Shown here piece by piece: positions 1 through 64,000 of a stretch of 64,000 bases of DNA. Position numbers and translations under genes: made by a program. Positions within the stretch are counted from its first letter, which is position 1; the number at the start of each line of letters is the position of its first letter. Location: assembly GCA_963719495.1 (NCBI GenBank), contig CAVRCI010000012.1, forward strand, positions 60,098-124,097, in the 5' to 3' direction. The notes beneath the pieces were generated by a model. That model made no database searches and was not told the origin of the DNA. It saw nothing but the letters and a program-made list of their open reading frames with translations. The stretch is from an uncultured Verrucomicrobiae bacterium (GTDB lineage: Bacteria; Verrucomicrobiota; Verrucomicrobiia; Chthoniobacterales; JAATET01).

Positions 1-137
1 ACCGGGACAATGCCCCCTCCACCCCGGCACTCGAAGCGACCCCAAAACCGAAGGCCCTCGAGACCTGAAATTACGGCTCAATCTTCTGCCGAAACCATTG
101 ACGAAATCGCAAATGCACGTATCTTCACACAAAACTC

Positions 138-749
138 ATGAAAATTAAAAAGTCCCCCTCCGCATTCACCCTCATCGAGCTCCTCGTCGTGATCTCGATC
201 ATCGCAATTCTCGCCTCGCTGGCGATTCCCGCCGTCACCGGCGCGCTCACCCGCGGCCAGATGGTCCAAACGCTCAACAACGCCCGCCAGCTCCAGCTCG
301 CGACGCAAACGATGAGTCTGGATACCTTCACCTCCGGCAACGGCATGGCTTGGACCTTCGATGACACGGGCGCTCCGGCCGATCTTTCAACGTTCTTCCT
401 TAATCTGACCCGGGATAACTATCTCACCGAAAATGATCTCAACAAACTCCTCACGGCTCCCGGCATCGGTCCGGGTGCCAGTGGAACGCCCACTGCTTCG
501 AACATTGCATTCAAGATCTTCCAGGTTGCGGAGAATAACCCCGGCGATCAGCCGTTTGTCGTCACCAATAATTGGGCTGGAGGCGAGCTGACTCCCGATG
601 CCAGCCCTTACGGCAGCAAGGGATTCGTTCTCTTCCGCAAAGGCGGTGAAGGCAACTTCTTCACGCGTCCTTCTGAGGCCGCGAACGTGATTCCAGATAC
701 CACCGGCAGCGCAAATCCTGTGACTTACGTCGAAACTTTCATGCAGTAG
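138..749 (+). CDS. Prepilin-type N-terminal cleavage/methylation domain protein (type II secretion/pilin-like)
   Basis: N-terminus KKSPSA|FTLIELLVVISIIAILASLAIPAV matches the class III signal peptide motif. Confidence 0.85.
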   Translation: MKIKKSPSAFTLIELLVVISIIAILASLAIPAVTGALTRGQMVQTLNNARQLQLATQTMSLDTFTSGNGMAWTFDDTGAPADLSTFFLNLTRDNYLTENDLNKLLTAPGIGPGASGTPTASNIAFKIFQVAENNPGDQPFVVTNNWAGGELTPDASPYGSKGFVLFRKGGEGNFFTRPSEAANVIPDTTGSANPVTYVETFMQ

Positions 750-771
750 TCGACATACCCGTTACTTATCC

Positions 772-801
772 AAGACGCCGGACCCGCGGGTCCGGCGTTT
801 T
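772..801 (+). terminator. Probable intrinsic terminator after the pilin-like gene
   Basis: GC-rich hairpin gacgccggacc-cgcg-ggtccggcgtt running into a T tract, ~20 nt after the stop. Confidence 0.6.
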
Positions 802-804
802 CGT

Positions 805-1599
805 ATGCACATGAGACTATTTTCAACACTTCTCCTCGTTGCCGCGTTCTGCGTCGCTTGGACCGCTTGCGGCCCGGTGGCATCCACCTCGACCCTCACC
901 GTCGGCATGGATCTCTCCTACCCGCCATTCGAGACCATCGACGAGTCGGGGGAGCCTTCCGGAATCAGCGTCGAAATCGCCGAAGCGCTCGGCGACTACC
1001 TCGCCCGACCCGTCCGGATCGAAAACATTCCGTTCGTCGGCCTCATCCCCGCTCTCCAGACCAACAAGGTTGATCTCGTGATTTCATCCATGACCGAAAC
1101 CAGCGAACGCGCCGAATCGATCGATTTCTCCGACCCCTACCTCTCCACCGGCCTCGCGCTCCTCGTCGGAACCGAATCACCGATCACGTCGGCCGATGAC
1201 CTCGACCAGCCGGAGCGCACCATCGCGGTGCGCCAGGGAACGACCGGCGAGACCTACGCCCGCTCGGCGTTCACCCAGGCCAAAGTCCTCGCCCTCGAGA
1301 AGGAATCATCCGCCGTCCTCGAAGTCATTCAAGGCAAGGCCGACGCCTTCATCTACGACCAGATGTCCGTCTGGCAGAACGCCCGCCAGCATCCCGGCGA
1401 AACCAAAGCTCTGCTCCAACCCATCAAGGAAGAGTCCTGGGTAATCGGGATCAAGAAGGGCAACGACAGCCTTCGCGATCAGGTGAACGCCTTCCTCCGA
1501 ATCTTCCGCTCCGCCGAAGGCTTCGAGCAGCTCGGCGACAAATACCTCGGCGACCAAAAAGAAGCCTTCGAGCGCGAAAACATCCCGTTCTACTTCTAG
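805..1599 (+). CDS. Polar amino-acid ABC transporter substrate-binding lipoprotein (SBP family 3)
   Basis: Lipobox-like WTAC; motifs VGMDLSYPPFE, LIPALQ..KVDLVISSM..T.ER...IDFSDPY. Confidence 0.9.
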   Translation: MHMRLFSTLLLVAAFCVAWTACGPVASTSTLTVGMDLSYPPFETIDESGEPSGISVEIAEALGDYLARPVRIENIPFVGLIPALQTNKVDLVISSMTETSERAESIDFSDPYLSTGLALLVGTESPITSADDLDQPERTIAVRQGTTGETYARSAFTQAKVLALEKESSAVLEVIQGKADAFIYDQMSVWQNARQHPGETKALLQPIKEESWVIGIKKGNDSLRDQVNAFLRIFRSAEGFEQLGDKYLGDQKEAFERENIPFYF

Positions 1600-1745
1600 A
1601 GCACTTTCAAACTGGTTGGACGACTTGATCCGGCAAGCGGGGGGAGGGCGTCCCGCCCTCCTGATCCAAAAATTAGGACGAGACGTCCCCACCCCGTTTT
1701 CGTCGGCTCTTGCCGAGGTCGCCAGTGACTTTGAAATTGCGCTAA
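1596..1745. mobile_element. Putative ~150-bp MITE-like element with a nested palindromic pair
   Basis: Imperfect terminal inverted repeats ctagagcactttcaaa / tttgaaattgcgctaa; internal inverted pair gggggagggcgtcccgccct ... aggacgagacgtccccaccccg. Confidence 0.4.
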
Positions 1746-1782
1746 GCCGAAATCCGACGAAAGACAATCGCCGTTGGCAAAA

Positions 1783-1900
1783 ATCCAACCCGGAGGGCGA
1801 GGCTCCGACCGAGCCGTATTCGCATCGCATCGCCGTCGACGAGCGGGAGATCAGTCGCTTCAGGCGCTGACGCAACGGCTCGGCGGGAGCCTTGGCTTCC
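1783..1900. repeat. REP-like inverted pair, GGAGGGCGAGGCTCC(C)GCCGAGCC family
   Basis: ccggagggcgaggctccgaccgagccg with mate cggctcggcgggagccttggcttcc; same motif recurs at 32591, 32611, 57206 and 61541. Confidence 0.75.
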
Positions 1901-2092
1901 ACTCACGAGGGTCTCCGGGTGCAAAGGATCGTCGTTTGATGCCAGTCTCCCTTGGATATCGGACGCACTCCGAAGTTCGTGCCATCGGCTTCCAGCCGAT
2001 CACCGCCCGAAAATCAGCTTGAAGCCGATTCGACTCGATACCCGAAAGGGCGCAGTCGCCCGGAACTTTGGTGTGAGGCCCGAGATTCGGCC

Positions 2093-2953
2093 TCATTCCT
2101 CCGGCGCCAGGGCCGGGATCGCATACTCCCGCACGACCGCCATGTGCTGCATCTGGAAGCGCTCGCTGTCGCCCCGCCGCACCGGTTCCCCCAACGGCGC
2201 GAAGACCCGCGAGTCAAAGACCAACCCATGTGGAAATTCCTCCCCACCAACCGTCACCGGCACCTCGAAGCCGGCCAGCTCCTTCTCCGGCAGCACCCAG
2301 TCGTAGAGCTTTTCGCGCCTCGCATTCGTGTCGCCATCACCCGCCTGATCGACCGGCAGGTCACCATCCGTGGCGAAGACCTCCCCCAGGACCTCGATCG
2401 CCGGCGAATTCCTCGACGCCGTGTTGAAATCCCCGCCCAGCACGACCAGATCCTCCGGCGGAATGTCCGCCAGAAACCGACGCACCAGCTCCTCCGATTC
2501 CTCCACCCGCACGACTGATTTCTGCGAATACAAATGCACGCTGATCGCCCACAACATCCGCCCGTTTGGGAGAGCGATCTTCGCCCAGGCGAAATCGCGG
2601 TTCGTCTGCGTCGGATCGTCCCACTCGCCGGATTCGACGATGGGATACCGGCTCACAATGCCGTTCGGAATCCCCTCACCCTCCTCGCGAGAGAATTCAA
2701 ACTCCTCGCCGAACGTGTCCCGAACCCATTCCGCCGTCGGCACCTCGCTGTTGAACTCCTGCATCAACGCAATGTCCGGCTCGAGAAACCGAAGAATCCG
2801 CGCACCCGCACCCTCCGGATCCGCCGCCAGCGCGTAGGTCTGATACCGCCCGCTCGTCAGGTTCGAAGCGACGACCCGGACCTCGACCACCTCCGCTCCG
2901 ACTGGCGGGGAAATCGCTAGCAACAGACAAGTCAGACGAATGAGCATTTTCAT
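2093..2953 (-). CDS. Secreted endonuclease/exonuclease/phosphatase (EEP) family protein
   Basis: Signal peptide; motifs VASNL, PDIALMQEFN, ISVHL, VLGGDFN, YDWV, C-terminal QHMAV. Confidence 0.85.
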   Translation of the reverse strand: MKMLIRLTCLLLAISPPVGAEVVEVRVVASNLTSGRYQTYALAADPEGAGARILRFLEPDIALMQEFNSEVPTAEWVRDTFGEEFEFSREEGEGIPNGIVSRYPIVESGEWDDPTQTNRDFAWAKIALPNGRMLWAISVHLYSQKSVVRVEESEELVRRFLADIPPEDLVVLGGDFNTASRNSPAIEVLGEVFATDGDLPVDQAGDGDTNARREKLYDWVLPEKELAGFEVPVTVGGEEFPHGLVFDSRVFAPLGEPVRRGDSERFQMQHMAVVREYAIPALAPEE

Positions 2954-3021
2954 AAATTTGAAGATTTAGGATCGTTTAACACCGAACCTAAAAAATACTG
3001 GATCAATTCCAAAGGTTCGAT

Positions 3022-4248
3022 ATGAGTCGAACTATGATGGACGGGCGGATTCGATTGGAGAGAAAAAAACTCGTCGGTCTCGCGGCCCTGCTTCTGACCG
3101 TGATCGGCTGTGAGAAGAGACCCGAAGCGCCCGCCCGCCCCGCCCCGTCGGTGACGGTGGCCCAGCCGGTGTCGGAGCGCCTGATCGAATGGAACGAATA
3201 CACGGCCCGGCTCGCGGCCGTCGAAGCGGTCGAGATTCGGCCACGCGTCAGCGGATACATCGACTCCGTCCACTTCACCGAAGGCGAGCGTGTCGCCGAG
3301 GGTGATCTCCTTTTCAGCATCGACCCCAGACCCTTCGTCGCCGAGGTCAACCGCGCGAAAGCCGGTCTCGCTCAAGCCAACGCCGCCGCCAGCCTCGGCC
3401 GGGCGAACCTCAAGCGCGCCATCGAGCTGGCCCGGACGCAGGTGATCTCCAAGGAGGAGGCCGACATCCGGCAATCCGAATCGCTTCAGGCCGACGCCGA
3501 CGTCGAGGAGGCGCGGGCCAACCTCGACGCCGCGACTCTTCAGCTGGACTACACCAAAATCTCCGCCCCGATCTCCGGCATTGCCGGCCGTTACCTCGTG
3601 ACCCGGGGTAATCTGATCCAAGGTGGATCGGGCCAGGGGACGCTGCTCACGACCGTCGTTCCGCACGATCCGATCTACGCTTATTTCGAAACCGACGAGG
3701 CGGCCGTCCTCAGTAGTATTCGCCGATTTTTCGAGGGGAAAATCGCGGGCCGCGGCGAGGAGGGCAGCCGTCCCATTGAAATGGAGCTGGCCGACGAAAC
3801 CGATTTTCCGCGGAGGGGTGAGGTCGATTTCATCGATAACCAGCTCGACACCGATACGGCGACCCTGCTGATTCGCGGGAAGTTCGAGAACGACAATTTC
3901 CTGCTCACACCCGGCATGTTTGCCCGCGTTCGCGTCCCCGCCAGCGACGAATACGACGCGATCCTCATTCCCGACGAGGCCATCGGAGCCGACCTGTCCC
4001 AGCGCTTCGTCTGGGTGCTCGGCGAGGACAACAAGGTCGAGCGTCGCACCGTCGAACTCGGGCCCCATCACCAGAAACTGCGCATCGTCCGCTCGGGCCT
4101 CTCGACCGACGACCAGCTCGTAATCCGCGGCACCCAGACGCTCCGTCCCGGCACCGAGGTCAAGCCGGAGGAAGGCAGGATCGATACCGGCGACGCGGAG
4201 CCGACGCCGACGCCAGCCGCCACGCCGGTCGAGGAGGACGCTCGGTGA
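3022..4248 (+). CDS. RND efflux periplasmic adaptor (membrane fusion protein)
   Basis: Lipobox VIGC; VEIRPRVSGYI..V.F.EG..V..GDLLF.IDPRP; TKISAPISG; LTPGMFARV. Start codon uncertain. Confidence 0.92.
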   Translation: MSRTMMDGRIRLERKKLVGLAALLLTVIGCEKRPEAPARPAPSVTVAQPVSERLIEWNEYTARLAAVEAVEIRPRVSGYIDSVHFTEGERVAEGDLLFSIDPRPFVAEVNRAKAGLAQANAAASLGRANLKRAIELARTQVISKEEADIRQSESLQADADVEEARANLDAATLQLDYTKISAPISGIAGRYLVTRGNLIQGGSGQGTLLTTVVPHDPIYAYFETDEAAVLSSIRRFFEGKIAGRGEEGSRPIEMELADETDFPRRGEVDFIDNQLDTDTATLLIRGKFENDNFLLTPGMFARVRVPASDEYDAILIPDEAIGADLSQRFVWVLGEDNKVERRTVELGPHHQKLRIVRSGLSTDDQLVIRGTQTLRPGTEVKPEEGRIDTGDAEPTPTPAATPVEEDAR

Positions 4249-4330
4249 AGCTCTCCTCACTTCGACCACTACGAACCGCCGGAAACCTCGTGGAAGCGGA
4301 AGCCACGACGCTTCCAACCATGGCCGCCCG

Positions 4331-7300
4331 ATGAACCTGAGCCATTTCTTCATCGACCGGCCGCGGTTCGCCGCCGTGCTCTCCATCGTCATCATGATCG
4401 TGGGCGGGATCTCCTACTTCACGCTGCCGATCGCGCAATTCCCGGAGGTCGCGCCACCGACCGTCGTCGTCCGCGCCAACTACCCGGGAGCGACGCCGAA
4501 CGTGATCGCCGAGACCGTCGCCGCGCCGCTCGAGCAGGAGATCAACGGTGTCGAAAACATGATCTACCTCAGCTCGCAGGCCACGTCCGACGGCGGGCTC
4601 GCGATCACGGTGACCTTCGCGCTCGGCACCGATCTCGACGAAGCCCAGGTCCTCGTGCAGAACCGCGTCGCCATCGCGGAGCCGCGTCTGCCGGAGGAAG
4701 TCCGCCGCATCGGTGTGACCGTCATCAAGAGCACACCCGACCTCCTGATGGTCGTCCAGATGTTCTCGCCCGACGAGACCTTCGACGAGCTCTACGTCAG
4801 CAACTACGCCATCCTACAGGTCCGCGAGAAGCTCCGCCGCATTGATGGTGTCGGCGAAGTCCGCCTCTTCGGCGCGCGTGAATACAGCATGCGAATCTGG
4901 CTCGACCCGGATCGCCTTTCTTCGCTCAGCATGACGCCCGGCGAAGTCGTCGACGCCCTTCGCGAACAGAACGTTCAGGTCGCCGCCGGCGCCTTCGGTC
5001 AGCAGCCAGCGCCGCCCGGCACGGCGACGCAGATCAACATCAGCGCGCTCGGGCGCCTGAGCGAAGAAACGGAATTCGAGAACATCGTCGTCAAGACCGG
5101 CTCGGACGGCAAAGTCGTTCGCCTCCGCGACGTCGCCCGCGTCGAGCTCGGCGCGCTCGACTACGGCGTCAACAACTACGCCACCGACATCCCCGCCCTC
5201 GCGATGCCGATCTCCCAACGTCCGGGATCGAATGCCCTCGAGACCTCGCGACTCATCCGCGAGGCGATGACCGAAATGAGCCGCGATTTTCCGGAGGGCC
5301 TCGAATACGCGATCATCTACGACCCGACCGTCTTCATCGCGGAATCCGTCGAATCCGTGAAGCACACGATCTACGAGGCCATCATCCTCGTGGTGCTCGT
5401 GATCATGGTCTTCCTCCAATCGTGGCGCGCCTCGGTCATCCCGCTCGTTGCCATCCCGGTCTCGCTCATCGGGACGTTCGCCTGCATGGAGGCGCTCGGA
5501 TTTTCGCTGAACAATCTGTCGCTCTTCGGCCTCGTGCTGGCGATCGGTATCGTGGTCGACGACGCCATCGTCGTGGTCGAAAATATCCAGCGCAACCTCG
5601 AGGAAGGCCTCGAGCCACGCGAAGCCGCCCGCAAGGCGATGACCGAAGTGAGCGGCGCGGTGATCGCAACGACGCTCGTGATGGTCGCCATCTTTGTGCC
5701 GACGGCGTTTCTGCCCGGGATCTCGGGAGAATTCTATCGGCAGTTCGCCCTCACGATCGCGTGTTCCGTCACCATCTCGAGTTTCGTTTCGCTCACGCTC
5801 AGCCCGGCGCTTTGCGCAATTCTGCTCAAGCCCGAGGATGCGAAGCCGGATTGGTTTACCCGGATGTGGAACTTCCTCTTTGGCTGGTTCTTCAGGGGCT
5901 TCAACTGGGTCTTCGACAAAGTCATCGGCGGATACACCGGTGCCGTGCGTCGACTCGTCCGGCTGAGCCTCATCGCGATGCTTTTCTACGTTGGAATGCT
6001 CGCGCTCACGTGGTTTGGGTTCCGCGTCGTCCCGGCTGGCTTCATCCCGCAGCAGGACCAGGGTTACGCCATCATCGCGGCCCAACTGCCCGACGGAGCC
6101 TCGTTGCAACGCACCGACGCGGTTGTGAAGGATCTCGTGAAAATCGCCACGGGAGTCGAGGGGATCGAAAGCGTCGTCGCGTTCGCTGGCTTCAACGGCG
6201 CGACCTTCACCAACGCGCCGAACTCTGCCGCGATGTTTCCGGTTTTCCTCCCGTTCGAGGAGCGCTCCAAAAAAGGAATCACCGGCGAATCCATCATCGC
6301 CGAACTTCGCCAACGCACGGCAGCCATTCAGGACGCCATCGTGTTCGTGATCCCGCCGCCATCCGTGCGCGGCATCGGCAATGGCGGCGGCTTCAAGATG
6401 ATGCTCGAGGACCGCGCCGACCTCGGCTCGCAGGCCCTGCAGGACGCGGCGATGCGACTGATCGCCGCCGCGAACTCCGAGCCCGTCATCGCGCAGGCTT
6501 TCACAGCCTTCCGCGCCAGCGTCCCGCGCTACTTCGCCGACGTCGACCGCGTGAAGGCGAAGATGCTCGACGTCCCGCTCGGCAACGTCTTTTCGGCGAT
6601 GCAGATTTACCTCGGCTCGCTCTTCGTGAACGACCTCAACCTCTTCGGTCGCACCTACCGCGTTACCGCGCAGGCCGACATCCCGTTCCGCGACGAAGCC
6701 AGGGACCTCGACCGATTAAAAACCCGCAACAACACCGGCGGCATGGTCCCGCTCGGATCGCTCGTGGAACTGAAACTCACGACCGGCCCCGACCGTTTCG
6801 TTCGCTACAACCTGTATCCCGCCCTGGCAATTCAGGGGTCCGCCGCGCCCGGATTCTCGACCGGTGAAGTCATTCAAACGATGGAGCGGCTCGCCGCCGA
6901 CATTCTCCCACCGGGCGTCACCTACGAGTGGACCGAACTCGCCTACCAGGAGACGCAGGCCGGCTCGACGGGACTGCTCGTGTTTCCGCTCGCGGTGCTC
7001 TTCGTCTTCCTCGTGCTCGTCGCGCAATACGAGAACTGGTCGCTGCCGCTGGCCGTCATCATGATCGTGCCGATGTGCCTGATCGGCGCGATCTGGTTCG
7101 TCTGGCTCCGCGGCATGGACAACAACATCCTCACGCAAATTGGCCTCGTCGTGCTGATCGGCCTGGCGGCAAAAAATGCCATCCTCATCGTGGAATTTGC
7201 CAAGCAGAAAGAAGACGATGGCCTCGGTCTCTTCGACGCCGCCGTCGAAGCGTCGAAGCTGCGCCTGCGCCCGATCCTCATGACGTCGTTCGCGTTCATC

Positions 7301-7477
7301 CTCGGCGTCGTGCCTCTCGTCATCGCGAGCGGAGCGGGATCGGAGATGCGTCAGTCGCTGGGCACCGCCGTTTTCGGCGGCATGCTCGGCGTCACGATCT
7401 TTGGTGTCTTCCTGACGCCCGTCTTCTACGTCCTGATCCGAAGACTCGGCGGCGGCGGAAAGGGACATCGTGGCTGA
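4331..7477 (+). CDS. RND efflux permease subunit (HAE1, AcrB/MexF-like)
   Basis: 1048 aa; FFIDRPRFA, GLVLAIGIVVDDAIVVVEN, KNAILIVEFA, RLRPILMTSFAFILGVVPL. Confidence 0.96.
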   Translation: MNLSHFFIDRPRFAAVLSIVIMIVGGISYFTLPIAQFPEVAPPTVVVRANYPGATPNVIAETVAAPLEQEINGVENMIYLSSQATSDGGLAITVTFALGTDLDEAQVLVQNRVAIAEPRLPEEVRRIGVTVIKSTPDLLMVVQMFSPDETFDELYVSNYAILQVREKLRRIDGVGEVRLFGAREYSMRIWLDPDRLSSLSMTPGEVVDALREQNVQVAAGAFGQQPAPPGTATQINISALGRLSEETEFENIVVKTGSDGKVVRLRDVARVELGALDYGVNNYATDIPALAMPISQRPGSNALETSRLIREAMTEMSRDFPEGLEYAIIYDPTVFIAESVESVKHTIYEAIILVVLVIMVFLQSWRASVIPLVAIPVSLIGTFACMEALGFSLNNLSLFGLVLAIGIVVDDAIVVVENIQRNLEEGLEPREAARKAMTEVSGAVIATTLVMVAIFVPTAFLPGISGEFYRQFALTIACSVTISSFVSLTLSPALCAILLKPEDAKPDWFTRMWNFLFGWFFRGFNWVFDKVIGGYTGAVRRLVRLSLIAMLFYVGMLALTWFGFRVVPAGFIPQQDQGYAIIAAQLPDGASLQRTDAVVKDLVKIATGVEGIESVVAFAGFNGATFTNAPNSAAMFPVFLPFEERSKKGITGESIIAELRQRTAAIQDAIVFVIPPPSVRGIGNGGGFKMMLEDRADLGSQALQDAAMRLIAAANSEPVIAQAFTAFRASVPRYFADVDRVKAKMLDVPLGNVFSAMQIYLGSLFVNDLNLFGRTYRVTAQADIPFRDEARDLDRLKTRNNTGGMVPLGSLVELKLTTGPDRFVRYNLYPALAIQGSAAPGFSTGEVIQTMERLAADILPPGVTYEWTELAYQETQAGSTGLLVFPLAVLFVFLVLVAQYENWSLPLAVIMIVPMCLIGAIWFVWLRGMDNNILTQIGLVVLIGLAAKNAILIVEFAKQKEDDGLGLFDAAVEASKLRLRPILMTSFAFILGVVPLVIASGAGSEMRQSLGTAVFGGMLGVTIFGVFLTPVFYVLIRRLGGGGKGHRG

Positions 7478-8078
7478 CGCGACTTCGCTCGTCGACGGAC
7501 GCTGCGGGTGGGGCGCCGAGCCGGAGATCTACCGCCGATACCACGACGAAGAGTGGGGCCGCCCGGTCGCCGACGACCGGCGGCTCTTCGAAAAAATCTG
7601 TCTCGAAGGATTCCAGAGCGGCCTGAGCTGGCTGACCATTCTCAAGAAGCGGGAAAATTTCCGCGCCGCCTTCGCGGGCTTTGATTTTCGTAAAATCGCC
7701 GAGTTCGACCAGACCGACGAGACCCGCCTGATGAACGACGCCGGCATCGTCCGCCACCGCGGCAAAATCCAGGCGACCGTCAACAACGCCCGCCGCGCCG
7801 TCGAGCTCGTCGAGGAATGCGGCTCACTCGCCGCGTATTTCTGGCGCTGGGAACCGCCCACCGCCGCGACCGGCGCATTCGTCAGCCAATCGCCGGAGTC
7901 CCGGGCGCTCAGCAAAGATCTGCGGCGGCGCGGCTGGAAATTTGTCGGTCCCACCACCGCCTACGCGTTCATGCAAGCCATGGGCCTCGTGAACGACCAC
8001 CTCCCCGGCTGCCGGGCGCTCGCCGAATGCGCCCGCACTCGCGACATTTTCGTCAAGCCAGGCGTGCGGTGCAAATAG
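7470..8078 (+). CDS. tag: DNA-3-methyladenine glycosylase I
   Basis: RCGW...YHDEEWG, LFEKICLEGFQSGLSWLTIL.KRENFR, FVGPTT.YAFMQAMGLVNDH. Confidence 0.95.
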   Translation: MADATSLVDGRCGWGAEPEIYRRYHDEEWGRPVADDRRLFEKICLEGFQSGLSWLTILKKRENFRAAFAGFDFRKIAEFDQTDETRLMNDAGIVRHRGKIQATVNNARRAVELVEECGSLAAYFWRWEPPTAATGAFVSQSPESRALSKDLRRRGWKFVGPTTAYAFMQAMGLVNDHLPGCRALAECARTRDIFVKPGVRCK

Positions 8079-8163
8079 GGCCCGGTCGACCCGGCCCGTA
8101 CAAAAGGTTTTCCATCACCGGGTCGTTCCAATATTTTCCGCGTCTCCCCTCGTGGGAGTCATC

Positions 8164-8814
8164 ATGCGTTACAAAACTCTGATTTTTCACGGTGGCTGGG
8201 ATGGCCACTCACCAACCGAAATGGCGAACAAAACCGCCGAATCCCTGGGTCGCGAGGGCCACGATGTCGTCCTGAGCGACTCCCTCGATTGCCTCACCGA
8301 TGCCGACGCGCTTCTGAACTACGACCTGATCGTGCCGTGCTGGACGATGGGAACTCTGCCGGAAGGCGCGATCGCCAACCTCACCGCCGCCGTGCGCGCC
8401 GGCACGGGACTCGCCGGTTTCCACGGCGGGATGGGCGATGCCTTCCGCGGCGAAATCGATTTCGAATGGATGGCCGGTGGACACTTCCTCGGTCACCCGA
8501 CCGTCGGCACCTACGAAGTCCAGGTCACCCAACCCGACAATCCGATCATGGCCGGCGTCCCGGCGACCTTCGAATACGACTCCGAGCAATACTACATGGC
8601 CATGGATCCGGCCGTCACCGTGCTCGCCGAGACGCCCTACACCTACGAAGCGCAGACCGTGGCGATGCCCGCCGTCTGGACGCGGACGTGGGGCCAGGGG
8701 CGCGTCTTTTATTCGGCCTTCGGTCACAAGATCGAGGAGTTCGACACCTACCCGTTTGTCTGGGACATGACCGTGCGCGGACTTGTCTGGGCCACCCGCC
8801 CGGGGGTCGAATGA
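8164..8814 (+). CDS. ThuA-like domain protein
   Basis: GGWDGHSP, PCWTMG, GLAGFHGGMGDAFR, EQYYM, WGQGRVFYSAFGH; ATG at 8164. Confidence 0.85.
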   Translation: MRYKTLIFHGGWDGHSPTEMANKTAESLGREGHDVVLSDSLDCLTDADALLNYDLIVPCWTMGTLPEGAIANLTAAVRAGTGLAGFHGGMGDAFRGEIDFEWMAGGHFLGHPTVGTYEVQVTQPDNPIMAGVPATFEYDSEQYYMAMDPAVTVLAETPYTYEAQTVAMPAVWTRTWGQGRVFYSAFGHKIEEFDTYPFVWDMTVRGLVWATRPGVE

Positions 8815-9902
8815 GCCAGCGCACCCGCATCGGCATCGTTGGCTGCGGCGACATCGCCCGGAAGGCGTACCTCCCCTTCATCCGCGAGCGCGAGGAATGT
8901 GAGATCGTGGCCTGCGCGGACGTCCGCGCCGACGTCGCGGCGACCCTCGCAACCGACTTCGGTATCCCGACCGTCCACACTCTCGACGAAATGCTCGCCG
9001 ACCCGGGCGTCGACGTCATCCTCAACCTCACGCACCCCGCCGCCCACGCGCCGGTGAACCTCGCCGCGCTCGAAAACGGCAAACACGTCGTCTGCGAAAA
9101 ACCCTTCGCTCTCGACCGCGAAGAAGGCCAGGCCGTGCTCGCGAAGTCCAGGGAGACCGGCCTGCTCGTCGCCTGCGCACCCGACACCGTGCTCGGCCCC
9201 GGCACCCAGACCGCCCGCCAGGCCATCGACTCGGGATTGATCGGCCAGCCCGTCGGCGGCCGCGTGATGTGGACCTGTGGCGGCCACGAAGCCTGGCACC
9301 CGAATCCGGCTTTCTACTACCAGCACGGCGGCGGCCCCATGCTCGACATGGGACCCTATTACCTCTCCGCGCTGGTCCATTTGCTCGGCCCCATCAAGAG
9401 CATCATCGGTCGCACGAGCCGCGCCCACGACTCCCGCACGATTGCCAGCCAGCCGCTCGCGGGTTCGGCCATCGACGTCGAGGTCGCCACGCATTACTCG
9501 GGGGTCGTCGAGATGGTCAGCGGAGTTCACGTCGTCGCGCTCATGAGTTTCGACGTCCCGGGATCGCCCGATTTTGGTTCTCTTCCCGAGATCATGGGCA
9601 GCAAGGGCACCCTGGTTTCGAGCGATCCGAACAGCTTCGCGGGAGAAGTCCGCTATCGGGCCGACAGCAAGGATTGGCTGACGGTCGATTCGAAGTTCGA
9701 CTATCCCGCCGGTCGCGGCCTCGGCCTCGTGGACCTCGTGCATTCGATCCACTCCGGGCAGGCCCCGCGGGCCAGCGGCGAGCTGGCCTACCACGTCCTC
9801 GACGCGATGCTGGCCTTCGAGGATTCCGAGCGCACCGGACGACGGATCGACCTCGAGTCGACCTGCGAACGCCCCACCGCCATCGGCGAACGCGGCTTGT
9901 AA
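8811..9902 (+). CDS. Gfo/Idh/MocA family oxidoreductase
   Basis: RIGIVGCGDI, GKHVVCEKP, GGPMLDMGPYY; ATG at 8811 overlaps the ThuA stop (ATGA). Confidence 0.92.
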   Translation: MSQRTRIGIVGCGDIARKAYLPFIREREECEIVACADVRADVAATLATDFGIPTVHTLDEMLADPGVDVILNLTHPAAHAPVNLAALENGKHVVCEKPFALDREEGQAVLAKSRETGLLVACAPDTVLGPGTQTARQAIDSGLIGQPVGGRVMWTCGGHEAWHPNPAFYYQHGGGPMLDMGPYYLSALVHLLGPIKSIIGRTSRAHDSRTIASQPLAGSAIDVEVATHYSGVVEMVSGVHVVALMSFDVPGSPDFGSLPEIMGSKGTLVSSDPNSFAGEVRYRADSKDWLTVDSKFDYPAGRGLGLVDLVHSIHSGQAPRASGELAYHVLDAMLAFEDSERTGRRIDLESTCERPTAIGERGL

Positions 9903-10011
9903 CCAAGTGGCGCGCAGCGCCAATCCTTCAAAGGTAGGGATGGTCGCGCCGCGCCAGCCGTCACTTCCCCGCGGGACTCTCGACGCCAACCGAGCACGGG
10001 ATCGCGATCCG

Positions 10012-11242
10012 CTACCGGCCCAGCAGCCGCCCGATCGCCAGCGCATTCAGCACCGTCTTGGGGACGAACGAATCGGCGGCGACCCATTCCTGCTCCTTCG
10101 TCCCATCGGCCGATTGCTCGGAACAATGGGAATTCTCCCCGCCGGGCCCCAGCCCGTCCAGCGTCGGAAAGGTGCCCCACAGGACGTTGCCGTCGCTGAG
10201 CCCCCCGCGGGACGGCGAGCACCGAATGGCCCACTTGGCGGCCCGCCTCCTTCCAGATCGCGATGAGCGAGTCCGTCCCCTCGTTCCGCGGCCACGGCGG
10301 AGTCTCGTCCTCGACCTCGACCACCACCTCGCAGGCCCGGTGGGATCCGTCCTGCGACCGCACCCGGCCCGGCCCGGCCAGCGCGAGCAGCTTCGTTTTC
10401 GCCGCCGCGTAGACGTCCGGGTCAAACGCCCGCAGCTCGAGCCGGGCGTACGCCTCGTGGGGCACCCGGTTGGTCACGGTGCCGCCCTCGATTCGACCGA
10501 CGTTGACCGTGAGATCGGCGTCGTAATCCGTGAGCGCACTCGCTTCCGCGACGACGCGGGCCAGCTCGACGATGGCGTTCGCCCCGGCGGCGTGGCCACC
10601 GCCCGCGTGGGCGGCGTGGCCGGCGACTCCGATCCTCACGGAAGCCCGTCCCTTGCGGGCGGCGACGAGTTCGGACGTCTTCGGGGCGCTCGAGTCGGCC
10701 TCGAAAATGAGGCAGGCGCGGGTGTCGGACGGGAGCACGCGGTGACAAACCCGGCCAAAGTCGTGCGAATCGACCTCCTCGCAGGCGTTGATCAGCAGGA
10801 TCCAATCCGTCTCGTGGAAGAGCCCTTCGTCCGCGTCCCGGATGGCGTTTAGCAGGAGAAAAATCCCGACGGTTCCGCCCTTGATGTCGTTCGTTCCCGG
10901 GCCGTAGATCCGATCGCCTTCGCGGCGCCACGCAAAGGCGTTGCGCCGTTCTTCGTCCGCCGGAAAGACGGTGTCGTGGTGGGAGATGAGCGCAATGGTC
11001 GGCGCGCCCGGGATCTGCCGAGGTCGGCGAAGGATCAAGTGCGGGCCGTGCGCGGCGTTGGCGGCTGGCACCATTTCCGCCTCGAAACCCAGCGGGGCGA
11101 AGGCGGCGGCGGTCAGCTCGGCCACCCGGCGCACCCCATCCGGGTTCGTCGTGAAGCTGTTCACCGCGACCAGTCGCTCGAGCAACTCGAGGGCTGGCGT
11201 GAGGTGACGTTCGCAGATGGCGGTGAGATTCGTGGGATTCAT
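10012..11242 (-). pseudogene. M20 family metallopeptidase (glutamate carboxypeptidase-like), frameshifted near 10205
   Basis: SHHDTVF, GPGTNDIKGG, CEE and AHAG..GANAI are in one frame; the C-terminal GGLSDGN...LDGLGP.G.NSH motif is in another frame past a G homopolymer (plus-strand cccccc 10201-10206). May be a sequencing error. Confidence 0.75.
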
Positions 11243-11316
11243 TCGGTGGGAGACTGCCGGTGGCACGTCCATTGGACATGGCGCGCCCGATGCTAGGATA
11301 ATCCGCAAACTCACGC

Positions 11317-12249
11317 ATGGAAATTTCCGCCGATCTCCCCGTCGTCGACCTCGATCTCACCGTTCGGGTCGGCTACGAAATTTCCTACGAGACCACCTCG
11401 CCGACTCCGGCCTTGGTCACGCTGAAACCACGGCAGGACCCCTTCCAATCGATCCGTCAGGAGAGCATCGGATTCGAACCCGAGCCGCACGCGACGGAAT
11501 TCGAGGACGACCACGAGAACATCGTCTACCGGATGAAGCTCGCGGCGGGGCGCAACGTCATGCGCTACGACGCGTTGGTGAACGTCCCAGCGCGTAGCGA
11601 GGACTTCCTCTGGCTCGACGAGCCCCACGCCCCGCACCTCCTGCCCGCCGCGATCCTGCGTTACACGGTCCCGACGCGCTACTGCGACTCCGACAAGCTC
11701 CTCGACTTCGCGTGGCAGAAATTCGGCCACCTGCCGCAGGGCCTCGGACGAATCCGCGCGATCTGCGCCTGGTTGCACGAAAACATCGAGTATCGCACCG
11801 GGACCTACAGCGCGAACACGTCGGCCTGGGAGACCATCCAGCGCGGCTACGGCGTGTGCCGCGATCTCGCGCACGCCGGGGTGGCGCTGTGCCGCACCTT
11901 CAATCTGCCCGCCCGATACGTCAGTGGCTACGTGCCCGACATCGGGTGCGAGGATCCCGGGACGCCGATGGATTTCCACGCCTACTTCGAGGTCTTCATG
12001 GGCGGGCGCTGGCAGGTCTTCGACGCCCGGTTCGCCGGGCCGCGGACGGGGCGCATCCGGATTTGTGCCGGCTACGACGCGGTCAACTGCGCGTTCGGCA
12101 CGTTTTTTGGTTCGGCGATTCTGACGAATTTCACGGTCTGGTCCTATCAGGTCGATCCGGTCGACGTGCGGGTCGGGGACCCCGTCGACCTGTCGAAACG
12201 CTGGTGCGGAACGCCCGAAATCCGCCGGCCCGCCGCGGCGATGGTTTGA
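11317..12249 (+). CDS. Transglutaminase-like family protein
   Basis: PTRYCDSD, GVCRDLAH, PARYVSGY, MDFHAYFEV....W..FDAR (Cys-His-Asp triad). Confidence 0.9.
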   Translation: MEISADLPVVDLDLTVRVGYEISYETTSPTPALVTLKPRQDPFQSIRQESIGFEPEPHATEFEDDHENIVYRMKLAAGRNVMRYDALVNVPARSEDFLWLDEPHAPHLLPAAILRYTVPTRYCDSDKLLDFAWQKFGHLPQGLGRIRAICAWLHENIEYRTGTYSANTSAWETIQRGYGVCRDLAHAGVALCRTFNLPARYVSGYVPDIGCEDPGTPMDFHAYFEVFMGGRWQVFDARFAGPRTGRIRICAGYDAVNCAFGTFFGSAILTNFTVWSYQVDPVDVRVGDPVDLSKRWCGTPEIRRPAAAMV

Positions 12250-12326
12250 TTCCCGCCCAGCCATTTCCGAATTAGGGCTTTCGTGAGCAGCGACCCGGGG
12301 TAACTTCCACGAAACCTCCATCTCTC

Positions 12327-12734
12327 ATGAAAATCGTCGAACAACTCGCCCTCTTCCTCGACAACCAGCCCGGAACTCTCGCGGCCGTCTGCGACGCCCT
12401 CGCGGACGAACGAATCAGCATTTACGCGCTGAGCGTGGCGGACTCCTCGGACTACGCGGTGATCCGCCTGGTCGTGAGCGACCCTCGCCGGGCGCTGCAT
12501 TTGTTCGAGGAGCGTGGGACTCTCGTGATCGAGAGCGACGTCCTCATGCTCGAGGGTTCGAACAAACCGGGCGGGCTCTCCGCCATCGTGAAGGTCCTCG
12601 CGAAGAAGAAGATCAACATCGACTACGCCTACCTCGCGACCCTGCCAACCGCGAAAAAGGGCCTCCTCATTCTCAGCGTGAGCGACGTGAAGCGCGGGCA
12701 GAAGGCGCTCCAGGACGCCGGCCTGGACCGCTGA
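12327..12734 (+). CDS. Tandem ACT-domain protein
   Basis: QLALFLDNQPGTL and NKPGGL...L....INIDYAY repeats. Confidence 0.88.
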   Translation: MKIVEQLALFLDNQPGTLAAVCDALADERISIYALSVADSSDYAVIRLVVSDPRRALHLFEERGTLVIESDVLMLEGSNKPGGLSAIVKVLAKKKINIDYAYLATLPTAKKGLLILSVSDVKRGQKALQDAGLDR

Positions 12735-12754
12735 TCCGGCCTCGGGATCGTCGA

Positions 12755-15373
12755 TCAGGCGCGCTCGCTGATCTTGCGGAGAGTCCGCTCGAGGGCGTCG
12801 CGGCGGATCGGTTTGGTGAGGTAAAAATCCATTCCGGCGGCGAAACACGCTTCGCGATCATCGCTCATCGCTCCGGCGGTGAGCGCGACGATCGGCAGGG
12901 GCGAGCGGCGTCCCACCCCGCCGAGTTCACGCTCGCGGATGGCTCGCGTCGCGTCGAGCCCGTCGATCTCGGGCATCTGGACATCCATCAGGATGACGTC
13001 GAAGGACCCGGCCTCCAGCGCCGCGTAACATTCCTTCGCCGAGCCGACGGCCTCGCTGCGATCCCCGAGCAGGGCGAGCAGCTGCGTGGTGAGCCGACGG
13101 TTGATGGGATTATCGTCGACGACGAGCACTCGCAACGCCCGGCGCGAGGTCTCGTTGATCGGCGGCGGCTCCCGCCTCTGGTCGCCGGACAGGGAGGCGG
13201 CCTCCATTTCCGTCGGCAGCACGAGCGGGATCTCGAGGTAGAAGGTCGTCCCGTCCTCCGACGACTTGACGATGCCAATCTCGCCGTCGAGCAGGCCGGC
13301 GAGCCGCCTGCTGATGGCCAGGCCCAGGCCGGTGCCGCCGAAGCGCCGCGTCGTCGACGTGTCGGCCTGGGAGAAGGGCTGGAAGAGGTTCTGAATTTTC
13401 TCGGCGGAAATGCCGATGCCCGTATCGACGACCTCGAAGCGAACGACCGGAGCCTCCGACGTGTTCGCCCTCCGCACGTCGACCGTGACACTGCCACGGT
13501 CGGTGAATTTGACGGCGTTCCCGACGAGGTTGATGAGAATCTGGCGCAGTCGGGCGGAATCCGTTCGGACGTGGCGGGGGATGCCGGGGTCGATGCGAAT
13601 TTCGAGGGCCACGTCGCGCGAGCGGCTGGCGGGGAGGTAGAGATCCACGACGTCCTCGACGCAGCGGTGGAGATCCGTCGCGACAATCTCGACGGCCATG
13701 CGCCCGGACTCGATCTTCGAGAAATCGAGGATGTCGTTGAGCAGGACGAGCAGGGCGTCGCCGCTGCGCTGGATCGTGTCGAGGTATTCGCGCTGCAGGT
13801 CGTCGAGCGGGGTCTGGAGGATGAGGTCGGCGAATCCCAGGACGCTGTTGAGCGGCGTCCGGATCTCGTGGCTCATCATCGCGAGGAAGGCGCTCTTCGT
13901 GAGAGCGGCGGCCTCGGCGGCTTCCTTCTGGAAGCGCAGTTCCTGCTCGTGACGCTGCCTCTCGGTGATGTCGAGCGAGGCCCCGCGGTAGCCGATGCAT
14001 TGGCCACTGTCGTCGAATCGCGGCACGCCGCTCGCGGAGATCCAGAGAATCTCGCCGTCGGACCGCCGGATGCGGTGAACGAAATTCCGGAACGGTCCGG
14101 CCTCGGCGACGATCTCGTCGGATTCCTGCACCACCTGATCCCGGTCCTCGGCTGGCAGCCAGTCGAATGGGTGGTGGCCGAGAACGTCCTTCGGCGCGCG
14201 GCCCAACACCTCCTGCACGCGGGGCGAAACGAACACGTAACGCCCCTCGACGTCGACTTCCCAGATGAACTCGCCCACGGCGTCGCTCACGTCTCGAAAA
14301 CGCTGCTCGCTGACGATGAGCTGCGCCTGCGCGGAGTGGATTTCGGACAAATCGTAGCACGCCAGCAGCAGGACCTCGCGCTGCTCGTCGGTCGCCCGGC
14401 TGAGGAAGACGTCCATCTCGAGACTCGAGCCATCGGTCCGGCGAAAGGTCCATTCGAAGTGGGCGAAGGATTCCTCCATCGCCCGCAGGACGTGCTCGGA
14501 CCAGGCCTCGGCCGAGAGCGCGCCGTCCGGCTGGCGCTTCGGCCACAGACTCCAGAGCGGCATGGCGAGCAGCGCGTCCGGCGAATCGGCACCAAACGCG
14601 CGCGCCGCGGCGTGGTTGGCACGCAGGAATTCGTCGCCGTCGAACTCGAGGTGAGGCGTGGGATTTTGGCTAATGAATCCGGCGACGCTCTCGGCGGCCT
14701 TCCGTTCGGTGGCCTGGGCCGCGGTCAGATCGGCCTCCTGGCGGAGGGCCTGAAGCCGGGAGCGGTAGACGTAAAGCCCGAGACCGACCGCCGCCAGGAG
14801 AACGGCGACCGTAGCTCCCAATCCGCCGACGACGATCCACGCGACCCACGTGCGGATGTTGGTGAGGTCGACGTCCACGGCGACGATGCGGTCGACCGCG
14901 CCACCGCTCCCGTGGACGGGGGCGTAACCGGTGAGCGATCGCGGCGTCCGAAAAATGTCGGGCAGCCTCGCCTCGACCTCGTCGAGTCCCTGCCGGATCC
15001 GGGCGACGATCGAGGCCGTCAACGGCCCGCCAGCCTCCCGCGTGCCGCGGATCTGCCCGCCTTCGAGTGAATACACGCGCAACCCGACGACGGTCGGATC
15101 ATCCGACAGCACCCCGGCGAGATCCGCGTCGAGTCGACCGCTCGGGGCGGACTGCGAAGGGAGCGCCGCCACGGACTGCGCCGCCCGCGCGGCCAGATCC
15201 TCGACCCGCTCGTGCTCGTCGACGAGCAGCGACCCCCGCAACAGCAGCATCGCGAAGAGGGTGACGTGGGCGAGAACGAATCCGGCGGCGATCGCGGTGA
15301 AGATCGCGTCGCGGACGGGACGGATTCCCGGTCCGGCGGCGGCGGACTGGGATGCGGGCGGGCGGCTTTTCAA
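12755..15373 (-). CDS. Hybrid sensor histidine kinase (TM, PAS domains, HisKA, HATPase, receiver)
   Basis: FLAMMSHEIRTPLN, RLRQILINLVGNAVKFT, DTGIG, GGTGLGLAI, VLVVDDN, ILMDVQMP.IDGL; start uncertain (TTG 15373 chosen). Confidence 0.93.
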   Translation of the reverse strand: MKSRPPASQSAAAGPGIRPVRDAIFTAIAAGFVLAHVTLFAMLLLRGSLLVDEHERVEDLAARAAQSVAALPSQSAPSGRLDADLAGVLSDDPTVVGLRVYSLEGGQIRGTREAGGPLTASIVARIRQGLDEVEARLPDIFRTPRSLTGYAPVHGSGGAVDRIVAVDVDLTNIRTWVAWIVVGGLGATVAVLLAAVGLGLYVYRSRLQALRQEADLTAAQATERKAAESVAGFISQNPTPHLEFDGDEFLRANHAAARAFGADSPDALLAMPLWSLWPKRQPDGALSAEAWSEHVLRAMEESFAHFEWTFRRTDGSSLEMDVFLSRATDEQREVLLLACYDLSEIHSAQAQLIVSEQRFRDVSDAVGEFIWEVDVEGRYVFVSPRVQEVLGRAPKDVLGHHPFDWLPAEDRDQVVQESDEIVAEAGPFRNFVHRIRRSDGEILWISASGVPRFDDSGQCIGYRGASLDITERQRHEQELRFQKEAAEAAALTKSAFLAMMSHEIRTPLNSVLGFADLILQTPLDDLQREYLDTIQRSGDALLVLLNDILDFSKIESGRMAVEIVATDLHRCVEDVVDLYLPASRSRDVALEIRIDPGIPRHVRTDSARLRQILINLVGNAVKFTDRGSVTVDVRRANTSEAPVVRFEVVDTGIGISAEKIQNLFQPFSQADTSTTRRFGGTGLGLAISRRLAGLLDGEIGIVKSSEDGTTFYLEIPLVLPTEMEAASLSGDQRREPPPINETSRRALRVLVVDDNPINRRLTTQLLALLGDRSEAVGSAKECYAALEAGSFDVILMDVQMPEIDGLDATRAIRERELGGVGRRSPLPIVALTAGAMSDDREACFAAGMDFYLTKPIRRDALERTLRKISERA

Positions 15374-15487
15374 AACTCGGGATGGGGCTTGCGCCCGATC
15401 AGGTTTGCCACGCTGGATTGAGGATTGCAAACGCGGGGGGCATTTGCGACGACGGACAAGGCTTTTCAACCCGCCTTGATCGATCGA

Positions 15488-16645
15488 ATGAACGTCCTCC
15501 GACCCGCCACCCACTCAATCGCCATTGTGCTCTGCCTCGCCGCCACGTCGGCCTTCGCGCAGGACACCCCCACCATCACGGTGCGAAAAACCGACGCGGT
15601 CAGTCTGGCCGTCGAGGGCATCGGCGGCGGTGAGGGCCCGGCCGTGCAATCCGTCCTCACGAACGATCTTTCCCTCGCGGGCTGGTTCTCCCTGTCGGCC
15701 CCCGGCAGCGCGTCCTACGTCGTGTCGGGTTCGGCGTCCGGCGGATCGCTCAGCGGGACGGTCAAGGACCGCGGCGGGGCCACCGTTCTGAGTGGAAAAT
15801 ACTCCGGCACGCCGCGCGAGCGGGCGCACCAATTCGCCGACGAGATCGTCGAGACGATCACCGGGAATCCCGGCATCGCGACGTCGACGATCGCGTTCGT
15901 CTCCACGAAGACCGGGAAAAAGGAGATTTACACGGCCGACTACGATGGCGCGAACGTCAAGCAGCTCACCCGCGACGGCGTCATCAGCGTGGCTCCGGCG
16001 ATCAGCCCCAACGCCCGCAAACTCGCCTACACCGGCTACCAGAGCGGCTACGCCGACATCTATCTGGTGGAACTCGCCAGCGGCTCCCGTAATCGGATCA
16101 TCAAATTCCCCGGCACGAACAGCGGCGCGGCATTCTCGCCCGACGGTGGCCGCATCGCGTGCTCGATCAGCAAGGACGGCAACCCGGAACTCTACGTCCT
16201 GAGCGCCAACGGCGGAGGTGCCCGCCGCCTCACCCGCACCCGCGGCGTCGAGTCGTCGCCGAGCTGGTCGCCGGATGGCGGCGAGATCGCCTATTCGTCG
16301 GACGAAGGCGGTAGCCCGCAGATTTACCGCATCGGCTCCGGCGGCGGATCGGCCCGCAAGATCAACACCGGCTACGGCTACTGCACCGAGCCGAGCTGGT
16401 CGCCGGACGGCAAAAAACTCGCCTTCACGGCGCGGACGGGCGGTTTTTCCATCGCGATGGTCGATCTGGCTTCGGGCGGCGCACGCATCCTCGCGTCGGG
16501 CGAGAACCCCGAGTGGGGCGCGAATTCCCGCCACGTCATCTACAGTTCGGGATCGTCGATCATCCTGCTCGACACGCAAACCGGCCGACCCACCACGGTC
16601 GTATCGGGTCTCGGCAAGGTCTCCGAACCCTCGTGGTCGCGTTGA
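15488..16645 (+). CDS. tolB: Tol-Pal beta-propeller protein TolB
   Basis: Signal peptide; AHQFADEIVE.ITG.PG, EIYTADYDG.N, repeated P.WSPDG blades; upstream of pal. Confidence 0.9.
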   Translation: MNVLRPATHSIAIVLCLAATSAFAQDTPTITVRKTDAVSLAVEGIGGGEGPAVQSVLTNDLSLAGWFSLSAPGSASYVVSGSASGGSLSGTVKDRGGATVLSGKYSGTPRERAHQFADEIVETITGNPGIATSTIAFVSTKTGKKEIYTADYDGANVKQLTRDGVISVAPAISPNARKLAYTGYQSGYADIYLVELASGSRNRIIKFPGTNSGAAFSPDGGRIACSISKDGNPELYVLSANGGGARRLTRTRGVESSPSWSPDGGEIAYSSDEGGSPQIYRIGSGGGSARKINTGYGYCTEPSWSPDGKKLAFTARTGGFSIAMVDLASGGARILASGENPEWGANSRHVIYSSGSSIILLDTQTGRPTTVVSGLGKVSEPSWSR

Positions 16646-16696
16646 TCGGCGGATAAGCATTGAGTTTTCGTTCGAAACGGCGTTTTCAATAGCGGC

Positions 16697-17203
16697 ATGA
16701 AGCGATTTTTCTCAGTTGTTCTCGTCACCGCGCTCGCGGTCGGCCTCACGTCCTGCGCCAACAAGAAGGGGACCGATGGCGACTACGTCGGCGTCGATGG
16801 CGATTACGTGACCGGCACGCCGCTTCCGGATCGGATCGAAGGCTCGAATTTCTTCGGCTCGACGGTGAACCGCAGCCAATTCCCACCCGTTTACTTCGGC
16901 TACGACAGCGTCGAGGTCGCCGACTCCGAATTCACGACCCTGGACACCGTCGCCTCCTCGATGCAGGGGCTCGACAACGACATCATCATCGCCGGCTTCA
17001 CCGACGAGCGGGGCACCGAGGAATACAATCGCGGTCTCGGCGAGCGCCGGGCGCAGGCCGTCCGCGAAGCGCTCATCGGAATGGGAATCAGCGGCCAGCG
17101 CATCCAGACCGTCAGCTTCGGCGAGGAAATGCCCGCCGACGCCGGCAGCGGCGACTCCGCCTGGGCGGCCAACCGCCGCGCGGAGTTCGGCGTCATTCGC
17201 TAG
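16697..17203 (+). CDS. pal: Peptidoglycan-associated lipoprotein (OmpA family)
   Basis: Lipobox LTSC; VYFGYDS, GFTDERGTEEYN..LGERRA, VSFGEE, NRRAEF. Confidence 0.92.
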   Translation: MKRFFSVVLVTALAVGLTSCANKKGTDGDYVGVDGDYVTGTPLPDRIEGSNFFGSTVNRSQFPPVYFGYDSVEVADSEFTTLDTVASSMQGLDNDIIIAGFTDERGTEEYNRGLGERRAQAVREALIGMGISGQRIQTVSFGEEMPADAGSGDSAWAANRRAEFGVIR

Positions 17204-17213
17204 ATCGGCTGGC

Positions 17214-18404
17214 GTGGCCGTTCCCCTACTCGACCTCGCGCGGCAATACGCGCGCATCAAGGACGCCGTCTCGGCCGAGATCGAGGCCGTCGTGGCGTCG
17301 CAGGCGTTCATCCTCGGCCCCAAAGTCGAGGCGCTGGAATCGGAGTTCGTCACCGCGACCGGCTGCGGCCACGCGGTCGGCATGTCGTCCGGCACCGACG
17401 CGTGGCTGGCCATCCTCATGGCGGAGGGCTGGGGCCCGCGTGACGCGATCGTCACGACGCCCTACACGTTTTTTGCGACGGTCGGTTGCGTCCACCGCCT
17501 CGGGATCGAGACCGTCTTCGTCGACATCGACCCGGTCACCTACAACCTCGATCCCGCAAAATTGGAGGATTGCCTCGCCGGGATGAGCCGCGGGCCGGAC
17601 GGGGAATTCATCACGCCGAACGGCAACACGCTCCGCGCCATCGTCCCCGTCCACCTCTTCGGCCTCGTCTGCGAGATGGACGCGATCCGGCGGATCGCGA
17701 CGAATTGTCGGCTCAAGATCGTCGAAGACGCCGCGCAGGCCATCGGGGCCGAGTATCCCGGCGAGGCGGGCACGTTGCGGGCGGGCGCCATCGGGGAATA
17801 CGGCTACTTCAGCTTCTTCCCGGCGAAAAATCTCGGAGCCTACGGCGACGCGGGGCTCTCGACGTGCGCGGCAGCCGGGGACGCCGACCGCCTCCGCCTG
17901 ATGCGTAATCACGGGATGGAGCAGCGGTATTTTCACCGCGAAGTCGGTGGGAATTTCCGCCTCGATTCGCTCCAGGCCGCGATCCTCAGCGTCAAATTCC
18001 CCCACGTGGCCCAATGGAACGCCGAGCGCCGCCGCAACGCCGACCTCTACGCCGAAGCCTTCGACGCCGCCGGACTCACCGACCGGCTCACGCTACCCGC
18101 CCGCCCCTTCCGCGGCCGCGTCGAGAGCGACCACATTTTCCATCAGTTCGTCCTCCGCGCTCCGCACCGCGACGCACTCTCGCGGCACCTCGCCGATCGG
18201 AAGATTGGCCACGGGATCTACTACCCCGTGCCGCTCCACCGGCAGGAGTGCTTCGCGTATCTCGAGTACGAGGAAGGCAGCCTCCCGGAATCCGAACGCG
18301 CGGCGCTCGAGACCCTCGCGCTCCCGATCTTCTCCGAGCTCCGCGAGGACGAGATCGGCGAAATCGTCGACGCCGTCGCGGCGTTCTACGAGAGCCACGC
18401 CTGA
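17214..18404 (+). CDS. DegT/DnrJ/EryC1/StrS PLP-dependent aminotransferase
   Basis: VPLLDL, TPYTFFAT, PVHLFG, EDAAQAIGA, FSFFPAKNLGAYGDAG. Confidence 0.93.
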   Translation: MAVPLLDLARQYARIKDAVSAEIEAVVASQAFILGPKVEALESEFVTATGCGHAVGMSSGTDAWLAILMAEGWGPRDAIVTTPYTFFATVGCVHRLGIETVFVDIDPVTYNLDPAKLEDCLAGMSRGPDGEFITPNGNTLRAIVPVHLFGLVCEMDAIRRIATNCRLKIVEDAAQAIGAEYPGEAGTLRAGAIGEYGYFSFFPAKNLGAYGDAGLSTCAAAGDADRLRLMRNHGMEQRYFHREVGGNFRLDSLQAAILSVKFPHVAQWNAERRRNADLYAEAFDAAGLTDRLTLPARPFRGRVESDHIFHQFVLRAPHRDALSRHLADRKIGHGIYYPVPLHRQECFAYLEYEEGSLPESERAALETLALPIFSELREDEIGEIVDAVAAFYESHA

Positions 18405-18432
18405 TACTCCTTCGCGGGAGTGCCGCCGCCCA

Positions 18433-20289
18433 CTAACCGGACTGGTCCGCCGAATCTTCGGCCGCCGAATCGTCGTCGCCGTCAGCGCCGGCGCCATTGA
18501 ACGCCTGCTCGAGTGCCTTACCGATCAGCGGAGCCGCGTGCGATCCGCCGTGAATGCTGTCGTCGCCGGGCTTGCCTTCGTAGACAGCCGCGAAGGCATA
18601 TCGGGCGTTGTCCGCCGGTGCGAATCCGCAGAACCACGCCGCCGTCTTCTGGTTATCCTTCGGACCCCACTGCGCGGTCCCCGTCTTGCCCGCGACGTGG
18701 ATGCCGTCGACCTGCGCGCGGTGCGCCGTGCCATTGCCCGCCTCCGTCACGTCGACCAACGCCTTGCGGAGCTGATCCATGATCTCGTCCGAAATCGGCA
18801 GCTCGGCTCGCAGGCGATCCGGGTAGGCGGCGACCACGCCATTGTCGAGCGACTGGATCTGCTTCACGAGCCGGGTCTGGTGAAATTTCCCGCCTTCCGC
18901 GATCACCCCCATCGCCTGCGCCATCTGGAGCGGCGTGATGAGAATGTCGCCCTGCCCGATGCTCATGTTCGCGACGTCGCCGTTGAGAATCTTCCGCTTG
19001 TGGACGCGCAGCATGTATTCGTCGGTCGGGATGTTTCCCGAGGCCTCGGCCTGCAGCGGGATGCCGGTCCTCTGACCCAATCCGAGCCGAGTCGCCCAGT
19101 CGATGATCGGCTCCGACCCGATCTTGATCCCGACCTGGTAGAACCACGTGTTGCAGGACTGCGTGAGCGCCTCGACAAAGTTCAGCGAACCCGCGCCGGT
19201 CTTCTTCCAATTCCGGAAAACAAAATTCCCAACGCTCAGCGCCGCCGGACACCCGAACTCCGACGACGGCTTGATCTTGCCGGTCTCGAGCGCGGCCAAT
19301 CCGACGATCGTCTTGAAGATCGACCCGGGCGGATACGCCGACCGAAACGCCCGCGGATACAGCGGCACGGCGGGATCGTTGTTCAGCACGTCGAAGTCGG
19401 CCTGCGTCACGTAAGGCACGAAGACGTTCGGGTCGAAGCTCGGCCACGACGCCATCGCCAGAATCTCCCCCGTTTTCGGATCGATCATCACGATCGCCCC
19501 GCGCTCGCAATTCTTCTCCAGCACTTCTTCGCAGATCGCCTGCAGCCGGGCGTCGATGGTCGAAATCACGTTGTACCCCGGCACCGGCGGCTGCGCGATT
19601 CGCTCCGACGTCTTCCGTCCCTCGGCGTCGAACGTGAGGCTCAGGACTCCCGGGCGGCCTTCGAGCTCGGTGTTGAAAATCTGCTCCAGCCCTTCGCGAC
19701 CCTCGCTTTCGGAGAAAATCAGATCGCCGTTTTCGATCGGTTTGAGCGAAAGCGGTGCCTGCTGCCCGACGTAACCGATGATGTGAGCCGCCAGCCGCCC
19801 CTGCGGGTAAAAACGCGCGTAGCTCTGCCGCAAAACGAGCGTCGGCGTCACCCCAGCCGCCACGACGGATAACTCGCTCGCCTGCAGATCCTCGGCGATG
19901 TCATACGGCAGCGCGCCCCGATTTTTGTAATGATCGAGGACCTTCTTCTCGTTGATCCGGATCTCCCGTCCCAGCAAACCCCGCGCCAGGGTCGCCTGCT
20001 GCCGCGCGAAAGCGACCACCCGCTCGTCGGTGAAATCCAGCGGAGAAGGAAACGCGATCGCCAGATTGTAGCTCACCTCGGACTGCGCAAAGGGCTTGCC
20101 GTTGCGGTCCGTGATCAGGCCGCGCGGAGCCGGGATGCCGAGCTGCCAGGTGCGCGCCTGCTTCTGCGTCTCCCACGTCGGCTTGGGATTTTCGACCGTC
20201 CCCGTGTTGTCCACCACAGCCTCCTGACCGACCGCGGCCGCCACCAGCCCTATCCCCACCAAACTCCGAAGCAAACGCGTCATTTTCAC
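18433..20289 (-). CDS. mrdA: Penicillin-binding protein 2
   Basis: APRGLITDRNG dimerisation domain; SIFK (SxxK), SCN (SxN) and KTG motifs. Confidence 0.88.
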   Translation of the reverse strand: MKMTRLLRSLVGIGLVAAAVGQEAVVDNTGTVENPKPTWETQKQARTWQLGIPAPRGLITDRNGKPFAQSEVSYNLAIAFPSPLDFTDERVVAFARQQATLARGLLGREIRINEKKVLDHYKNRGALPYDIAEDLQASELSVVAAGVTPTLVLRQSYARFYPQGRLAAHIIGYVGQQAPLSLKPIENGDLIFSESEGREGLEQIFNTELEGRPGVLSLTFDAEGRKTSERIAQPPVPGYNVISTIDARLQAICEEVLEKNCERGAIVMIDPKTGEILAMASWPSFDPNVFVPYVTQADFDVLNNDPAVPLYPRAFRSAYPPGSIFKTIVGLAALETGKIKPSSEFGCPAALSVGNFVFRNWKKTGAGSLNFVEALTQSCNTWFYQVGIKIGSEPIIDWATRLGLGQRTGIPLQAEASGNIPTDEYMLRVHKRKILNGDVANMSIGQGDILITPLQMAQAMGVIAEGGKFHQTRLVKQIQSLDNGVVAAYPDRLRAELPISDEIMDQLRKALVDVTEAGNGTAHRAQVDGIHVAGKTGTAQWGPKDNQKTAAWFCGFAPADNARYAFAAVYEGKPGDDSIHGGSHAAPLIGKALEQAFNGAGADGDDDSAAEDSADQSG

Positions 20290-20353
20290 AAGGCCGCGAA
20301 CATAACCCCGGCCCCGTCAAAGGCAAATCCGCGCTTGATCGGATCGGAACTCC

Positions 20354-20944
20354 AGGTGTGATTGAGAGCGCGTCCGAGGCCGGACCGGAAAGTGGCTGTG
20401 GAATTCGCGATAGCAAACCAGCACCCGTCGAGTCGCCAGCGAGGCCCACGCCCGGACGGCCAAGAGCCCGCGCGAGCGAATCAAACCTTCGGCTACCCTC
20501 GGAGTTCGCGGCAGAACCCCAATCCCCCACCTTCCCTGTAAAATGTGACGACCGTCACATTTTACAGGGAAGGGGATGGGCGGCGAGATGCTCGGGCGGA
20601 GCCCGGCTGGGTGCTTCTGGCGAGCCGTGGCGATCCGGAGTTTGCTTGTCGGAAGGCCGCCAATTCAGCCCCCCCGGCCTGGCAGCGGCGACCGCACCAA
20701 TGAATCCGCTCCCGATAAAACGTAACGGCCGTTACGTTTTATCGGTCGACGCTGCGGGGACTTGGGAGGAGGTGGGATATTGGGCTGAGGCGCGCTCGGA
20801 TGAAGCGGGTGATCCGATGCCGACAGGTCGGATCGCGGCGATCTCCCGCGGATTCGTCGCCGGCATCCTGGTGCACCCTCGGTCACGCGTTGTTGGGTTT
20901 CGTGCGACTCTCCGACCGAACAGGACGCGCTCTCGATCTCATCC
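20354..20944. mobile_element. MITE-like non-coding element, copy 1
   Basis: TIRs aggtgtgattgagagcgcgtcc / ggacgcgctctcgatctcatcc; colinear with 27916-28496; palindromes at 20530-20573 and 20712-20745. Confidence 0.7.
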
Positions 20945-21020
20945 CGGCGCTCCGTCGCTGGCTTCGGTGCGCACCCCGCCTTCGCAATCCTCGGTTTGCA
21001 GCAAACTTCCGGACTATTCG

Positions 21021-21311
21021 ATGCTTTTCGGTGAATTTCCCAGCGATCGAATCACCGTTGATCCGGACGAATCCGTCCTCGAGGACTTGGCCCGGATCAC
21101 CGGCGAGAAGAAAAAAAGCCCCGCCGTCGCCCGGGCCGTCACCGAATTCATCGGTCGCAAGAAAGCCCGCGAGTTCGGGGCGCTCCTCCGCGAAGGTGCC
21201 TTCGATTACCCCGATACGAACGACGAGATCGGGAACTTCGGGCACTGGATCGCATGGTGCTCATGGATTCGTCCGGCTGGATCGAGGCGTCCCGCCGCCG
21301 GGGAGACCTGA
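21021..21311 (+). CDS. vapB: VapB-like antitoxin (ends look damaged)
   Basis: RITVD.DE..L..L..ITGEKKKSPAVARAV.EF..RKKAREFG.LLREG core directly upstream of a PIN toxin; start and stop ambiguous. Confidence 0.65.
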   Translation: MLFGEFPSDRITVDPDESVLEDLARITGEKKKSPAVARAVTEFIGRKKAREFGALLREGAFDYPDTNDEIGNFGHWIAWCSWIRPAGSRRPAAGET

Positions 21312-21679
21312 AGACCAAGGTCGCGCTCGAAGCGCTCCTCGACGAATACGTCGCTCTCTGGTGCGGCCCGGTCAAACTGGAGGTTCTCGGCGGAGCCCGC
21401 CCGGAGGAGCGGCGCAAACTCTCGTTCTTCTTCCAGACCATCCCCTACCGCGAGACCACCGACCGCCATTGGCATCTCGCGATTCAATCCGCCTGGCGGC
21501 TCCGCGACCAGGGCATCACCGCCCCGTGGAGCGACGTCCTCATTGCCACCCTCGCCGTTGATTGGCAGGTCCGCGTCTTCGCCCGCGATCAGCACTTCGA
21601 AGCCATGGCCCCGATCCTCGGCTTCACCCTCTACGCCCCCGGCTACGGCGGCACCTACACGCCCGACAACGCGGCCTGA
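21254..21679 (+). CDS. vapC: PIN-domain toxin (VapC family)
   Basis: MVLMDSS.WI, LEVL.G, D.LIA, VFARD.HF acidic PIN motifs. Confidence 0.88.
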   Translation: MVLMDSSGWIEASRRRGDLKTKVALEALLDEYVALWCGPVKLEVLGGARPEERRKLSFFFQTIPYRETTDRHWHLAIQSAWRLRDQGITAPWSDVLIATLAVDWQVRVFARDQHFEAMAPILGFTLYAPGYGGTYTPDNAA

Positions 21680-22674
21680 CCGAATCCGCGAAAGGTCGGC
21701 ACGACATCGACATCCAAAGCGTCGCCGTCCGGATTCGCCGAAAATTGGTGCGACGCCACGAACGCAATCATCGCCGCGTTATCCGTCCGCAACGCCGGCT
21801 CCGCGACCCGCAGTTCGACCCCGAGCCGCTCCGCCATCCCGCCCGCCCGCTCGCGCAATCGCCGGTTCGAACTCACCCCACCACTCAGCGCCAGGCAGCG
21901 CCGATCCGTTCCCGCCAGCGCCCGCTCGGCCTTTCCAACCAGCACCTCGACAACGGCCTCCTGAAACGACGCGCACGCGTCGGCCAGCCGCGGCTTTTCC
22001 TTCTCGAAGCAATACCGCACCGCCGTCTTCAGTCCGCTGAAACTGAACTGGTAATCCCCCGAATGCAGCATGCTTCGCGGAAACGCGTAGGCCGCCGCGT
22101 CCCCCTCCGCCGCCAGCCGGTCGATCTCGATTCCGCCCGGATAACCCAGCCCGAGCAGCTTCGCGACTTTGTCGAATGCCTCGCCCGCCGCGTCGTCGAC
22201 CGTCGCTCCCAGCACCTCGTAAGCCCCGTAACCCGCCACGTCGACAAGCATCGTGTGGCCACCGCTCACCACCAATCCCACGTGCGGCGCAATCTCCGGT
22301 TCGCCAAAAAACGGCGACAACAAATGCCCCTCCATGTGATTCACCGCGACAAAGGGCCGACCCGCCCCGATCGCCAGCGCCTTCCCCATCGCCACGCCCA
22401 CCACCAGAGCCGCCGGCAATCCCGGACCCGTCGTCGCCGAGAAATAATCCACCGCCGCGAGCTCGATCCCAGCCGACACCAGCGCCCGCTCCACCAGTCC
22501 CGGCAGAATCTCCGAATGACTCCGCGACGCCACTTCGGGCACGACCCCGCCGTAGGCGGAATGAATCTCCGCCTGCGACCAGACCTCGCTCGCCAGCAAC
22601 TCACCGTGCCCGCGCAACACGGCCACCGCCGTCTCGTCGCACGACGTCTCGATCGCCAATCCAACCATCGTCAC
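21655..22674 (-). CDS. tsaD: tRNA threonylcarbamoyltransferase subunit TsaD
   Basis: LAIETSCDET, YGGVVPEVASR.H, NHMEGH, VSGGHT, DDAAGEAFDK, FSFSGLKT, TDNAAMI. Confidence 0.97.
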   Translation of the reverse strand: MTMVGLAIETSCDETAVAVLRGHGELLASEVWSQAEIHSAYGGVVPEVASRSHSEILPGLVERALVSAGIELAAVDYFSATTGPGLPAALVVGVAMGKALAIGAGRPFVAVNHMEGHLLSPFFGEPEIAPHVGLVVSGGHTMLVDVAGYGAYEVLGATVDDAAGEAFDKVAKLLGLGYPGGIEIDRLAAEGDAAAYAFPRSMLHSGDYQFSFSGLKTAVRYCFEKEKPRLADACASFQEAVVEVLVGKAERALAGTDRRCLALSGGVSSNRRLRERAGGMAERLGVELRVAEPALRTDNAAMIAFVASHQFSANPDGDALDVDVVPTFRGFGQAALSGV

Positions 22675-22702
22675 CCGCCCCGACCGAACGCCTCAGCCGC
22701 CG

Positions 22703-23980
22703 CTATCCGCGGCTCGGCTTCCCCGATTTCTCCTTGTCCGAATACAGCAGCACACCTGTGATCGCGTCCACGGCACGATCGAGCTGCGGATCGGTCACGC
22801 TGGATTCCATCGTCGCATCCGCCAGCCCGGGGACGGACCGCCGCCGCCGCTCGCGGTAAAGCTCCGCCTCCTCGGCCAGCGTCATCGTGCAGCGAATGTC
22901 GGGATCGACGCCGTGCTCGTGGATCGGGCGGCGACTCGGCGTGTAGTATTTCTGCGTCGTGAACCGCATCGCCGATCCGTCCGGCAGCGATACGACACTT
23001 TGAACCGATCCTTTCCCGAACGTTGTTTCGCCCACGAGAATCGCTCGATTCAGGTCCTTGAGCGCACCGGCCACAATCTCCGAGCCGCTCGCGCTGGAAT
23101 TATTGATCAGGATCGCCACGGGATAAGTGCGGGTCCCGCCGGGCATCCGCCGCGTCGTGTATTCCCGCGACGGCGACCGGCCTTCCGTCGAGACGACCCG
23201 CGTATTCGGCGGGAGAAATTGCGCGCAAACGTCGACCGCGCTCCCGAGCAAACCACCCGGATTGAAACGCAGATCCAACACCAACGCTTCCATTCCCTCC
23301 TCCTCCAGCCCGTCGAGTGCCTGGCCCAGCTCGGCCGCGGTGGGCTCGTTGAATTGCTCGACCCGCACGTAGCCCACCTTGTGCCCCGCCGTCCGGCCTT
23401 CCGGTATGATCTGAGCATCGACCACACTCGGGACCTTGATCACCGCACGCGCGAGCGTCACGTCCTTGAGCGTCCGGGTCGCTGGTTGCCCGATGGTGAG
23501 AGTCACCTTCTCGCCGGCTTCCCCGCGCAGCATTTCGACCGCGTCGCCCATCGTGAGCCGGTCCGTCGAGATGTTGTTGATCTTGCGAATCTGATCCCCC
23601 GGCAGCAGCCCCGCGTTGAAGCCCGGCGTCCCGTCGGCGACGCCGATGATCGTGAGCAGACCACCCTTCGTCGTGACCGTCACGCCGAGTCCGCCGAATT
23701 CACTCTTCGTATCCTCCTGCATCCCCTTGAAGTCCCGCGGATCCATGAACGAACTGTGCGGATCGAGTTCCGAAAGCATTCCCCGCATCGCGCTGTAAGT
23801 CAGGTCCTTGAACGACGTTTTCTCTCCGTCGACGTAATCCTGCCGGATCAACTGCATGGCTCGCGCCAGCACCTGCATGCTCTCGTAGGGCGAATCATCC
23901 TCCGCCTTCTCGTCCGCGCCCCGGGCCAGGCCCAAACCCACCACCAAAACGACTCCGCAGCCCGCCAGCCAATTTTTCAT
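22703..23980 (-). CDS. ctpA: S41 carboxyl-terminal processing protease with PDZ domain
   Basis: LDPHS, FGGLG (PDZ), LDLRFNPGGLL, SASGSEIVAGAL.D..RA..VGE.TFGKGSVQ. Confidence 0.92.
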   Translation of the reverse strand: MKNWLAGCGVVLVVGLGLARGADEKAEDDSPYESMQVLARAMQLIRQDYVDGEKTSFKDLTYSAMRGMLSELDPHSSFMDPRDFKGMQEDTKSEFGGLGVTVTTKGGLLTIIGVADGTPGFNAGLLPGDQIRKINNISTDRLTMGDAVEMLRGEAGEKVTLTIGQPATRTLKDVTLARAVIKVPSVVDAQIIPEGRTAGHKVGYVRVEQFNEPTAAELGQALDGLEEEGMEALVLDLRFNPGGLLGSAVDVCAQFLPPNTRVVSTEGRSPSREYTTRRMPGGTRTYPVAILINNSSASGSEIVAGALKDLNRAILVGETTFGKGSVQSVVSLPDGSAMRFTTQKYYTPSRRPIHEHGVDPDIRCTMTLAEEAELYRERRRRSVPGLADATMESSVTDPQLDRAVDAITGVLLYSDKEKSGKPSRG

Positions 23981-24669
23981 GCCGAAAAACTACCACAATC
24001 CGGCCGCCGCGAAAGGGCCGCGTAGGCCTCGGCGAGTTCCTCCCCCGGCACCACCACCGAATCATACCACCGGTTCAGATGCCGCAGGATCGCGACGAGC
24101 ACCGCCTCCCGCTCCACCACCCGGCCCGCCGCCAGCGCCAGCGAAGTCGCCGAAGCCCGCAGCTCGATCGGAAAATCCGCCACCGCGTGCCCCACGTTCA
24201 CCCCGATCCCCAGCACCGCGAAGGATTCCCGCCCCGTGCGCGCCTCGGTCAGAATCCCCGCCACCTTCCGCCCACTGAGAAACACGTCGTTCGGCGGCTT
24301 GATCCGCGGCGTCAGCCCCGTCGCCTCCGCGACCCCACCCGCCACCGCCACCGCCGCCAGGGGCGTCACCCGTTCCAAAAACTCCGCGCCCCACGCCGGC
24401 CGCAGCAGCACCGAAAACCAAAGCCCCACCCCACCCAACGAATCCCACCGCCGGCCATACTGACCCCGCCCCCGCGTCTGCCGATCCGCGACCACCACCG
24501 CCCCCTCGACCGCACCCCCGATCGCCATCTCCCGCACCAAATCATTCGTCGAAGCCGTTTCCCGAAAAACCAAAACCCGTCGCCCGATGGCGCCGACACC
24601 CAGCGCCTCCCGCACCCGATCCGGATCCAGATCCACCGCCGAGAACGCACTTTTGACCGCAGACATCAC
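23977..24669 (-). CDS. birA: Biotin--[acetyl-CoA-carboxylase] ligase (no N-terminal HTH)
   Basis: STND, Q..GRG..GR.W, IK.PNDV, KVAGIL.E, GIGVNV. Confidence 0.92.
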   Translation of the reverse strand: MMSAVKSAFSAVDLDPDRVREALGVGAIGRRVLVFRETASTNDLVREMAIGGAVEGAVVVADRQTRGRGQYGRRWDSLGGVGLWFSVLLRPAWGAEFLERVTPLAAVAVAGGVAEATGLTPRIKPPNDVFLSGRKVAGILTEARTGRESFAVLGIGVNVGHAVADFPIELRASATSLALAAGRVVEREAVLVAILRHLNRWYDSVVVPGEELAEAYAALSRRPDCGSFSA

Positions 24670-24750
24670 AGATTTCGCGGATAATTACCCAACGAGCCAG
24701 TCACCTCATTCATCCCCTCACCATCCGCGTAATCCGCGTAATCTGCGGTT
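24655..24750. repeat. Inverted pair of triple 9-10-nt repeats (ACCGCAGAT-TACGCGGAT type)
   Basis: Left arm gaccgcagac-atcacagat-ttcgcggat (24655-24682); right arm atccgcgta-atccgcgta-atctgcggtt (24723-24750). Confidence 0.75.
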
Positions 24751-24763
24751 GAAATTCTCACCC

Positions 24764-25609
24764 TCACAGATCTCGGATCAACTCCAGCGACAAGTCCACC
24801 GCCACGGCCGAATGCGTCAGCGCCCCGATCGAAACGAAGTCCACCCCGGTCTTCGCCACGCTCCGCACCGTCCGCAGGTCGATCCCCCCACTCGCCTCCA
24901 ACTCGATCCCCGCCGGGCGTCGGGCCACCGCCTCGCGCATCACGTCCAACGGCATGTTGTCCAGCAGCACGATGTCGACCCCCGGAATCTCGAAGAACGC
25001 CAACGCCTGCTCCAGCGTGTCCGCCTCCACCTCCACCCGCACCTCCGGCCGCTCCCCCTTCACCCGGGCGATCCGGTCCGCCAAAGTCGCAACCTCGATC
25101 CCGCCGACCAAGTGATTGTCCTTCACCATCACCCGGTCGTAGAGCCCCATTCGGTGGTTCGTCCCGCCGCCCGCCAAGACCGCCGCTTTCTCCAGCGCCC
25201 GCCAACCAGGCGTCGTCTTCCGAGTATCCAGCACCCGGCACCCCGTCCCCGCCAACGCGTCGACGAACCGCCGAGTCAAAGTCGCCACCCCGCTCAGTCG
25301 CTGTAAAAAATTCAGAGCCACCCGCTCGCCCGTCAGCATTCCCCGGGTCGACCCGGAAATCTCCAGCACCGTATCCCCCGCCACCAGAGCCTCCCCATCC
25401 TCCACCACCGCCCTCACAACCAACTCCGCATTCACCCGCCGAAAGACCTCCACCGCCAAATCGACCCCCGCCACCACGCAATCCCCCTTGGAAAAAATCC
25501 GCCCCGCACTCCGCCGCCCCGCATCGGTAAAAAACAGCGAAGTGACGTCCCCCGACCCAACATCCTCCGCCAGAGCCAACCCAATCAAATCATCCCCGTA
25601 TTCTTTCAC
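24764..25609 (-). CDS. nadC: Nicotinate-nucleotide diphosphorylase (quinolinate PRTase)
   Basis: ALAEDVG.GDVT, ERVALNFLQRLSGVAT, DTRKTTPG, NHRMGL.D.VMVKDNH, LLDNM, EASGGI. Confidence 0.97.
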   Translation of the reverse strand: MKEYGDDLIGLALAEDVGSGDVTSLFFTDAGRRSAGRIFSKGDCVVAGVDLAVEVFRRVNAELVVRAVVEDGEALVAGDTVLEISGSTRGMLTGERVALNFLQRLSGVATLTRRFVDALAGTGCRVLDTRKTTPGWRALEKAAVLAGGGTNHRMGLYDRVMVKDNHLVGGIEVATLADRIARVKGERPEVRVEVEADTLEQALAFFEIPGVDIVLLDNMPLDVMREAVARRPAGIELEASGGIDLRTVRSVAKTGVDFVSIGALTHSAVAVDLSLELIRDL

Positions 25610-25673
25610 CCCTTTGCGTCCTTCGCGTTCTTCTGTTAAAAAAACCCCGGCAACCCGCGCCAGCGGGAGCCGC

Positions 25674-26723
25674 TCACACCGGCAACCCGATCAACTCCCG
25701 CTGCCACCGCATGAGACTATCCGCGGTCTCGTCGTTCGCCACCGCCTCCAATGCCCCGCGCGAAGCCACGATCGAAGGATCCAACCCCAACTCACTCGCC
25801 GCCCGATCCCGCACGACCTTCAGTTCGTCAAACCGATCCACCTGCGCCTGCGTCCGCCGCAATCCCCGTTTCCGGATCGGCTGAGGCCACTCGGCCTCCG
25901 GCACCTGAAGTGCCAGCGCCAACGCCACGTCAAAACTCCGCCGACGCCGATTCGTCAGCCGAGGCGTCGAAAACGCCTGACCCCGACTCGCCCGCTCCGA
26001 CAGCTCCAGCAAATCCCGGTTCCCCATCACGTGAAACGGCGGCCGATCCCAGTCCCGCGACTCCGTATCGCGCCAGTGCCACAGCACCCGGAGCACCGAC
26101 TGCGCCCGCGTCGACAACTTCGCCGAACCCGAGATCCGCCACACCGTCTCCTCGTCCCGCTCCCGCGTCTCCCGCGACGCCGCGATGATCCGCACGATGG
26201 ATTCCTGAAACCAATCCCAACGCCCCAGCCGCCGCAGCTCGGCCTCGATTTCCTCGCAAATCTTCAGCAGATACCGCGTGTCGTTCACCGCGTATTCCAG
26301 CATCTGCTCCGGCAGCGGCCGCAGCGCCCAGTTCGCCTTCTGCGACGACTTCGAGAGCGTCACGCCAAAGTATTTCTCCACTAAAGCCGAGTAACCCAGC
26401 GCATCGAACCCACACAGCCGCGCCCCGATCATCGTGTCGAAAATCTCGCCCGGCTCGAACGTCCCCGACTTCCGCAGCATCCGCAGATCGTAGTCCGCCC
26501 CGTGAAAAATCACCCGCCGCCCCGCGAACACGTCGAGAAAAGGTTGCAGCGGCATGTCCGCCAGCGGGTCCACCAGATCGTCGCCATCCGGCGTCGACAC
26601 CTGAATCAAACAAAGCTTTTCGAAGTAGCAATGCAGACTGTCCGCCTCGGTATCGAGCGCGATGGTCGAGTGACCCTCCAGCCGCCCGATGAACTGCTCG
26701 AGCGCTTCCGACGTCGAAATCAA
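25674..26723 (-). CDS. rnd: Ribonuclease D (3'-5' exonuclease + HRDC)
   Basis: IALDTEADS, LCLIQ, FHGADYDL, FDT, W..RPL...ML.YA..DT. Confidence 0.9.
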   Translation of the reverse strand: MISTSEALEQFIGRLEGHSTIALDTEADSLHCYFEKLCLIQVSTPDGDDLVDPLADMPLQPFLDVFAGRRVIFHGADYDLRMLRKSGTFEPGEIFDTMIGARLCGFDALGYSALVEKYFGVTLSKSSQKANWALRPLPEQMLEYAVNDTRYLLKICEEIEAELRRLGRWDWFQESIVRIIAASRETRERDEETVWRISGSAKLSTRAQSVLRVLWHWRDTESRDWDRPPFHVMGNRDLLELSERASRGQAFSTPRLTNRRRRSFDVALALALQVPEAEWPQPIRKRGLRRTQAQVDRFDELKVVRDRAASELGLDPSIVASRGALEAVANDETADSLMRWQRELIGLPV

Positions 26724-27319
26724 GACAGTCGTGAGTTGTCCTCGTCCGGCACGAGTTCACCCGGACGACGCGCCCGCGGCTCGCGAGCCTGCGTATTCCC
26801 CTCGACCGGCACCGTCACGAACGGACCACCAGCCAGCGGCGCCACCTCCGTAAACGCCACGTCCGGCACGTCGCTCGGCTTCCCCTCGAGCGGGAAATCC
26901 TTGCGCAGCGGGTAATACGGATAGCCGTCCCACATCAGGATGCGGCGCAGATCGGGATGATTCGCGAATCGGATCCCCATCATGTCGAAGATCTCGCGCT
27001 CGTGCCAATCCGCCGTCGGCCACAGATCCGACACCGTCGGCGCCTCCGCCTCGTCCTCCGGCAGCTGAATCTTCACGCGCAAGTGCCCGTGAGTCGCCAT
27101 CGAGTAAAGTTCGTAGACGATCTCCCACCGCGGCTCGGTCTCGAAATGATCCACGCTCGTGATGTCGATCAGGTAGTCGTAACCCAGCTCCGATTTGCAA
27201 AAACCCAGCACGTCCCGCAACGCCGTCGGCAGAATCGAAACCGACGTCTCGCCCCGGAATTCCTTCGTCTCCAGCACCGCGTCCGGGAATTTTTCCTTAA
27301 TTTTGTCCGCCTTCTCCAT
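26720..27319 (-). CDS. nuoC: NADH-quinone oxidoreductase subunit C
   Basis: WPTADWHERE.FDM.GI.F..HPDLRRILM....YPLRKDFP. Confidence 0.95.
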   Translation of the reverse strand: MEKADKIKEKFPDAVLETKEFRGETSVSILPTALRDVLGFCKSELGYDYLIDITSVDHFETEPRWEIVYELYSMATHGHLRVKIQLPEDEAEAPTVSDLWPTADWHEREIFDMMGIRFANHPDLRRILMWDGYPYYPLRKDFPLEGKPSDVPDVAFTEVAPLAGGPFVTVPVEGNTQAREPRARRPGELVPDEDNSRLS

Positions 27320-27331
27320 CTGAAAAATCGA

Positions 27332-27853
27332 TCAAGCCGGTTCGAGCATCGCCCGCTTCTGGTCCTCGACCGCGTGCTCGCCCATGATCTTGTGCTGCAG
27401 CTTCATCAGCCCATCGAGCAACGCCTCCGGCCGCGGCGGGCAACCCGAGATGTAAACGTCCACCGGTAGCAAGTGATCGATCCCCTGCAGCACCGCGTAG
27501 CTGCGATACATCCCGCCGCTCGAGGCGCACGCGCCCATCGCGATCACCCACTTCGGCTCCGGCATCTGATCGTAGATCCGTTTGACCGCCAACGCCATTT
27601 TGTAGGTCACCGTCCCGGCCACGATCATCACGTCGGACTGACGCGGCGAAAACCGCATCACCTCCGCGCCAAATCGCGAAATATCGAACCTCGAAGACGA
27701 GGCCGCCATCAGCTCGATCGCGCAACAGGCCAGCCCCATCGGCATCGGCCAAAGGGAATTCGACCGCATCCAATTGATTGCGGCATCCACGCGGGTAAAA
27801 ATTACATTCCCCTCCACCTTCGAATCATACGCCACCGGGCTCTCCACACTCAT
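27332..27853 (-). CDS. nuoB: NADH-quinone oxidoreductase subunit B
   Basis: [47 protein letters not shown] at 27853. Confidence 0.96.
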
Positions 27854-27915
27854 GCCCCGGACACTATTGAGGGACCGGAACGAATCAAGGCGGAATGTCG
27901 CCACGCCGCCACGCC

Positions 27916-28496
27916 GGGTGTGATTGAAAGTGCGTCCGAGGCAAAGCCCAAAGGTGCGAGTGAGATTGGGATCAACGAGCCAGCCCGCGTCGAGCCGCGG
28001 GTAAAGCCACCCTCGAGTGGCCATGATACCACCCGCGCGGAAAAGCAAATCTCCGGGCACCCTCGGAGTCGGCGGCAGAGCGCCCCAACCAATCCATTAC
28101 CTGTAAAATCTGACGGCCGTCACCTTTTACAGGTAATGGATTGGTGGCGAGGTCCTCGGAAGAGCCCGGGCCTTACTGCTGGCGGGCCGGAGCTTGCCCG
28201 TCGGAAGGCCGCGGATCCGGGGGTCCCCGGACGGGGAGTGGCGAGCGAACGAATAAACGAACGAACGAACGAATGAATCCGCTCCCGATAAAACGTAACG
28301 GCCGTTACGTTTTATCGGTCGACTCCGTGGGAATTGGGGGGGCGTCTGGATGAGGCTGGAGACCCGATGCTGCGAGGCCTTGGACCGTGGCGATCTCCCA
28401 CGGACTCGTCGCCAGCCTCCTGGCGTCCCCTCGGTTAGACGTTGTTGGCGTTCACGAGATTCTTCTTCTGATCAGGACGCGCTTTCGATCACACCC
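27916..28496. mobile_element. MITE-like non-coding element, copy 2
   Basis: TIRs gggtgtgattgaaagtgcgtcc / ggacgcgctttcgatcacaccc (20/22 match); palindromes at 28088-28145 and 28285-28318. Confidence 0.72.
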
Positions 28497-28526
28497 CTCC
28501 GCGCCAGCGGCCTATTCCCCAGGCCC

Positions 28527-28559
28527 TGTCATGCTGAGCAAAGCGAAGCATCTCTGGCT
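28527..28559. repeat. TGTCATGCTGAGCGAAGCGAAGCATCTC dispersed repeat
   Basis: Related copies at 32997-33029 and 51152-51184. Confidence 0.75.
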
Positions 28560-28639
28560 GACACTGCATTCGCCCCCACGCTCAGGCTGAACGAGCCAAA
28601 GACCCTCCACCAGTCACCAGTCACCAATCAAGCCACCCA

Positions 28640-29530
28640 TCACGCCCGCGGATGAAACTGCTTGTGCACCGCCTTCAGCCGCTTCCCATCGACGTGGGTA
28701 TAAATCTGCGTCGTCGCGATGTCCGCGTGCCCCAGCAGTTCCTGAATGATCCGCAGATCCGCCCCGTTGCTCAGCAAATGTGTCGCGAAACTGTGCCGCA
28801 ACAAGTGCGGATACACGTTCGCCTCCAGCCCCGCGAGCGCCGCGTATTGCTTCACCAATTGCCACACGCGCTGGGGCGTCAGCCGCTTCCCGCGCACCGA
28901 CAGAAAAATTTCCGCCCCCGTCTTCGGCGCGACCAGCGTCGGGCGTTCCTTCGTCAGATACCGCCCGATCGCCTCCCGCGCCTGCGACCCCACCGGCACC
29001 ATCCGCGTCTTGTTCCCCTTGCCCGTCACCCGGATCCACCCCGCCTCGGCGTCGAAATTCTCCAGCCGCGCGTTGCACAATTCCGAGATCCGCAACCCCG
29101 ACGCGTAGAGCAGCTCGATGATCGCCCGATTCCGCAGCCCCAGTGGATCCGTCTCGTCCACCGCCTCGATCAGCCGCTCCACGTCCGGCAGATTCAGCGT
29201 GTCCGGCAGATACCGCTCGATCCGCGGGATCCCGATGAACTCCGCCGGATCAATCCGCAAATGCCCGCGCGTCACCAGAAACCGAAAGAAAATCCGGATC
29301 GCCACCGCCTCGACCTTGATCGAAGCCGCCGCCAACCCCGCCCGTTTCCGGTGCGCGAGGTAATCGCTGATCTGACCCGCCTCGACCGCCCCCGGCTCGG
29401 TCACCCGCGCCGTCGACGCCAGCCATTGCGCAAACGTCTCCAGCGACCGCCGGGTGGAAAGTTGGTAATTCGTCGACAACCCGCGTTCGACCGCGAGGAA
29501 GATGATGAATTCCTCAACGAACGACTCCAT
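28640..29530 (-). CDS. xerD: Site-specific tyrosine recombinase XerD
   Basis: LRNRAIIELLYASGLRISEL, GKGNK.R.VP, PHLLRHSFATHLL..GADLR.IQELLGHADI.TTQIYTHV. Confidence 0.9.
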   Translation of the reverse strand: MESFVEEFIIFLAVERGLSTNYQLSTRRSLETFAQWLASTARVTEPGAVEAGQISDYLAHRKRAGLAAASIKVEAVAIRIFFRFLVTRGHLRIDPAEFIGIPRIERYLPDTLNLPDVERLIEAVDETDPLGLRNRAIIELLYASGLRISELCNARLENFDAEAGWIRVTGKGNKTRMVPVGSQAREAIGRYLTKERPTLVAPKTGAEIFLSVRGKRLTPQRVWQLVKQYAALAGLEANVYPHLLRHSFATHLLSNGADLRIIQELLGHADIATTQIYTHVDGKRLKAVHKQFHPRA

Positions 29531-30419
29531 GGCCCGCCGGGTCGAATTTCAAGCCCGTCAGCCGCGTGTAAGCCTCGATGTATTTCTCCGACGTCCGCCG
29601 CGCCACATCGGTCGGCAACTCCGGAGCCGGCGGTGCCTTGTCCCAATCCAGCGTCTCCAGGTAATCGCGCACGAACTGCTTGTCGAAGCTCAGCGGACTC
29701 GTCCCGACCACGTATTCGTCCGCCTGCCAGAACCGCGACGAATCCGGCGTCAGGCACTCGTCGATCAGCACCAACTCGCCGCCCACCATCCCGAATTCAA
29801 ACTTCGTGTCCGCGATGATGATCCCCCGCTGAGCCGCCACCGCCCGTCCGTGCTCGTAAAGATCGATCGAAAAATCCCGCACCCGAATCGCGATCTCGTC
29901 GCCCAGCAGCCCGCGGCATTTGTTCCAGGAAATGTTCTCGTCGTGCCCCGATGTCGCCTTCGTCGAAGGCGTGAAAATCGGCTCCGGCAGTTTCTCCGCC
30001 TGCCGCAAACCCGCCGGCAGCTTGTGCCCGCAGACCGATCCCGTCCGCCGATAATCCGCCCAACCCGACCCCGCCAGGTAACCCCGCACCACGCACTCCA
30101 CCGGCAGCGGCATCGCCTTCTCCACGATCATCGACCGCCCCGCCAGCAGCTCCTCGTGCGGCTTGAGCACCTCCGGCAGCGCCCCCACCGGCAACCCGGC
30201 CAGTTGATTCGGAACAAAATCCAGCCGCTCGAACCAAAACTCCGACAGCTGCGTGAGCAAACTCCCCTTCGAAGGAATCGCCGTCGGCAAAATGCAATCG
30301 AAAGCCGAGATCCGATCCGTAGCCACGATGAGCAACCGATCGCCGAGATCGAACACCTCCCGCACCTTCCCGCTGCGCAATTTCGGAATACCCGGCAGAT
30401 CAACCGTAAGAACGTCCAT
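29514..30419 (-). CDS. purC: SAICAR synthetase
   Basis: SGKVRE, ATDRISAFD, ECVVRGYL.GSG, IADTKFEFG, DE.LTPDSSRFW, SFDKQFVRD. Confidence 0.97.
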   Translation of the reverse strand: MDVLTVDLPGIPKLRSGKVREVFDLGDRLLIVATDRISAFDCILPTAIPSKGSLLTQLSEFWFERLDFVPNQLAGLPVGALPEVLKPHEELLAGRSMIVEKAMPLPVECVVRGYLAGSGWADYRRTGSVCGHKLPAGLRQAEKLPEPIFTPSTKATSGHDENISWNKCRGLLGDEIAIRVRDFSIDLYEHGRAVAAQRGIIIADTKFEFGMVGGELVLIDECLTPDSSRFWQADEYVVGTSPLSFDKQFVRDYLETLDWDKAPPAPELPTDVARRTSEKYIEAYTRLTGLKFDPAGHGVVR

Positions 30420-30468
30420 GTCCGCGCGACGATATTTTCACCACCCAAAAACGCAAATTCCGATTTCC

Positions 30469-30579
30469 AACCGCGAATGGACGCCAATGAACGCGAATAT
30501 TCTGAAAGGACAGCGCATTCGCCCCGCCCCCCTCCTGTCACCCGCATCCATTCGCATCCATTCGCGTCCATTAGCGGTT
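30469..30579. repeat. Gene-less inverted pair of triple decamers (AACCGCGAAT family)
   Basis: aaccgcgaat-ggacgccaat-gaacgcgaat ... attcgcatcc-attcgcgtcc-attagcggtt. Confidence 0.85.
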
Positions 30580-30597
30580 CCCCATGCATTCCTTTAT

Positions 30598-31011
30598 CTA
30601 ATCGCCAAAGCACGCCAATGGACGCGAATGTCCTGAAAGCACCAGACGTTCCCACTCCAGTTTTGCACGCCTGAAGTTCAAGATCACACCGACCGAATGC
30701 CCAGTGATTCGGAGGTAATTCAGCATCTGCCCCCGCTCGTGGTCGGTGATTCGATCAATCACCTTGGTGTCCACGACCAAGCATCCAAAGACGATCAAGT
30801 CAGGAACGTATTCCGAGACCTTCACCCGTTTATAAACCACGTCAAAACGCGGCTGTTGTTGGAGAGGGATCTCGAGCAATTCAAACTCCACCACCAAAGC
30901 ATTCTCGTAAGGCTTCTCATGAAGCCCCGGACCCACCCCGTTCAGCACCTCCATCGCCGCCCCGACGACCCGAAAAACCTCCTCCTTCAGCAGCAACCCA
31001 TTAGCGTTCAT
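30598..31011 (-). CDS. GxxExxY family protein (PD-(D/E)XK nuclease-like)
   Basis: GAAMEV...GPGLHEKPYENAL (GxxExxY), PDLIV....VDTK, Q.LNYL..TG..VG.ILNF. Confidence 0.93.
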   Translation of the reverse strand: MNANGLLLKEEVFRVVGAAMEVLNGVGPGLHEKPYENALVVEFELLEIPLQQQPRFDVVYKRVKVSEYVPDLIVFGCLVVDTKVIDRITDHERGQMLNYLRITGHSVGVILNFRRAKLEWERLVLSGHSRPLACFGD

Positions 31012-31051
31012 TCGCGTCCATTAGCGGTTCAAATCTCACTCACCACAACGA

Positions 31052-32578
31052 ATGATCCTCCTCACCACCCTCAACGCCCGCTACATCCACGCCGCCTTCG
31101 GCCTGCGGTATTTGCGCGCGAACCTCGGTGAGCTGAAGGACCGATGCGAGATCGTCGAATTCGACATCAAGCAGCGCCCCATCGAGATCGTCGAGCGCCT
31201 CCTCGCCGACCAGCCCCGCATCATCGGAATCGGAGTCTACATCTGGAACGTCCGCGAATCGCTCGAAATCGTCTCCCTCCTCAAACGCATCGCCCCCGGG
31301 GTTTGCGTCGTCCTCGGCGGTCCCGAGGTCAGCCACGAGACCGCCGGCCAACCCATCGTCGAGCTCGCCGATCACACCATCACCGGCGAAGCCGATCTCG
31401 CCTTCGCCCAATTCTGCCGCCAATACCTCGCCGGCACCCCGCCCACCGCCAAGGTCATCCACGCCACCCTGCCCACCATCGACGACATCGTCCTCCCCTA
31501 CGACGAATACGACGCCGACGACATCGCCCACCGCGTCCTCTACGTCGAGGCCTCCCGCGGCTGCCCGTTCACCTGCGAATTCTGCCTCTCCTCACTCGAC
31601 GCCCCCGTCCGCCAATTCGCGCTCGAGCCCTTCCTCCGATCCCTCGACGACCTGATGCGGCGCGGCGTCCGCCAATTCAAATTCGTCGACCGCACCTTCA
31701 ACCTCAACCTCAAGATCAGCGCCGCCATCCTGCAATTCTTCCTCGACCGCATCGAACCCGGCCTCTTCGTCCACTTCGAAATGGTCCCCGACCGCCTACC
31801 CGAAGCCCTGCGCGATCTCATCGTCCAATTCCCACCCGGCGCCCTGCAATTCGAGGTCGGCATCCAGACCTTCAACCCCGAAGTCGCCGCCCTCATCAGC
31901 CGTCGGCAAAATTACGACCGCCTCGCCGCGAACCTCACGTTCTTGAAGGAGGAAACCGGCGTCCACGTCCACGCCGACCTCATCTTCGGACTCCCCGGCG
32001 AATCGCTCGAAAGCTTCGGCGAAGGTTTCGACCGCCTCGTCCGCATTGGCCCGCAGGAGATCCAGGTCGGCATGCTCAAACGCCTCCGCGGCACGCCCAT
32101 CATCCGCCACGACGCCGAGTGGGGCATGGTCTACGCCGACCACCCGCCCTACGAGATCCTCCGCACCAAGCTCGTCGACTTTGACGCCATGCAGCGCCTG
32201 CGCCGATTCGCCCGCTTCTGGGATCTCATCGGCAACAGCGGCAACTTCCCGAGCACCCTCGCCGCCCTCTGGGAAACGACTTCCTCCCCGTTCCAGGCCT
32301 TCCTCGCCCTCAGCGATTGGCTCCACGCCACCCTCGGTCGCACCAGCGCCATCCCGCTCCACACCCTTGCCGAGCTTCTCCACCGCCACCTCACCGAAGT
32401 CCAGGCCGTCCCCCCGGCCACCATCGACGCCCACCTCCGCGCCGACTACGCCGCCGCCGGCCGCACCGACCTCCCGAAGTGGCTCCGCCGCGCAGGCGAC
32501 CACGTCCGCTCCACGAGAAGAGCGACCCCCACCGACCTCCCCAAACGCCAGGCCCGCCGCACCCCCACCGCGGCCTGA
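31052..32578 (+). CDS. B12-binding radical SAM protein (DUF4080-type)
   Basis: LNARYIH..FGLRYL, YIWN, GGPEVS, EASRGCPFTCEFCLS (CxxxCxxC). Confidence 0.9.
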   Translation: MILLTTLNARYIHAAFGLRYLRANLGELKDRCEIVEFDIKQRPIEIVERLLADQPRIIGIGVYIWNVRESLEIVSLLKRIAPGVCVVLGGPEVSHETAGQPIVELADHTITGEADLAFAQFCRQYLAGTPPTAKVIHATLPTIDDIVLPYDEYDADDIAHRVLYVEASRGCPFTCEFCLSSLDAPVRQFALEPFLRSLDDLMRRGVRQFKFVDRTFNLNLKISAAILQFFLDRIEPGLFVHFEMVPDRLPEALRDLIVQFPPGALQFEVGIQTFNPEVAALISRRQNYDRLAANLTFLKEETGVHVHADLIFGLPGESLESFGEGFDRLVRIGPQEIQVGMLKRLRGTPIIRHDAEWGMVYADHPPYEILRTKLVDFDAMQRLRRFARFWDLIGNSGNFPSTLAALWETTSSPFQAFLALSDWLHATLGRTSAIPLHTLAELLHRHLTEVQAVPPATIDAHLRADYAAAGRTDLPKWLRRAGDHVRSTRRATPTDLPKRQARRTPTAA

Positions 32579-32590
32579 ACCTCGTCCCCC

Positions 32591-32634
32591 CGGAGGGCGA
32601 GGCTCCCCCCGGAGGGCGAGGCTCCCGCCGAGCC
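32591..32634. repeat. Tandem GGAGGGCGAGGCTCC REP-like units
   Basis: cggagggcgaggctcccccc-ggagggcgaggctcccgccgagcc. Confidence 0.75.
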
Positions 32635-33068
32635 CACTTTAAAAACCCGACTGACGTCAAATCCAAGGGACCACCGGACGCTCGTCGCCCCGGTCTCCAG
32701 CTGCCGCCGATCTCGAGTTACGGGAGTCGAAGGTCGGGAGGCCATCTTTCGGGGCGGATCCCTGGATGGCTCATCCTCCACGCCCGCGCCACGAACCGCC
32801 CGGTCCCAGCCGCCGCACTTGTCGCCCGCTTCGAAAGCAATTGCCTCGACCCCGCGACCTACCTCCTCGTCCCCGCCGTCCTCGTCGCCCGAGCGATTCG
32901 ATGGACCACGCGGAGATTGATGCGGTGAGCTTTTCCCACGCAGAGACGGGGAGGCGCAGTGCTGAGGAAATCCTCACCGCACCCTTCCACAAAACCCGTC
33001 ACGTTGAGCGAAGCGAAACGTCTCTGGCTTCTCACCCGCCCGACGTTCGCGTGCGGTGTAAGCCAGAA

Positions 33069-34919
33069 CTACCGGGTCACCAACTGCTCGAGCAGCGAAT
33101 TGATCCGCCGCAGCATCGCGTTCGGATCCTCCATCAGCCCCGCCGAGATCAACGCGTTGTCGTAGATCTGCTCAGTCACCTGCTTCGCCAGATCGGCGTT
33201 CGATTCACGCGTCACGTTCAGACCCGCGATCATCGGGTGCGCCGGATTGATCTCGAGGTTCTGCTTGAACGGATTCGCCTCGCCACGGTTCAGATTTTTC
33301 AGCATTCGCCGCATGCTCGACGTCATTCCCTTGTCGCTCTCCACGACCACCGCCGGACTGTCCACCAGCCGCGACGACACGCGCACCTCGTCGACCTTGT
33401 CGCCCAGCGTCTCTTTGAGAAAATTGCACAGCATCCGCGACGCGTCGTCGTCGAGCTTGCTCTCGCCCTTCTCGAGCTCGATCTCGGCCTTCTCCGCCGA
33501 GACGATCAGCTTGCCGTCGAACTCGTTGAGGTGGTCCATCACGAATTCATCCCAAGGATCGAAGAGAAAAAGAACTTCCAGATTCTTCGCCTTAAGCCCC
33601 TCGTAGTAAGGGCTCGCCAGGCAGGCCTCCCGCGACGACGCCGAGATGAAGTAAATTTCCTTCTGCTCGTCGCCCATTCGCGACACGTAATCCGCGAGCG
33701 ACCCCGGCGTCTCCGAAGTCGACGTCTCGTAACGCAGCAGCTTCGCCAGCGCGTCCCGGTGCGTGTAATCGCTCACGATCCCCTCCTTGAGGAAGTGGCC
33801 GAATTCCTTGAAGAACCCCGCGAACTTGTCCGGATCACCCTTCGCCTCGTCGTCGAGAAATTTGAGGAAGCGCGTCGTGAGCACCTTGTTGATCTTCTGC
33901 AGCAGCGCGCTGTCCTGCATCGTCTCCCGCGAGATGTTCAACGGCAAATCCTCGCTGTCGACGACACCTTTGAGGAAGCGCAACCACTCGGGGAAGAGCC
34001 CCTTCGACTTCGATTGAATGAGAATCTTGCGGCAATAGAGGTGCACTTCGCTCTCGGTCTTCGGCATCCCGAGCTTCTCCATGCTGTGCGTCGGAACGAA
34101 GAGGAGCGCGCGAATCGCGAGCGGCGCGTCGGCGTTGAAGTGCAGCCGATAGAGCGGAGCCGCGCTGTCGTGGCCGATGAATTTGTAAAACTCCTCGTAG
34201 TCCGTGTCGGTGATCTCGCTTTTGTTCCGCGTCCAGATGGCGCTGATCGTGTTGACCGTTTTGCCGTTCAGCTCGATCGGCGATCCGACGAAGTTCGAAT
34301 ACCGCTTGATGATGGATTCGACCCGGTGCTCGTTCGCGTATTCCGAGTCATCCTCCTTGAGGTGAATGACGATCTTCGTTCCCCGCTGCAGATCGCTGGC
34401 TTCCTCCAACTCGTAACTGCTCACGCCGTCCGACGTCCAGATCCACCCCTTCGCGTCCGGCTGATAGCTCCGCGTGTAAACCGTCACCTTCTCCGCGACC
34501 ATGAACGCCGAATAGAACCCAACGCCGAACTGCCCAATGATCTCCGCCGTCTCGCCGGAAGCCCCCGCCGCCGCCTTCTCCTTGATCTGTTGAAGAAACG
34601 CCTTCGATCCCGAGTGCGCGATCGTGCCAAGATTTTCGACGAGTTCCTCCTTCGTCATTCCGATCCCCGCGTCGGCAAAAGTGATCGTCTTCGCCGTGTC
34701 GTCCGTGTTCACCGCGATCTCCAGAGCCCGGTCGCCTTCGAAGACCTCCGTGCCGGAAGTCTGATGAAAACGCAGCTTCTCGGTCGCGTCGGCGGCGTTG
34801 GAAATCAGCTCACGGATAAAGATCTCCTTATCCGTGTAGAGCGAATGGATGACGATGTTGAGAAGCTGGGCGATCTCCGCCTGGAACTCGTGTTTTTCGG
34901 GAGTGGTGGTCGTGCTCAT
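33069..34919 (-). CDS. htpG: Hsp90 chaperone HtpG
   Basis: FQAE..QLL....SLY..KEIF.RELISNA.DA, IGQFGVGFYSAF, GVVDSEDLPLNISRE; ATG at 34919. Confidence 0.97.
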   Translation of the reverse strand: MSTTTTPEKHEFQAEIAQLLNIVIHSLYTDKEIFIRELISNAADATEKLRFHQTSGTEVFEGDRALEIAVNTDDTAKTITFADAGIGMTKEELVENLGTIAHSGSKAFLQQIKEKAAAGASGETAEIIGQFGVGFYSAFMVAEKVTVYTRSYQPDAKGWIWTSDGVSSYELEEASDLQRGTKIVIHLKEDDSEYANEHRVESIIKRYSNFVGSPIELNGKTVNTISAIWTRNKSEITDTDYEEFYKFIGHDSAAPLYRLHFNADAPLAIRALLFVPTHSMEKLGMPKTESEVHLYCRKILIQSKSKGLFPEWLRFLKGVVDSEDLPLNISRETMQDSALLQKINKVLTTRFLKFLDDEAKGDPDKFAGFFKEFGHFLKEGIVSDYTHRDALAKLLRYETSTSETPGSLADYVSRMGDEQKEIYFISASSREACLASPYYEGLKAKNLEVLFLFDPWDEFVMDHLNEFDGKLIVSAEKAEIELEKGESKLDDDASRMLCNFLKETLGDKVDEVRVSSRLVDSPAVVVESDKGMTSSMRRMLKNLNRGEANPFKQNLEINPAHPMIAGLNVTRESNADLAKQVTEQIYDNALISAGLMEDPNAMLRRINSLLEQLVTR

Positions 34920-34983
34920 AAGGAAAATTTGGGACCGGAACCATGCCACAACCCCCAAATTAGAAAACCCAAAAGCGCGCCGC

Positions 34984-35019
34984 TCAAGGAGCGGCGATTT
35001 GCAATCGCCGAACCAACCC
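34984..35019. repeat. REP-like GGAGCGGCGATTTGCAATCGCCG unit
   Basis: 36 nt identical to 47361-47396; hairpin cggcgat-ttgca-atcgccg. Confidence 0.8.
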
Positions 35020-35053
35020 TATCCGGCAAAGCCGGACACTCTCTCCCTAGACC

Positions 35054-35490
35054 CTACCGCCCCATCAACTCATCCATCGCCGCGTTCGCCAGCACGTCGC
35101 ACCGCTCGTTCTCCCGGTGCCCGGCGTGCCCCTTCAGCCAGCGCCACTCGATCGTGTGCTTTGCCGCCGCCGCGTCGAGTTCCTTCCAGAGATCCACGTT
35201 CTTCACCGGCTGCCGCGCCTTGGTCATCCACCCGTTCTTCTTCCAGCCCGCGATCCACGACGCGATCCCGTTCTGCACGTATTTCGAATCCGTAAAAAAT
35301 TCCACCTCGCACGGCTGCACCAGCGCTTCCAGCGCCGCGATGGCCGCCTGCAGCTCCATCCGGTTATTCGTCGTCGTCGACGCTGACCCGCTCAATTCCT
35401 TGCGCTGCGTCCCGTAGACGAGCACGACCCCCCAACCGCCCGGCCCGGGATTCCCCCGGCACCCGCCGTCGGTGTGAACCACAACCCGCT

Positions 35491-35494
<4 letters not shown>
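35054..35494 (-). CDS. rnhA: Ribonuclease HI
   Basis: [45 protein letters not shown]. Confidence 0.97.
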
Positions 35495-37488
<1,994 letters not shown>

Positions 37489-37607
37489 GGTCCGCGCACG
37501 CTATCACGCGTCCGCGCCGAAAGGTAAAGAAAGAACCCGACGCGAAGCCCGCCACTTCGGCGGCCCTTTCACTTTACCAACGCCCGGACCCGCTTCTTAC
37601 TGTCCCG

Positions 37608-39011
37608 ATGATTCGTTCGCCCCTCGCCGCGGTCCTACTCCTCATCCCCTCGCTCCTCCCAGCCGCCGAGTTGGTCGAATCGCTCCAGGCCTTCCAGGAA
37701 AAACTGACCGCCGCCACCGCGAGCGAGCCCAACCAAAATCGCCAGCCGCGCAATCTCGTCCAACTCGAGACCCTCGAAATGCTCGTCAAACGCGGCGACT
37801 TCGATAAAGCCGAGCGCGCGTTGGAAGGTCTCGGCTACTTCGAAGTCCCACCCGAGCTCCAATCCGAATGGCTCGACCTCGTCGAAGAGCTCACCGCCGC
37901 CCTCGCCACCGCGCAACAGGAAGCCATGGAAAGCTGGCGCCTGGACGTCGGCGCGCTCGGCCAGACCGCCGCCACCGCCTGCGTCGAAGCCACCGAACCC
38001 GCCGATCTCGACGAGACCCTCATCGCCTGCGCCGCCCTGCAGATGAACGGGCGCGGCCAGGATAACGTCCTCGGCCGGGTCGTTTCCCAACGCCTCAACG
38101 GCATCGCCCAAACCCTGGAAATCTGGTCGCGCTATCTGGAATTTCGAGCCGCCGGCAACCCCAAGTCCGCCAACGACGCGCTCCGCCAACTCACCAGCGG
38201 CCGCTCCGATTACCCGCTCCTCACCACCAGCCAGATCGAAGCCGCCTTCCTCCCCGAGCCCATTACCGACCGCAGCGACGCCGAAGGAATGATCCTCGAA
38301 GCTCTCGGCACTCTCGACTCGCCCGCGGAAATCCCCGCCGCCATCGAGCGCGTCGAAGCCCTCGGTCGCAATCCCAATTTTTCGGGACGCGGCCAGACCA
38401 CCAACATCGTCGAGTCGCTCAACCAGCTCCAAACCGCGGGAACCGCCCTCGAAGCCGATCAACCCGCCGCTGCGATCCGATCCGTGGATCGAATCAACGG
38501 CGGATACAGCGGCGTGATCAGTCTTCTCGAAGGCCTGCGACTCCAGATCGTGTCCACCGCTCTCGAGCAAGAAATCCTCCGCGTCGTCGATCTCGCCCGC
38601 GAGCCGGGCGAGGACAACCCGGCCCTCCTCGAACGCGCCCTCGGCCAGCTGGCCACCAAATCCGACTATCCCGCGATGATCGAATTGATCGCGCTCTCCG
38701 GTGACCTTCCCGGCACCCGTGGCTCGGCGCTCGGAGAGCTTCGGAGCGACCAGAACACGATCGAACAATTCCTCGCCGCCCAGCGGTTCGAGTCCGCCGG
38801 CGACACCCGCTCCGCCATCCGAGCCTACCGCACCGTCGTCAGCCGAGGCGGGAAGCTGGTCCCCACCGACGCCGCCACCACCGCGCTCGCCCGACTCACC
38901 GAAGCCAACCCCGACGTCGCCAACGATTCGAGTGCCGAGCTCATCGAGGAGATCCGCGGCCTCCGCCTCCTCCTCGAGTCCCAACGCCGCCGCCCGCCCG
39001 GCTTTCCGTGA
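37608..39011 (+). CDS. Exported hypothetical protein (helical)
   Basis: ATG 37608 with signal-peptide-like MIRSPLAAVLLLIPSLLPAA; host-like codon use. Confidence 0.7.
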   Translation: MIRSPLAAVLLLIPSLLPAAELVESLQAFQEKLTAATASEPNQNRQPRNLVQLETLEMLVKRGDFDKAERALEGLGYFEVPPELQSEWLDLVEELTAALATAQQEAMESWRLDVGALGQTAATACVEATEPADLDETLIACAALQMNGRGQDNVLGRVVSQRLNGIAQTLEIWSRYLEFRAAGNPKSANDALRQLTSGRSDYPLLTTSQIEAAFLPEPITDRSDAEGMILEALGTLDSPAEIPAAIERVEALGRNPNFSGRGQTTNIVESLNQLQTAGTALEADQPAAAIRSVDRINGGYSGVISLLEGLRLQIVSTALEQEILRVVDLAREPGEDNPALLERALGQLATKSDYPAMIELIALSGDLPGTRGSALGELRSDQNTIEQFLAAQRFESAGDTRSAIRAYRTVVSRGGKLVPTDAATTALARLTEANPDVANDSSAELIEEIRGLRLLLESQRRRPPGFP

Positions 39012-40084
39012 ATCCCCGATTCCTCCTCTTCGCCTTCTTCGCGCTGGCAGTCCCCGCTCACGCCTCCCCCGCCGAATGGCCCGAGGGCTGGCGAAAAGCC
39101 TACGAGCGATTCGAAAATTTCACGGCGAATCAGCGCCGCCTCTGGCCCGCCTCGGACCTGACCATTCTCCCCGACGGCTCCGTCCAGCACGGCATCCGCC
39201 TCACCGAAACGCGCACGGAACACATCTCGATCGAAATTTTTCGCGACGGCGCGAGCATTCTCACCACTTCCGATGAGACTCGCATTTTCCCCGCCAGCGC
39301 GGGGTCGAAATTTCCCAACGGCACCCACACCGCCGCCATCAAGACGACCGGCACCCTTGGTTACCAATACGCCTTCCCGATCCACCGCTTCGAGATTCGC
39401 GGCGACTCCCTCGCTCCGCCACCCGCGCCCCCGACCCGCCCCGACGCCGTTTGGCCGAACGAGCGCGCCCTCGCCTTCTTCAATTTCCACGTCGCGCCCC
39501 ACCGCAACCCCAACGACGTCCGCGAAGCCAACGAGAAGGTCAGCCCCGCCCTCGTCCTGCGCGTCGACCAGAGCGGGACCGTCCACCGCGACCTGCTCGC
39601 CGACGATGCCGCCGAGAACGCCCTCCACTGGCGCGTCTACCATCAGGGCCAGCTCGTCGCCGACGAATCTGCCGCCGGCGTGCCGACCAAACGAATGACC
39701 CACGGCTTCGGCACCTACCAGGTTCTGCTCGGAATCGAGGGACCGACCGGATTCATGCCCGTCGGCAACTTCCTGGAATTCCCGCTCTTCCCGGAAGCCG
39801 ACGGGAGCCTCGCCGTCCGCCCCACCATGTCACCCACCGACCGCCTGCCGGAATTTCTCGACGGAATCGCCCGCATCGGCGACGACGGGCGGGCCGACGC
39901 CGACAGCGACGACGACGGCCTCACGAACGCCGAAGAAGGCTACATCCCCCTCGTCGTCGACCCGCGCACGGCCTCCGATTTGGAAAAATCCGCCCTCCTC
40001 CGTCTCTGGCGAAGCTGGCAATACGACGTCGTCCACCGTTTCGCCGCCGACCCCGACCACCCCGGCTTCATCAAGCTGCGCTGA
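39008..40084 (+). CDS. Exported hypothetical protein
   Basis: Signal peptide ending AHA; GTGA overlap with upstream gene; DSDDDGL.N.EE Ca-binding-like motif. Confidence 0.7.
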   Translation: MNPRFLLFAFFALAVPAHASPAEWPEGWRKAYERFENFTANQRRLWPASDLTILPDGSVQHGIRLTETRTEHISIEIFRDGASILTTSDETRIFPASAGSKFPNGTHTAAIKTTGTLGYQYAFPIHRFEIRGDSLAPPPAPPTRPDAVWPNERALAFFNFHVAPHRNPNDVREANEKVSPALVLRVDQSGTVHRDLLADDAAENALHWRVYHQGQLVADESAAGVPTKRMTHGFGTYQVLLGIEGPTGFMPVGNFLEFPLFPEADGSLAVRPTMSPTDRLPEFLDGIARIGDDGRADADSDDDGLTNAEEGYIPLVVDPRTASDLEKSALLRLWRSWQYDVVHRFAADPDHPGFIKLR

Positions 40085-40140
40085 CCCCAAAAATCCCTCG
40101 CGATTCCCGCGCCCGTCGCGTCATTCTGAAAACGCAGCCC

Positions 40141-40962
40141 ATGCCGACGTTCACCAACATCGCCGCCTACCAGTTCGCGACGCTCACCGAGTTGCCCGCC
40201 CTCCGCGCCGACCTGCTCGACCAATGCCGCACCGACGCCATGCGCGGCACGATCCTCCTCAGCCCCGAAGGCATCAACCTCTTCGTCGCCGCCGAGCGCC
40301 CCGCCATCGACCGCCTTCTCGCCCGACTCCGCGCCATCGAAGGCCTCGCCGAGCTCACGCCCAAGTTCAGCGAGAGCGACCACCAGCCCTTCACGCGCAT
40401 GCTCGTCCGCCTCAAGCGCGAAATCATCGCCTTCGGCGTCGCCGGCATCGATCCCGCCACCCACACATCCCCCCGCATCGCGCCGACCGAGCTCAAACGC
40501 TGGCTCGACGAAGGCCGTCCCGTCACCCTCCTCGACACCCGCAACACCTTCGAAGGGGACCTCGGCACGTTCGAAGGCGCCCACCGCCTCGACCTCGACA
40601 ACTTCCGCGATTTCCCCCAAGTCGCCGCCACCCTGCCGGACGAGCTCAAGGACCAACCGGTCGTCACCTTCTGCACCGGCGGCATCCGCTGCGAAAAAGC
40701 CGCTCCCTACCTCGAGAAGCTCGGCTTCCAAAACGTCCTCCAGCTCGCCGGCGGCATCCTCAAATATTTCGAGGAGTGCGGCCACGCCCACTACGAAGGC
40801 GAGTGCTTCGTCTTCGACAAACGCGTCGCCGTCGACTCGAGCTTGCGGGAAACCGGAGCCGCCCTCTGCTTCGCCTGCCAGATGCCCGTTACCGTCGCCC
40901 AACAGCTCGACCCCCGCTACATCCCAACCATCTCCTGCCCCCACTGCGCCAAGCCAGGGTAG
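40141..40962 (+). CDS. trhO: Rhodanese-related TrhO/YceA family protein
   Basis: RGTILLSPEGIN, V.LKREII, LLDTRN..E...G.F, FCTGGIRCEKA, L.GGILKYFE, CFVFD.R; ATG 40141. Confidence 0.8.
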   Translation: MPTFTNIAAYQFATLTELPALRADLLDQCRTDAMRGTILLSPEGINLFVAAERPAIDRLLARLRAIEGLAELTPKFSESDHQPFTRMLVRLKREIIAFGVAGIDPATHTSPRIAPTELKRWLDEGRPVTLLDTRNTFEGDLGTFEGAHRLDLDNFRDFPQVAATLPDELKDQPVVTFCTGGIRCEKAAPYLEKLGFQNVLQLAGGILKYFEECGHAHYEGECFVFDKRVAVDSSLRETGAALCFACQMPVTVAQQLDPRYIPTISCPHCAKPG

Positions 40963-41121
40963 GGCAGCCGCGCCGCCGGGTGCCCATTTTTGGTCAGAAG
41001 TGACCATCGCCGACGAAAGATTCCCAATACTCGGCGCCGGACTCCGCGGTAAAATTCACCCCACCCGTGACCAGCACCCCCAGCGAGAAAGCCACGGCAC
41101 CCGGGGCCCGGCTGCCCTACC
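40957..41121. repeat. GTAG-type REP inverted pair (REPIN-like)
   Basis: gggtagggcagccgcgccgccgggtgccca ... ggcacccggggcccggctgccctacc; second pair at 52912-53075. Confidence 0.8.
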
Positions 41122-41211
41122 TGTGTGGACGACGCGAGGCCTTCGGCCTCTTGGTCCCTCTCACCCTTTGCGACCTTTGCGACCTTCTGTTCAAAGCGCA
41201 CTCACCCCGCC

Positions 41212-42165
41212 TCAAACGACCGATCCCTCGCAGCTCGACCCCGCCCCGGCCGTGCAGCCGAAACAATGCTCGCCCGTCGCGATCTCCCGCCCTTCCAGTT
41301 GCTCCGGCGTCACGTCCCACAGGCTCAATTTCTCGCCGCCCTCGCGCAGTTGCAGCTTGAGCATCTGATTGAAATCGCAGTCGTAAATCCCGCCCTCCCA
41401 ATCGACGTTGATCGTGTCCCGGCACATCAACCCCTCGACCGTCGCCGGATTGAACGCGTCCACCAGCACCTCGAGATAACTCTCGTATTTCCCGTTGTTT
41501 CGCAGCCACGACGCGAAGCGCGAAACCGGCAGATTCGTGATCGTGTAGAGCGAGTTGAAAACGATCCCGAAGTGCGCGAGCAACTCCCGCTTGTAATCCG
41601 CTTCCATCTCCGCTTGCGGCCCCGGCAGCGCGTCGCCGTTCGGATTGTAGACGAGGTTCAGCGGCAACTTCGGGTCGGTCCCGTAACCGAGCGAGTTCAA
41701 CTTCTGCAACGCCGTGATGCTCGCGTCGAAGACCCCGTCGCCCCGCTGCGCGTTCACGTTATCCGGCGTGTAGCACGGCATCGACGCCACGATCTCGACG
41801 CCCTGATCGGCCAAAAATTCCGCCATCCCGTCGTAACCCGGCTCCAGCAAAATCGTCAGATTGCACCGGTCGATCACCCGCCGCCCCAACCCGCGAATCC
41901 GCTCCACGAAATACTGAAAGTCCGGAATCATCTCGGGCGCGCCCCCCGTGAGATCGACCGTCGCGATGTCCGTCCCCGCCAGCCAATCCACGATTCGGTC
42001 GACCGTCTCCCGCGTCATGATCTCCTTCCGCTTCGGCCCCGCGTTCACGTGGCAATGCGTGCACGTCAGATTGCACAGCTTCCCGACGTTGATCTGCAGG
42101 ATCGCCGCTTTCTCCCGCCTCAGCGGTAGGTCGTGCGTGTCGAGAATTTCGGAAAATCGGTTCAT
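41212..42165 (-). CDS. arsS: ArsS-type radical SAM/Cys-rich protein (arsenosugar biosynthesis, DUF3641)
   Basis: LQINVGKLCNLTCTHCHV.AGP.R.E, DLTGGAPE, ASMPCY, LMCR, YDCDFNQML, HCFGCTAGAGSSC; ATG 42165. Confidence 0.9.
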   Translation of the reverse strand: MNRFSEILDTHDLPLRREKAAILQINVGKLCNLTCTHCHVNAGPKRKEIMTRETVDRIVDWLAGTDIATVDLTGGAPEMIPDFQYFVERIRGLGRRVIDRCNLTILLEPGYDGMAEFLADQGVEIVASMPCYTPDNVNAQRGDGVFDASITALQKLNSLGYGTDPKLPLNLVYNPNGDALPGPQAEMEADYKRELLAHFGIVFNSLYTITNLPVSRFASWLRNNGKYESYLEVLVDAFNPATVEGLMCRDTINVDWEGGIYDCDFNQMLKLQLREGGEKLSLWDVTPEQLEGREIATGEHCFGCTAGAGSSCEGSVV

Positions 42166-43052
42166 TCGGGTTGCAGTCGGTAAGCCGGACGCAGGGCGTA
42201 TTTGTAGAAAGCTCCGCCCAGCAGCCCGCCCAACAGTGGCGCGAGAATGTAAACCGTCAACCAGCCCAGCCCATTCACCGTCCACGGAACGGACCCCCAC
42301 CCCACGAGGCTCGAAAAAACCCGCGGCCCAAAATCCCGCGCCGGATTCATGCACGCCATCGTCAACGGTCCGATCAGCGAAATGAGCAGCGTCACCGTCA
42401 GCCCGATCGCCAGCGGCGTGAGCAACTGCGGCCGCGTGGCGTTGCGCTCGTCGGTCACTCCGAAGATCACCACCAGCAAGATCGCCGTCGCCAGCACCTC
42501 GGCGAAAAACGCCGCGCCGTGCGACATCTTCAGCCGCGCCACTTCATCCAACGCCTGCCCACCCGGGTTGGGAAAAAACTCGCCAAAGATCATCGCCGTC
42601 GCCTCGCTACCCGCCGCGCCGCGCGTGATTCCGTTGGCCGTTTCGTAGACGCTCAGACTCCCTGCAAAGATCACGTAAAGCGCCGCGCTCGCGATCAGCG
42701 CACCCGCGAGCTGCAGCCCAATGTAGGGCAGCACGCGCGACTTCGGAAATTTCCCAAACGCCGCCATCGCCACCGTCACCGCCGGGTTCAGATGCGCACC
42801 GGACAGCGAGCCGGTGAGGTAAATCGCCGTCGCGATCCCGATCCCCCAGACGATCCCCACCTGAAAAATTCCGACCTGCGCACCCAGCAGGACCGCCGCC
42901 GCCACCGACCCGCAACCAAAGAACACGAGAATGAACGTCCCGACCGTTTCGCCGACGACCCAGTCGAGCAGCGGCGTCCGTTTGCCGTCGACCGCGCTCG
43001 AGGTCGCGGCGACGTCGCCAACCAACCGCTCCAATTCTTCCTCTTTCGCCAT
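42162..43052 (-). CDS. glpF: Aquaglyceroporin (MIP family)
   Basis: SGAHLNPAVT and NPARDFGPR (the Asp after NPAR is typical of glycerol facilitators). Confidence 0.88.
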   Translation of the reverse strand: MAKEEELERLVGDVAATSSAVDGKRTPLLDWVVGETVGTFILVFFGCGSVAAAVLLGAQVGIFQVGIVWGIGIATAIYLTGSLSGAHLNPAVTVAMAAFGKFPKSRVLPYIGLQLAGALIASAALYVIFAGSLSVYETANGITRGAAGSEATAMIFGEFFPNPGGQALDEVARLKMSHGAAFFAEVLATAILLVVIFGVTDERNATRPQLLTPLAIGLTVTLLISLIGPLTMACMNPARDFGPRVFSSLVGWGSVPWTVNGLGWLTVYILAPLLGGLLGGAFYKYALRPAYRLQPE

Positions 43053-43060
43053 GATCTAGA

Positions 43061-43184
43061 AACCGCGAATGGACGCGAATGAACGCGAATGATGTTTCAG
43101 GGATACCGAACCGCGGCCACGTCGCACGGTGATCAGGCCAGTCGAAATCACAGAATTAGCGTCCATTCGCGTCCATTCGCGGTT
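43061..43184. repeat. Gene-less inverted pair of triple decamers (AACCGCGAAT family)
   Basis: aaccgcgaat-ggacgcgaat-gaacgcgaat, 64-nt spacer, attagcgtcc-attcgcgtcc-attcgcggtt. Confidence 0.88.
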
Positions 43185-43194
43185 CTCCATAGAC

Positions 43195-44346
43195 CTAACA
43201 GCAATCCCCGCCCACGCACTCGGCCGCCGCCGTCGTGACGTTGTATTCGAGTCCCTTGCTCTCGCGCGGATGCCGCAACGCCGTCCGCGAACAGTCGAAC
43301 GGCTTCGCGTCGGCCAACGCGACTTCCTCGATCGGATCGAGAAAGTCGAAGTAGCTCCCGTAGGGCGCTTTTTTGTAGAGGTTGTAGGTCTTGTCGCACA
43401 CCGCGTAGCGCACGCCGCGCTCCATCCGATGCCCATCGTCGTCCAGCACTTCCTTGAACGGCCCACGGTAGATCACCGCCTGATTCCGCTCGAAACACGG
43501 ACCCTGTTTGCCCTTGAGAGCCTGAATCGTCATCGACCGGAACTCGATGCCCTCCACCGTCTGCCAGGGCTTGGAATCCAATTTGAGAATCTCCACACCA
43601 TAAAACCCAGCCTCCGTGAAAGCCGCCAGAAACCCTTCCTCCGTGAGCGCGCCCGAGATGCAGCCGCTCCACAGCTCGGGATCATCCTGCATCGCCTGCG
43701 GCACCGGCTCGTCCGCGACGATGTCGCTGATGACCGCCCGCCCGCCGCGCCGCAGCACGCGGAAGATCTCCTCGAACATCTGCCGCTTCGCCCGCGGCTC
43801 CACGAGGTTCAGCACACAATTACTCACCACCACGTCCACGCTGTCACTCGCGATCAACGGGTGCGTCACGCGGAGATCCTCGGCCAGAGCGTCCATCGCC
43901 AGATACGTGTCGGCGCACGAGATCGGGTTGGCCTTCAATTCGGCGTCGAGCTTCTCGATGTCGAGCGCGAGATCCTGAATCCGGCCCTTGCGGAACTCGA
44001 CGTTCGCATACCCGATTCGCTCACCGACCACCGGCGCGTTCCGCCGCGCGACCTCCAGCATGTCGTCCGTCATGTCCACGCCGATCACGCGCCCCTCGGG
44101 CCCGACGACCTGCGACGCGATGAAGCAGATCTTCCCCGTGCCGCTGCCGAGATCCAGGACGGTCTCGCCCGCCTCGAGGTATTTGCTCGGATCGCCGCAG
44201 CCGTAGTCCTTTTCGACCACCTCGGCGGGGATGACCTCCAGAAATTTGGGATCGTAATCGACCGGGCAGCACAGCGCCGCCTCGGCGGCTTTGGCTCCAG
44301 CGGCGTAGCGGTCTTTCGTGGCACGTTCGGCGTTCAGCGTCGGCAT
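43195..44346 (-). CDS. arsM: ArsM-like As(III) SAM-dependent methyltransferase
   Basis: LCCPV.Y, YGCGDP, VLDLGSGTG, IGVDMT..ML, SNCVLNL, WSGCISGA, C-terminal CC. Confidence 0.82.
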   Translation of the reverse strand: MPTLNAERATKDRYAAGAKAAEAALCCPVDYDPKFLEVIPAEVVEKDYGCGDPSKYLEAGETVLDLGSGTGKICFIASQVVGPEGRVIGVDMTDDMLEVARRNAPVVGERIGYANVEFRKGRIQDLALDIEKLDAELKANPISCADTYLAMDALAEDLRVTHPLIASDSVDVVVSNCVLNLVEPRAKRQMFEEIFRVLRRGGRAVISDIVADEPVPQAMQDDPELWSGCISGALTEEGFLAAFTEAGFYGVEILKLDSKPWQTVEGIEFRSMTIQALKGKQGPCFERNQAVIYRGPFKEVLDDDGHRMERGVRYAVCDKTYNLYKKAPYGSYFDFLDPIEEVALADAKPFDCSRTALRHPRESKGLEYNVTTAAAECVGGDCC

Positions 44347-44350
44347 GGGT

Positions 44351-45796
44351 TTATTGGGTTGATTCGTTGGTTGCGGAGACTGCGAGATCGGAGGCGGGAC
44401 GGTCGAGTTGTATTCCCGGAATCTGCTTTTCAGCGCGCAACGCCGGGTCGGCCAGCCGCTCTTCGTAAACCTCGCCCCACGCCCGCTCGTTCATCGAACA
44501 CATCGGCACCGCCTCCCACTCGCCGTCGCGCTTGACCGCGCCCTTGAAAACGCACGAGTCGAGCCGGCACCGCGTCGTCGCGTCGTTCGGCGCGTCGGCC
44601 ACCTGCGCCGCGTCCATGAAATTATGCATCCCCACGCCGACCGTGTGCACCCGCCCACGCAACGCCGCCCGCGCCAGATCACCCAGCACCCCGGCCCGCC
44701 GGAAGTGCCGCGCGAGCTGCCAGCCGATTTTTGGAAACAACCCCGGGTTCCGCGCGATCACCCCCGCCAGCCGGTAGGGAGCCGTGCCCGCGTCGTCGGT
44801 CACCAGCGACAAACCGCCCACCGTCTCCAATGCGCTCGCGAAATTCGCGTCCCAATCCGGCGTCTCCGGCATCGTCGTCGTGTAGCGACCACTCTCCTGC
44901 GACACGAGCAGCGACGCCCAGCTGTTGCAATCCGGATGGCCAAAAATCGAGGCCTCCCGCCGCAGCGGAATCCCGACGCCCTCCGAGATCTTCTCCCACA
45001 CGAGGGCCGGCGTGACCGGTCGCTCCGAATAAATCGTCCGCCCCGTGTCGGCCTCGGGCTGAAAACTCAGCATCCGCCAGATTTTCGTCCGCTCGGGGTC
45101 CGCCAGGAACCAGCGAATGATCTCCGGGATGTCGTCGATGTTCTTCCGCGTCACCGTGCAATTGTGAGCGAACTCCAGCGGCGCCCCCGTCTTCGCCCGG
45201 ATCGAGCGCGCCAGATCGGTGAACAATTCCCGCACCGGATGCAGGTCCGCCTCCCCCTCGACCCTCTGAATCGGATACCCCTTCCGTCCCGCCTGCGTGA
45301 CGTCGATGTGGACCGCGACCTGCCGCAACCCACCCTCGACCACCAGCCGCTCGAGGAACTCCGGCTGCTCCGTGAGCGTCTGCCCGTGCGTGAACAACAT
45401 CGGCACCACCCCCACCGAATACGCGTAACGCACGATCTCGATCAGCTCATCCGCCCGGCCCGCCCGCCAATACGCGTCCGCCACGTCCCCACCCGTGATC
45501 TGCAAACCGCCACCCGGCCCCTGCAAACGCCGGTTCGCGTCGATCTGCTCCTTCATGTCCGCCAGCGACGGCAGCGGCACGCGGTTCGCGTTCTCCGGCA
45601 GGTAACAATGCGTGCAGCGGAACGAACAATAACTCGCCCCCAGCGTGAACGCACAGTGCGTCAAATGCCGACCCGAGATCTGGTGCGGCGTCCGCAATTC
45701 CTCCGGCAACGACTCCCACCGCTCGCGCAGCACCCGCTCTTTCTCGGGATCGATCGGATTCCGAAACGCATTCCAGCGTTGCTTCCACACACTCAC
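44351..45796 (-). CDS. Radical SAM protein of unknown function
   Basis: CSFRCTHC (CxxxCxxC), LQITGG; GTG start overlaps the DUF547 stop (GTGA). Confidence 0.85.
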   Translation of the reverse strand: MSVWKQRWNAFRNPIDPEKERVLRERWESLPEELRTPHQISGRHLTHCAFTLGASYCSFRCTHCYLPENANRVPLPSLADMKEQIDANRRLQGPGGGLQITGGDVADAYWRAGRADELIEIVRYAYSVGVVPMLFTHGQTLTEQPEFLERLVVEGGLRQVAVHIDVTQAGRKGYPIQRVEGEADLHPVRELFTDLARSIRAKTGAPLEFAHNCTVTRKNIDDIPEIIRWFLADPERTKIWRMLSFQPEADTGRTIYSERPVTPALVWEKISEGVGIPLRREASIFGHPDCNSWASLLVSQESGRYTTTMPETPDWDANFASALETVGGLSLVTDDAGTAPYRLAGVIARNPGLFPKIGWQLARHFRRAGVLGDLARAALRGRVHTVGVGMHNFMDAAQVADAPNDATTRCRLDSCVFKGAVKRDGEWEAVPMCSMNERAWGEVYEERLADPALRAEKQIPGIQLDRPASDLAVSATNESTQ

Positions 45797-46536
45797 GAGC
45801 CGACCGCCTGGTTGAGCGACCAATCGTAATCCATGAACTCGATCTCCCCGCCCTCCGGCAGCGGGTCGTCGCGGTATCGATCGATGAACGCCCGCGTCCC
45901 CCCCGCCTTCGCAAAGTCCGCCTCATACCATTTGAACACTTCGAAAACTTGCACCGTCCCGTCCTCGACTTTCACCGTCAGCGGATTCTCCGACACCCCC
46001 GCCGTCACGACCTCGTCCAACTGCGCGTCGAGTTTCGCCCCAGCGTAAGGCACGTCCAGCAGCGGCGGGCACGACCGACTCGCACAATTGATCGCGAAGT
46101 GAACCCGCGCGTCGCCGAACTCCTCGAGAATAATGTCCTTCTCCAGATGGTTCAGACTCATCCGCTCACCCGCGACCACGATCCGCTTGTTCGTAAAGAC
46201 CCCCCAGAGCGGCGCGATCCCCGTCACGCTGTCGACCGGATACGCCTGCAGCACCTGATCCAGCATCCACGCGTTGTAGGCGTTGATGTAAAACGCCAGC
46301 CGGTCGTCCCCCGAAAGAGCCGCCACGTCCTCGCTCGCGATCCCCGAGACCACGCCCTCGAGCGCCCGCACGTCCGCCGCCGACGCGTGCCATTTTTTGT
46401 ATTCCACGCCCGACGGCGTCACGTATCGGCCGAGCAAAGTGGCGTAAGAGTCCCGCCAACCCGCATCCGCGGGAGCGGTGATCGAAGGCCCCGCGCAGGC
46501 GGAGAAGAGGAGGGCGAGGATAGCGAGTCGTTTCAT
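45793..46536 (-). CDS. DUF547 domain lipoprotein
   Basis: Lipobox FSAC; LAFYINAYNA, SLN.LE..I, RVHFAINCAS.SCP.L, FKWY..DF, YDWSLN. Confidence 0.9.
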   Translation of the reverse strand: MKRLAILALLFSACAGPSITAPADAGWRDSYATLLGRYVTPSGVEYKKWHASAADVRALEGVVSGIASEDVAALSGDDRLAFYINAYNAWMLDQVLQAYPVDSVTGIAPLWGVFTNKRIVVAGERMSLNHLEKDIILEEFGDARVHFAINCASRSCPPLLDVPYAGAKLDAQLDEVVTAGVSENPLTVKVEDGTVQVFEVFKWYEADFAKAGGTRAFIDRYRDDPLPEGGEIEFMDYDWSLNQAVGS

Positions 46537-47234
46537 GAGGGTTTGGAGTGGGCGTAATACCACCCGTGCAATCGCGCCGGCGACACGCCCAGGTGGTAGA
46601 GAAAGAGAAAAAGCCCGTTGCGCAGAGAAGTCCGAAACGCCCCACCCGCCCGGTGCGCCCGGTCCGAACTCGTCATCGGCGGGTCCAGCAGCACGATCCG
46701 CCCCGCCCGCCGCAGCCGCCGCGAGAAATCCACGTCCTCCATCAGCGGCAAATCCCGCATCCCCCCCATCGCCGCATACTCCGAACGCCGAACGAACAAC
46801 GATTGATCCCCAAACAGAGTCCCGAACCTCCGCGCGCGCCACCGCTCGACCGGCTCGACCCAACGAAACGATGGATGCCTCGCGTCGAATTTCCGATGAA
46901 ACGCACCACCGACCACCCGCTCATCCGCCATCGCGCCGGCCACCGCCGCCACCTGCTCGTCCGCGATCTCCGAGTCCGCGTGGTGAAAAACCAACACATC
47001 CCCCGAAGCCACCTCCGCCCCCAGCGCCATCTGCCGCCCCCGATTCGCCACCCCCGCGACCACCACCGTCGCGCGCAAGATCGTCAGATCCCGTTCCAGC
47101 TCGTCGTCACCAAATGCCAGCACCACCACCAGCTCATGCACCTTCAGAGCCTTCCACGCCAACAGCCGACACAGCCCCCCATCGTTCCAGCAAGGAACGA
47201 TCAAGCTGACCGAGGGAAGAGAGGAATCGGGCAT
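46533..47234 (-). CDS. Family 2 glycosyltransferase, TIGR04283-like (rSAM/arsenosugar-associated)
   Basis: SLIVP.WN, RG.QM..GA..A.GDVL.F.HADS, FGDQ.LFV, PLMEDV.FSRRL, TSS.R. Confidence 0.85.
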   Translation of the reverse strand: MPDSSLPSVSLIVPCWNDGGLCRLLAWKALKVHELVVVLAFGDDELERDLTILRATVVVAGVANRGRQMALGAEVASGDVLVFHHADSEIADEQVAAVAGAMADERVVGGAFHRKFDARHPSFRWVEPVERWRARRFGTLFGDQSLFVRRSEYAAMGGMRDLPLMEDVDFSRRLRRAGRIVLLDPPMTSSDRAHRAGGAFRTSLRNGLFLFLYHLGVSPARLHGWYYAHSKPS

Positions 47235-47360
47235 CGCGAAAATTCGAAGCAGGCCGAGAAAAGATCTAGGCCCACCAAAGCGATTCGTCGACCCCCGAAA
47301 CCCGGATCAAACCATCTTCAAAAAGCCGAACTCACGGCCAAGCCAGCGGCAAAGCCGCCA

Positions 47361-47396
47361 TCAAGGAGCGGCGATTTGCAATCGCCGAACCAACCC
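47361..47396. repeat. REP-like unit identical to 34984-35019
   Basis: tcaaggagcggcgatttgcaatcgccgaaccaaccc. Confidence 0.8.
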
Positions 47397-47487
47397 AACG
47401 GCGAAGCCGCACTTCCCCCCGCCAAGCTCATCCGAGTCCATCCGCTTCCATCCAAACCCCGAAGCCATCCGTGGTCCGTATTTCCCA

Positions 47488-48846
47488 TCACCGAAACAAC
47501 GGCGACAGAACATCCAACACGTCCCGCACCGCATCCCGCGCCTCCTCCGGCGCCCCTTCCAGCATCCGCGTCCCCGTCTCGATCACCTCGTCCACGGTCG
47601 CCCCCGCCAACCGCTTCGACAGATCCTCCGTCGGTCGCTCCACCGTCCCGCCCACCCGCACCGGCGTCCACAGATACCCGCCCCGCGATTCCGTGAAGAC
47701 CCGCTCCTGCGACCCCGGCAGCCACTGCAAAGTCTGCGGCGTCACCCCGACCTGAAAATCCCCGTCCAGCGCCCCGCCCTCCCCGATCCGCACCGTCCCC
47801 TCCAGCTTCAGCAACCCCTGCGATTCCAGCACGAAATTCCGCACGTCCGTCACCGCCCCATCGACAACGAAATCCCCCGACACCTCCTGCAGCGGCATCC
47901 GCTCGAACTGCGGCGACCGCGCGAACTTCGCAATCACCGCCTGAATCGGCAGACCCCGCAACGCCCCGTCACTCAGAAAAAACCTCCCCGTCGCCAGCGC
48001 CGACTCCCCGTCCCGCCCGACCAGATCCACCTCACCCGACACCTTCCCCGTCACCCGGTCGCTCCATTCCGGCGAAAACAAAGCCGCCGAATCCATCCGG
48101 TCCCACTCCAGCCGGATCGCAAACGGCCCCTTCGCCCCCCCGACCTCACCCGACACGTCCACCCGTCCCGCCTCTCCCGACCGCAGCGTCGCCTCGGTCA
48201 CGTAAAGCACGTCCTGCTGCAGCCGCAGCCGGAACCTCTCGATCTCCAGCGCCTCCCGCCCCGGCAACGCCAGCCTCCCCCGCTCCCCGTCGAACAGCCA
48301 CCCACTCCCCTCCGGTCGAATCGTCAGCACCGCGTTCGTCACCCGCCCCGCACCCGGCAACGAAAAATTCGCGTCCGCCACCGCGACCTCACCAATCTCG
48401 AACCGCCGCAGCAACCAACCCGGACCCGCCGCCGTCAACCCCGCCCCGGCAGCTTCCGCCCGCTCCACGCGCACCCCCGCCGGCCTCGCACCCGGAGCCC
48501 GCACTTCCGCATCCAGCCAGGCCACGTCCATCCGGTCCACCCGCCACGCCCCATCGAAGATCGCCCGCCAATCCACCGCCGCCCGCAGTTGCCTCACTTC
48601 CGCCGTCACGATCGCCGACCCCGCACCACCCGTGACCCCCATCCGCTCCGAAAACACCGTCGATCCCGTCCACCGAAACGGATCGTAAACCGCCTCCGCC
48701 CTCAGCGCCGCCGAAGTCCGCGCCTCCACCAACCCGCGAAACGCGTTGCTCCGCAAATAATCCCGGACCCAGAAGTTCAACCCAATCAGCCCCAACACCA
48801 CGACGAGAAGCAGCCCCCCCAGAATCCAAAAAAAACGCGCGCGCAT
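47488..48846 (-). CDS. AsmA-like membrane-anchored beta-rich protein
   Basis: N-terminal TM anchor, beta-strand-rich body, C-terminal P.RV.GT...P.EDL motif. Confidence 0.6.
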   Translation of the reverse strand: MRARFFWILGGLLLVVVLGLIGLNFWVRDYLRSNAFRGLVEARTSAALRAEAVYDPFRWTGSTVFSERMGVTGGAGSAIVTAEVRQLRAAVDWRAIFDGAWRVDRMDVAWLDAEVRAPGARPAGVRVERAEAAGAGLTAAGPGWLLRRFEIGEVAVADANFSLPGAGRVTNAVLTIRPEGSGWLFDGERGRLALPGREALEIERFRLRLQQDVLYVTEATLRSGEAGRVDVSGEVGGAKGPFAIRLEWDRMDSAALFSPEWSDRVTGKVSGEVDLVGRDGESALATGRFFLSDGALRGLPIQAVIAKFARSPQFERMPLQEVSGDFVVDGAVTDVRNFVLESQGLLKLEGTVRIGEGGALDGDFQVGVTPQTLQWLPGSQERVFTESRGGYLWTPVRVGGTVERPTEDLSKRLAGATVDEVIETGTRMLEGAPEEARDAVRDVLDVLSPLFR

Positions 48847-48909
48847 CGGCTGGAAGCTAGTCCAGCTCGGTGCGCGCGCGGAAGTTGATTCCGACTGTTC
48901 GGAAAATCC

Positions 48910-49464
48910 TTAGAACGCGACGCGAAGACCAGCGCGAGTGACGGTCGCCAGATCAGGCGCACCGAAGAGGAAGCGCGTGTCCGTGAAGATACCGATGTTG
49001 TCGGAGAAACGATATTCGATGCCCGGGCCGACGTGACCGAATCCAATCGTGACGTGGTCGAAGCCCACACCGCCACCAGCCATCACGTAAGGCGCCACGT
49101 TCCAATCGCAGATCGGGTAACGGAAGAACGCGTTGCCGATGAACATGTGCTCCGCCGCGCCGCCGTTGCCATACCAGAGGCCTTCGATGCCGACACCGAA
49201 GTATTTCGCGAAGAAAAAGTTGAAGCCACCACCACCACCGACGCCGGTGTTGAGCGTATTACCGCTCGTCTCGTAGCCACCATCGAGTGGTGCCCCGACG
49301 AAAGCGCCGAAGATGTCGACCTGCACTTCCGTATCACGGAAGAAGCAACTCTCCTCGGGAGTGTAAACGACCTTCTCTTTGAAGGACTTGGACTCGACAC
49401 CGCCGAAAGACGGCTGCAACGCCACGACGAACGCCGCGAGACTGAGCAATAGGGTTTTTTTCAT
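48910..49464 (-). CDS. Small outer-membrane beta-barrel protein
   Basis: Signal peptide; amphipathic strands; APY..AGGG, G.EYRF; C-terminal GLRVAF. Confidence 0.8.
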   Translation of the reverse strand: MKKTLLLSLAAFVVALQPSFGGVESKSFKEKVVYTPEESCFFRDTEVQVDIFGAFVGAPLDGGYETSGNTLNTGVGGGGGFNFFFAKYFGVGIEGLWYGNGGAAEHMFIGNAFFRYPICDWNVAPYVMAGGGVGFDHVTIGFGHVGPGIEYRFSDNIGIFTDTRFLFGAPDLATVTRAGLRVAF

Positions 49465-49631
49465 AATTTATTGGTTATCAGAGGACTAAGGCCGGGGAAA
49501 CATCCCCGGGGGAGCGGTAGTTAAGAGCGGCTTGCAGGAAACGCAATGACAATTTCAATAATTCTTCGCCCCCTGGCGATTCCTTGGAATCCGGGACGCG
49601 GTCGGCTTACAATTCCCACCATTCCTCCCCT

Positions 49632-51113
49632 ATGAAATACATCCTCGCTTTCGACCAAGGCACCACCAGCTCCCGCGCCATCCTCTTCGACCACGACGGC
49701 AACATCGTTCACACCGCGCGGAAGGAATTCCGCCAGATCTACCCCAAGCCGGGTTGGATCGAACACGACCCCAACGAAATCTGGTCCTCGCAGAGCAGCG
49801 TCGCCGTCGAGGCCCTCTCCAGCGGCCGCCTCTCCGCCCGCAACGTCGCCGCCATCGGTATCACGAATCAGCGCGAGACCACCGTCATCTGGGACCGCAA
49901 GACCGGCGAGCCCGTTTACAACGCCATCGTCTGGCAGGACCGCCGCACCGCCAACACCTGCGACGAACTCAACGCCGACGGCCTCGCGGAGAAATTCGCC
50001 GCCAGGACGGGCCTCCTCATCGACCCCTACTTCGCCGGCACCAAGATCAAGTGGATCCTCGACCACGTCGACGGCGTCCGCGCCCGCGCCGAGGCCGGGG
50101 AACTCGCCTTCGGCACCGTCGACAGCTGGCTCGTCTGGAATCTCACCGAGGGAGCCGCCCACGTCACCGACGAATCCAACGCCGCCCGCACCCTCGTCTA
50201 CAACATCCACGAACACCGCTGGGACACCGAACTCCTCGAGATTCTCGGCATCCCCGCCAGCCTCCTCCCCGAGGTCAAGAGCTGCAGCGAAATCTACGGC
50301 GAAGCCACCGCCTCGGGCATCCCCATCGCCGGCATGGCCGGAGACCAGAACGCCGCCCTCTTCGGCCAAACGTGCTTCTCGCCCGGCATGGCCAAGAACA
50401 CCTACGGCACCGGTTGCTTCCTCCTCATGAACACCGGCCGGGAACCCACCGCTTCCAAGAACAAACTCCTCACCACCTGCGCCTGGCAGGCCGGCGGCCA
50501 CACCGAATACGCCCTCGAAGGCAGCATCTTCGTCGGCGGAGCCGTCGTCCAATGGCTCCGCGACGGCCTCGGCATCATCCGCGAATCCGCCGACGTCGAA
50601 TACCTCGCCGGCAAAGTCAAAACGACCGACGGCGTCTACCTCGTCCCCGCCTTCGCCGGTCTCGGTGCCCCCCACTGGGACGCCTACGCCCGCGGCACCC
50701 TCGCCGGCCTCACCCGCGGCACCAACGCCAACCACATCGCCCGCGCCGCCCTCGAATCCATCGCCTATCAATCCTACGACGTCCTCAAAGCCATGGAGCG
50801 CGACTCCGACATCGAGTTGAAAGAGCTGCGCGTCGACGGCGGAGCCTGCGCCAACGACCTCCTCATGCAATTCCAGGCCGACCTCCTCCAGGTCCCCGTC
50901 GTCCGGCCGAAAGTCACCGAGACCACCGCCCTCGGAGCCGCCTACTTGGCAGGCCTGGCCGTCGGCTTCTGGAAAGATCGCGACGAAATCAAGAGCCAGT
51001 GGGCCATCGACAAAACCTTCGAACCAACCCGCCCCGCCGAAGAAATGGCCGACCTCCGAGCCGGCTGGAACAAAGCCGTAGAACGAGCCAAAGACTGGGA
51101 ACCCCACGCTTAA
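49632..51113 (+). CDS. glpK: Glycerol kinase
   Basis: [53 protein letters not shown]. Confidence 0.98.
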
Positions 51114-51304
51114 AGCCAATCCCCCCTAAATCACTCACCCCATCCAAACCCTGTCATGCTGAGCGAAGCGAAGCATCTCTGGCTTACACTAAAAAAACCT
51201 CCCGCCACGCCGGTAAAGCCAGAGATGAACGCGTTGCTCAAAATGAAAAAGCGACAAAACCCATTTCAAATTCCGCATTCCAAATTCCGAATCCCCCCCA
51301 ACCC

Positions 51305-52879
51305 ATGAATCGCGACACCACACTCACCGAACTCCATTCCGCCGCCGCCGACCCCACCGCCACCCCCTACGACTTCCTCGTCATCGGCGGTGGAGCCACC
51401 GGTCTCGGCGTCGCCCTCGACGCCGCCAGCCGCGGCTACCGCACCGTCCTCGTCGAGCAATCCGACTTCGCCAAAGGCACGTCCTCCCGCAGCACCAAGC
51501 TCGTGCACGGCGGCGTCCGTTACCTCAAGCAGGGCAACATTTCGCTCGTTCTCGAAGCCCTGCACGAGCGCGGCCTCCTCTGCGACAACGCCCCCCACCT
51601 CGTCCACCACCTCTCCTTCATCGTCCCGATCTACACCTGGTGGGAAGGCCCCTTCTACGGCATCGGGATGAAAATCTACGACCGCCTCGCCGGCAAACTC
51701 GGCCTCAAACCCTCCCAAATTCTCTCCCGCGAAGAAACCCTCGAGCGCATCCCCACCCTCGAGCCCAATGGCCTCCAGCGCGGCGTCCTCTACTACGACG
51801 GCCAGTTCGACGACTCCCGCCTCGCCGTCAATCTCGCCCAATCCATCTTCGACCGCGGCGGCATCGCGGCGAACTACCTCCAAGTCACCCGCCTTCTCAA
51901 GACCGACGACCTCGTCACCGGAGCCGTCGTCCAAGACGCCGAAAGCGGCGAGGAATTCGAAATTCACGCCCGCGCCGTGATCAACGCCACCGGCGTCTTC
52001 TCCGACGGCGTCCGCAAGCTCGACGAACCCGACGCCCGCGACATCATCGCCGCCAGCCAGGGAGCGCACGTCGTCCTTCCCAAGGAATTCCTCCCCGGCG
52101 ACACCGCGATCATGGTCCCGCAAACCCCCGACGGCCGCGTCATGTTCGCCGTCCCGTGGCACGACCACGTCGTCGTCGGCACCACCGACGGCGAAGTCGA
52201 CACCATCGAACTCGAACCCAAACCGCTCGAGGAAGAAATCGAGTTCATCCTCGCCGGAGCCGCCCGCTACCTCGCTAGAGATCCCAAACGCTCCGACGTC
52301 CTCAGCGCCTACGCCGGCCTCCGCCCCCTCGTTCGCACCGGGGACGCCAAGAGCACCGCCGCCATCTCCCGCGACCACACCATCCTCATTTCGAACTCCG
52401 GTCTCCTCACCATCACCGGCGGCAAGTGGACGACCTACCGCCGCATGGCCCAGGACGCCGTCGACCAGGCCGAGCTCATGGCCGGCTTCGACCGCCGCCC
52501 CTGCGAGACCGAACACCTCCAAATCCACGGCTGGACGAACCAAAAGAACGTCCGCCCCAACCTCGCCGTCTACGGCTCCGACGCCAAATCCGTCGAAGCC
52601 ATCGCCGACGCCGACCCCGCGCTGGCGGAGCCCCTCCACCCCAGCCTCCCCTACATCAAAGCGGAGGTCATCTGGGCCGTCCGCGAAGAAATGGCCCGCA
52701 CCGTCGAGGACGTCCTCGCCCGCCGCACCCGAGCGCTCCTCCTCGGCGCAAAGGCCACCCTCGAAATCGCCGCCGAAGTTGCCGCCCTCATGGCCAAGGA
52801 ACTCAGTCGCGACACAGCATGGCAGGACAACCAAGTCGCCCAATACCAGACCCTCGCAAAACGCTACATCCTGGAATGA
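51305..52879 (+). CDS. glpD: FAD-dependent glycerol-3-phosphate dehydrogenase
   Basis: VIGGGATG.G.ALDAA.RG, DF..GTSSRSTKLVHGGVRYL, GQFDD.RL, GGKWTTYR; ATG 51305. Confidence 0.96.
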   Translation: MNRDTTLTELHSAAADPTATPYDFLVIGGGATGLGVALDAASRGYRTVLVEQSDFAKGTSSRSTKLVHGGVRYLKQGNISLVLEALHERGLLCDNAPHLVHHLSFIVPIYTWWEGPFYGIGMKIYDRLAGKLGLKPSQILSREETLERIPTLEPNGLQRGVLYYDGQFDDSRLAVNLAQSIFDRGGIAANYLQVTRLLKTDDLVTGAVVQDAESGEEFEIHARAVINATGVFSDGVRKLDEPDARDIIAASQGAHVVLPKEFLPGDTAIMVPQTPDGRVMFAVPWHDHVVVGTTDGEVDTIELEPKPLEEEIEFILAGAARYLARDPKRSDVLSAYAGLRPLVRTGDAKSTAAISRDHTILISNSGLLTITGGKWTTYRRMAQDAVDQAELMAGFDRRPCETEHLQIHGWTNQKNVRPNLAVYGSDAKSVEAIADADPALAEPLHPSLPYIKAEVIWAVREEMARTVEDVLARRTRALLLGAKATLEIAAEVAALMAKELSRDTAWQDNQVAQYQTLAKRYILE

Positions 52880-52911
52880 CAGGCCCAATCGCGCCAGCGA
52901 TCCCTCCAAGC

Positions 52912-53075
52912 GGGTAGGGCAGCCGCGCCGCCGGGTGCCCACTACCGGTCACCCGCGACGACCACCCACCCGAGAACCCCCGATACCCCGCCAGCCACTC
53001 CGCAGGACAGCGCCAAGCGAAAACCGGGCACCCAACCCCAAAAGCCACGGAACGCGCGGCGCGCCTTCCCTACCC
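52912..53075. repeat. GTAG-type REP inverted pair
   Basis: Left arm identical to 40957-40986; mate ggaacgcgcggcgcgccttccctaccc. Confidence 0.78.
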
Positions 53076-53262
53076 TTCGGGACGAAGTGGCGGCTGGCGC
53101 CTTTCACCCGCGCCGGCGCCCTCACCCTCGGCATCCGCAGCGTCGTCAGCTTCCAGCCGCAAAAAGGCGCAGAATTCGCAAAAAGTTCAGAAAGTGTCGA
53201 ACCCGCATAGCGACCAGCCTCTTTGAGCCTTCTGCGCCTCTTCGCGGCAAAACACCCAACTG

Positions 53263-53799
53263 CTAGTCGTCTCGGCGAAACAGCTGCTTCGACCGAATCG
53301 TGCTCGTGAAGAGCGAGATCTTGTCGCGCACGACGAACTTCGTTCGCCGCAGCCGGAAGATCCCGCGCACCTCGCCGCTCTGCCCGTTGTTGAACCGCAT
53401 CGTTCCCGTGTAAACCAGGCGCGACGTCTTCGTCGAATACGACCCCTTCATCGTCCCCGTTGCACCATTGGGCAGCGTCACCCGCAGGTTGAGCACGCCC
53501 TTCCGGCGAAATATGTAGTCCCACGCGATCTCGCGATCAGCAAATCCAGCCCGTTGCAGTGTCGAAGTGATCGAAACCTCCGCATTCCTCGGAGGATCGT
53601 CCAAAGCGATCTCCGCTTCGCCCCCGAGCTCGCCGGAAATGCTCGTGAAGAAATTTGCCTCCGTCTGTTTCCCACCCCCGTCGAAATCACCGTCCAGCGA
53701 GCGAAACGGCTTCGGACTGTTTCCAGCCCAAGCCGCTCCCGCCGAGAGGACGAAAGCAGCGGTGACCGCGAACCCTAAGAATCCCAACGTGCGGGGCAC
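53263..53799 (-). CDS. Exported hypothetical protein
   Basis: GTG start right after the upstream stop; signal peptide ending AAWA. Confidence 0.65.
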   Translation of the reverse strand: MPRTLGFLGFAVTAAFVLSAGAAWAGNSPKPFRSLDGDFDGGGKQTEANFFTSISGELGGEAEIALDDPPRNAEVSITSTLQRAGFADREIAWDYIFRRKGVLNLRVTLPNGATGTMKGSYSTKTSRLVYTGTMRFNNGQSGEVRGIFRLRRTKFVVRDKISLFTSTIRSKQLFRRDD

Positions 53800-53800
53800 G

Positions 53801-55108
53801 TTAGGGATTGTAGATGTAGATGCCCGAGGAGCGGTTTCCGAACGATGCCGTGAAGACGACCTGCCCCCTCGTGTTGATCCCACTGGCCGAACCGAAACGA
53901 AGGTTGATGACTTCGCGCTCGACGCCATCGATCGGCAGCACCTGTCCAACCGCGGCGATGACCGTCGGGGTTCCATTCGCCGGATAGTAGAGCAAAGTGT
54001 CGGCGGCATCTTCCACTCCGACCGTCTTTGCCTGCACAAGAAAAGCGATGTCTCCGCTATTGTTGATCGCGGGAGGCCGGAAATCTTGGAGCTGCGAGAC
54101 CACGGCTCCGTTCGGAGCGAAGAGACTTCCGTTGTCGTTCGTTACGAAGCTGACGGCGCCGGAACTCACGTCCGCCCGGTAGATGCCCTGCGTTCCCGAC
54201 ACCGTTGCGGCGAAAGCCACGTTATCGCCGTCGGGGGAGACTCCAGGCTTCCCGTCGAAAGCATCAAACTTGTTCGACCCGGCGGCACCTAAAGGGTTGG
54301 GGGCCACGTCGAAAATCGTCACGAGCGGGGTCGGATCTCCCGTGCGTCCATACCAGATCCCGTCGAAGATATCGGCGTCCTCCGAGATGTCCGCCGTAAA
54401 GAAGAGCTGGTCATTGTTATCAATGACTGGGTCTCCGAAGCCGGTGAATGTTGTGGTGATAGGGAGCCCGATTGGGATTTCGTCCACTGCTACGAGCGGG
54501 TCCAAGTTTCGGCCTGCAACTCGGAATACCGACTGGGGTGAATCATCAACCGCTGTGTCATTTGCCAGAATCGAGATTCGTTTTTTTCGGTTGAAGCCAA
54601 ATTCGACGGTAGATGGGTCAAAACCAGTAAGTCCGACAAATCCGACGGACTTCGCTTTCGGATTCGCTACAGCCAGAAATCCATCGTCGGCTTCTAGCTC
54701 GACAAAATACGCTACTCGCCTTGACTGGTTGATCTGTGGTGTCCGGCCCAAGTCTGAAGGCGTGACGGTCCCGACTCGGCGAACGGTTCCCTCGGTCCCT
54801 TCCCGCGAGAGAAGCTTCACCTTCCCCTTCGATTTCATCGCAATGATCGTGTTGTTTCGCGTGTTCGTCTGCCGACCGAAAACCGATCCGAAAAACGCCA
54901 CGTCACCCCGGTCGTTGAAGGACGGCTCGCCGAACGAGCCGAATTGCAGCACCCGCGAGCGCGGCGGACGGAACTTCTCCCGTGACTCGATTACGGTGGT
55001 GTAGGACTGGGCCAACGCGCCGGGGAGCGTGATCCCGCAGCCAGCGAGGGCGCAAACGAAGCCGATCGTCCGAAGACGGATTCCGGGGCAATGGTTCAAC
55101 GAATTCAT
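53801..55108 (-). CDS. Secreted NxxGxxAF tandem-repeat (beta-propeller-like) protein
   Basis: Repeats NDRGDVAF, NQSRRVAY, NNDQLFF, DGDNVAF, NNSGDIAF, NTRGQVVF; signal peptide. Confidence 0.75.
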   Translation of the reverse strand: MNSLNHCPGIRLRTIGFVCALAGCGITLPGALAQSYTTVIESREKFRPPRSRVLQFGSFGEPSFNDRGDVAFFGSVFGRQTNTRNNTIIAMKSKGKVKLLSREGTEGTVRRVGTVTPSDLGRTPQINQSRRVAYFVELEADDGFLAVANPKAKSVGFVGLTGFDPSTVEFGFNRKKRISILANDTAVDDSPQSVFRVAGRNLDPLVAVDEIPIGLPITTTFTGFGDPVIDNNDQLFFTADISEDADIFDGIWYGRTGDPTPLVTIFDVAPNPLGAAGSNKFDAFDGKPGVSPDGDNVAFAATVSGTQGIYRADVSSGAVSFVTNDNGSLFAPNGAVVSQLQDFRPPAINNSGDIAFLVQAKTVGVEDAADTLLYYPANGTPTVIAAVGQVLPIDGVEREVINLRFGSASGINTRGQVVFTASFGNRSSGIYIYNP

Positions 55109-55261
55109 AAAGTATTGTGGTTAAGGGGTGCTCGACCTGATCCTCCACCTCATCGGGGTCGGGTAGCACGGGAGTTAAGCTCGGAAGGGGCCGAAAACAA
55201 GACGAAACTTCTCTAAACTCTACAAACTTGCAACAATAAGCTCCGAGCGCTGCTGGGTGTT

Positions 55262-56290
55262 TCAATCCTCCCCACCAAGCTCGCCGCCACCATCAAATGC
55301 GAGGTTGTCCCGAACGAGCTGCCAGAGCGAAACGAACTCCGGATCCACCAACCATTCCCCCCGTAGCTTTTCGAGCGCAACGGCGCGCTCGTCCTTGACT
55401 TCCCTCGGCTCTCCCGGCCCGGTGAAAATCCCATCCGCGATCACGAACGCCGGCTGCGAGAGCCGTTGAAGCATCCTCGCCTTCTCCGCATCCTCCACGT
55501 CGGACCGCCGCAGATAACTCGCGAGCGCGTCCGCCGCCGCGGGCTTCAACGGATCCAGGCAGGCAATCAAATCCGCGCGAATCTCCGGCAAGTCCGCCAG
55601 TAAGTCCGGTCGGTCCGCGAGCGTTCGGGCCACCCCGATGGGATTGGCGGTCGCGAGACGGTGCAGGGTGATTCTCGCCGGCCCCGCCAAGGACTCGACC
55701 CGTGCGAGCTGAACGAGATCCGGAACGAACGTCGCGTCCTCCAGAAACACCACCCCGTCGAGCGCCTGTAAAAACGCGAAGGGGGCTTTCGCGAAAGCGT
55801 CGGGGTCCTCGAAAACTCCCCGCAGCCGCTCGGCCAGCGCCGCCATCCCCGCGCCCGAGTGCCGGGCGGCATTTCGCCACGCGACGACGCGCTCGTTGGG
55901 GGTCCCGTCGGGACTGCTGGCGAGTTTCTCCGACACCTCGGCCACGACCTCCCCACCCAACCGGGCACTCTGGTCGTCCAGGTAATCGAGCAGCCCCACC
56001 CGGCGCGAACTCGTGACCAGGCGCCCTTCCTCGCCGAATCCGAAGCGCTCCGGCCCCGTCGACGCCGCGTTGCGATAGCTCTCGCCGATCTCCTCCGCCA
56101 GACGATCGGCCGGAATCGCCTCGAATTCGCGGGCGAGTTCCTCCCGACGGGCCGTCAATTCGGCGATTGGATCGTCGACGCTCCCCCGAGCGAAATCACG
56201 GTCCCCCGGGTCGTCCCGAAGTTCTTCCGCGCGAACGTCCCATGGGAACCCAAGGGCCAGCGCCGTCGCCGCGGCGATCCACCACTTCAC
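55262..56290 (-). CDS. Exported hypothetical protein, copy 1 (intact)
   Basis: Signal peptide; GTGA-coupled to the protease; second copy at 59669-60626. Confidence 0.75.
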   Translation of the reverse strand: MKWWIAAATALALGFPWDVRAEELRDDPGDRDFARGSVDDPIAELTARREELAREFEAIPADRLAEEIGESYRNAASTGPERFGFGEEGRLVTSSRRVGLLDYLDDQSARLGGEVVAEVSEKLASSPDGTPNERVVAWRNAARHSGAGMAALAERLRGVFEDPDAFAKAPFAFLQALDGVVFLEDATFVPDLVQLARVESLAGPARITLHRLATANPIGVARTLADRPDLLADLPEIRADLIACLDPLKPAAADALASYLRRSDVEDAEKARMLQRLSQPAFVIADGIFTGPGEPREVKDERAVALEKLRGEWLVDPEFVSLWQLVRDNLAFDGGGELGGED

Positions 56291-57132
56291 CGAGCCGCTC
56301 GCAGCTGGCGCAGGAGTCGGCGATCGATCGCCCGGATCCCCGACTGCGTGTAGTCGTCGAATCCCGAAACCACGACCCCGATCTGCACGAGTTTCCCCCG
56401 ATACGTCCCGAAGAGCGGTCCGCCGCTCATGCCGCCTTCCGTGCCGTAGGTCGCGTTCTCGAAGTAGGCTCCCCGCTTGCGGAAAAATCCCGCCGTCGGC
56501 TCGACCACCAGTGGCTCCCGGCCATTGTGAAAGTCCAATCCGTATCCCACCGCGACGGTGGGGCGCCCGCTGGTAAGATACGCGTATCGGCTCGTGTAGC
56601 GCGCGGACTGGGCACCCGCCAGGCGACCACGGAACGTGATCCAGCCCGTATCGAACGAAAACGCTCGGTTCGTGTTGGGATCCCGATCCGCCTCGTTCAC
56701 GTAGGTTTCTGCGGTGAGGTAGATTGCCTTAGCCGTGGCCCGGCGCTGGGCGCTGCCCGCATACAACCCCCGGGCAAACCGCACGTTGGAACTAAATCCA
56801 CTCTCGCCGTCGTAGAGATTGTGCCCGGCCGTCAGCGCCACGGTCGGCTTGACGAGCGTCGCGCTCCCGTTGAAACGACCGCGCCCGCTCCGGAAATCGA
56901 GCGAACCCACCATCGTGTAGGGAAACTCGCTCGCCTCGGACCTCGTCAACGGCGCGGGCAGGTTCGTTCCGCGAACGGCTTTGGAATTATGACTCCGGAG
57001 AGCGACTCCCGGGAGGAGTTCGGGTGCTGGAAGAATCGGGGTGCGGTAGGCGGGTTTTTCCCCGGCCAATCCGCTCACGGCCACCGCGATCAGCCAGCCA
57101 AACGCTTGAAGGCCCAGGGAAAGTTTCATCAA
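56287..57132 (-). CDS. Secreted trypsin-like serine protease (V8/glutamyl endopeptidase-like), copy 1
   Basis: GSATLV, TAGHN (His), FDTG (Asp), GGMSGGP (Ser). Confidence 0.85.
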   Translation of the reverse strand: MMKLSLGLQAFGWLIAVAVSGLAGEKPAYRTPILPAPELLPGVALRSHNSKAVRGTNLPAPLTRSEASEFPYTMVGSLDFRSGRGRFNGSATLVKPTVALTAGHNLYDGESGFSSNVRFARGLYAGSAQRRATAKAIYLTAETYVNEADRDPNTNRAFSFDTGWITFRGRLAGAQSARYTSRYAYLTSGRPTVAVGYGLDFHNGREPLVVEPTAGFFRKRGAYFENATYGTEGGMSGGPLFGTYRGKLVQIGVVVSGFDDYTQSGIRAIDRRLLRQLRAAR

Positions 57133-57403
57133 GTGACGGTAAAGGAGACTCCCACGCGCCGCAAACCGAATTTGCCGAAGCCATGGCGACGATCAGATCC
57201 AACCCCGGAGGGCGAGGCTCCCGCCGAGCTACGTTTGAAACAAATCGTCTGAAAACAAAGAACCGCCCGCTTGCGAGTGCGACGTGACGACCGCCGGGAG
57301 GCTCGTCTTCCGGATTCGAGCTATTCCCGCAGAGACTCCACGAATCGCGTCATTTCTCAGTTCGAAAGCTCATAACAAATCGCACGATGAACCTGACCGT
57401 GGC

Positions 57404-57495
57404 TGTAGCGGCGGTCTATGACCGCCGGTGGCCTGGCAGGGGGGGAAGATTCCATTGTCGCGGAAATCAGCGGCGGTCACAGACACGCCGCTACA
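57404..57495. repeat. GTAG-type REP inverted pair (second family)
   Basis: tgtagcggcggtctatgaccgccg ... cggcggtcacagacacgccgctaca; duplicated near 61740-61830. Confidence 0.75.
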
Positions 57496-57558
57496 ATCAG
57501 GAGTCCTCTGATCCTCGAGACTCGGTATCAGGCCCAAGCTCCCCCCGCATCGGCTCGG

Positions 57559-57594
57559 AAAATAGAACAGCCCCGGCTGGTGCCGGGGCTGTCT
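57559..57594 (-). terminator. Intrinsic terminator of groES-groEL copy 1
   Basis: Minus strand acagccccggc-acca-gccggggctgt followed by tctatttt. Confidence 0.7.
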
Positions 57595-57646
57595 GCGATC
57601 TCGAAGCGCCGAGGCGCTTTGGATCAAAGTGTCGGATCGGAACGGA

Positions 57647-59308
<1,662 letters not shown>

Positions 59309-59342
59309 TTAAGAATTAGGTTTTAAGTGGATTGGCTAGGAA

Positions 59343-59636
59343 TTAGCCGAGGATGCCGAGGATGTCGTCCTCGCGCATGATGAGATAGCTGTCGCCGTCG
59401 AATTTGACTTCGGTGCCGCCGTATTTGGAGATGAGGACTTTGTCGCCCTTCTTCACCGTGAATTCGACTTTCTTGCCGTTGTCGTCGAGCTTGCCGGTGC
59501 CGAGAGCAACGACTTCGCCTTCCTGGGGTTTCTCTTTCGCGGTGTCGGGAATGATGATCCCGCCTTTTTTGACTTCACCCTCTTCGAGCGGCTTCACGAG
59601 CACGCGGTCGCCGATGGGTTTGATGTTTGCTGCCAT
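59343..59636 (-). CDS. groS: Co-chaperonin GroES, copy 1
   Basis: [36 protein letters not shown]. Confidence 0.97.
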
Positions 59637-59668
59637 GGTGTGGTTTTTCTTTTGGTTGTGGTTTTTCA

Positions 59669-60626
59669 GGAACTCCGGATCCTCCAACCATTCCCCTCGC
59701 AGCTTTCCGAGCGCGGCGGCGCGCTCGTCCGTCACTTCTTCCGGCTCTCCCGCCCCGGTGAAAATCCCATCCGCGATCACGAAAGCCGGTTGCGAAAGCC
59801 GCTGGAGCATCCGCGCCTTCTCCGCATCCTCGACGTCGGACCGCCGCAGATAGGTCCCGAGCGCGTCCGCCGCCGCAGGCTCCACCGGATCCAGGCAGGC
59901 AATCAGATCCGCGCGAATCTCCGGCAAGTCGGCCAGTAAGTCCGGTCGGTCCGCGAGCGTTCGGGCCACCCCGATGGGATTAGCGGTCGCGAGACGGTGC
60001 AGGGTGATTCTCGCCGGCCCCGCCAAGGACTCGTCCCGTGCGAGCTGAACGAGATCCGGAACGAACGTCGCGTCCTCCAGAAACACCACCCCGTCGAGCG
60101 CCTGTAAAAACGCGAAGGGGGCTTTCGCGAAAGCGTCGGGGTCCTCGAAAACTCCCCGAAGCCGCTCGGCCAGCGCCGCCATCCCCTCGCCCGAGTGTCG
60201 GGCGGCATTTCGCCACGCGACGACGCGCTCGTTGGGGGTCCCGTCGGGACTGCTGGCGAGTTTCTCCGACACCTCGGCCACGACCTCCCCACCCAACCGG
60301 GCACTCTGGTCGTCCAGGTAATCGAGCAGCCCCACCCGGCGCGAACTCGTGACCAAGCGCCCTTCCTCGCCGAATCCGAAGCGCTCCGGCCCCGTCGACG
60401 CCGCGTCGCGATAGCTCTCGCCGATCTCCTCCGCAAGACGATCGGACGGAACCGCCTCGAATTCGCGGGCGAGTTCCTCCCGACGGGCCGTTAATTCGGC
60501 GATTGGATCGTCGACGCTCCCCCGAGCGAAATCGCGGTCCCCCGGGTCCTCCCGAAGTTCTTCCGCGCGAACGTCCCATGGGAACCCAAGGGCCAGCGAC
60601 GTCGCTGCGGCGATCCACCACTTCAC
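59669..60626 (-). CDS. Hypothetical protein copy 2, truncated at the duplication junction and reading in frame into groES (ORF 59343-60626)
   Basis: Highly similar to 55262-56290 up to DPEF, then [18 protein letters not shown]. Confidence 0.7.
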
Positions 60627-61467
60627 CGAGCCGCTCGCAGCTGGCGCAGGAGTCGGCGGTCGATCCCCGGATCCCCGACTGCGTGTAGTCGTCGAATCCC
60701 GAAACCACGACCCCGATCTGCACGAGTTGCCCCCGATACGTCCCGAAGAGCGGTCCGCCGCTCATGCCGCCTTCCGTGCCGTAGGTCGCGTTCTCGAAGT
60801 AGGCTCCCCGCTTGCGGAAAAATCCCGCCGTCGGCTCGACCACCAGTGGCTCCCGGCCATTGTGAAAGTCCAATCCGTATCCCACCGCCACGGTGGGGCG
60901 CCCGCTGGTAAGATACGCGTATCGGCTCGTGTAGCGCGCGGACTGGGCACCCGCCAGGCGACCACGGAACGTGATCCAGCCCGTATCGAACGAAAACGCT
61001 CGGTTCGTGTTGGGATCCCGATCCGCCTCGTTCACGTAGGTTTCTGCGGTGAGGTAGATTGCCTTAGCCGTGGCCCGGCGCTGGGCGCTGCCCGCATACA
61101 ACCCCCGGGCAAACCGCACGTTGGAACTGAATCCACTCTCGCCGTCGTAGAGATTGTGCCCGGCCGTCAGCGCCACGGTCGGCTTGACGAGCGTCGCGCT
61201 CCCGTTGAAAACGACCGCGCCCGCTCCGGAAATCGAGCGAACCCACCATCGAGTAGGGAAACTCGCTCGCCTCGGACCTCGTCAAGGGCGCGGGCAGGTT
61301 CGTTCCGCGAACGGCTCCGGAATTATGACTCCGGAGAGCGACTCCCGGCAGGAGTTCGGGTGCTGGAAGAATCGGGGTGCGGTAGGCGGTTTTTCCCCGG
61401 CCAATCCGCTCACGGCCACCGCGATCAGCCAGCCAAACGCTTGAAGGCCCAGGGAAAGTTTCATCAA
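60623..61467 (-). pseudogene. Serine protease copy 2, frameshifted
   Basis: Versus copy 1: 1-nt loss near 61388 (GG vs GGG), 1-nt gain near 61210 (A4 vs A3), 1-nt loss near 60665. Confidence 0.75.
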
Positions 61468-61893
61468 GGGACGGTAAAGGAGACTCCCACGCGCCGCAAA
61501 CCGAATTCGCCGAAGCCACGGCGACGATCAGATCCAACCCCGGAGGGCGAGGCTCCCGCCGAGCCGTGTTTGAAACAAATTGTCTGAAAACAAAGAACCG
61601 CCCGCTTGCGAGTGCGACGTGACGACCGCCGGGAGGCTCGTCTTCCGGATTCTGGCTATTCCCGCAGAGACTCCACGAATCGCGTCATTTCTCAGTTCGA
61701 AAGCTCATAACAAATCGCACAATGAACCTCACCGTGGCTGTAGCGGCGGTCTATGACCGCCAGTGGTCTGGCTAGGGGGGAAGATTCCATTGTCGCGGAA
61801 ATCAGCGGCGGTCCCAGACACGCTGCTACAATCAGGAGTCCACTGATCCTCGAGACTCGGTATCTGGCCCAAGCTCCCCCCGCAACGGCTCGG

Positions 61894-61929
61894 AAAATAG
61901 AACAGCCCCGGCTGGTGCCGGGGCTGTCT
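61894..61929 (-). terminator. Intrinsic terminator of groES-groEL copy 2
   Basis: Same hairpin as 57559-57594. Confidence 0.7.
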
Positions 61930-61981
61930 GCGATCTCGAAGCGCCGAGGCGCTTTGGATCAAAGTGTCGGATCGGAATGGA

Positions 61982-63643
<1,662 letters not shown>

Positions 63644-63677
63644 TTAAGAATTAGGTTTTAAGTGGATTGGCTAGGAA

Positions 63678-63971
63678 TTAGCCGAGGATGCCGAGGATGT
63701 CGTCCTCGCGCATGATGAGATAGCTGTCGCCGTCGAATTTGACTTCGGTGCCGCCGTATTTGGAGATGAGGACCTTGTCGCCCTTCTTCACCGTGAATTC
63801 GACTTTCTTGCCGTTGTCGTCGAGCTTGCCGGTGCCGAGAGCAACGACTTCGCCTTCCTGGGGTTTCTCTTTCGCGGTGTCGGGAATGATGATCCCGCCT
63901 TTTTTGACTTCACCCTCTTCGAGCGGCTTCACGAGCACGCGGTCGCCGATGGGTTTGATGTTTGCTGCCAT
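63678..63971 (-). CDS. groS: Co-chaperonin GroES, copy 2
   Basis: Protein identical to copy 1. Confidence 0.98.
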
Positions 63972-64000
63972 GGTGTGGTTTTTCTTTTGGTTGTGGTTTT

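Follow-up and report, generated by a model that had tools for sequence, protein, structure and literature searches.

A GxxExxY nuclease-like gene boxed by inverted tandem-decamer arms, with gene-less arm pairs elsewhere: a candidate REPIN/RAYT-like system around an unrelated enzyme

A gene of the GxxExxY family, encoding a predicted nuclease, was found boxed by inverted arms of tandem decamers in a 64,000-nucleotide stretch of DNA (the window) from an uncultured Verrucomicrobiae bacterium, whose genome is referred to here as G000. Gene and arms are likely to constitute a selfish repeat-plus-enzyme system, in which the predicted nuclease is likely to bind the arms that box its own gene. The first-pass annotation of the window, made from its letters, had proposed an arrangement like that of RAYT and REPIN with another enzyme class, and this proposal is supported by the pairing of gene and arms, by their co-occurrence across genomes and by polymorphism of the occupied sites. 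By analogy, the best reading of these observations is a REPIN/RAYT-like system built around an unrelated enzyme rather than a member of the RAYT/REPIN group itself.

Results

The cassette in the window

The open reading frame and the two inverted 30-nt arms boxing it were located at the coordinates originally given (Table 1). The earlier observations that one arm supplies the start codon and the other the end of the protein were borne out: the ATG lies within the upstream arm, the protein beginning MNAN, and the downstream arm encodes the terminal HSRPLACFGD plus the first base of the stop codon. Both empty arm pairs were found as claimed, and a scan with the arm pattern that had been put forward gave 8 matches in the window versus 0.03 expected from shuffles. 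A search of sequencing runs listed no RNA set and only DNA contigs of small share, in which neither usable coverage nor a usable joint was seen at the elements. Gene names were assigned by eye from translations, except for those of purC and the radical SAM gene. The second gene-less hairpin is associated with an arsM-like methyltransferase gene followed by a glpF-like aquaglyceroporin gene (42162-44346, by eye), which are likely to be an arsenic-handling pair and are kept in four congeners.

Table 1. Coordinates of the cassette, the gene-less hairpins and the flanking genes in the window
Feature	Position	Strand	Remarks
GxxExxY / PDDEXK_3 gene	30598..31011	-	137 aa; PF13366 and TIGR04256 matches
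Upstream arm, three tandem decamers	31000..31029	-	start codon inside, 31011-31009
Downstream inverted arm, degenerate	30600..30629	+	codes for last 10 residues
Gene-less hairpin adjoining cassette	30469..30579	.	arms 30469-30498 and 30550-30579, 51-nt loop
Gene-less hairpin, arsM-like/glpF-like junction	43061..43184	.	arms 43061-43090 and 43155-43184, 64-nt loop
purC (SAICAR synthetase), flanking host gene outside element	29514..30419	-	
B12-binding radical SAM protein gene, flanking host gene outside element	31052..32578	+	

The downstream arm is degenerate, with 7 of 30 mismatches, and the better partner of the upstream arm is the outermost one, at 30469 (90% complementarity); hence, the region 30469-31029 may be a single unit. 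A CTGAAAG heptamer occurs, as had been noticed, at an equal offset inside both left arms (30502-30508 and 30633-30639), and these are the only 2 of the 52 family-A arms of G000 to have it. The left part of the adjoining hairpin is, in addition, a direct copy of the 3′ end of the cassette (55 nt, 78% identity). Because of this copy and of the restricted occurrence of the heptamer, the adjoining hairpin is likely to be a product of local duplication/deletion. The wider suggestion that gene-less pairs are deletion derivatives held for this pair and for one case at gyrB-gyrA but not for most gene-less loops, which have no gene remnant.

The GxxExxY protein

Membership of the GxxExxY family, with a PD-(D/E)XK fold, was upheld by a match of the window protein to TIGR04256 (114 bits versus a cut-off of 35), by a match to PF13366, PDDEXK_3 (104.7 bits versus a cut-off of 22; E value, 5e-30), and by fold matches of a predicted model. 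The motif residues of the 137-aa protein are G29-x-x-E32-x-x-Y35, D71, D81-x-K83 and Q95-x3-Y99; in the family alignment, K83 and N112 are invariant while E32, D71, Q95 and Y99 are conserved in at least 90%. The E / D / DxK / QxxxY residues are presumably the RecB-type motif set, and the protein, as judged from its sequence and model, has an intact RecB/Cas4-type PD-(D/E)XK site and is a predicted nuclease. As the single-sequence fold (pLDDT of 42) was unusable, an alignment-based model with a pLDDT of 89.9 was utilized instead. Its closest folds were lambda exonuclease, Cas4 and restriction enzymes, mostly DNases, with matches that were individually modest (best E value, 1.3e-3; best Z, 7.5). 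A sequence search for a solved-structure relative found none, the ESM Atlas gave no name for the protein beyond GxxExxY, and no relatives were found in viral contigs with the window protein as the query. GxxExxY genes are under purifying selection (median dN/dS of 0.136 over 125 pairs; 0.10 to 0.13 in three pairs for the window gene). In one publication, PDDEXK_3 is entered as "Unknown" (PMC3424549).

Arms across the host genome

Four GxxExxY genes were detected in G000, each boxed by a different arm type, termed A (the window gene), B, C and D. Profiles seeded on the arms of these four genes, with a threshold of 22 bits, detected 52 A (this profile absorbs some C-like variants), 21 B, 33 C and 108 D sites, a total of 214, versus none in block-shuffled G000. 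The arms are almost wholly intergenic, only 6 of the 214 lying inside long open reading frames versus 60% of random 30-mers. Single arms are common, and 56 gene-less pairs have a gap of <200 nt. The loops of A, B and C pairs measure 8 to 82 nt and are mutually unrelated; no GxxExxY remnants were detected in G000 outside the four genes, gene-less loops included, and no other small cargo gene was seen between arms by eye. Two long-loop hairpins (C2:361929-362177 and C5:50950-51312; loops of 191 and 303 nt) have a different, nested palindromic repeat inside.

The arms of the window consist of tandem direct decamers, and arms across clades consist of two to three tandem 8- to 10-mers. An argument on helical phase from the 10-bp period was dropped, as other clades use periods of 8 to 9 bp. 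The genome also has 12 Y1/RAYT-like matches, of which 11 were examined, all with repeats of other types. Most of these eleven genes (L034-L044) have terminal inverted repeats of their own, several of them GGGGTCAG-starting and TIRYT-like, and some have gene-less pairs nearby.

Arm type and protein clade

In order to extend the comparison beyond G000, 153 GxxExxY loci were gathered in three sets (33 + 80 + 40, the last being a selection of full-length matches); six were dropped (two with no profile hit, three partial and one duplicate) and two more lacked full flanks, leaving 145. An inverted match of at least 20/24 was present around the gene in 121 of these 145 loci, which cannot be treated as independent, 79 being members of the clade of the window protein, versus 8 of 600 long control open reading frames of G000 in a family-blind comparison. 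The carriage of arms by paralogs, on which the first-pass annotation had staked its reading, thus extends to all four genes of G000 and to most of the loci overall. Arm type follows protein clade, with the label switching 20 times over the 128 labelled rows of a quick protein tree, the labels being assigned by our own motif definitions and 19 tree rows staying unlabelled. Such congruence is by itself to be expected from the physical linkage of arms and gene, and both could have been seeded by a single transfer.

The clade of the window protein comprises 79 rows of the tree (support, 99), with A1 arms in 43, A2 arms in 27, C-like arms in 5 and no label in 4. An A-profile arm was detected in all 79 loci, and 50 have the simple arm-gene-arm form. 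At an identity of at least 60% within the clade, the neighbouring genes fall into 44 clusters on the downstream side and 42 on the upstream side, representing unrelated contexts, and the record titles refer to about ten phyla, some of the MAG titles looking mis-assigned. Positions 14, 68, 106 and 115 of the protein separate users of A1 arms from users of A2 arms; their candidacy as specificity determinants was set aside as confounded with clade.

Gene presence and arm abundance in 221 genomes

Exact A and D arm patterns were counted in 221 genomes of the order, which were also searched with the A and D proteins; identity thresholds for the gene were 56% (A) and 54% (D), and genomes with five or more arms were termed arm rich. 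The A gene was detected in 13 of 22 A-arm-rich genomes versus 5 of 199 arm-poor genomes (family-stratified odds ratio, 10.6; p = 7e-6) and the D gene in 18 of 27 D-arm-rich genomes versus 17 of 194 arm-poor genomes (odds ratio, 12; p = 1.4e-6), kin within families being non-independent despite this stratification. No association was observed for the crossed gene and arm pairs of A and D in the same genomes (p = 0.25 and 0.54). One of the genomes, G167, is unpublished, and the results were unchanged without it. Repeat abundance, as had been predicted, tracks presence of the cognate gene, as a statistical association with exceptions.

Arm-rich genomes mostly hold the cognate gene, with 10 of 11 genomes of at least 20 A arms and 13 of 13 of at least 13 D arms doing so; up to 145 exact A arms were counted in one genome other than G000. 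In the family of the host, the A gene and A arms were found in G000 only and in none of the 13 others. With the one A query, the A gene was absent from 9 of the 22 A-arm-rich genomes, including G153, with 25 A arms, and G027, with 15 A arms, no GxxExxY gene found and a genome 93% complete.

Filled, deleted and empty sites in relatives

Presence/absence polymorphism, for which the first-pass annotation had proposed a search, was detected at several sites. At the arsM-glpF junction the hairpin is missing from all four congeners holding the locus. The genes flanking the cassette, purC and the radical SAM gene (29514-32578), are neighbours in G000 only among six genomes of the genus, and the cassette therefore marks a synteny breakpoint; no A arms were found near either gene in the congeners compared. 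Among seven further arm sites of G000, four had no arm in the congeners examined, and at one, three congeners had hairpins whose arm sequences differ. One hairpin of G000 recurs in G002, where the arms are conserved but the loop is unrelated, and one fairly clean empty site had no visible target duplication. A 10-kb island of G000 lies between two hairpin copies (C9:135346-145582), and the joined junction of G001 has just one hairpin (L279); from this arrangement, the site resembles an exchange point bounded by repeats. The same junction has a different repeat in G003 (L280) and G004 (L281), two copies of which flank a 5-kb insert in G004.

The gyrB-gyrA spacer was observed in filled, internally deleted and empty forms. 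Gene plus arms were present in 10 family members (one a partial match), while of five other relatives two were empty, two had a short unrelated repeat and one, G014, had a GxxExxY stub with an internal deletion between its arms (L342), by its sequence an apparent direct intermediate between the filled and gene-less forms. The short repeat in the spacers of G003 (L339) and G004 (L340), at the site where sister species have the GxxExxY cassette, resembles the inverted repeat of a Y1 locus of G000 (L041).

The argF-argG spacer was compared in 30 genomes of another family: A cassettes were present in 3, a right arm alone in 1 and gene-less hairpins of another type (by eye) in 3; the spacer was plain in 12 and had an unrelated insert, in most cases pilin-like by eye, in 9, and no argF was in range in 2. 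A pilin-like gene (by eye) on the opposite strand is inserted at this site in about a third of the 30 genomes (L350-L370). Ten family members have a cassette at gyrB-gyrA, and 20 loci have one at argF-argG, yet one clade occupies 42 to 44 contexts.

Discussion

Proposed explanation

We consider that the arms are probably spread and maintained mainly through the GxxExxY protein, which would bind and cut its cognate DNA and leave repair to the host, a view held with some reserve. The association of gene and arms is well supported, whereas the enzymatic step is inferred in its entirety. The enzyme would act in trans on arm-bounded units at gene junctions, several copies binding to each arm as duplex DNA, at its three tandem motifs. 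Nicking or cutting of the arms, or of the DNA next to them, would trigger host repair or recombination, by which the unit would be copied to another intergenic location with no target duplication. No joining activity is known for a lone PD-(D/E)XK domain. Gene-less units would arise by internal deletion, of which one case was seen, or by copying of arms around unrelated filler, and a minority would later hitch-hike inside IS1380-like MITEs. Spread would be slow, as for REPINs, and a cassette could persist at one junction across a family. More tentatively, and with less than even confidence, the cassettes may represent an unrecognised class of mobile element, characterised by a lone 130-aa PD-(D/E)XK nuclease and no recombinase, a clade-specific, iterated 8- to 10-bp motif, duplication-free copying into junctions and hairpins serving as exchange points for gene islands.

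MITE-borne arms and a cargo role for the gene

Some gene-less hairpins have evidently been moved by a DDE transposase, to judge by their ends and duplications. In G027, A arms lie inside a near-identical 164-bp unit with ends CTAAA...TTTAGG (L237-L241; the C7:20921-21101 region and four others), and a perfect 5-bp duplication was seen by eye around four of five complete copies. Among D pairs of G000 with loops of 65 to 86 nt, 10 of 20 had similar ends and 4 of these had a duplication with 0 to 1 mismatch; such ends were absent from 22 of 23 A/B/C pairs, including both pairs of the window, by a lenient end pattern that was set once the data had been seen. Searches of G000, G027 and G153 detected no IS1380 transposase above threshold; G002 has one, whose ends the scan did not locate. 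A 587-aa transposase near a CCTAAATCC word was considered as the MITE partner and rejected, as the word lies outside the apparent IS4-type end (by eye). A transposase of ∼585 aa (IS4-like by eye) is present in three copies in G000 (C13:506020, C14:30774 and C2:753797) and is apparently a recently active insertion sequence, because the copies are >99% identical.

These MITEs bear on an alternative, which we regard as unlikely, that the gene is cargo serving another function, such as that of a nuclease acting in stress or against phage and controlling its own expression through the arms, and that the hairpins are deletion debris spread by recombination and DDE transposases of the IS1380 type. 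The duplications in G027 and in four of the ten D pairs, the internal deletion in G014, the existence of arm-rich genomes without the gene and the operator-like overlap of the upstream arm with the start codon are all consistent with such a role. It accounts poorly, however, for the near-complete absence of IS1380-like ends from the A/B/C pairs, for short, mutually unrelated loops without gene remnants, for the lack of an above-threshold IS1380 transposase in G000, G027 and G153 and for an arm abundance that tracks the cognate clade and not the other clade.

DNA site or RNA stem

The hairpins of the window fold with z scores of −4.6 to −7.4 and the whole unit with a z score of −5.5. Left and right arms change together, at 60 of 62 pairs for position 5, and the units separate genes running in the same direction, often immediately ahead of a start codon. 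An RNA role for the arms, as a long stem at operon junctions processed by the protein or by RNase III like an intervening sequence, would explain these features but is in our estimation very improbable. Strong folding was found on both strands, as for any inverted repeat; the nearest folds of the protein are mostly those of DNases; and arms often occur singly. Furthermore, the mismatches in 62 arm pairs comprised 44 G-T, 54 A-C and 82 others, giving no excess of G-U on the coding strand, and were concentrated at positions 7, 11, 12, 17, 21, 22 and 27. Because the mismatches sit at fixed motif positions with no G-T excess, we infer that reiterated motifs bound by a protein account for the pattern better than a stem specific to one strand.

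Equally little weight is given to a homing endonuclease that cuts the empty junction allele, the cassette entering by gene conversion and the arms protecting the filled site, since the filled/empty polymorphism at the housekeeping junctions gyrB-gyrA and argF-argG and the duplication-free empty site are in keeping with homing but one clade occupies 42 to 44 unrelated contexts at an identity of at least 60%, the empty spacers share no target sequence evident by eye and the gene-less copies are left unexplained.

Implications of the proposed protein-driven spread

On the preferred reading of binding and cutting by the encoded protein, a very large family of unknown function gains a specific candidate substrate, the DNA site beside each gene, with the arms of other clades as natural specificity variants that can serve as controls. 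If true, the reading explains an abundant class of intergenic repeats, with >200 arms in G000, and implies a separate evolutionary origin of REPIN-like repeat populations, centred on another class of enzyme. Studies of DNA recognition would also gain a resource in a family of 130-aa nucleases whose many motifs have diversified in nature. A full-text literature search, covering mostly titles and the starts of abstracts and few subscription journals, found no published link between GxxExxY genes and arms, and a description elsewhere is possible.

Comparison with known systems

The fold and the E / D / DxK / QxxxY residues are shared with nucleases of the RecB/Cas4/lambda-exonuclease type and with TnsA of Tn7, but the GxxExxY protein is a stand-alone 137-aa domain with a best structural Z of 7.5 and no close solved relative. 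TnsA works with a DDE partner, whereas no DDE partner is linked to the GxxExxY gene here.

The subset of gene-less hairpins in ∼164-bp units resembles IS1380 MITEs in its CCT(A/G)AA-type ends and 5-bp duplications, an assignment that is one of resemblance of ends only; ISEcp1, of the IS1380 family, has an IRL of CCTAGATTCTACGT and 5-bp duplications (PMC6061673). The elements of the window and the gene-bearing cassettes are without such ends. The TIRYT/TIRtron Y1 transposases likewise have an enzyme gene bracketed by terminal inverted repeats but differ in the Y1 enzyme and in repeats starting with GGGG (PMC6006769). Such elements are separate in G000.

The likeness to REPIN/RAYT systems, as set out in two reports, extends to an enzyme gene of low copy number with its cognate repeat beside it, extragenic inverted-repeat doublets of about 100 bp with a variable spacer, several enzyme/repeat types per genome with diverse repeat populations, and apparently long residence at one locus (10.1101/2021.07.10.451892; PMC5581495). 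The enzymes are of different kinds, PD-(D/E)XK (PF13366) for GxxExxY and an HUH/Y1 tyrosine transposase for RAYT, and the GxxExxY gene, unlike that of a RAYT, overlaps its arms. REP repeats are each a short palindrome with a 5′ tag of the GTAG/CGTC type, whereas GxxExxY arms are two to three tandem 8- to 10-mers that are not themselves palindromic. As one GxxExxY clade is found at many sites and in many phyla, its cassettes would be more mobile than a RAYT.
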